Shown: positions 1-32,000, counted from the first letter of the stretch. The stretch: 32,000 nt of DNA from Thermococcus kodakarensis KOD1 (GCF_000009965.1 NC_006624.1:1200001-1232000), one strand, 5' to 3'. Made by a program: numbers and translations. The notes: a model not told the origin generated them from the letters alone.

Positions 1-114
1 ATGCTGTGGGAATGTTAGTTGGGTACAGGTGTTTTGGGAAGGGGTCTAAGACTTGAGAGTTGTTCTGGTGGGGGGTTAGGTTTGCAGTAATTTTTTATTT
101 TCGACAGATTTTTA

Positions 115-480
115 ATGTTCTTTGTTGAGTTTTTATTGGTGGGAGAAGTGGGGAAGAGGAAGAAGCGTGCTGTTGTTCCTGCTGCTGTTCATCCGAGTGT
201 TCCGGGTATGGGGACGATTACGGTTCAGCGTACTACGTCGGTTGAGATTGTTATTTCTGGTCCTCGGCCTTCTCCTGAGGAGGTGGATAAGTTGATTAAG
301 GAGAAGACTCTTTCTCGTGAGGATGCTCTTGAGTTCTATGAGTCTTTGGTTGAGGATATTCGTGAGATGTATGGGACTGCCGATCTTGAGGAGCTTGAGA
401 AGATGGCTATGGAAAGCGAGGATTTGTGGCTTGAGGAGCATGTTTGGGATCTGAGGATGTACCACGCGCTCAAGGGATGA
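115..480 (+). CDS. Hypothetical protein, element-borne (121 aa; acidic C-terminal half)
   Basis: Uninterrupted ORF with the same foreign codon style as its neighbour. AT-rich TATA-like run (ttttttatttt) about 15-25 nt upstream. The stop is 3 nt before the next ATG. No recognisable domain. Confidence 0.5.
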   Translation: MFFVEFLLVGEVGKRKKRAVVPAAVHPSVPGMGTITVQRTTSVEIVISGPRPSPEEVDKLIKEKTLSREDALEFYESLVEDIREMYGTADLEELEKMAMESEDLWLEEHVWDLRMYHALKG

Positions 481-483
481 GCT

Positions 484-1023
484 ATGGATTCTGTTTTTGA
501 GGTTCATTCTCGGCCGTTAGAGTCAGATGAGGATGTGTCCTCTTGGATTCGGGGGAAGGTTAGGGAGATTGTTGCTGATGTGGAGATGTTTAAGCGTAGT
601 GGTGTTGTGAGGGATTATTGGATTGTTAGTGCTGATGGTATGTTGGATGTGAGGGGTGTTTTTCGGGATGGGACTGTTTTCGCTCTTCGTGTGAGTTTTA
701 TGGTTGAGGATGTAAGCTTGGGGAAGATTGTGTTTTGTGATGTTAGTTTTTCGTGGGTTTCTCCTCATGAGAAGACGCGTAGGGTGCTTAGGAATGTGAG
801 GGATTTGGGGAGGGAGTTTAGGTCTGTTAAGTTTAATCGTGCTTTTTCGGAGAAGGAGGGTGCTTCTATTTTGGTTCGGTGGGACAATAAGCCGTATCAT
901 TCTGAGGCTGGGAGTTGGCCTTTTCACAAGCATTTTGGTGGGAGGAAGGTTCCTGCGAGTAGGTCTCAGGAGCAGTCGGTTGGCGGGTTTTTCGAGTTTG
1001 TGAAGGTTCATTTGGGTAGGTAA
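484..1023 (+). CDS. Hypothetical protein, element-borne (179 aa)
   Basis: ORF tightly coupled to the upstream gene (TGA-gct-ATG) with the same GT-rich codon usage. No motif I can name. Confidence 0.5.
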   Translation: MDSVFEVHSRPLESDEDVSSWIRGKVREIVADVEMFKRSGVVRDYWIVSADGMLDVRGVFRDGTVFALRVSFMVEDVSLGKIVFCDVSFSWVSPHEKTRRVLRNVRDLGREFRSVKFNRAFSEKEGASILVRWDNKPYHSEAGSWPFHKHFGGRKVPASRSQEQSVGGFFEFVKVHLGR

Positions 1024-1243
1024 TGGGGTTGTTCTGGCGGTGGGTTTCACGTTCTTTTCGTCATGTGTCGTTCCTGGTCGGAGGTCCTGCTGCCGAGCTG
1101 CTGCAGGACCAGGACAAAAAGAAGGCACGAGCGGGCTTTTTTGGTGTTCTTTTCTGTACTTTACGACGGGTGTCGGGTTAAAGTTGTTCAATTCGTAAGG
1201 CTTTTAGGCTAAAAATTTATAAAGTCTGGTGGGTGTTTTCGTC

Positions 1244-1660
1244 ATGGTAAAATCGTCTGGTGTGTCTGGACACTCCTATGCTGGGGAGCGGGAGCAGGCT
1301 GGAGCGCGGAAGCGGAGGAAGCCGAGGCGCCTTTCACCGCGTCTGCACATTACGCTACCGCCAGAGATATACTGGAAGGCCAAGGAGCGCTGGGATAACG
1401 TGAGCCGCGTGGTTGCGAGCTTGCTTGAGGTGGCTTTGTCTGAGGATTTGACGGTTGAGGAGGTCGTGACGGCGGTTACGCTTATTAGGAGCGGCGCTTT
1501 GGTGGTGAATTCGCCTTTGGGTGCGGGGGTTGCCGAGCCTGGTCAAAGGCGGTGGACTCAAGATCCACTCCCGCAGGGGTTCCGGGGTTCAAATCCCCGC
1601 CCCCGCACCACAGAAACTTTGCAGTGCAAAGTTTCATCAAAGAGTGAATGTCCTTTTTAA
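1244..1660 (+). CDS. Element-end ORF reading through tRNA-Leu. The N-terminal part looks ribbon-helix-helix-like. Possibly the N-terminal fragment of a split SSV-type integrase.
   Basis: ATG at 1244 lies about 27 nt downstream of the TATA-like AAAAATTTATAAAG (1211-1224), so a leaderless start is plausible. The segment LHITLPPEIYWKAKERWDNVSRVVASLLEVAL fits a strand-helix-helix pattern. From about codon 94 the frame runs through the tRNA gene (1523-1610), so that part is att/tRNA sequence rather than free coding. Confidence 0.3.
   Translation: MVKSSGVSGHSYAGEREQAGARKRRKPRRLSPRLHITLPPEIYWKAKERWDNVSRVVASLLEVALSEDLTVEEVVTAVTLIRSGALVVNSPLGAGVAEPGQRRWTQDPLPQGFRGSNPRPRTTETLQCKVSSKSECPF
1523..1610 (+). 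tRNA. tRNA-Leu (anticodon CAA), class II with long variable arm, genomically encoded CCA
   Basis: Acceptor stem GCGGGGG/CCCCCGC. Anticodon stem GTGGA/TCCAC with loop CTCAAGA. Variable arm. T arm CGGGG-TTCAAAT-CCCCG. Discriminator A followed by CCA at 1608-1610. Confidence 0.9.
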
Positions 1661-2546
1661 ACTGCTGAGTTTCAGTGATTCTCAATTGCCAATTGGCAAT
1701 TCTCAAGGGGTTTGCTCACAATATAACGCCCAAAGGGCGTTAAAAAAGAAGAAAACCAGTATTTCTTTGCTTGTTCATCAGGAGAATCTACTTCTCAACC
1801 AATTTCACAAAGACATTCAATCTTTTGGTGAAGCTTTTTCTAAAAGCTTCAGCGCTGGCGGAAAATTACGTGCCTCCCATACAAGGTTCAGATTCTAAAA
1901 GGGTTTTTTACCCGCTTGCTTCTTTAGTGAGTGTTTCACTGTCTAAGGCGCCTTCGGGCGCCAATAATAAAGTTGAAACTAATTGAAGAGGGATGATTTT
2001 AAGATAAAACCCATCGAAACTTGCCCCTTGAATAGGGCACAACTGGCTTTTTGCTCTTCACAAAGAAAGGGAACACTTTTGGTCAAGCTTTTTCCAAAAG
2101 CTTGTTCGCCTGCGCGAAGTTTGATCAAGGTTTGTGGTTTCTTTTAGAATTGCCCCACTACAAGGATTTTCACAATATAAGAGCTAAAAGTGAGTGAATT
2201 CTTCAGACATGCCAACTGGGAAGGAGTTTCTAACACCCTGACGCCCTACGGGCGTCGATTAAAAAGCAAACTCACACCGAGAACTCTTACTAAAATCGAA
2301 TTCGCACTCATACAGCGAGCTCCTGAATGAAAATCTCCCCAGAACCGCCTTCTAATCAAGAACCACGAACTTTGATGAAACTTTGCTTTGCAAAGTTTCA
2401 GCGCCGCTTTCACTGTCGTTCAAGCGTCCTTGAAGGATGGCGGAAGAGTAGTATGCGTTTTTAGCGAGCTGACTTTTGAGTGGGTTTACTTATCGAGTTG
2501 CCAGACTTACAGGATTTTCTCACCGTATAGCGCTCGAAGAGCGCTA
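1613..2546. repeat. Hairpin-dense region with no credible ORF: four copies of a ~35-bp class I hairpin element alternating with five class II GC-hairpin/A-tail elements, plus an 18-bp perfect palindrome
   Basis: Class I stems: 1613-1635 (inverted orientation), 1829-1851, 2084-2104, 2376-2400. Class II stems: 1724-1742, 1947-1962, 2240-2256, 2419-2434, 2528-2546. Palindrome AATTGCCAATTGGCAATT at 1684-1701. Stems differ between copies by compensatory changes. Confidence 0.65.
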
Positions 2547-2639
2547 AAAAGAAAGTTCGAAATCACAATTAACGAGAGATTTTTAAGAGCAAACCCACAC
2601 GCGAACCTGCTTTCTAGGGGAGCATACGCTTACAAGAGA

Positions 2640-2678
2640 GGCAAATTCAAAGAGAAAGATAAAACTAAAACGAAAAGC
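2640..2678 (-). terminator. Oligo-T tract cluster downstream of gcvPB (minus strand)
   Basis: The minus strand reads CTTTTCGTTTTAGTTTTATCTTTCTCTTTG immediately after the gcvPB stop. Archaeal termination typically uses T-runs. Confidence 0.35.
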
Positions 2679-4187
2679 TCAGTAGTCTATCTCTCCCCTC
2701 TCCTTCAGCTCTCTGTACATCCTCCAGGTGATCACGGGCTTCTTTGCAGCCAAAACGTCATCAACTCTCCTGACGGCGGTGTTGTGGGGTGCGCTCGTGA
2801 CAACTTCCGGATTGCTGTATGCCTCCTCGCTGATCCTCTTGAGAGCCTCAACGTATGCATCAAGCTCCTCCTTGCTGACGGTCTCAGTCGGCTCTATCAT
2901 AAGCGCTTCATGGACTATCAGCGGGAAGTAGATGGTCGGCGCGTGCATGCAGAAGTCGAGTAGCCTCTTCGCAACGTCAAGGGCCTTAACGCCCGTCTCC
3001 TTCTTCATCGGCTCTGCTGAAAAGACAGTCTCGTGCTTTCTAAGCTCTTTGCCTGGGAGTTCGTAACCGCGAGTTCCCTTGAGCTTCTGGGTAAGGTAGT
3101 TGGCGTTGAGAACGGCGACTTCACTGACCTCTTTGAGCCCCTCCCTTCCCATTATCTTGAGGTAGGTCAGGGCCCTAACAATAACCGCAAAGTTGCCGTA
3201 GAGCTCCTTTACCTTGCCTATGCTCCTCGGAACGTTGTAGTCGAGGTAGTAGCGGTCGTTCTCTGCATCGTAGCTTACGAGCGGGACGGGGAGGTAGTCC
3301 TTGAGGAAGTCCTTCACTCCAACGGGCCCGCTTCCCGGGCCGCCGCCACCGTGGGGAGTCGAGAAGGTTTTGTGAAGGTTGAGGTGAACGACGTCGAAGC
3401 CCATGTCCCCCGGCCTTATCTTTCCGAGGACGGCGTTAAGGTTGGCACCGTCGTAGTAGAGCAGACCACCTGCTTTGTGGACTATCTTCGCTATCTCAAG
3501 TATCTCGTCCTCGAAGATGCCCAATGTGTTCGGGTTCGTTAGCATTAACCCTGCCGTCCTCTCGCTGACGGCGTTCTCAAGGGCCTCAAGGTCAACCGTT
3601 CCGTTCTCGTTTGAGGGTATCTCTATGACCTTGAAGCCGGCCATGGCTGCGCTTGCAGGGTTCGTTCCGTGGGCGGAATCAGGAACGAGCATCTCCGTCC
3701 TCTGGGTCTCACCGCGGTCAATGTGATAGGCGCGGATTATGGAAACTCCAGTGAACTCGCCGTTCGCTCCGGCAGCCGGCTGGAGGGTGAAGCGGTCCAT
3801 TCCAGTTATTTCCTTAAGCCACTGCTCAAGCTCCCACATTATCTTGAGCGCTCCCTGGACGGTTCCTTCGTCCTGATACGGGTGCACATAGGCAACACCT
3901 GGATGGGAGGCTATCTCTTCATTGATCTTGGGGTTGTACTTCATGGTGCACGAACCGAGCGGGTAGATACCTGAATCAACGCCGTAGTTCATCTCGCTCA
4001 GTCTGGTGTAGTGTTTAACAACCTCGGGCTCGCTCAGCTCCGGGAGGTTGAGTGGGCTCTTCCTCCTCAGCTTCTCAGGAATATCGACATCAACGTCCTC
4101 GATGGGCTTGGGTAGGGTGTATCCAATCCTTCCGGGACGGGAAAGCTCAAATATAGTAGGTTCATCCCATTTTGCCTGGTGGAACAT
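2679..4187 (-). CDS. gcvPB: Glycine dehydrogenase (decarboxylating), subunit 2 (P-protein beta)
   Basis: [20 protein letters not shown]... N-terminus. PLP-lysine context [16 protein letters not shown]. Start reset to the ATG at 4187, with GGTGAT plus 4 nt upstream overlapping the gcvPA stop. Confidence 0.9.
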
Positions 4188-4197
4188 CTTCATCACC

Positions 4198-5553
4198 TCA
4201 CAGCTCGGCCTCTCCTATTATCTCCCGAAGGGCATCAACGAGACCATCGACCCATTCCTTCCTCGTGGTTTCGGTAGCGGCGAAGAGAGCGGTCTCCCCA
4301 AGCTCCTGGAAGTGTTTTCCGATGTAGTAACCGCCGTGAATGTTCCTCTCAAGGAGCCTCTCGTGGATCACGCTGTACGGAACCTCAAACCTTACCGGCA
4401 CGTCCTTGAAGTTCACTCCGTCAAAGACTATCTCCCCGACCTCAGCCAGGCGCTTCTTCAGGTAGGCAGTGTTCTTGAGTATGACCTCGCCGAGCTCCCT
4501 AACGCCCTTCGGGCCAAGTGTAGCGAGGTGTATGGCCGCTGCGACGGCAACGAGGGCCTCGTTGGAACAGATATTGGAGGTGGCCTTAGCGCGCCTTATG
4601 TGCTGCTCCCTCGTCTGGAGGGTCATCACGAAAGCCCTCTTTCCGTCCGCGTCCTTTGTCATGCCTATTATCCTTCCTGGCATCTGCCTAATCAGCTTCC
4701 TGTCGTTTCTGACCGCAAAAATTCCAGCCCTCGGGCCTCCGAAGTTCATCGGGTTGCCGAAGTAAGCAGCCTCGCCAACGACTATATCAGCCCCAAGCTC
4801 TCCAGGTGCCTCGACAATTCCGAGGATCGTGGGGTCAACGCCAACCACGAACAAAGCGCCAGCATCGTGGGCTATCTCACCGATTTCCCTTATGTTCTCC
4901 TCAAGCAGGCCGAAGAAGTTCGGCATCTCGATGTAAACGCCGGCGGCACCTTCAACCGCTTCCTTGAGCTTCTCGATATCCATCTGCCCCCTCTCGTCCC
5001 AGGGAACCTCAACCGTCTCAAGGCCCGGGCCGGCGGTGTAGGTCTTGAGGACAAGCTTCTTCTCGGGGCTGAGGTGCTTCGGAACGACGAACTTGTTCCT
5101 CTTCGTCACGCGGGCTGACATCAGGGCGGCTTCAGCCATTGCTGTTCCCCAATCGTACATCGAGGAGTTAACAATGGGAAGGCCGACGAGTTCAGCTATG
5201 AGGCTCTGGTACTCAAAGAGGGCCTGAAGCATACCCTGGCTTATCTCCGGCTGGTAGGGAGTATAAGCGGTGAGGAACTCGCTTCTCTCGATAAGGTACT
5301 TCACGTGGGCCGGGACATAGTGGAAGTATGTTCCCGCTCCAAGGAAGCTCGGCATCTCAAGGACTGTCTTGTTTTTGCTCAGCGTCTCATTGAGCTCCGT
5401 GAAAACCTCGTACTCGCTCTTACCCTCGGGAAGGTTGAACTCCTTTACCATTCCTTTTGGAACGTCCGAGAACAGGTCTTCAATCGAGGAAAAGCCGATT
5501 TCCTTCAGCATTTCATCTTTATGGGCTGAGTTCGGGATGTAGTGTTTGCCCAT
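4198..5553 (-). CDS. gcvPA: Glycine dehydrogenase (decarboxylating), subunit 1 (P-protein alpha)
   Basis: MGKHYIPNS... and [10 protein letters not shown] motifs typical of GcvPA. Start reset from the GTG at 5562 to the ATG at 5553 (GGTGAT-AAGT-ATG). Confidence 0.9.
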
Positions 5554-5717
5554 ACTTATCACCTTCTAAGCTTTTAAATGCTCATTGAAAGTTGGTGCAG
5601 GATAATATATGCTTTGTGGCATGATGGACTGAATTAGGGATATGGACAAAAAGCGACATCAACATTACCCTATCCACACCAAAATAGTTTCAAAAAAGTT
5701 AAATCAAAATCGAAAGA

Positions 5718-7013
5718 TCACCCGCTGACACCAACGTCCTCGAAGAACTTCTCCATGAGACCAGCGACGGCCCTGATGTCGTACTGCATGGTCTCGTAAA
5801 CCGCCCACTGAACCTTGCTGTACTCCCTTCCGTCGAGGGTCTTGAAGCCGCTCGGAGCGTTGACGTCGAAGTTGGCATGGAGTTCGATGTTCCTGATGGC
5901 CCAGCCGTCAACGTCGTCGTCAAGCCAGTCGTCCTTATCAACGTGGGTGTAGATATAGACGGTATCCCCTGGAACGGTGACGCTCGTATCCACCAGCGGG
6001 TTTGGATCCTGAGCGTAGCGCGCTATGAGGTTCCAGTTCTTGTCGTATATCTCGACGTAGCCGAGGGTCTTGAAGTAGGCGTTCTGCATGTCTATGTCCT
6101 TGAAGACAATGGTTATCGAACTCGCTCCAAGGAACTGGAGCTTGAGTATGCTCCAATCACCCTTCTTAAGCTCCTTCGTCCAGAAGTAGCTTCCGAGATG
6201 GCCGCGCTCGCTCCAGAGATTGATGTCCTTCCCTGTGGAATAGAGCATGTAGCGCCAGGCGTTGTGGGCTATCATGTCCGCGTAGGCCCAGGCGACGCCG
6301 TGGGAAAGATCCATATGACCGTTCTCGTTGTCTGCAACGTAGATGTCCTCACCGATTATAAACCTCTGCTTCTCCTGGGGTATCTGCCACCACTTTATGG
6401 GCGTGAGGTCGAGGGGAACGCGGTTGTTAAGGATGTCATCGGCGACCGTCGGAGAAATATCGTTTTCAACGAAGTCGTGGGCCTCTTCCGCGTAGCTGAA
6501 CTCGTCGAGGGTCTCAAAGAGGTGCGGAGTAGTATGGGCTATGAGCATGCTCATGTCCTCAAGGATGTGGACGGCCCTTCCGAGGTAGAGCATGGCCTCT
6601 TCCTTCTTTCCCTGCTTCCAGAGCTGAACGGCCTGATCGTAGAGCTGCTGGGCCATGTCGGCGGCGGAAGACTTTCCGTCGCCAAAGAGGTCAACGGTTA
6701 TCAGCTCGGCGTGATCCATAGGATCCAAGAAGTGGTACTGGCTCTGGAGGGTGTACACTTTCCCGTTGAACGTTATGTTCCCACCGCGCCAGTCCTCGTC
6801 GTAGGCGCCGTAGAGGAGCTGATCCTTGTACTGCATGAGGATAGCGCCGAGCCCCGGGTTGTCTGCATAGACCGCCTCGATGGCCTTGTATGTCAGCTTC
6901 TGGTGGACGTTCATCGGGTCGTCGAGGGTTGGGCCGTTGGTCGGCCACGCACTTACAAAGCCTAGATTACCGAGGAGTAAAGCCAGAACCGCCAGGGCTT
7001 TAACGGCCTTCAT
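5718..7013 (-). CDS. Secreted zinc-dependent phospholipase C / P1-nuclease-fold protein with an extra C-terminal beta-rich domain
   Basis: Signal peptide ...GFVSA|W leaves Trp as the predicted mature N-terminus, with His about 14 residues later. Motifs YHFLDPMD, LYLGRAVHILEDMSMLIAHT and AHDFVE line up with the remembered Bacillus cereus PLC zinc-ligand motifs (W1, H14, SHFYDP, HYLGDxxxPMH, HxxxE). The roughly 200-aa C-terminal region has no motif I can name. Confidence 0.65.
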   Translation of the reverse strand: MKAVKALAVLALLLGNLGFVSAWPTNGPTLDDPMNVHQKLTYKAIEAVYADNPGLGAILMQYKDQLLYGAYDEDWRGGNITFNGKVYTLQSQYHFLDPMDHAELITVDLFGDGKSSAADMAQQLYDQAVQLWKQGKKEEAMLYLGRAVHILEDMSMLIAHTTPHLFETLDEFSYAEEAHDFVENDISPTVADDILNNRVPLDLTPIKWWQIPQEKQRFIIGEDIYVADNENGHMDLSHGVAWAYADMIAHNAWRYMLYSTGKDINLWSERGHLGSYFWTKELKKGDWSILKLQFLGASSITIVFKDIDMQNAYFKTLGYVEIYDKNWNLIARYAQDPNPLVDTSVTVPGDTVYIYTHVDKDDWLDDDVDGWAIRNIELHANFDVNAPSGFKTLDGREYSKVQWAVYETMQYDIRAVAGLMEKFFEDVGVSG

Positions 7014-7116
7014 TTTATCACCTCGAGATTTTATGCATGGCGGATACAGGAGATAGGCCTAAAAAATTAACGGCGCTCGAAATACTTTTAAAAGTGGCTG
7101 GCCCTTCCAAGATGTT

Positions 7117-7731
7117 ATGAACAGGAAGAGGGTCACCGTGATCGCGATAGTTAGTCTTATCCTAACAATAGCCCATCTTTCCTTGGGATGCCTGGGAACT
7201 TCCAAAAACAACCCTCATCCCCAGACTGAACAAGTACAGTGGATAGCTGATGGCAAAATAAGCAGAGGCGAATACACAGTAGAAAAGAACGTTGGTGAAA
7301 TGTCCCTTCACTTCCGCGTTGAGAACGACACACTCTACGTCGGAATTTCCGCGGAAACCCATGGCTGGGTGGCAATTGGTTTCGGCGGCGGACCTGGAAT
7401 GAGGAACACAGACATAGTGATAGCATATGTTCTCCCCAACGGGACTGGTGAAATAAGCGACTCGTACTCGACGGGCTTCTCTGGACCGCATAATCCCGAC
7501 ACGTTCCTTGGGGGACACACCGACATACTATCTTACGGCGGACGCGAGGACGAGAACGGAACCGTTGTTGAGTTCTCAAGACCGTTGAATACTGGTGACG
7601 GGTATGACTACGTTATACCCACAGAAGAGTCTTTCAGGATCATCTGGGCCTACGGGCCGACAGACGACTTTCAATCGATGCACATAAAAGCAGGTCACAT
7701 TTACGTAACGCTGGAGGAGGATGGGAAATGA
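7117..7731 (+). CDS. DOMON-domain protein, probable lipoprotein or membrane-anchored
   Basis: N-terminal hydrophobic segment with LSLGC. Body resembles DOMON/DoH domains (GEYTVEKNVGEMSLHFRVENDTLYVGISAETHGWVAIGFG...TDIVIAYV...IIWAYGP). TATA-like CTTTTAAAAG about 25 nt upstream suggests a leaderless start. Confidence 0.55.
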   Translation: MNRKRVTVIAIVSLILTIAHLSLGCLGTSKNNPHPQTEQVQWIADGKISRGEYTVEKNVGEMSLHFRVENDTLYVGISAETHGWVAIGFGGGPGMRNTDIVIAYVLPNGTGEISDSYSTGFSGPHNPDTFLGGHTDILSYGGREDENGTVVEFSRPLNTGDGYDYVIPTEESFRIIWAYGPTDDFQSMHIKAGHIYVTLEEDGK

Positions 7732-8420
7732 TAATCGCCTTCGACTTCGACGGGACTCTTGCCGATACTTATTCATGCATCGAAGATGCTTTTAAGCGTG
7801 CTCTAGAAAAGCGCTACCGCTGGCTCCCCGGAAAAGCCCTCTGGGCGAAGCTGCTCACCAAAATAGAGTTTCAGTTCGAGAGGCCAACCTTTGGAAAGCA
7901 CAAGGGCAAAATTAAGTCCCCATTCTTCATGAGAACGAAGTTCTTTGAGACCTGGTTTGAGGAAAGGGCCAAGCTTAGCAAGCCGATTGACGACGCACCG
8001 GAACTCCTGAAGAAGCTTAAGGAGCAGGGTCACACTGTAATTTCCTTCTCGGCCGAAGACTTCATTGACGGAATGAAGGTCAAAAGGCTGAAGGCGATGG
8101 GGATATACGACCTCTTTGATGACGTCATTGTATTCGGAAGGGATTTGACGATAGAGGAGGCATTCAAGCTGGTGCGCGAGAAGTATGGCGACGATATCTT
8201 TATCTGGGTTGACGACAAGCCGTGGCGCTTCATAGGGCACGGCGATGAGAACACGGAATACGTCTGGTACTACTTCCCCATTACGGCGAAGTTCGTGGAG
8301 AAGAAGCGAGAGATGCTGGCTCTAATACCCCACCTCCACGTGATAAGGGATCTGTGGAGTCTGTTCGATGTAATCAAAAACGTCGAGAGGCAGAGGAGAA
8401 GTGCCAAAGAAAAAGCATAA
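7728..8420 (+). CDS. HAD-superfamily hydrolase
   Basis: Motif I DFDGTLADT at the N-terminus and a late VDDKP motif. ATGA start/stop overlap with the DOMON gene. Confidence 0.75.
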   Translation: MIIAFDFDGTLADTYSCIEDAFKRALEKRYRWLPGKALWAKLLTKIEFQFERPTFGKHKGKIKSPFFMRTKFFETWFEERAKLSKPIDDAPELLKKLKEQGHTVISFSAEDFIDGMKVKRLKAMGIYDLFDDVIVFGRDLTIEEAFKLVREKYGDDIFIWVDDKPWRFIGHGDENTEYVWYYFPITAKFVEKKREMLALIPHLHVIRDLWSLFDVIKNVERQRRSAKEKA

Positions 8421-8463
8421 AGTATTTTATTCTCTTTTTCCTACTTATTCCTAGGAGATGCCC

Positions 8464-9045
8464 ATGACCAATCCTCTAAAAAACAGGGTATTGATCCTCC
8501 TGCTGGTGCTGTTCGTGGTGATTACAGTACTATCAACAACCCCCTGGATGAACAAGATATCAGAGAGCATAAGATCAGCGGAACCAAATGTAACAGCCGT
8601 TTACATTGGAACCACAGCCCCCAACGGAACGTGGCAGTTCAAAGTAGAGGATAGGGTACTGACTGACTGTGTAGTGGCTTACGTTTACAACTACACCCCC
8701 CCTGGGAAGCTTGTTGTTTATGAGCTGGATTCTAAAGCACTCAAAGTAATTAACCCCTCCGAAGAAATACCTTCGTCCGAGTGCAAGGGAGAGCTGATAT
8801 ATGGATACCTCACTGCGAACTTCACGAAACTTCCTGAAACGTTAACCATAGACGTTTGGGTCGGAACAACCTCAACAAACGATGGGTACATATACTTCCG
8901 CCAGATTGGCGACTGGATGTTCATAAACGGCTCATACGTTGGATATAAAGCTCCCTCCCTAAGCAACAACTACATGCTGATGCCCATCAAAGAACTGGGA
9001 AAAATAACGAACTCGACCGGGATTCACGTGGTCAATCGCCGCTGA
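8464..9045 (+). CDS. Hypothetical N-terminally membrane-anchored extracellular protein
   Basis: One N-terminal TM helix (VLILLLVLFVVITVL) and several N-x-S/T sequons. The ATG at 8464 has GGAG 6 nt upstream; the ATG at 8458 is an alternative start. Confidence 0.5.
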   Translation: MTNPLKNRVLILLLVLFVVITVLSTTPWMNKISESIRSAEPNVTAVYIGTTAPNGTWQFKVEDRVLTDCVVAYVYNYTPPGKLVVYELDSKALKVINPSEEIPSSECKGELIYGYLTANFTKLPETLTIDVWVGTTSTNDGYIYFRQIGDWMFINGSYVGYKAPSLSNNYMLMPIKELGKITNSTGIHVVNRR

Positions 9046-9310
9046 GGTACTCCAGAGTGTCTTCAACAAACTCGTCATAATCTTCTTTTTCAGTTTCCTC
9101 AAGTCTCAGACGAAACTCCTTACCCAGCGACCATCTTATAGCAACGTCCCCCTTGTTTGTCTCAGCAATGATAAGTCCAAACGGGGCGTCACCCATCCAG
9201 TGATGCTTTGAAAAACCCACTTCAAACCCCCGCCTTCTCAGTTCCTCAAGTATCGTCTCATAAGTTTTTGAAGGATTGTAAGGACTTCGAGCGAACCCAA
9301 TGTAGGCCAT
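9032..9310 (-). CDS. Small hypothetical protein (92 aa, acidic C-terminus)
   Basis: GGGGTGAG SD 5 nt upstream of the ATG and host-like codon usage. Its 3' end overlaps the convergent gene by 14 bp. Confidence 0.5.
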   Translation of the reverse strand: MAYIGFARSPYNPSKTYETILEELRRRGFEVGFSKHHWMGDAPFGLIIAETNKGDVAIRWSLGKEFRLRLEETEKEDYDEFVEDTLEYLSGD

Positions 9311-9401
9311 CTTTACTCACCCCTGTGAAATACTGGTCAGAAGTTAAAACCTTTTCGGTTCCCCTAACAAAACTTAAAAGCCAAAGCACAAACTTTCTAC
9401 C

Positions 9402-10079
9402 ATGAAACCAAAACCTCTACCAGAGAAAGCACTAAAACTGGGAAAGAACGTTATCATAGCCGACGTTCACCTCGGCTACGAAATAGCGATGGCCAAAGAG
9501 GGGTTCTATCTCCCCAGGGTCTTTCACGACGTTGTTAGGAATTTGAAAAACATCATACAAAGGGAAAAGCCGAAGGGGCTGATAATAAACGGGGACTTCA
9601 AGCACTCATTTGTTCCTGAGTGGCGGGAAAAAACAGAGCTCAGAACTTTTCTCGAAGAGGTGTCTCCCCTGGTATCAGAGATAGTCTTAGTGAGGGGCAA
9701 CCACGACGTTGGCGTTCTTTGGCTGAAGGAACTTGGGGTTGAGATTGTGGATGAACTTGAAATTGGAAGATGGAAGCTCGTTCATGGGCACAAACTCGTG
9801 GAGGGTGAGAACTTCATAATCGGGCACGAACACCCCGCAATAAGACTGAGGGACGAGGTTGGGGCCGTTATCAAAGTGCCTGCGTTTCTAATGGGGAAAC
9901 ATCTGATAGTCCTGCCAGCGTTCAGCCCTTGGGCCTACGGCAACGATGTTTTGAGGGAGATCGTGTCCCCTTTTTTGAAGTACAGACGAGAGGACTTTAG
10001 AGTTTTAGTACCTGTGGGCAGGGAGGTTCTCGACTTTGGAACTCTATCAAAACTTCAGGAAGCCCTAAAAAGGCTGTAG
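9402..10079 (+). CDS. Metallophosphoesterase (calcineurin-like, ICC/COG1407 type)
   Basis: Motifs ADVHLG, NGDFKH, VRGNHD, HGH and GHEHP appear in canonical order. Confidence 0.75.
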   Translation: MKPKPLPEKALKLGKNVIIADVHLGYEIAMAKEGFYLPRVFHDVVRNLKNIIQREKPKGLIINGDFKHSFVPEWREKTELRTFLEEVSPLVSEIVLVRGNHDVGVLWLKELGVEIVDELEIGRWKLVHGHKLVEGENFIIGHEHPAIRLRDEVGAVIKVPAFLMGKHLIVLPAFSPWAYGNDVLREIVSPFLKYRREDFRVLVPVGREVLDFGTLSKLQEALKRL

Positions 10080-10111
10080 CAAAAGGTTTAAACATCGAAG
10101 GGCAGAATAAA

Positions 10112-10831
10112 ATGGAGGTCGCGAAGATGAGTCTCATAACGTATATCGCGTTCTTCGCCTACGCCCCGACACTCGCCATACTATGGTACTTTTACCACAA
10201 GGACAAATATGAGCCAGAGCCAAAGAGATACGTAGTGGCAACGTTCCTACTCGGAGCCACTCTGTCAGTCGGAATCTCATATATTCTTGAAAGCGTGCTC
10301 ACTATAGGGGGGATAATAAAGCCGATCCTACCTGCAACGGCCTTTTACGTTGCGCTAGTGGCGGGGATTGTAGAAGAGCCCGCAAAGGCACTCGCAATAA
10401 GGTACCCCTTCGCGGCGGGCCAGATAGACGGCATTATGGACGGGCTTGTCTACGGTGTCGCGGCAGGCCTTGGGTTCGCCGCCACTGAGAACTTCCTCTA
10501 CGGACTCGGCTGGGGAGTGGGAGTCACAATAGCGAGGGCTTTCTTAACACCATTTGCTCACGCCACGTGGAGTGCCATAGTAGGCGTGGGGTACGGGCTG
10601 GTGTCCGAGGGAAAAGCGTATTCAACGGGAAGCTTTCTGATCCTGGCAATGTTCCTGCACGCGATCTGGGACTATTTCGCGTTCCTCAGCGCTGGAATCC
10701 CTGCCTACAATCTAGTACTTATATTCCTTATCCTGCTCAACGCTGCAATACTGCGCTACTTCCTCATGCTAGCCGAGATGGAGGAGAGAAGCAAACTCTG
10801 GTACTACCTGTTCAGGAGGGGTATGCGGTGA
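10112..10831 (+). CDS. PrsW-family intramembrane protease-like membrane protein
   Basis: Polytopic protein with EEPAKAL, FAHATWS and HAIWDY motifs typical of PrsW. Alternative start at the ATG at 10127 (GGAGGT 7 nt upstream). Confidence 0.7.
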   Translation: MEVAKMSLITYIAFFAYAPTLAILWYFYHKDKYEPEPKRYVVATFLLGATLSVGISYILESVLTIGGIIKPILPATAFYVALVAGIVEEPAKALAIRYPFAAGQIDGIMDGLVYGVAAGLGFAATENFLYGLGWGVGVTIARAFLTPFAHATWSAIVGVGYGLVSEGKAYSTGSFLILAMFLHAIWDYFAFLSAGIPAYNLVLIFLILLNAAILRYFLMLAEMEERSKLWYYLFRRGMR

Positions 10832-11049
10832 AGGGGAAGGAAGTCCTAGATGAAGCACTCTTCGAGGCGAGGCCTTACGTCGAGTACTGGGATCGGCTTA
10901 AAGAGCTAGTTGAAAAACTGTGGGAAGAGGCCACTGATGAAAAGAACTTCATCGAGCTTCTCAATGAGGAAATGGAGAGGGCAAAGGAGCCGTTCAAGAC
11001 TGACCTCAAAATATTCCTTCAGAAATTTACGGCGTTGATAAGCGGATGA
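10828..11049 (+). CDS. Small acidic helical protein (73 aa), translationally coupled to the PrsW-like gene
   Basis: The GTG at 10828 overlaps the PrsW-like stop (GTGA), with AGGAGG 8 nt upstream. The longer ORF-track version (from 10567) overlaps the PrsW-like gene out of frame and is rejected. Confidence 0.45.
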   Translation: MKGKEVLDEALFEARPYVEYWDRLKELVEKLWEEATDEKNFIELLNEEMERAKEPFKTDLKIFLQKFTALISG

Positions 11050-11065
11050 ACGGAGGTGAGCCCAA

Positions 11066-11725
11066 ATGAAGGGCTCACGAGCGGTTCTAGGGGCTCTCAT
11101 AATTGGATTAGTTGTCCTTGGGGGCTACCTCTACACCCAGAGGGCCAGTGACCACTCGCCTCAAGTAGACACCAGTAGAGCACAGATTTTAGCCTATCTC
11201 GGCGGTTTGGACTGCTATTCCTATCATGAAAACATCACCACAATCATCGGGGACGAAACCATTGAGTCCTCAATAAATGGGAGCAGGATAAACGGGACGT
11301 ACTACTTTGAGGGCCAGCGCTCCGGACTGCACTGGTACGCCGTTGTCATCAACAACACGCTGAAGGAGCGTATCATGACAAACGGGACCACGAAGGACGT
11401 TAACATCACTCTCTCAAAGGACGAAAGGGCCATGTTCTTATCGGTTGATCCAGTTAAAATGGGTCTTCAGGCCGTCGGGGTGGGAAAACTTGTGGAAAAG
11501 AATAAGGACAAAATTACATACGCCTTTGAGATAACTCTGTCACCGAGCACAGACTTCAAAATGAACGGCACTGTTACCGTCCTCTGGGATGGTGGAAGGG
11601 TCACCAAACTTATATTCAACGTGGAAGTGTGGACACAGGGAAGACAGAGTGAAAATAGAACAATTATCGCAGCAATAAAAGAGAACTGTGTACAGCCCAA
11701 ATGGCTCAAAGAACTATCCCCATAG
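11066..11725 (+). CDS. Membrane-anchored extracellular protein, sequon-rich
   Basis: GGAGGTGA SD, an N-terminal TM helix and 8 N-x-S/T sequons. No catalytic motif. Confidence 0.55.
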   Translation: MKGSRAVLGALIIGLVVLGGYLYTQRASDHSPQVDTSRAQILAYLGGLDCYSYHENITTIIGDETIESSINGSRINGTYYFEGQRSGLHWYAVVINNTLKERIMTNGTTKDVNITLSKDERAMFLSVDPVKMGLQAVGVGKLVEKNKDKITYAFEITLSPSTDFKMNGTVTVLWDGGRVTKLIFNVEVWTQGRQSENRTIIAAIKENCVQPKWLKELSP

Positions 11726-11886
11726 TTTCTTCTGGATTGTCAAAGACCATTACATTATCTCACCTTTTCCCAATCTAGTGTTTTCGCATGTTTAAATATC
11801 AAACTAATTGCAATAACTCAGTATTCCAAAAAGTATTTAAACTCATATTCAAGGTTTATTATGAAACAACATACGGAGGTAATAAT

Positions 11887-12693
11887 ATGAGAAAAATCCT
11901 AACAACATTCCTCCTAGCTATAATAGTAGTTATGAGCGGCTGTATTGGAGAAAATGCTGGACTCACCAAGGAGAAGGTTCTAACGGCTATCCAGAACATA
12001 GAGACTGCCCGCTACAATGAAAGCTTCTCCATGAGCATGAACATATTTGATCCGAACACCAACAAGACGGTCAACGTGACGATGTCAGGCAGCATAGCCG
12101 GAGTCTTCAACAAGAGCGCGGGCATTGAAGCAGGCAATATGAACTTAACAACCCGCATGATGGGGATGGACATAAATATGAACTGGCCGTATTTCACCAA
12201 CGGCTCCGACGTATACTTTAATATCGACGGCAAATGGTACTTCGTCCCATCCAACAATGACCTCCACAACAGAGCCAGAGCCTCTCTAAATGTGGACTAT
12301 ATAGAGAAGCTCCTCAGGGAGAAAAACGTGACTTTCAAAAAACTAGGCGATGTCTACGCCTTCCGCGTTAACGTAACTTTCTGGGAGTTCGTCAACGCTA
12401 CTAACCAGACCACATACCTCAACGAGGCGTGGGGCCCGCTCTCCGACAACATAACGGTCAACACGAACGCTGGCTGGGTCGAGGTCCACTTCAGAGACGA
12501 CGGGACTCCAACGTTTATTGAGACCTACATAGACTTAACAATAATAATCCCTGATGAATTCCTGCAAGAACCCGTAACCATCCACGAGACAATCCACGAT
12601 TCAACGGTCTTTTCAGACATAAACAAGCCCACCAACATAACAATTCCAGAGGGAATAGAAAGCGCAGGAGACTTTGAGGAAGTATTTGGGTGA
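11887..12693 (+). CDS. Putative lipoprotein, sequon-rich
   Basis: Start reset to the ATG at 11887 (GGAGGT-AATAAT-ATG). Signal peptide with lipobox-like VMSGC. 12 N-x-S/T sequons. Confidence 0.6.
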   Translation: MRKILTTFLLAIIVVMSGCIGENAGLTKEKVLTAIQNIETARYNESFSMSMNIFDPNTNKTVNVTMSGSIAGVFNKSAGIEAGNMNLTTRMMGMDINMNWPYFTNGSDVYFNIDGKWYFVPSNNDLHNRARASLNVDYIEKLLREKNVTFKKLGDVYAFRVNVTFWEFVNATNQTTYLNEAWGPLSDNITVNTNAGWVEVHFRDDGTPTFIETYIDLTIIIPDEFLQEPVTIHETIHDSTVFSDINKPTNITIPEGIESAGDFEEVFG

Positions 12694-12697
12694 GGGG

Positions 12698-13042
12698 CTA
12701 AGCGCCCCTCGTGGCCACTATTTTTATCCCTTCCCACTCCGCAACCACTTGGCCAACGCTCACCGGTGCCTTGAGCTTAAGTTTTGCCAGGAACTTCATC
12801 AGCTCTGGTATCTTTTCCTTTGGAACGGGCTCCGCTGTTTTAACGCTCACCGTCGGGAGGGCACCGCCCTCAACTGGGACAACGCTCATGACGACCCTTT
12901 TTGGACTGGTAACTTCCTGAATTGCCCACTCCATTCCCCTAGGGCATTTACAACCCTTTACTTCCTTGACCTTACCGTTTTCGACGTCAACTTCAATGGA
13001 GCATCCGAGGGGGCAGACAATGCACGTGAAGCGGTATATCAT
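12698..13042 (-). CDS. DUF1667 protein (small Cys-rich third subunit of the G3P dehydrogenase-type operon)
   Basis: CIVCPLGC...GCKCPRG N-terminal Cys cluster. 4-nt ATGA overlap with the upstream oxidoreductase gene. Confidence 0.8.
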   Translation of the reverse strand: MIYRFTCIVCPLGCSIEVDVENGKVKEVKGCKCPRGMEWAIQEVTSPKRVVMSVVPVEGGALPTVSVKTAEPVPKEKIPELMKFLAKLKLKAPVSVGQVVAEWEGIKIVATRGA

Positions 13043-14307
13043 GCTCTCACCACCTCAACTGTGAGCCTTTCGCTGGCTTTCTGAATCTCCTCTGCCCTCA
13101 GCTTCAGCCGTATCATCTCGGCGGGTTTAACAACCGGGAGTCTGAGCTTCTTTCCAATCTCGGGAATCCTTAGCTCAACGTTCTCCATCGGCCTGGCGAC
13201 GCGGAGGTAGAGATAAACGTCGCGGTCGCCGCCGAGGTAGTGCGGAGCAATCAGGCGGACGTTCTGGCCCTTCTCAACTTTCACCCACTTCCTGCTCTCT
13301 ATTCCGCCATTCTCTATGAACTCCTTGGCACTCTTAGCCGCTAACTCTCCCTGCTCGGCCACGTAGTCAACGAGGTCGTTTATGAGGAGAGAGTTTCCGG
13401 CAACGAAGATTCCAGGAACGCTGGTTTCAAGACGGTCATTCACGACCGGACCCCCAGTGGCAGGGTCTATCTCGACGCCTATCTTCTTGAGCTTCTTGAC
13501 GCTCGGAATTAATCCAGCGGAGATAACCAGCGTATCGACCTCGATCCAGAACTCGCTTCCAGGAATCTCGTTGAAGTTCTCGTCAACCTTGACTACCCTA
13601 ACCCTCTGAACCCTTCCCTTTCCGCGGACTTCAACGACCTTGTGGCTCAAATAGAGGGGAATGTTGAAATCGCGAAGTATCATGACGTTCCTCGCAAGAC
13701 CGCCAGGATAGGGCATGAGCTCAACGACCGCCTTCACCTTTGCACCCTCAAGGGCGAACCTGCGCGCCATTATTAACCCCACATCTCCAGAGCCGACGAT
13801 GACGACCTCTTTGCCCGGGAGGACGCCGTAAATGTCCATGAGGGTTTGGGCCTCTCCTGCCGTATAGATTCCAGCGACACGGTCTCCTACGATGCCGATC
13901 TCAAAGGCGTGCCTCTCTCTTGCTCCGGCCGCGTAGATGATGGCCTTCGCCCAGACCTGATAAACTCCGGCGGGCGAGGTGAATATCACCACCTTCTCAA
14001 GGTCGGAGTAGTTCTTTATCTCCAGCACCCTCGCGGCTGTCCTGTACTCAACGCCGAGCTCCACCAGGCGCTTAGCGAGCCTCGACGCGAACTCCGGGCC
14101 TGTAAGCTCCTCCTTAAAGTAGTGGAGACCAAAGCCTGGGTGTATGCACTGCGGGAGGATTCCGCCTAAATAATCGTTCTCATCGAGGAGGAGTACGTTG
14201 AGCCCAAGCTCCTTGGCCTTTGCCGCGGCCGCCATTCCAGCCGGGCCACCGCCGATGACAACGACGTCGTAGGAGAGCATCGGTATCTGCGGCATCGGCT
14301 CCATCAT
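13039..14307 (-). CDS. FAD/NAD(P)-binding pyridine-nucleotide-disulfide-family oxidoreductase (NADH-oxidase-like subunit)
   Basis: VVVIGGGPAGMAAA and a second VVIVGSGDVG Rossmann motif. Start overlaps the glpA-like stop (ATGA). Confidence 0.8.
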   Translation of the reverse strand: MMEPMPQIPMLSYDVVVIGGGPAGMAAAAKAKELGLNVLLLDENDYLGGILPQCIHPGFGLHYFKEELTGPEFASRLAKRLVELGVEYRTAARVLEIKNYSDLEKVVIFTSPAGVYQVWAKAIIYAAGARERHAFEIGIVGDRVAGIYTAGEAQTLMDIYGVLPGKEVVIVGSGDVGLIMARRFALEGAKVKAVVELMPYPGGLARNVMILRDFNIPLYLSHKVVEVRGKGRVQRVRVVKVDENFNEIPGSEFWIEVDTLVISAGLIPSVKKLKKIGVEIDPATGGPVVNDRLETSVPGIFVAGNSLLINDLVDYVAEQGELAAKSAKEFIENGGIESRKWVKVEKGQNVRLIAPHYLGGDRDVYLYLRVARPMENVELRIPEIGKKLRLPVVKPAEMIRLKLRAEEIQKASERLTVEVVRA

Positions 14308-15794
14308 GCTTCCTCCCCCCTGAGAAGGGCCTTAACGTCGCCTATTCCAATCTCGCTTCCCCTTCCCTTGAGGGTTACCTCCCAGGGCTCGACGCCGTAT
14401 TCCCTGGCCAAAAGCTGGACAATCTTGGGCCTGCAGAAGCTTCCCTGGCAGGTTCCCGTTGTTGCCTTCGTCCTGAACTTTACGGAATCAACGCTCGGGG
14501 TCTTAACTCCTATGAACTTCATCCTCTCAATGGCCTCAAGGATATCGCCCTCGCTCACGTGGTTGCACCTGCACACTATCTTTCCGTAAGAGGGGTTCTT
14601 CTTTATCAGCTCGTTCGCCTTCTCTGGCGGGAGCATGAAGAAGTGGGTTATATCCTTCCTGTACGGGTTCCACTTTTCCTTCTCCACGAGATTAATTCCT
14701 AGATCGCGCTGGATTATGTCCCTGACCTCGTAGGCTATGGCTGGAGCGCTAGTTAAACCCGGAGAGCGTATTCCCGCGACGTTTATGAAGCCCCATACCT
14801 CTTCCTCAGCCTTGATTATGAAGTCCCCGCCGGTGGGTTCAGGCCTCAGCCCGGCGAAAGTCCTTATCACCTTGCTCTTCGGCGGGAGGTTCGGCCAGAG
14901 CTTTTTAGCACCCTCCCAGACCTCCCTTAGCCCCTCCTCCGTAGTGGCGAGGTTGTCCTTCTCCTCGGGCGGAAGGTCCTGGGCGTTCGGCCCTATCATG
15001 AGGTGGCCGCTTATTTCCGTTGTAACAACGATACCCTTGCTTATCGGCGTCGGCGTCGGGAAGAGAACCCTCCTCGGGCCGGGAACATCGTCGTCAAAGA
15101 GGTAGTATTCACCCTTCCTCGGGTGTATCTCGAAGTAGTCTATTCCGGCCATTCTAGCAATCTCATCGGCGTAGAGGCCTGCGGCGTTTATAACGATGTC
15201 CGCCTCGATGAAGCCGTTGTTGGTCTCGACGCCCTTAACCTCGCCGTTCTCAACCTTTATGCCCCTAACTTCCGTCTCAAGGTGGGTTTTGACGCCGTTA
15301 GCCACGGCGTTCTCAACCAGGGCTATAACCGCTGGAATCGGGCCGATCTGGCCAACTATCGGAACCCATAGAGCACCTATCGCCTCCCTCGTGAGGCCCG
15401 GCTCAAGGTGGAAGAGCTCATCCCTATCAACGATCCTCATTTCGGGGACGCCGTTTCTCCGCCCGCGCTCCAGAAGCTTCTCCAGCTCGTCGAAGTCCTC
15501 TTCCTTCGTGGCGACTATCAGAGCGCCGTTCCACACATGAGGAATTTGAAGCTCCTTAACCCACTGGTGCCAGAGGCGGTTTCCCCTGATGCAGAGCTTT
15601 GCCCTCATCGGATACTTCTCAGGGTCATCATCGTAGCCGCCGTGGATGAGGGCAGTGTTGGCTTTACTGACGCCCCAGCCAACGTCGGGAGCTTTCTCTA
15701 TTAGATGAACTTCCAGATTCTCATATTTGCTCAAGACGCGCGCTATACTCGCACCGCTTATCCCAGCACCGATGATGGCAACCTTGGTCTTCAT
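14304..15794 (-). CDS. glpA: FAD-dependent glycerol-3-phosphate dehydrogenase (GlpA-like, with BFD-type [2Fe-2S]-like CxC...C region)
   Basis: VAIIGAGISGASIA dinucleotide fold. C-terminal CRCNHVSEGD...CQGSFC. Genomic context with glpK. Start reset to the ATG at 15794 (GGAGGT plus 6 nt). Confidence 0.8.
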   Translation of the reverse strand: MKTKVAIIGAGISGASIARVLSKYENLEVHLIEKAPDVGWGVSKANTALIHGGYDDDPEKYPMRAKLCIRGNRLWHQWVKELQIPHVWNGALIVATKEEDFDELEKLLERGRRNGVPEMRIVDRDELFHLEPGLTREAIGALWVPIVGQIGPIPAVIALVENAVANGVKTHLETEVRGIKVENGEVKGVETNNGFIEADIVINAAGLYADEIARMAGIDYFEIHPRKGEYYLFDDDVPGPRRVLFPTPTPISKGIVVTTEISGHLMIGPNAQDLPPEEKDNLATTEEGLREVWEGAKKLWPNLPPKSKVIRTFAGLRPEPTGGDFIIKAEEEVWGFINVAGIRSPGLTSAPAIAYEVRDIIQRDLGINLVEKEKWNPYRKDITHFFMLPPEKANELIKKNPSYGKIVCRCNHVSEGDILEAIERMKFIGVKTPSVDSVKFRTKATTGTCQGSFCRPKIVQLLAREYGVEPWEVTLKGRGSEIGIGDVKALLRGEEA

Positions 15795-15953
15795 GTCCAC
15801 ACCTCCAAACTAAAAGGAAGAACTGATTCTCCAGTTTTAAAGCTTTCTTTAACCTTTAGTTTGGCTTAACGGAGATTAAAGAACGATTTTGGGCACAAAA
15901 AGGGAGAACAGAGGAGAACATGCCTCAAATGTATGAACATGTCCATGCCCTAT

Positions 15954-17090
15954 TTAGTATTCCTCTGCTTCATTCTCCATTTCTGTATCTTTAACCATTA
16001 TTAGTAGGGTGTTTATCCCAACGGATCCCTCTGGATGCTCAGGATCCTTAGGGAATTCAGGCCCAGATGGATTATCAAATGGATTCAAACCAATGAAGTA
16101 TTCATCAGTATTGTCAAATCTATTGAACTGAGAAACTAAGTAGCTTAAGTACATCCCTCTTTGTAGCTTGTTCTTCTTTTTTAGCCCTCCCAATGTTGAA
16201 ACTCTATGGGCAGTATCACTTAGAAGATCATGGATGATATGATTCCATCCACACTGACGGGAGCTAGAAAGACTAAGATTTGTGGAAAACGCCCACCCGT
16301 CATAACCTATCATCATTCCATAAATAGAACATCCAAATGGATAATTATGGCAACAACACCATGGGAAATAACAGATCCATGGGGGGCAATAGTATGACTT
16401 GTCACTGTCTAAAAATTCAAGTCTTGTTGTTTCACATTCCGGATAAATTCTGAGGTATTTTAAACCCCGTGATCTAGGTCTTCTCCAAGGGAATCTACGA
16501 GAATAAGTTTGGGGGTTTTGGTTTCCTTGTGTTCTGTGTCCACAGTTTTGTGTAGTAATACTGCAGGAGTTATTTTTAATATTACATTCGTCCGGTCTAG
16601 AAAACCTAAATCTAACATTCTCTTCGTATAATACATATTGGGCATCCTCCACTGGGTTATTACCAATCTTGGCTTGAGACAGAAACGCCCTGTTTATTAG
16701 AGGAAGGTTGTTCTGATCAACAAACGTGAATATAACGAGGAGATCACCTATTTCGCATCTCTTTTTGGATAGCCCACGGACACGAGGGTGATTGGGATCC
16801 AATTCTACTATGGGACTTTGATGGACAAAGATTCCCCCAAACTTTAGTTGAAAACCCTCTTTATCAAGTTTGTTTCCAGGTTTAGAATTAGGGAGAACAT
16901 TGTTTAGATATTCGAGACCATATCTTAGATATGCTCCTACATAAGTTGGTTCACTAGGGCGAGGATGATTTCTTACATGTGAAAATGCGTACCGCCAGCT
17001 GTTTTCTGAAAATATAAGAATTTCTCCCCAGTGCTTTTTTATTATTCTTCTAAATTTTTGATACCTGGATTGAATAGTGTATTTTCCCAT
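15954..17090 (-). CDS. Orphan Cys/Trp/Pro-rich protein of unknown function (378 aa from the ATG at 17090)
   Basis: Long uninterrupted ORF in AT-rich DNA, where random long ORFs are unlikely. GGTGAT SD 4 nt upstream of the ATG at 17090 (alternatives at 17096 and 17150). No signal peptide or TM helix. Contains YYCPPWICYFPWCCCHNYPFGC and CNIKNNSCSITTQNCGH clusters. No family I recognise. Confidence 0.55.
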   Translation of the reverse strand: MGKYTIQSRYQKFRRIIKKHWGEILIFSENSWRYAFSHVRNHPRPSEPTYVGAYLRYGLEYLNNVLPNSKPGNKLDKEGFQLKFGGIFVHQSPIVELDPNHPRVRGLSKKRCEIGDLLVIFTFVDQNNLPLINRAFLSQAKIGNNPVEDAQYVLYEENVRFRFSRPDECNIKNNSCSITTQNCGHRTQGNQNPQTYSRRFPWRRPRSRGLKYLRIYPECETTRLEFLDSDKSYYCPPWICYFPWCCCHNYPFGCSIYGMMIGYDGWAFSTNLSLSSSRQCGWNHIIHDLLSDTAHRVSTLGGLKKKNKLQRGMYLSYLVSQFNRFDNTDEYFIGLNPFDNPSGPEFPKDPEHPEGSVGINTLLIMVKDTEMENEAEEY

Positions 17091-17167
17091 TACCATCACC
17101 AGAAAAACTTTGTTGAGAAATAGTTTTAAATATTTTGTTATAAACATCATAACAAGAGATACTAAAA
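17091..17167. promoter_or_regulatory. Shared 77-bp divergent promoter region of the islet genes
   Basis: Near-palindromic AT tract TTTTAAATATTTT (17124-17136) and TTATAAAC (17138-17145). The ATG at 17168 lies about 25 nt downstream of the second, which suggests a leaderless OLD mRNA. On the opposite strand AAAATATTTAAAAC lies about 30-35 nt upstream of the partner gene start. Confidence 0.4.
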
Positions 17168-19129
17168 ATGAGGATAGTCGAAATTGAGGTTAATAATTTC
17201 AGGTCACTAAGAGCTGTAAAAATGCCCCTCGATGAACTTACAGTGTTGATCGGGAGAAATGGAGCTGGAAAATCATCGCTATTGCAGGCATTAGATTTGT
17301 TTTTTAACCCAAATGCCAAGTATTCCGAGGAAGACTTCTATAACAGAGATACGAGCAAACCCATACGAATTGCCATTAAATTTAGACTTGAGAACGATAA
17401 AGAACGTGAGGAATTTCAAAAATATGTGATAAATGAAGACAATGATCATGACTATATAAAAGTCGTGAAGATTATGAAATTTCCAGCATCAAAATCCAAC
17501 CAGTCTTACCATGGAGTTGTCAAGAGTATTCCCCAGTTTTCAAACTTACCTTCGAGGAAAGAGGACTTAATAGAAAGATACAAAGGGCTACAGAAAGAAT
17601 TTCCCGATTTACCCCATTTAGGGAGTAAGCCTACTAAGAAAAAGATTCTTGAAGCACTTGAAGAGTACAAAAACTCGCATCCTGAGAAATGGGAAGAAAC
17701 ACTGCAAGAAGACCAGTTTTTTGGATATAAAGAAGTCGGTCATGGAAAGATTGACAAGTTTATAAAGTTCTTATTAGTGCCCGCAGTTAAAAGTGTCTCT
17801 GAAGAGACTGAATACAAAAAGGGGAGTATTATTACAGAACTTACCCAATTGATAATAGAAGAACATATAAGGTCAATTCCTGAGTTTAATCGTCTAGAAA
17901 AGAGGTATAAACACTTACTTAAAAGTCTAGAGGCACACAGAAAAACAGGAAAGGATAAGCTATTCTCTGAACTTAGCAACGAGCTAACACAAATCCTAGA
18001 AAAATTTGCACCAAATACACAAGCCAACATCAGTTGGGGTAATCTAGATGATTTCAAGATCCCACTACCAGTCCCAACTGTGTTAGTTACAGAAGACGGT
18101 TTCGAAACGAGTGCCGAACGAGTTGGTCATGGTACGCAAAGGGCTCTTTTGTTCTCTTTATTGCAGTATATGACTGCAAAAAGACATGAACTCAATAAAA
18201 TGAAAAATGTGGGTAGAGATTCAGATGAAAAAGATCAGAAATTAACTCTACTTTTGGTTATTGAAGAACTAGAGTTATATCAACACCCTCAGCGTCAAAA
18301 GCATCTGCACAAATTATTCAAGGATCTTGCTGGGAATACTTTTGGTGGATTTAATATACAGGTAATGTACTCCACTCATTCTCCTTTTTTAATTAGTACT
18401 GACACATTTGATAGCCTGAGAGTATTCAAGAAAATTAAAACCCAAAAATCACGTAAACTAAGAGAGACCAAAATTTATTGGTATCCACAACAGGAACTTC
18501 AGAAAGACCTAAAACGCTACGGGATAGACTCCCCATCAAAACACGTTAAAAAATTCACGACTACAGTAAATCCTGTGATGAGTGAAGGATTCTTCGCGGA
18601 TAAAGTAGTATTAGTTGAGGGAGAAAGTGACAGAGCCGCTCTAGAGGTCGTTGCTGAACATAACGGTGTTGACCTCAATGGCAACAATATTTCAATAATC
18701 CCCGTAGGCGGGAAGGGGAACATACTTACGGCATATTTAATGTTTAATGGATTTAATATTCCAACGTACCCTATATGGGATCTAGACCTGTATCCCGATG
18801 AAATGAACAAAAAATTGTTTAGTGCAGTACAGTACAAAACTAAAAGGACACCTACTTCCCCTATTGTGAGGAAGAATTTCGCAGTCTTTAACAAAAATTT
18901 AGAAGACGTAATAAAAAACGACTTAGGTGAGAAAAATTGGGGGGTGTTGTTTAGTAAACTAAAACGAGAAAATCTTGTCATTAGTGGAAAGGATTTAAAG
19001 AATTATACCCCCATGAGACGATTCATTGAACTATGGTATTATCCACCAAATGACATCAAAGACAGGTTATCCCGCGATGCCTCTCTTAAAATACTGGAAA
19101 GAATAGTTGAAAAGATATCACGATTGTAG
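17168..19129 (+). CDS. OLD-family ATP-dependent nuclease (ABC-type ATPase domain plus C-terminal Toprim domain)
   Basis: Walker A GRNGAGKSS (nt 17252-17278). Signature-like VGHGTQRALLFSLL. Walker B LLLVIEELELYQHP. H-loop YSTHSP. Toprim VVLVEGESDRAALE (from nt 18605) and a downstream WDLDLYPDE acidic motif. Confidence 0.85.
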   Translation: MRIVEIEVNNFRSLRAVKMPLDELTVLIGRNGAGKSSLLQALDLFFNPNAKYSEEDFYNRDTSKPIRIAIKFRLENDKEREEFQKYVINEDNDHDYIKVVKIMKFPASKSNQSYHGVVKSIPQFSNLPSRKEDLIERYKGLQKEFPDLPHLGSKPTKKKILEALEEYKNSHPEKWEETLQEDQFFGYKEVGHGKIDKFIKFLLVPAVKSVSEETEYKKGSIITELTQLIIEEHIRSIPEFNRLEKRYKHLLKSLEAHRKTGKDKLFSELSNELTQILEKFAPNTQANISWGNLDDFKIPLPVPTVLVTEDGFETSAERVGHGTQRALLFSLLQYMTAKRHELNKMKNVGRDSDEKDQKLTLLLVIEELELYQHPQRQKHLHKLFKDLAGNTFGGFNIQVMYSTHSPFLISTDTFDSLRVFKKIKTQKSRKLRETKIYWYPQQELQKDLKRYGIDSPSKHVKKFTTTVNPVMSEGFFADKVVLVEGESDRAALEVVAEHNGVDLNGNNISIIPVGGKGNILTAYLMFNGFNIPTYPIWDLDLYPDEMNKKLFSAVQYKTKRTPTSPIVRKNFAVFNKNLEDVIKNDLGEKNWGVLFSKLKRENLVISGKDLKNYTPMRRFIELWYYPPNDIKDRLSRDASLKILERIVEKISRL

Positions 19130-19135
19130 GGTATA

Positions 19136-20629
19136 TCAATTTGATTTTGCACTATCAACGACCTTTGCCCACCCCATAGCCCTCTTTACTGCTTCTTTCC
19201 AGCCTTTGTAGAGTCTCTCCCTAGTTTTCTCATCCATCTTCGGCTCGAAAATTCTTTCAGCCTTCCACAGCTCGGCTATTTCTCTCGTGTCCGCCCAATA
19301 ATCAACGGCAAGCCCCGCGAGGTAAGCGGCGCCAAGAGCCGTTGTCTCCTTCACGACGGGCCTTATCACCTTTCTGTTCAAGATGTCCGCCTGGAACTGC
19401 ATGAGAAAGTCGTTTGCGGTGGCGCCACCATCGACGCGGAGCTCCTTGATCTGGACGAGCTTTTCCATCTCGTCAACAACATCCCTGGTAAGGTATGCTA
19501 TCGCCTCAAGCGTCGCCCTCGCGAGATGCTCCCTGCCCGTGCCGCGCGTTATGCCGATTATAATGCCCCTGGCAAACTGATCCCAGTAGGGAGCCCCTAG
19601 ACCAACGAAGGCGGGAACGAAATAAACGCCTTCGTTGCTCTCAAGCTTTGTGGCGAGTTCCTCTGTCTCAGAGGCATGCTTTATGATTTTTATTCCGTCT
19701 CTGAGCCACTGGACTGCCGCTCCAGTTACGAAAATGCTCCCCTCGAGGGCGTAGCTGACCCTTCCATTTAGGCCCCATGCTATCGTCGTGAGCAGGTTGT
19801 CCGAATAGAGCACCATCTTGTCCGTGTTCACGAGGATAAAGCTCCCCGTACCATAGGTGGCCTTCACCATTCCCGCCTCGAACGCCGCCTGTCCGAAGAG
19901 GGCCGCCTGCTGGTCACCTGCATCGCCGCTTACGGGAATCTCAGCCCCGAGAAGCTCCTTCTTTGTGTAGCCGTAAACTTCACTAGACTCCCTGACCTCA
20001 GGTAAAACGCTCTCAGGAATGTCGAAGAGCTCAAGGAGCTCATCGTCCCAGTCGAGCTTCTTAATGTTGAAGAGCATCGTCCTTGAGGCATTGGAATAGT
20101 CCGTAACGTGCTCTCCTGTAAGGCGGTAGATGAGGAAGGTATCGACCGTTCCGAACATCACCTCGCCTTTCTCGGCCTTCTCCCTTAAACCTGGAACGTT
20201 GTCAAGGAGCCACTTGAGCTTCGAGGCAGAAAAGTAGGCATCGGGGACGAGGCCGGTCTTCTCCTTTATCATCGTCCCGTACTCACGCTTTATCTCCTCA
20301 ACCATTTCAGCCGTTCTTCTGCACTGCCAGACTATTGCGTTGTAGAGCGGCTTACCATCTTTGTCCCATACAAGCGTCGTCTCGCGCTGGTTGGTAACTC
20401 CTATCGCCGCTATCTGATTCGGCTCTATTCTAGCGCTCTGGATGGCATCTTTTATCGCCCTGAGCTGGGCGTCCCATATCTCCTCGGGATTGTGCTCGAC
20501 CCATCCCGGCCTTGGATAGTGCTGGGGGAACTCATACTGGCCTATTCCGTGGATGTTGCTCTCCCTGTCGAAGATTATTGCCCTGGCGGAAGTTGTACCC
20601 TCGTCAAGAGAAAGAACGAACTTTTCCAT
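19136..20629 (-). CDS. glpK: Glycerol kinase
   Basis: [21 protein letters not shown]..., [10 protein letters not shown] and DGGATAN motifs. Start reset from the TTG at 20635 to the ATG at 20629 (GGTGAT plus 5 nt), giving 497 aa. Confidence 0.92.
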
Positions 20630-20678
20630 CTGCAATCACCTAAGAAAAATTAGAGGAAAGAGAACTTATTAGACTTGC

Positions 20679-21425
20679 TCATCTCAGCCCGAGCTTTTTA
20701 AGGTACTCTATCATCCTCACCACGTCGTTCGCTATAACCACTTCAAAGAGCCCCTTGAGCTTGGCGAGGTTATCGTCCTTGTAGAAGAGAACGTCGTTTT
20801 CAGTCCACAGAACAACCTTCAGGCCCAGGGAGCGGACCCAGTGAAGGGCCTGGAGGGTCTTTTCAAGCCCTATGAGCGGTATCGCCTCCATGGGGACGTT
20901 CACCGACCAGAGGTTGAGCTCATCCTTGAGCTTCGGGATTAAAGGCACCACTTCCTCACGGTCTATGAGGAGGCCCATCGTGGTCTCATCGTCGTACTTT
21001 CTGTACTCGCGGAGGGCATCTATATCAAAGGAGGATATCATTACCCGTTCAGGGTTGTTCTCTGCTACGATTTCAGCAACTTCGCGGGCGGCGTCTCTGT
21101 CCTTCAGCTCAACGTTCACAAGTGCATTCCTTGGAATGGCCTCAAAGACCTCTTCAAGCGTCGGGATCCTCTCACCCTGCCCAACGTCCGCCTTCTTGAG
21201 CTCTTCGAGGGTCATGTCCTTCTGCCTGCCCTTCATGTTGCTCGTCCTGTCTATGGTCTCGTCGTGCATCACCACTACGCGCCCGTCCTTTGTAAGCCAG
21301 ACGTCCAGCTCTATGCCGTCTGCACCTGCCTCAACCGCCTTCCTGAAGGCAAGGAGAGTGTTTTCAGGGTAGTTGCTCATGTACCCCCTGTGTCCGAGGA
21401 CGATAACCCTATCACGCTCCCACAT
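20679..21425 (-). CDS. Glycerophosphodiester phosphodiesterase (GDPD family)
   Basis: [54 protein letters not shown] is the canonical GDPD catalytic N-terminus. Start reset from the GTG at 21452 to the ATG at 21425. Confidence 0.85.
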
Positions 21426-21441
21426 AACAACCGCCTCGCGT

Positions 21442-22140
21442 TCAATACGCACCGTTCATAAAAGCTTTTCTCAGGCGGGCGGGGTCGTCGGAAATTACTG
21501 CATCAACAAATGGCAGAAGTCTTGGAACCCACCTCACCTCGTCCATCCTGTAGTTCCAGAGGAATATCTTGAGCCCCCTTTTCCGGGCAGCCCGGAGAAT
21601 TGCAGTTAGGTTCCTGAAGCCAATGTATGAAACTGCATCTATTGGAACGTGAACGGAGTAGAGCCCCTTTAAAGTTGGAAGGAGGAGGGCGTTTGAATAT
21701 CCGATTATTGAGAAGCCCACCCTGCAGTCCGGACACTCAGAAATCAGTTTCCTTACGATATCAGGATTATCTGCAGAAAACACCGAAGATGCAAAAAGAG
21801 AGTTCTTCTCAACCAGGTTCAAAAGCGGTTCCACGGCTTCAGGCTCTTTGACATCGAAATCGAAAAATCCTGAAACACTCCTGATCACTTCCTCAACACT
21901 GGGAACGAGCTTTCCAAGAGGGTGAAGGCGCTTTATTTCAGCAAAGGTTAATTCAGAGACGCAATAATACTCCCCATCGCTCCAGAAGCCCTCATCATGG
22001 TGGACTATAATCTTACCATCCCCAGTAACCCTGACGTCCATCTCAACACCGTCAGCCCATCTGAGGGCCCTTTTGAAGGCTGGAATGGTGTTCTCAATCT
22101 TCCCCCTGCAACCCCTGTGTCCCAACGTGAGCACTCTCAT
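21442..22140 (-). CDS. Glycerophosphodiester phosphodiesterase paralog (GDPD family, divergent)
   Basis: [21 protein letters not shown]...[20 protein letters not shown] retains the GDPD His/Glu/Asp pattern. Confidence 0.78.
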
Positions 22141-22223
22141 CCTGCCCGATTATGTTCAAAAAACCCTTAAAAATGCTTCTTCCATAGATTTGGAGACTAT
22201 AAACGACAATAAAACAAGGGGTG

Positions 22224-23594
22224 ATGGAAGTGGCGGAGTTCAAATACAGCAGGATTTTCCTGCTCGGCTTCGGTTTCTTCGGTATAAGCATAATATGGGC
22301 TCTTTACAACGCATACATACCGCTATTTCTCCAAGACACGTTCCACATGAACAGGACGATAACTGGATTCATAATGACGATAGACAACCTCTTTGCAGTC
22401 CTGCTTCTGCCCTTCCTGGGCGCGCTCAGCGACATGACGAGGACAAGGCTCGGAAGGAGAAAGCCGTACATCCTGCTCGGCGCACCTTCAGCCGCGCTGA
22501 TGTTCGCGCTCATTCCCGTGGCGAGGGAACATGGCAACCTTGCTCTTTTCATGGGCACAATAATCTTCATGAACTTCTTCATGGCGCTCTTCCGCTCACC
22601 GGTCGTTGCGTTCATGCCCGATATAACCCCCAGCGAAAAGAGGAGCCAGGCTAATGGTATAATCAACTTCATGGGCGGCCTCGGAGCCCTTTTAGCATAC
22701 TTCGGCGGCAAAGTGCTCTACGACATGAGCTACGCCTACCCGTTCTACGCGGGCGCCCTTATTATGCTCCTTGCAAATCTGCTGGTTGTGCTCTTTGTTC
22801 CTGAGCCCGAGGAATACCGCGTTCCGGGTAAAAAGATAAACTTGAGAGAACTCCTCTCAGAGACCTCACGCAAAAGCTTCGGCGAGCTCAAGGAGAACCT
22901 CAAGGACGTCTTCGCCAGCCACGAGAGGAGCCTTCTTGCAATACTCCTGGCGATATTCTTCTGGTTTATAGCTTTTAACTCCCTTGAGACGTTCTTCACA
23001 AGCTACGTCAAGTACCACCTCTATGGAATTCCCGTTGGAGCGGCTGAAACGGAGATAACGAGGAAAATAGAAAGCACGGGTGCCTTCATGCTTGGAATGT
23101 TCAGCCTCAGCTTCATGATCTTTGCAATACCCGCAGGATTCCTTGGAGCGAGAATAGGAAGGAGGAAAACGATAACCCTCGGTCTCCTAACGATAATCGC
23201 GATAATCCTTGCGGCGTTCTTCATCGGCGAAACATCAAAGCCACAGGAAGTTGCACTCACAGACCCCGTTATCATGAAGTTCATGGGCCTGTTCTTCGTC
23301 GGGGGAATAGGCTGGGCCATGATTAACGTCAACTCGCTACCAATGGTCGTTGACATGACCGTGGACGAGAAAGTCGGCGGCTACACAGGACTCTACTACT
23401 TCTTCAGCCAGGCGGCCAACCTGGTGGCACCGCCTTTCGCAGGTGCACTGCTTGATCTGATAGGCTACGAAACCCTCCTGCCGTTTGCAATGGCGTTCTT
23501 CCTGCTGGCACTGATAGCGATGCAGTTCGTCAGGAGGGGTGATGTCAAGGGTGGCGCCGAGGACGTTTACGAGTACGTCCCCGATATGGACTGA
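22224..23594 (+). CDS. MFS permease (GPH / SLC45-like subfamily)
   Basis: About 12 TM segments. The loop motif TRLGRRKPYILLG is like the RxGRRRP motif of GPH/SLC45-type transporters. The start is uncertain: the ATG at 22224, or the GTG at 22230, which has the GGTGAT plus 4 nt context. Confidence 0.75.
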   Translation: MEVAEFKYSRIFLLGFGFFGISIIWALYNAYIPLFLQDTFHMNRTITGFIMTIDNLFAVLLLPFLGALSDMTRTRLGRRKPYILLGAPSAALMFALIPVAREHGNLALFMGTIIFMNFFMALFRSPVVAFMPDITPSEKRSQANGIINFMGGLGALLAYFGGKVLYDMSYAYPFYAGALIMLLANLLVVLFVPEPEEYRVPGKKINLRELLSETSRKSFGELKENLKDVFASHERSLLAILLAIFFWFIAFNSLETFFTSYVKYHLYGIPVGAAETEITRKIESTGAFMLGMFSLSFMIFAIPAGFLGARIGRRKTITLGLLTIIAIILAAFFIGETSKPQEVALTDPVIMKFMGLFFVGGIGWAMINVNSLPMVVDMTVDEKVGGYTGLYYFFSQAANLVAPPFAGALLDLIGYETLLPFAMAFFLLALIAMQFVRRGDVKGGAEDVYEYVPDMD

Positions 23595-23720
23595 AGCTTC
23601 CTTTCCTTCTTTGCTGTTTTTGTCTTTGGAAATCCAAAAGTGTAAAAAGTCACGACAACCAGAATTTTGTTTAGTCTGGATACATCCAGCGAAACAATGG
23701 GAAAATTAGGGGGTGTTAAC

Positions 23721-25052
23721 ATGGAATCCGAATCGAACCAGGGTGTTGTGAGGAAGGGCTTCAGCTGGGGTCTTGTCCTTGGTCTCGCCCTGCTCGGTTT
23801 CAGCAGGAGCGTTGGATGGGCTCTAAACAAGGGGCTGTCCTTCCCGCTGTTGTCGAGCTATACCCAGTCGGCGTTTGTTAAAGGTACGATACTGGCCCTC
23901 GAGGGATTGATCGGAATACTTGTCCCACCGCTCCTCGGCTATTACAGCGATACCCTGAAGTCGAAGCACGGGAGGAGAAGACCTTTCATTATGATTGGAG
24001 GCCTTCTGGCGGGCATAGCAGCTATAATGATATACACCGCCTACGCCATGAGTGTTCCGCTGATCGGCTTCGCCCTGACGCTGGCGTTCTTCTATCTCTC
24101 AATGCATCTCTACACGGCCCAGTTCAGGGCCCTTATGCCCGATACAGTTGAGAGCGGAAAGCGTGGAACTGCGAGCGGCGTTATAACCTTGCTGGAGTGG
24201 GCCGGTAACCTCTTCCTCTTCGGACTGGCCGGCTACCTAATCGCTAAGGCCGTGGACATGACTGGGGAGAGTGAGGGAATAAAGGCACTCACCCAGACGC
24301 CTTACCTCAAGATACCCTTCCTCGTCACGGCGTTCTTCCTTATTGGTGCAGCAGTCTTTGTCTACCTCATTGTCAGAGAACCCGAGGCACCCGACATCGA
24401 GGAGAACGAGAGCCTTGGAGAGTACCTCTGGAGCATCGTCAGGAACAGGGACTTCCTCAAGTTCTACGCGGCTCAGACTCTCTGGTGGATGAGCTTTGAG
24501 TTCATCGCGGTTTTCCTCTACGGAATCCTCGCGTTCATACTCTACGGTTCAGCAACGGAGGAGAACATCAAGGCGGTAACATCCCTCGGCCTTTACCTGA
24601 TGGCGCTCTTCAACGTCGCCGTTCTTCTCGGTGCCCTGCCAGGAGGAATCATCTACGACAAGCTCGGCAGAAGGCTGAGCATAGTCCTTGGAGGCCTGAT
24701 CTTTGCAATTCCACAGATATGGGGATGGTTCATAACGACCAAGGCCCAGATAACGATAGCCTTAGGAATAGCGGGCATAGGCTGGGGAATCCTCATGGCG
24801 GCATCGTACCCAGTAATCGGCGACCTTCTGACCAAGTTCGAGAGGGAAGCGTTCACGGGCAGATACTACGGCTTCTTCGAAGCCACCCGCTCCCTCCCGG
24901 TGCTCCTCGCAGGAACGATCGGTGGGGCAATCGTTGACCTCGCGGGCGAGAACTACAGGGTGCTTTTCCCGATAGGTGCCCTCCTCGTACTCCTCGCGCT
25001 ACCGATGGTGTGGATGATGAAGAACCTTGACGTCGAGGGAGGGAAGGAGTAA
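23721..25052 (+). CDS. MFS permease paralog (GPH / SLC45-like subfamily)
   Basis: SKHGRRRPFIMIGG loop motif and a polytopic profile. Start reset to the ATG at 23721 (AGGGGGTG plus 5 nt). Confidence 0.75.
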   Translation: MESESNQGVVRKGFSWGLVLGLALLGFSRSVGWALNKGLSFPLLSSYTQSAFVKGTILALEGLIGILVPPLLGYYSDTLKSKHGRRRPFIMIGGLLAGIAAIMIYTAYAMSVPLIGFALTLAFFYLSMHLYTAQFRALMPDTVESGKRGTASGVITLLEWAGNLFLFGLAGYLIAKAVDMTGESEGIKALTQTPYLKIPFLVTAFFLIGAAVFVYLIVREPEAPDIEENESLGEYLWSIVRNRDFLKFYAAQTLWWMSFEFIAVFLYGILAFILYGSATEENIKAVTSLGLYLMALFNVAVLLGALPGGIIYDKLGRRLSIVLGGLIFAIPQIWGWFITTKAQITIALGIAGIGWGILMAASYPVIGDLLTKFEREAFTGRYYGFFEATRSLPVLLAGTIGGAIVDLAGENYRVLFPIGALLVLLALPMVWMMKNLDVEGGKE

Positions 25053-25930
25053 TGGGATTGCTCCTTTCCATTTTTGTCCTTGCAGTCATTGTTTTTCTCG
25101 CGTTTGTGGCCTTCGTCGGCTACAAGATGGTCAAACCCCCGAGGCTGGTTGAGGACTGGACGCCAAAGGACTTGGGCTTTGACTACGAAGACGTCGAGTT
25201 CACAACGGAAGACGGCGTTAAACTCAGCGGCTGGTGGGTTGACAACGGGAGCAATAAGACTGTAATTCCGCTCCACGGCTACACTGCGAGCAGGTGGTAC
25301 TCCCTTTACATGAAGCCGACCGTCGAGTTCCTCCTAAAGGAGGGCTACAACGTCCTCGTCTTTGACTTCCGCGCCCACGGAAAGAGCGGAGGGAATTACA
25401 CAACGGTTGGCGACAAAGAGCTCTTGGACGTTAAGGCCGCCGTGGAGTGGCTGAAAAAGACCCACCCGGAGAGGGCAGGCAAGATTGGACTCATCGGCTT
25501 CTCAATGGGGGCTATGGTCACCATAAGGTCGCTCGCAGAGATTGAAGACGTCTGCTGCGGCGTCGCCGACAGTCCGCCAATGTATCTGGACAAAACCGGG
25601 GCAAGGGGTCTGAAGTACTTCGCTAACCTTCCAGAGTGGCTCTACGTCTTTGTCAAGCCATTTACGAAGCTCTTCAGCGGCGGAAAGGAGATACATCCCA
25701 TCGAGTACGCGGACAGGGTCAAGAAACCACTTCTCATAATAGCCGGGGAAAAAGACCCGCTCGTTAAGGTGGAAGAAGTCAGGGAGTTCTACGAGAGGAA
25801 CAGGAAGATCAACCCGGACATTGAGCTGTGGGTTACCGATGCACCCCACGTTAGAACCCTCAAGTTCCACCCAGAGGAGTGGAAGGCAAGAGTCAGGGAG
25901 TTTTTTAACAGAGCCTTCAACAACCCATGA
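25052..25930 (+). CDS. Membrane-anchored alpha/beta-fold hydrolase (esterase/lipase-like)
   Basis: N-terminal TM helix, HGYTASRW, nucleophile elbow GFSMGA and late DAPH. TAATG stop/start overlap with the preceding MFS gene. Confidence 0.75.
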   Translation: MGLLLSIFVLAVIVFLAFVAFVGYKMVKPPRLVEDWTPKDLGFDYEDVEFTTEDGVKLSGWWVDNGSNKTVIPLHGYTASRWYSLYMKPTVEFLLKEGYNVLVFDFRAHGKSGGNYTTVGDKELLDVKAAVEWLKKTHPERAGKIGLIGFSMGAMVTIRSLAEIEDVCCGVADSPPMYLDKTGARGLKYFANLPEWLYVFVKPFTKLFSGGKEIHPIEYADRVKKPLLIIAGEKDPLVKVEEVREFYERNRKINPDIELWVTDAPHVRTLKFHPEEWKARVREFFNRAFNNP

Positions 25931-25990
25931 ATTACCCTTTTTTGATTTTTTGTAGCAACACTTTTAAAAGGAAACTACATCACTACCCCT

Positions 25991-26800
25991 ATGAAAAAAT
26001 TGCTGGTAATAACAACGGCACTTATCCTGGCAATCGGGGCGGGCATCTTTCTGTATGAGAATCGGGAATATTACTCTCCGGATTTGTCCATAACCCAGAA
26101 CGATAGTGTGTCAGAGAGTCACGCCAACACATCCAGCACATTTCCTAGCTCCTGTCGGCTTGTTATCCTCGTCCACGATGTAAGCCCGGTTTACCTCAAA
26201 GAGCTTAAGGAAATAACCGAGATAATCGACGAATACGGCATGGCCAACAACACGTACTTCTTTGTGATCCCAAACCACGCGGGAAAGCATCCCATAGATA
26301 AGGATCCCGATTTTGTAAATTTCCTGAAAGAGTCCCAAGCTAAAGGTTACCATATAGAGCTCCATGGCTACATGCATGAATACAGAGAGTTCGACTGCGA
26401 CGCGGGAACTGCGCGCAAGAAGCTGGAGCTTGGCCTGGAAGAGTTGAGGGCACTGAACTTTTCGCCCAGCTACTTCGTACCTCCCAACTACGCCATATCT
26501 GAAGATGCCCTGAAGGTAGTGCTATCCCACAATCTGAGCGTTATAACCAAGGACACATTGTACACTCCCCAAGGAACTTCATACAAAATCATGAACAGGG
26601 AGTACACCTGGTACCTTTCGAATTCAAGTGCTAAGTTCAGCCTCACATTGAAAAGAGCAAAACATGACTATACGAGATGCAGGGGCACCTTCTACTTATC
26701 AATTCACCCAAAGGCCGTAAACTATGGGGCAGGACTCAAGTTTCTGAGGGAGTTCCTCTCCTTCGCCGTTGAAAGGAACTCTCCCAACCACGAACGTTGA
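25991..26800 (+). CDS. DUF2334 / polysaccharide-deacetylase-like protein with N-terminal anchor
   Basis: LVILVHDVSP...HGYMHEY pattern reminiscent of DUF2334. TATA-like CTTTTAAAAG about 25 nt upstream. Confidence 0.55.
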   Translation: MKKLLVITTALILAIGAGIFLYENREYYSPDLSITQNDSVSESHANTSSTFPSSCRLVILVHDVSPVYLKELKEITEIIDEYGMANNTYFFVIPNHAGKHPIDKDPDFVNFLKESQAKGYHIELHGYMHEYREFDCDAGTARKKLELGLEELRALNFSPSYFVPPNYAISEDALKVVLSHNLSVITKDTLYTPQGTSYKIMNREYTWYLSNSSAKFSLTLKRAKHDYTRCRGTFYLSIHPKAVNYGAGLKFLREFLSFAVERNSPNHER

Positions 26801-26947
26801 ATTCAAGAAAAATCCAAGGATTCTTGAAAAGAATGAATCGTGGCCTCGGCTAACCCTCTTTTCCTCATCAGTCAGCGTGGCTAACGCTCGTCATCGGCCG
26901 AGGAGAGTTAGGGAGAACTCTTTTAAAAAGCAACCGGAAAATAAGAC

Positions 26948-27013
26948 GGGGGATGAAGAGCGTTTACCGGTCTGATTAGCTACCGGATGAAGAGACTGGC
27001 ACTGGCCGACCCC
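26948..27013 (+). ncRNA. Candidate C/D-box sRNA with non-canonical boxes
   Basis: Layout in order: 5' GGGGG (26948-26952); AUGAAGA (26953-26959); exactly 12 nt; CUGA (26972-26975); 11 nt; AUGAAGA (26987-26993); exactly 12 nt; CCGA (27006-27009); CCCC (27010-27013), which pairs with the 5' G-run. TATA-like TTTTAAAAAG (26921-26930) lies about 20-25 nt upstream of the 5' end. The element sits in a convergent intergenic gap. Confidence 0.5.
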
Positions 27014-27014
27014 T

Positions 27015-27632
27015 TCACTCTTCTCCAAGGAGCGTCTCAATGAGCGCGATTATCTGGTTGTGAACTGTTTCAACGTCCTCCATCGCGTTGATTATCTTCA
27101 TTTCAGGGAACATCTCGGCCAGCTTTAGGTAGTTCTCCCTGACCTTTCTCTGAAGCTCGAATATCTTGTCGAACTCGCTCTTCACCTTCCTGCTTCTTAT
27201 TCTGTTCATGCTCTCCTTTACCGGAAGGTCGAGGAGAAAAACTATGTCGGGCTTTACGGCGAAGCGGTTGAGGTCTATGAGCCACTCAAGGTCAAGGCCC
27301 CTCGCCCACTGATACGCGAGGGACGAATAGAAGTAGCGGTCGGATATAACGACTTTTCCGGCCTCAAGGGAAGGCTTAATCAGCTTGTCAACGTGCTCAG
27401 CCCTGTCGGCTGCGAAGAGAAGTGCCTCAGCCTCATGGCTTATTTTAGCACCGTCTATTATTCCTTCTTTACCGCCCGTAAGAACGAGCCGCCTTATGAG
27501 TTTACCAAAAGGAGTGTCCGTTGGTTCTTTCGTTAGAACAACTTCGTATCCTCTGTTTTCAAACCATTCTGCCAGGAGTTTTGCCTGCGTGGACTTGCCG
27601 GCGCCGTCTATTCCCTCGAGTACGATGAACAT
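27015..27632 (-). CDS. tmk: Thymidylate kinase
   Basis: [17 protein letters not shown]-loop, the DRY motif (SDRYFYSS) and a lid region. Start reset to the ATG at 27632 (GGGGGTG plus 6 nt). Confidence 0.9.
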
Positions 27633-27694
27633 CAGTGCCACCCCCAAAATAGGACAGATAATAGAGAGGAGCAGCTCTTATAAAACTGCCGCCC

Positions 27695-28405
27695 TCACTT
27701 GAAGACCCTCTTGAGGTAATCAAAGAGAGACCACATGCTCGTAAACGTCTTTTCCTCGCCGTCCTTGTAGAACTCGGCTATCCCGTCCGGCCTGAAGCGC
27801 AGTCCGAAGGTGTAGTCACCCTTGTTCAGCTTGTGGAGGAAGACCTCCTTCGGTTTCGGCGGGATGTAGCTGGTCATCATGTCGTTTATAAGCTCAGCCT
27901 CAAAGCCGAAGTGCTCGCTGAGCCTGGGGAAAAAGAGCACCGCAGGAGTGTTCATAGCGTCCACAAGGGCCTTTCCGCCGATCTTAAAGTTGTAGCGCTT
28001 GAAAAGGTCGTGAAGGAAGTCATCGAGGGCGTTTGGATAATAAACGGTGGCACCTATATCGTTCGGATGGGCCTCTATGAAGCTCCTGCTCTTCAGGATT
28101 GCCTCAACCTCATCAACGTCCAGGCCGTTCACCTCGACCCTAACGCCCCCGTGGTAGTAAACGTAAGCTAAGGGCATCCCTTTGCTGTGGGCAAAGTCCT
28201 TCAGCGCTATCAGCGGGATAAGCCTAACATCCATTATCGTTGAGCCTGTACTGACTATGCCCACAACCATGGCACGCTTTCCATACCTCGATATCGCCCT
28301 GCCGTCTCTGCCGACTATTACCGTCCCCTGGGCCACGGTACCAATGGCCCTTCCCAGAAGGGCAAGCTCTTCGGGGTTGAACTTTTCAGAGTAGTATAAC
28401 TCCAC
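27695..28405 (-). CDS. Phosphomannomutase/phosphoglucomutase-related protein lacking the catalytic Ser loop
   Basis: VIVGRDGRAISRYGKRAMVVGIVSTGSTIMDVRLIP resembles PGM_PMM domain I, but the expected TASHNP phosphoserine loop is replaced by LAYVYYHGG and the protein is only 236 aa. GTG start with AGGAGGTGA 6 nt upstream. Confidence 0.55.
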   Translation of the reverse strand: MELYYSEKFNPEELALLGRAIGTVAQGTVIVGRDGRAISRYGKRAMVVGIVSTGSTIMDVRLIPLIALKDFAHSKGMPLAYVYYHGGVRVEVNGLDVDEVEAILKSRSFIEAHPNDIGATVYYPNALDDFLHDLFKRYNFKIGGKALVDAMNTPAVLFFPRLSEHFGFEAELINDMMTSYIPPKPKEVFLHKLNKGDYTFGLRFRPDGIAEFYKDGEEKTFTSMWSLFDYLKRVFK

Positions 28406-28560
28406 TTCTTTTCACCTCCTTGTATCACCGTGAGTGTTTAAAACCATCCCATTTTTGAGGTTATCGGTAGCTTTCGATGTCCGTGTTTATTCGTTAGAGT
28501 ACTTAAACTTACCGACAAACTATTTTAATACATCGGAGCATCACCTCTGGAGGCGGTATC

Positions 28561-30432
28561 ATGAACGCTCTTGAACGGCTTGAAAAGCTCCTTGATAAGG
28601 AGCAGTTTGAGAAGGTAAAGGCCATAGACAACCCAGAACTCCACGAATTTCTGGCGGAATGGATTGAGTGGCTCGAACCGGACAAAGTTTTCGTCTGTAC
28701 CGACAGCCCCGAGGACGAGGGGTACGTTCGTTGGAAGGCCCTCTATTACGGCGAGGAAAGGATGCTCGAGACCCCCAATCACACCGTTCACTACGACAAC
28801 TATTACGACCAGGCAAGGGACAAGGCCAACACCGCTATCCTTCTCCCTGGAGGCAAGAAGCTCCCATACATCAATACCAAGGACAGAGACGAAGGCCTGA
28901 AGGAGATACGCGAGCTGATGAAGGGAATCATGAAGGGCAAGGAGTTATTCGTGTGCTTCTTCGTCCTTGGGCCTAAGAACTCGATATTCACAATTCCAGC
29001 AGTTCAGCTCACTGATTCGGCCTACGTTGCCCACTCGGAGTTCATCCTTTACAGGAAAGGCTACGAGGAGTTCAAGCGCTTGGGTAGGAGTGCGCGCTTC
29101 TTCAGGTTCGTTCACAGTGCTGGTGAGCTCGACGAGAGAAAAACCAGCAAGAACCTCGACAAGAGGAGAATATACATCGATCTCGAAGACGAGACGGTCT
29201 ATTCCGTCAACACCCAGTACGGCGGGAACACGATAGGCCTCAAGAAGCTCGCCTTCAGGCTCACAATCAAGAGGGCCGTTGAAGAGGGCTGGCTGAGCGA
29301 GCACATGTTCCTGATGCGCGTGAACGGCCCGCACGGCAGGAAGACATACTTCACCGGGGCCTATCCGAGCATGTGCGGAAAAACCTCTACGGCCATGATA
29401 CCCTGGGAGAACATCGTCGGCGACGACCTGACTTTCATCCTGCCAGTAAACGGAATCGCAAGGGGAGCGAACGTCGAAAAGGGTGTCTTCGGTATAATCC
29501 AGGGTGTAAACCCAGAGGACGACCCAATAATCTGGCAGGTTCTCCACTCTCCGGTCGAGATAATCTTCTCCAACGTCCTCGTCAAGGACGGAAAGCCCTA
29601 CTGGAACGACATGGGCATAGAGATTCCAGACGAAGGCGAGAACCACAGCGGAAAGTGGTGGCGCGGAAAGAAAGACGCTGAGGGCAACGAGATACCGCCG
29701 AGCCACAAGAACGCGCGCTTTACCGTTTCGCTCGAACACTTTCCGAACGTCGATATGGAGGCCCTTGAGAACCCGTGCGGCGTGGAAGTCGGCGGCATGA
29801 TATTCGGCGGCAGGGACGCAGATACCTGGCCGCCGGTCAGGGAAGCCTTCAACTGGGAGCACGGCGTCATAACGATGGGTGCCTCACTTGAGAGCGAGAC
29901 CACCGCGGCGACCCTCGGTAAGGAGGGAGTCAGGGCCTTCAATCCAATGGCCATCCTCGACTTCATGAGCGTCCACCTAGGCGACTACCTCAGGAACTAC
30001 CTTGAGTTCGGCAGGAAGCTCAAGAAGACTCCAAAGATATTCGCCGTGAACTACTTCCTCCGCGAGAACGGCGTCTGGCTCAACCACAAGCTCGACAAAG
30101 CCGTCTGGCTCAAGTGGATGGAGCTCCGCGTACACGGCGACGTTGAGGCCATAGAAACCCCCATCGGCTACATTCCGAAGTACAAGGACCTAGCCAAGCT
30201 GTTCAAGGACGTCCTTAACAAGGAGTACACAAAGGAGGACTACGAGAGGCAGTTCAAGATAAGGGTTCCAGAGTTACTGGCGAAGATAGACAGAATCGAG
30301 GAGATTTACAGAAAGCTAGACAACGTCCCTGAGGAGCTGTTCAAAGTTCTTGAAGAGGAGAGACAGAGGCTCCTTGAGGCCAGGGAGAAATACGGGGACT
30401 ACATAAGCCCCTTCGCCCTTGAGGGCGAGTGA
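28561..30432 (+). CDS. pckG: Phosphoenolpyruvate carboxykinase (GTP)
   Basis: GTP-PEPCK kinase-1a motif YPSMCGKTSTAM and family-typical FGGRD and NYFLR motifs, 623 aa. GGAGG SD 7 nt upstream. Confidence 0.92.
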   Translation: MNALERLEKLLDKEQFEKVKAIDNPELHEFLAEWIEWLEPDKVFVCTDSPEDEGYVRWKALYYGEERMLETPNHTVHYDNYYDQARDKANTAILLPGGKKLPYINTKDRDEGLKEIRELMKGIMKGKELFVCFFVLGPKNSIFTIPAVQLTDSAYVAHSEFILYRKGYEEFKRLGRSARFFRFVHSAGELDERKTSKNLDKRRIYIDLEDETVYSVNTQYGGNTIGLKKLAFRLTIKRAVEEGWLSEHMFLMRVNGPHGRKTYFTGAYPSMCGKTSTAMIPWENIVGDDLTFILPVNGIARGANVEKGVFGIIQGVNPEDDPIIWQVLHSPVEIIFSNVLVKDGKPYWNDMGIEIPDEGENHSGKWWRGKKDAEGNEIPPSHKNARFTVSLEHFPNVDMEALENPCGVEVGGMIFGGRDADTWPPVREAFNWEHGVITMGASLESETTAATLGKEGVRAFNPMAILDFMSVHLGDYLRNYLEFGRKLKKTPKIFAVNYFLRENGVWLNHKLDKAVWLKWMELRVHGDVEAIETPIGYIPKYKDLAKLFKDVLNKEYTKEDYERQFKIRVPELLAKIDRIEEIYRKLDNVPEELFKVLEEERQRLLEAREKYGDYISPFALEGE

Positions 30433-30433
30433 G

Positions 30434-30450
30434 CCTTTTCTCCTTTTTTC
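30434..30450 (+). terminator. Oligo-T terminator of pckG
   Basis: CCTTTTCTCCTTTTTTC immediately after the stop codon. Confidence 0.4.
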
Positions 30451-30496
30451 GTCATTCGACGAGCGGCAAGACTTTTTAAGTCCCACTCCTATTGGG

Positions 30497-30513
30497 TATC
30501 ACCGAAGATGATA
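30497..30513. promoter_or_regulatory. Thermococcales glycolytic motif (TGM) operator upstream of the glucan phosphorylase gene
   Basis: TATCAC-CGAAG-ATGATA compared with the consensus TATCAC-N5-GTGATA (one mismatch). It lies about 17 nt downstream of the TATA-like CTTTTTAAG (30472-30480) and 15 nt upstream of the ATG at 30528. Confidence 0.55.
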
Positions 30514-30527
30514 CACGGGTGATGGCT

Positions 30528-32000
30528 ATGGTGAACGTTTCCAATGCCGTTGAGGATGAAATAAGGAAGAAGCTCCCGTATCCGCTTGGAGACCTCGCCG
30601 ATCTGGCCTACAACTACTGGTGGAGCTGGAACAGGAGGGCCACGAAGCTCTGGGAGTACATTGACCCTGAGCACTGGAGGGAGTACAAGAACCCAGTAAA
30701 GCTGCTCCTCGACACTCCAGAGGAGCGGTTTAAGGAGCTCGTCCGCGACGACGACTTCATGAACCTCTACGAGCTGGTGATGGATCAATTCCACGCCTAT
30801 ATGAACCCGCGCTCGACCTGGTTCTCCACCAACTACCCCAAGTGGGACAAGCCCATAGTCTATCTCTGTATGGAGTACGGCATAAGCAAGAGCCTGCCAA
30901 TTTATTCTGGCGGTCTTGGAATCCTCGCCGGAGACCACGTGAAGACCGCGAGCGACCTTGGACTTCCCTTCATAGCCATAGGCCTCCTCTACAAGCACGG
31001 CTACTTCAGGCAGGAGATCGACAAAGACGGCAGGCAGGTTGAGATATTCCCCGAGTACAAGCCCGAGGAGATGCCGATAAAGCCCGTCCTCGACAGGGAA
31101 GGAAAGCCGCTCCGCATTGAGGTTCCGATTGGGGAGGGGATTGTCTATGCAAGGGCCTTTGAGGTAAACGTCGGCAGGGTGAAGCTCTACCTCCTCGACA
31201 CCGACGTCCCAGAGAACAGCCCCGACGACAGGACGATCTGCGACTACCTCTACAACGCCGAGATGGACAAGAGGATAAAGCAGGAAATCCTCCTTGGAAT
31301 CGGCGGGATGAGGCTTCTCAAGGCCCTTGAAATCGAGCCTGGGGTCATTCACCTCAACGAGGGGCACCCAGCCTTTGCGAACCTCCAGAGGATAGCCTGG
31401 TACATGGAAGAGGGTCTGACCTTCACCGAGGCCCTGAGCATCGTGAGGGGAACGACAGTCTTTACAACCCACACGCCGGTTCCAGCAGGCCACGACAGGT
31501 TCCCGATCGAAGAAGTCAAGAAGAGACTCGCAAAGTTCCTTGAAGGAAGAGAGGAACTCCTTGAACTCGGAAGAGAGGGAGATCAGCTCAACATGACCCT
31601 TCTTGCCATAAGAACATCCAGCTACGTTAACGGCGTCAGCCAGCTCCACGCTGAGGTAAGCAAGAGGATGTGGAAGGATCTCTGGCCGGGCGTTCCGCTC
31701 AACGAGATACCGATAGAAGGAATCACGAACGGCGTCCACACCATGACATGGGTGCACAACGAGATGAGAAAGCTCTTTGACAGGTACATCGGCAAGGTCT
31801 GGAGGGAACACACGAACCTTGAGGGCATCTGGTACGCCGTCGAGAGGATTCCTGACGAGGAACTGTGGGAAGCCCACCTCCAGGCAAAGAGGGAGTTTAT
31901 AGACCTCCTGAGAAGGAAGGCCATAGAGAGAAACAAGAGGCTCGGGGTAGACGACCCCATACCAAACATAGACGAGAACGCCCTCATAATAGGATTCGCG
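30528..32000 (+). CDS. malP: Alpha-glucan (maltodextrin/glycogen) phosphorylase, 5' partial (first 491 codons; continues past the window end)
   Basis: I translated this by hand. The frame is open from ATG 30528 (GGTGAT-GGCT-ATG) to nt 32000. Sequence includes MVNVSNAVEDEIRKKLPYPLGDLADLAYNYWWSWN, YSGGLGILAGDH, FTTHTPVPAGHD, SYVNGVSQLH, ITNGVH and IIGFA, typical of short archaeal GT35 phosphorylases. It is missing from the ORF track because no stop falls in the window. Confidence 0.9.
   Translation, partial: MVNVSNAVEDEIRKKLPYPLGDLADLAYNYWWSWNRRATKLWEYIDPEHWREYKNPVKLLLDTPEERFKELVRDDDFMNLYELVMDQFHAYMNPRSTWFSTNYPKWDKPIVYLCMEYGISKSLPIYSGGLGILAGDHVKTASDLGLPFIAIGLLYKHGYFRQEIDKDGRQVEIFPEYKPEEMPIKPVLDREGKPLRIEVPIGEGIVYARAFEVNVGRVKLYLLDTDVPENSPDDRTICDYLYNAEMDKRIKQEILLGIGGMRLLKALEIEPGVIHLNEGHPAFANLQRIAWYMEEGLTFTEALSIVRGTTVFTTHTPVPAGHDRFPIEEVKKRLAKFLEGREELLELGREGDQLNMTLLAIRTSSYVNGVSQLHAEVSKRMWKDLWPGVPLNEIPIEGITNGVHTMTWVHNEMRKLFDRYIGKVWREHTNLEGIWYAVERIPDEELWEAHLQAKREFIDLLRRKAIERNKRLGVDDPIPNIDENALIIGFA

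What the first reader, a model, noticed from the sequence alone, without database searches (positions are those of the whole stretch)
15897..19135. Low-GC islet pairing a full-length OLD-family nuclease with an orphan protein, inserted in the middle of the glycerol catabolic cluster
**Seen in sequence.**
- About 3.2 kb of visibly AT-rich DNA, with A/T-ending codons, sits between glpK and the promoter of the glpA-like operon. Together with the two GDPD genes upstream of glpK, these would otherwise form one co-oriented minus-strand catabolic cluster.
- The islet holds exactly two genes, head-to-head across a 77-bp AT-rich region.
- One is a 653-aa protein with all OLD hallmarks: Walker A, ABC signature-like motif, Walker B IEELE..HP, H-loop THSP, and Toprim EGESD plus a DLD motif.
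- The other is a 378-398-aa protein with no recognisable family.

**Established knowledge.**
- OLD-family ATPase-Toprim nucleases are the effector cores of several anti-phage systems: P2 Old, Gabija GajA with the helicase GajB, PARIS AriA/AriB, and retron-associated OLDs.
- OLD classes are defined by their partner gene.

**Inference.**
- This may be an archaeal, hyperthermophile OLD variant whose partner is neither a UvrD-type helicase nor a reverse transcriptase but a novel Cys-rich protein. That would make it a candidate new two-component defence or exclusion module.
- The caveat is that the genes are divergent rather than co-transcribed. The OLD gene could be a stand-alone class-1 type and the neighbour an unrelated passenger.
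Basis: partly seen in the sequence, partly recalled or inferred. Interest (0 to 1): 0.85.

Follow-up and report, generated by a model that had tools for sequence, protein, structure and literature searches.

The report
AT-rich two-nuclease defence islet in Thermococcus
A small foreign-looking DNA insert in the glycerol genes of Thermococcus kodakarensis carries a known type of anti-virus nuclease (OLD) next to a protein from a previously unnamed family that looks like a second nuclease, but the evidence that the two must work together is weak.

Summary
The window is T. kodakarensis KOD1. The islet holds TK1394 (378 aa, minus strand) and TK1395 (653 aa, plus strand). Its GC is 0.37, against 0.52 for the rest of the window. 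It lies between glpK and the glpA-like operon.

TK1395 is an intact OLD ABC-ATPase/Toprim nuclease and is closest to Class 1. A 2025 preprint already reported this AT-rich, horizontally acquired pair and the OLD homology.

New here:
- **TK1394 is a real gene.** dN/dS is 0.17-0.21, it is transcribed, and it has a conserved ribosome-binding site.
- **It is not an orphan.** A profile search finds at least 165 unnamed relatives. Their invariant residues and predicted alpha-beta-beta-beta-alpha-beta core fit a RecB-like PD-(D/E)xK nuclease, but no structure search confirmed this.
- **Its relatives sit in defence loci.** They lie inside helicase-methylase defence operons and never beside an OLD gene.
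- **The pair recurs, but in only one place.** It is found in four Thermococcus lineages, always at this locus.
- **OLD relatives lack the partner.** Those at 52-64% identity have no partner, and neither do 80 more distant loci.

Best reading: two defence genes that share a site and a promoter region but can function separately (0.5). An obligate two-protein system remains possible (0.3).

The parts
15954..19129 (.). AT-rich islet (TK1394 + TK1395), GC 0.372 against 0.516 for the rest of the window
   Evidence: The same two genes, with the same low GC (0.35-0.39), sit at the glpK 3' end in L001, L002 and L090.
15954..17090 (-). TK1394, 378 aa: member of an unnamed family; predicted RecB-like PD-(D/E)xK nuclease
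   Evidence: 100% match to TK1394. dN/dS is 0.17-0.21. A profile search finds 165 relatives. The AF2 model has pLDDT 84.8 and pTM 0.88. Normalised dRNA-seq counts are 21-572.
16626..16958 (-). Conserved core of TK1394: E47 (helix), FVH90QSP, C112-E113-I-G-D116, Q139-A-K141, Q151-xxx-Y155
   Evidence: These columns are invariant or nearly invariant in alignments of 42, 119 and 58 sequences. Predicted elements are H47-68, E80-88, E117-124, E130-142, H149-156 and E160-165, with pLDDT above 90.
16329..16388 (-). Cys-rich stretch CPPWICYFPWCCCHNYPFGC of TK1394, an insertion specific to the Thermococcus clade
   Evidence: the Thermococcus sequences have 8-13 Cys between residues 165 and 282, against a family median of 2. 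Only C112 is universal. pLDDT here is lower, 54-74.
17091..17167 (.). 77-bp divergent promoter spacer
   Evidence: Four loci were aligned. The primary TSS of TK1395 is at 17154 (Jager 2014 Table S2).
17126..17136 (.). Invariant TATA-like element TTAAATATTTT, about 33 nt from each start codon and centred about 23-26 nt upstream of the TK1395 TSS
   Evidence: It is invariant in all four loci. The sequence was read and the TSS comes. Its promoter function is inferred.
17095..17100 (-). GGTGAT ribosome-binding motif of TK1394, which supports M21 as the start
   Evidence: GGTGA is conserved in all four loci. The sequence was read.
17168..19129 (+). TK1395, 653 aa: OLD-family ABC ATPase + Toprim nuclease, closest to Class 1
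   Evidence: The best solved relative is 6P74, the Thermus scotoductus Class 1 OLD, at 6.6e-23. dN/dS is 0.11-0.15.
17168..18397 (+). ABC ATPase domain of TK1395 (aa 1-410): Walker A at 17252-17275, GHGTQR at 18125-18142, Walker B at 18257-18274, H-loop at 18371-18385
   Evidence: Pfam AAA_15 matches residues 1-409. The columns are invariant in the 34-sequence alignment.
18590..18787 (+). Toprim domain of TK1395 (aa 475-540): VEGESD at 18614-18631 and WDLD at 18776-18787
   Evidence: Pfam OLD-like_TOPRIM matches residues 475-540. E484, G485, D488, D538 and D540 are invariant.
19136..20635 (-). glpK (flank). Its stop codon lies 6 bp from the TK1395 stop codon, which marks the right junction of the islet
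   Evidence: The gap is 17-20 bp in L001 and L002. The glpK C-terminal tails differ between loci.
14304..15800 (-). glpA-like FAD dehydrogenase TK1393 (flank). Its promoter region, 15801-15953, forms the left junction
   Evidence: The primary TSS is at 15811.

Best explanation
The islet is an old, horizontally acquired mini defence island. It holds two nuclease-type defence genes that share a site and a promoter region but are probably separable modules, not an obligate two-protein machine.

**TK1395** is an intact Class-1-type OLD enzyme. Its ABC ATPase domain would sense or load onto DNA, and its Toprim domain would nick or cut invading DNA, or host DNA as an abortive response. These activities are known for Class 1 OLDs such as P2 Old, TsOLD and Vibrio cholerae OLD. 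They are inferred here, not shown.

**TK1394** belongs to an unnamed family. Its invariant residues are E47, H90, E113, D116, Q139-x-K141 and Q151-xxx-Y155. Together with the predicted alpha-beta-beta-beta-alpha-beta core, they fit a RecB/Cas4-like PD-(D/E)xK nuclease. I infer it is a second DNA-cutting effector of the 'auxiliary/backup nuclease' kind, which in bacteria is embedded in helicase-methylase restriction-like operons.

**Shown:**
- the anatomy of the islet;
- the conservation of the pair;
- purifying selection on both genes;
- transcription of both genes;
- the membership of TK1394 in this family;
- the genomic contexts of both families.

**Inferred:**
- nuclease activity of TK1394;
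- a defence role in Thermococcus;
- co-regulation from the shared TATA-like element.
For: **OLD identity and intact motifs:**

**The OLD clade is modular.**
- 79 of the 80 retrieved loci could be scored for neighbours, and no single neighbour is constant across them.
- The recurrent neighbours are a DUF1156 methylase (18 loci), an SNF2+NOV_C helicase (10), an N6_N4 methylase (7) and RmuC (4).
- These neighbours are HmaA and HmaB. The hma operon is a documented insertion hotspot for other defence genes (PMC11232893).
- Toprim-OLD is described as a recruited backup effector of BREX-related systems (PMC12839542).
- A Class 1 OLD can defend on its own (PMC12392090).

**OLD occurs without the partner.**
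- L003 and L004: 52% identity, intact, arranged FBPase>OLD>AFOR.
- T. aggregans: 64% identity, but broken.

**The partner is a real gene.**
- dN/dS is 0.17-0.21.
- The SD motif is conserved.
- Read counts are about half those of TK1395 and exceed the glp flanks in most libraries.

**Partner family and nuclease-like motifs:**. The AF2 model has pLDDT above 90 over residues 10-160, with the expected strand and helix order.

**Partner relatives sit in defence operons without OLD.**
- Type III RM plus a DrmD-like SNF2 helicase (L085-87, L113).
- DrmMI/Type IIG methylase (L089, L093, L094, L099).
- Type-2 BREX-related: DUF3780, DUF1156 methylase and PLD-helicase (L115).
- PDC-S11 with a Type I R-like protein (L083).
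- Sources.

**The two genes have different histories.** For window against L002, dS is 0.60 for OLD, 1.24 for the partner and 1.2-1.8 for the flanks. OLD DNA identity (0.81-0.92) exceeds that of glpK (0.73-0.82), while the partner is lower (0.63-0.76).
Against: - The pair is kept head-to-head, with an invariant central TATA-like element, in all four carriers.
- The partner has never been seen without OLD in Thermococcus.
- The one lineage where this OLD clade has lost the partner context and is not in a MAG (T. aggregans) has a broken OLD.
- In one branch of the partner family (L085/86 and L087), the gene sits 4-12 bp downstream of an SMC/ABC-type ATPase, and the two have co-diverged: the ATPases are 30% identical and the partner relatives 36%. 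The family can therefore be a dedicated partner of an ABC ATPase.
- The nuclease assignment of TK1394 has no significant structural or profile match.
- No defence phenotype is known.
- No primary TSS was called for TK1394.
Confidence: 0.5

Rival explanations
1. TK1394 and TK1395 form an obligate two-component system, in effect a new OLD class. The OLD ABC ATPase senses the invader and controls TK1394 as a second effector nuclease, or TK1394 controls OLD. This would resemble AriA/AriB, LmuB/LmuA, and the OLD-ABC dyads with PD-(D/E)xK nucleases.
For: - The divergent pair is conserved in four lineages. OLD is 66-92% identical and the partner 61-77%, and both genes give the same tree topology.
- A single invariant TATA-like element lies equidistant from both start codons.
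- Both genes are under purifying selection.
- Both are expressed at similar levels, above the glp flanks in most libraries.
- Distant partner relatives are conserved immediately downstream of an ABC/SMC ATPase.
- OLD-ABC ATPases paired with PD-(D/E)XK nucleases are reported in 594 taxa (PMC12839542).
- The partner is never found without OLD in Thermococcus.
Against: - All co-occurrences trace to one locus, and so to one event.
- No partner homologue lies in 80 other OLD loci, and no OLD lies in about 13 other partner contexts.
- An intact solo OLD exists at 52% identity.
- The genes are divergently transcribed, not operonic.
- OLD and the partner have about two-fold different dS between the same genomes. 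This suggests OLD alleles were exchanged without the partner.
- A partner relative 57% identical to an ATPase-linked one has no ATPase beside it.
Confidence: 0.3
2. TK1394 is not a defence nuclease. It could be a regulator, a structural protein or a domesticated passenger. In that case only TK1395 matters for defence, and the nuclease-like motifs are a coincidence or belong to an inactive fold.
For: - There is no significant match to any nuclease by Foldseek (PDB, BFVD), by profile against PDB sequences, by Pfam, by PADLOC or by hhalign.
- Q replaces the usual acidic residue in the (D/E)xK motif.
- Some relatives lie among housekeeping genes (L084, L117).
- No primary TSS was called for TK1394.
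Against: - Eight polar residues are invariant or nearly so across 119 sequences that are otherwise about 14% identical per column. This argues for an active site.
- Their order and their placement on the predicted secondary structure follow the RecB-family motifs I-IV.
- Seven of about 13 contexts are helicase/methylase defence operons, where the gene is co-directional and tightly packed.
Confidence: 0.12
3. The islet is a decaying remnant of a larger mobile element or helicase-methylase system. Its two genes would then be leftovers with no current function.
For: - Relatives of both genes normally live inside larger helicase-methylase operons.
- The islet is AT-rich and shows many internal and antisense TSSs.
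- The T. aggregans copy is broken.
Against: - Both ORFs are intact in four lineages, with dN/dS of 0.11-0.21 despite saturated or near-saturated dS.
- All catalytic motifs are intact.
- Both genes are transcribed.
- There are no flanking repeats, tRNA or integrase remnants.
Confidence: 0.05

Closest known systems
Class 1 OLD family nucleases (P2 Old, Thermus scotoductus OLD 6P74, Vibrio cholerae OLD, E. coli YbjD)
   Same: [quoted passage not shown]
- All catalytic motifs are present.
- No adjacent UvrD helicase or reverse transcriptase.
- The best solved-structure match is TsOLD, at 6.6e-23.
   Different: - 653 aa, against 528 for TsOLD.
- From a hyperthermophilic archaeon.
- It has a conserved divergent neighbour that is itself a likely defence gene. 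Class 1 is defined as 'single genes not proximal to other candidate defence genes' (PMC10568477).
- Its bacterial clade-mates are often embedded between HmaA and HmaB.
OLD-ABC dyads with alternative nucleases, and Toprim-OLD 'backup effectors' recruited by BREX and BREX-related (Hma / Type-1 and Type-2 BR) systems (PMC12839542)
   Same: - An OLD-type ABC ATPase lies next to a predicted PD-(D/E)xK-type nuclease.
- Relatives of both TK1395 and TK1394 are found inside DUF1156-methylase/SNF2-helicase loci.
   Different: - Here the OLD keeps its own Toprim nuclease, so the pair would carry two nuclease domains.
- No helicase, methylase or DUF499 is nearby.
- The genes are divergent, not operonic.
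- The partner family is not one of the named nuclease families.
Gabija (GajA/GajB), PARIS (AriA/AriB) and retron-OLD
   Same: - The ATPase/Toprim chemistry is shared.
- PADLOC models for AriA, Old and GajA all match TK1395.
   Different: - No GajB-type helicase.
[quoted passage not shown]
- No DUF4435.
- No reverse transcriptase or ncRNA.
- GajA matches only the first ~86 residues in the PDB search.
Lamassu (LmuB SMC-like ATPase + LmuA effector nuclease)
   Same: In L085/86 and L087 a partner relative lies directly downstream of a LmuB-like ABC ATPase (PADLOC LmuB 3e-23 and 6e-21) and a 59-aa gene. This is the logic of an ATPase paired with an effector nuclease.
   Different: - No LmuA or LmuC model matches the partner family.
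- The Thermococcus locus has an OLD, not an SMC-like LmuB.
- The gene order and orientation differ.
RecB/Cas4/AddB-type PD-(D/E)xK nucleases
   Same: - The motif order matches: E (helix), G-D (strand), x-K (strand), QxxxY (helix).
- The predicted core is alpha-beta-beta-beta-alpha-beta.
   Different: - Q139 replaces the acidic residue of (D/E)xK.
- An extra invariant E113 and H90 are present.
- There is no conserved 4-Cys iron-sulfur staple.
- No significant sequence or structure match was obtained.

Membership tests
OLD family nuclease | N-terminal ABC-type ATPase with Walker A, signature-like motif, Walker B and H-loop | tested here: met
   Pfam AAA_15 scores 2.5e-70 over residues 1-409. The motifs are at aa 29-36, 320-325, 364-369 and 402-406 and fall in invariant columns of the 34-sequence alignment.
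OLD family nuclease | C-terminal Toprim domain with a conserved Glu and a DxD | tested here: met
   Pfam OLD-like_TOPRIM scores 2.9e-19 (69.8 bits against a cutoff of 23.2). E484, D488, D538 and D540 are invariant.
Class 1 OLD | No UvrD/PcrA/Rep-like helicase immediately downstream; no reverse transcriptase or ncRNA | tested here: met
   The neighbours are glpK and TK1394. There is no Rfam retron match in the window.
Class 1 OLD | Closer in sequence to Class 1 than to Class 2 enzymes | tested here: met
   [quoted passage not shown] GajA entries score about 3e-8 and cover residues 2-86 only.
Class 1 OLD | Single gene not proximal to other candidate defence genes (definition in PMC10568477) | tested here: inconclusive
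   TK1394 is a conserved neighbour, and its relatives lie in defence operons. Whether it is a defence gene here is unproven.
Class 1 OLD | Lacks the helical insert in the Toprim domain that is typical of Class 2 | not tested
   No structural model of TK1395 was made.
Gabija (Class 2 OLD) | GajB UvrD-like helicase adjacent to the OLD gene | tested here: not met
   There is no helicase ORF within the islet or its flanks.
PARIS (Class 4) | Separate AriA ATPase and AriB (DUF4435/Toprim) genes | tested here: not met
   ATPase and Toprim are fused in one 653-aa ORF. The top PADLOC 'AriA' hit spans only the generic AAA_15 region, residues 1-409.
Retron-associated OLD (Class 3) | Adjacent reverse transcriptase and msr/msd ncRNA | tested here: not met
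   There is no RT domain in the neighbours and no Rfam family in the islet.
PD-(D/E)xK nuclease superfamily (for TK1394) | Core alpha-beta-beta-beta-alpha-beta with D at the start of strand 2 and (D/E)xK in strand 3 | tested here: inconclusive
   The predicted elements and the invariant D116 and Q139-x-K141 fall in the expected places. However, Q replaces D/E, and the model coordinates could not be inspected.
PD-(D/E)xK nuclease superfamily (for TK1394) | Significant structural or profile similarity to a known member | tested here: not met
RecB/Cas4-type nuclease (for TK1394) | QxxxY motif in the helix after the xK strand | tested here: met
   In the 119-sequence alignment Q151 is invariant and Y155 nearly invariant (both invariant in the 42- and 58-sequence sets), within predicted helix 149-156.
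RecB/Cas4-type nuclease (for TK1394) | Four conserved Cys forming an iron-sulfur staple (Cas4/AddB subgroup) | tested here: not met
   Only C112 is universal. The Cys-rich stretch is restricted to the Thermococcus clade.
Two-gene defence system (OLD + TK1394 family) | Partner homologues recur next to OLD genes in independent genomic contexts | tested here: not met
   There are four co-occurrences, all at the glpK 3' junction. No partner homologue is present in 80 other OLD loci, and no OLD is present in the other partner contexts.

The most novel reading that the evidence does not exclude
TK1394 and TK1395 form a physical complex in which an OLD ABC-ATPase/Toprim enzyme is coupled to a second nuclease from a previously unrecognised RecB-like family. 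This would be a fifth genomic class of OLD system. It would also imply that the TK1394 family is a general 'plug-in' effector for ABC/SMC ATPases and helicase-methylase restriction systems in both bacteria and archaea.
Probability: 0.25. Interest if true: 0.7.

Novelty: new variant of a known kind. Interest (0 to 1): 0.45.

Why it matters
**For OLD biology.**
- No Class 1-type OLD has been studied in archaea.
- T. kodakarensis is genetically tractable, so the roles of TK1394 and TK1395 can be separated with simple deletions.

**For TK1394.**
- It anchors an unnamed protein family with a conserved nuclease-like active-site pattern.
- At least 165 cluster representatives were found, from metagenomes and from the few sequenced genomes that carry the family.
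- Members recur inside Type III, Type IIG and BREX-related helicase-methylase operons.
- Naming and testing this family would add a component to the catalogue of auxiliary defence effectors.

**What is already known.** The islet, its horizontal origin and the OLD homology were published in a 2025 preprint. That part is not new.

Tried and rejected
- **Genome scan with the single OLD protein.** It found nothing because the peptide patterns were poorly conserved. It was repeated with an alignment. The KOD1 and T. barossii genomes themselves were not returned by that scan.
- **AF2 on the 5-sequence alignment.** The model was unusable, with pLDDT 38. It was redone with 58 sequences.
- **Structure searches.**
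  - Foldseek against PDB and BFVD found nothing significant.
- **Sequence and profile searches for a known relative of the partner.** None gave a usable hit:
  - the profile against PDB sequences;
  - Pfam and PADLOC on all 58 family members;
  - hhalign against small RmuC and NOV_C alignments built from fetched loci, with probability below 1%.
- **Iron-sulfur or zinc cluster as a family feature.** Rejected, because only C112 is conserved.
- **Integration signatures.** There are no meaningful flanking direct or inverted repeats, no tRNA nearby and no tandem repeats.
- **Retron or ncRNA partner.** None was found.
- **Mobile-element origin.**
  - TK1394 and P0295 have no tblastn match in the phage or plasmid collections.
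  - TK1395 matches only distant plasmid OLDs, at 25-29% identity.
- **OLD as the HmaC component of Hma.** Rejected, because HmaC is a DUF499 ATPase (PMC11232893). The OLD is an insertion between hmaA and hmaB.
- **Bacterial promoter and terminator scan.** Not informative for an archaeon.
- **Metagenome locus scan with the 42-sequence alignment.** It failed because the alignment was too divergent. It was repeated with 22 closer sequences.

Full report
**1. What is there**

The window is Thermococcus kodakarensis KOD1. The 378-aa ORF is a 100% match to TK1394. Window coordinates equal genome coordinates minus 1,200,000 (Jager et al. 2014, PMC4247193, Tables S2 and S7).

GC falls to 0.32-0.40 between 16000 and 19000, against 0.52-0.57 in the flanks. 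Over 15954-19129 GC is 0.372, against 0.516 for the rest of the window. GC3 is 0.33-0.35 in the islet genes, against 0.66-0.70 in the flanking genes.

The islet holds two genes:
- TK1394, 15954-17090, minus strand.
- TK1395, 17168-19129, plus strand.

The flanks are all on the minus strand:
- glpK. Its stop codon is only 6 bp from the TK1395 stop codon.
- Two GDPD genes.
- The glpA-like gene, an NADH-oxidase-like gene and DUF1667.

The 398-aa reading of TK1394 is not supported. The homologues start at M21, and a conserved GGTGA motif precedes that ATG in all four loci. The spacer is therefore 77 bp.

**2. Already known**

A bioRxiv preprint of December 2025 (10.64898/2025.12.08.692931) makes these points:
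- TK1394-1395 is an AT-rich pair that breaks a synteny block shared among Thermococcales.
- The pair was probably acquired horizontally.
- TK1395 is an OLD-family homologue.
- The pair forms much of a heat-induced clustering region, HICR6.

The partner protein is not analysed in the passages of that preprint I read.

**3. TK1395**

TK1395 matches Pfam AAA_15 (2.5e-70) and OLD-like_TOPRIM (2.9e-19). All ATPase and Toprim catalytic motifs are intact and fall in invariant columns of a 34-sequence alignment.

The best solved relative is the Class 1 OLD of Thermus scotoductus (6P74, 6.6e-23, matching both domains). GajA matches only the first ~86 residues. There is no helicase, reverse transcriptase or retron RNA nearby. 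By the published scheme (PMC7049728, PMC10568477) it is Class-1-like.

Full-length relatives at 30-39% identity are common in archaea and bacteria: 594 proteins and 288 genomic loci.

Of the 80 retrieved loci, 79 could be scored for neighbours. No neighbour is universal. The recurrent ones are:
- a DUF1156 methylase, in 18 loci;
- an SNF2+NOV_C helicase, in 10 loci;
- an N6_N4 methylase, in 7 loci;
- RmuC, in 4 loci.

PADLOC identifies the first two as HmaB and HmaA (1e-116 and 1e-179). HmaC is a DUF499 ATPase, not an OLD. The hma operon is a documented hotspot into which other defence genes insert (PMC11232893). Toprim-OLD enzymes are described as recruited backup effectors of BREX-related systems (PMC12839542). 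This OLD clade therefore behaves as a mobile, self-contained module.

**4. TK1394 is a real gene in a real family**

The word-indexed search of 5.8 billion proteins found only five close relatives at 58-65% identity. A profile of those five, scored against 1.84 billion representatives, found 165 proteins at E <= 1e-3 and 35 at E <= 1e-10. Most are 280-380 aa. None has a Pfam domain or a name.

Alignments of 42, 119 and 58 members have mean column identity of only 14-31%. Even so, these residues are invariant or nearly so:
- E47;
- H90, in f-v-H-Q-x-P;
- C112-E113-x-G115-D116;
- Q139-x-K141;
- Q151-xxx-Y155;
- W282;
- R311.

With the 58-sequence alignment, AlphaFold2 gives pLDDT 84.8 and pTM 0.88, with pLDDT above 90 over residues 10-160. 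The predicted elements are helix 47-68, strand 80-88, strand 117-124, strand 130-142, helix 149-156 and strand 160-165.

This arrangement places:
- E47 at the start of the first core helix;
- D116 at the start of one strand;
- Q-x-K in the following strand;
- QxxxY in the next helix.

From established knowledge, this is the order of motifs I-IV of RecB/Cas4-type PD-(D/E)xK nucleases.

This assignment remains an inference for these reasons:
- Foldseek found nothing significant in PDB or BFVD. A few insignificant hits happen to be PD-(D/E)xK proteins.
- Profile-to-PDB, Pfam, PADLOC and hhalign tests were all negative.

Only C112 is universal.

dN/dS is 0.17-0.21 for TK1394 and 0.11-0.15 for TK1395. 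Normalised dRNA-seq counts in Jager et al. are:

| Gene | Counts across five libraries |
|---|---|
| TK1394 | 312 / 572 / 287 / 360 / 21 |
| TK1395 | 552 / 1376 / 583 / 582 / 85 |

These exceed the glp flanks in most libraries. A primary TSS was called for TK1395 at window 17154. None was called for TK1394, which has only internal and antisense sites.

**5. Does the pair recur?**

The same head-to-head pair is present in four loci:
- KOD1 (the window);
- T. barossii (L001);
- a Logan contig (L002);
- a JGI metagenome contig (L090).

In every case it sits directly after the glpK stop codon, and in every case it is AT-rich: GC 0.35-0.39 and GC3 0.29-0.35.

OLD identities are 66-92% and partner identities 61-77%. 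Both genes give the same topology. The spacers share an invariant TTAAATATTTT about 33 nt from each start codon and about 23-26 nt upstream of the mapped TK1395 TSS. That is compatible with one TBP site serving both directions, which is an inference.

These four loci represent one locus and one acquisition. Outside it:
- **Thermococci MAGs (L003, L004).** An intact OLD at 52% identity, also AT-rich, sits alone between FBPase and AFOR. T. barossii has the same outer neighbours, but here there are no glp genes and no partner.
- **T. aggregans (L112).** An OLD at 64% identity is broken into fragments of 389 and 150 aa, and there is no partner.
- **Other OLD loci.** None of the 80 contains a partner relative, even when searched with the broad family profile.

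**6. Where partner relatives live**

About 13 distinct contexts were recovered. Seven are helicase/methylase defence loci, and in them the gene is co-directional and tightly packed:

| Loci | Gene order |
|---|---|
| L085/86 | DrmD-like SNF2 > 59 aa > LmuB-like ABC ATPase > FAM > ... AIPR > Type III Mod > Res |
| L087 | Similar to L085/86 |
| L113/114 | SNF2 > AIPR > 167 aa > FAM > Type III Mod > Res |
| L089/93/94 | SNF2 > DrmMI/Type IIG methylase > FAM > M78-like > ... GmrSD |
| L099 | helicase > Eco57I-like methylase > 396 aa > FAM |
| L115/116 | DUF3780 > DUF1156 methylase > PLD-helicase > FAM (a Type-2 BREX-related system, with a CBASS operon next door) |
| L083 | FAM > PDC-S11 > ... Type I R-like |

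'FAM' marks the TK1394-family gene. None of these contexts has an OLD.

An N-terminal Walker-A ABC ATPase lies next to the family member only in Thermococcus, in L085/86 and in L087. In the latter two, the ATPase and the family member have co-diverged, at 30% and 36% identity. That branch therefore does have an ABC-ATPase partner. However, a member 57% identical to the L085 one has no ATPase beside it.

**7. Different histories within the islet**

Between KOD1 and L002, dS values are:

| Gene | dS |
|---|---|
| OLD | 0.60 |
| partner | 1.24 |
| glpA | 1.17 |
| glpK | 1.76 |

Between L002 and L090, dS is 0.25 for OLD and 0.72 for the partner.

DNA identity in 200-bp windows tells the same story:

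| Region | DNA identity |
|---|---|
| OLD | 0.81-0.92 |
| glpK | 0.73-0.82 |
| glpA | 0.80-0.86 |
| partner | 0.63-0.76 |

The estimator is crude for AT-biased genes. The pattern still suggests that OLD alleles have moved between lineages more recently than the partner or the flanks. That fits separable modules better than a co-adapted complex.

**8. Verdict**

- **Most likely (0.5).** A small, anciently acquired defence islet holds a Class-1-type OLD and a second, predicted PD-(D/E)xK-like nuclease from an unnamed defence-island family. The two share a site and probably a promoter region but are functionally separable.
- **Alive (0.3).** An obligate OLD-plus-partner system. In its favour are the conserved arrangement and the ATPase-linked branch of the family. 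It also fits the published theme of OLD-ABC ATPases paired with alternative nucleases (PMC12839542).
- **Less likely.** A non-nuclease passenger (0.12) or a decaying remnant (0.05).

Novelty is modest. The OLD is a new member of a known kind, and the islet is already reported. The new points are the partner family and its recurrent placement in helicase-methylase operons.

Noticed in passing
window 17168-19129 vs 15954-17090; L002 7952-11080; L090 256-3402: The OLD gene is less diverged than both its partner and the housekeeping flanks. For KOD1 against L002, dS is 0.60 for OLD, 1.24 for the partner and 1.2-1.8 for glpA and glpK. OLD DNA identity is 0.81-0.92, against 0.73-0.82 for glpK. This may reflect recent exchange of OLD alleles between Thermococcus lineages.
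   Followed up: partly
window 15954-19129: Jager et al. 2014 Table S2 lists 11 transcription start sites in the 3.2-kb islet. Internal sites are at 15966, 16434, 16838, 17892, 18573 and 19025. Antisense sites are at 16487, 17430, 17763 and 18523. The primary site is at 17154. This looks like pervasive initiation in AT-rich DNA. No primary TSS is listed for TK1394.
   Followed up: partly
L003 2067-7683; L004 4540-10874: Thermococci MAGs carry an intact, AT-rich solo OLD (52% identity) between FBPase and AFOR. T. barossii has the same outer neighbours, but there the glp genes and the partner lie in between. This region may be a recurrent insertion or rearrangement spot.
   Followed up: partly
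L112 6500-10000 (Thermococcus aggregans CP099582): An OLD orthologue (64% identity) is split into ORFs of 389 and 150 aa. It lies in an AT-rich stretch with two unannotated upstream ORFs (171 and 256 aa) and near a GDPD gene. There is no TK1394 homologue.
   Followed up: partly
L001 11347-14086 vs window 13039-15800 and L002 11309-14061: The glpA/NADH-oxidase genes of T. barossii are only 61-66% identical to those of KOD1 and L002, which are 91-93% identical to each other. glpK, on the other side of the islet, is 86-89% identical in all three. The islet therefore sits at a boundary between segments with different histories.
   Followed up: no
L085 5452-9107; L086 1707-5362; L087 5475-9128: A conserved three-gene module lies inside Type III RM / DrmD-like helicase loci: a 59-aa protein, a ~785-aa LmuB-like ABC ATPase and a TK1394-family protein. 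The ATPases are 30% identical between loci. This may be an unrecognised Lamassu-like module.
   Followed up: partly
L115 1-8155 and 8177-12527: A Type-2 BREX-related locus (DUF3780, DUF1156 methylase, PLD-helicase) ends with a TK1394-family gene. It abuts a CBASS operon with SMODS, HORMA, an AAA (Trip13-like) protein and Cap17-like_N.
   Followed up: no
L010, L013, L021 and 15 other OLD loci (for example L010 2277-10973): Bacterial relatives of TK1395 are inserted between hmaA (SNF2+NOV_C) and hmaB (DUF1156 methylase). This extends the reported list of genes that occupy the hma insertion hotspot.
   Followed up: partly
window 26844-26898 (-): A C/D-box sRNA, sR34 (Rfam RF01273), scores 79.5 bits.
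   Followed up: no
window 1-1500 and 1523-1610: The first kilobase has a very strong strand asymmetry: GC skew +0.45 to +0.54 and AT skew -0.26 to -0.34. A tRNA-Leu (CAA) lies at 1523-1610, followed by a lower-GC stretch at 1500-2500. This is unexplained.
   Followed up: no
window 11501-12000: A second, short GC dip (0.38) lies at the junction of ORFs 11066-11725 and 11788-12693.
   Followed up: no
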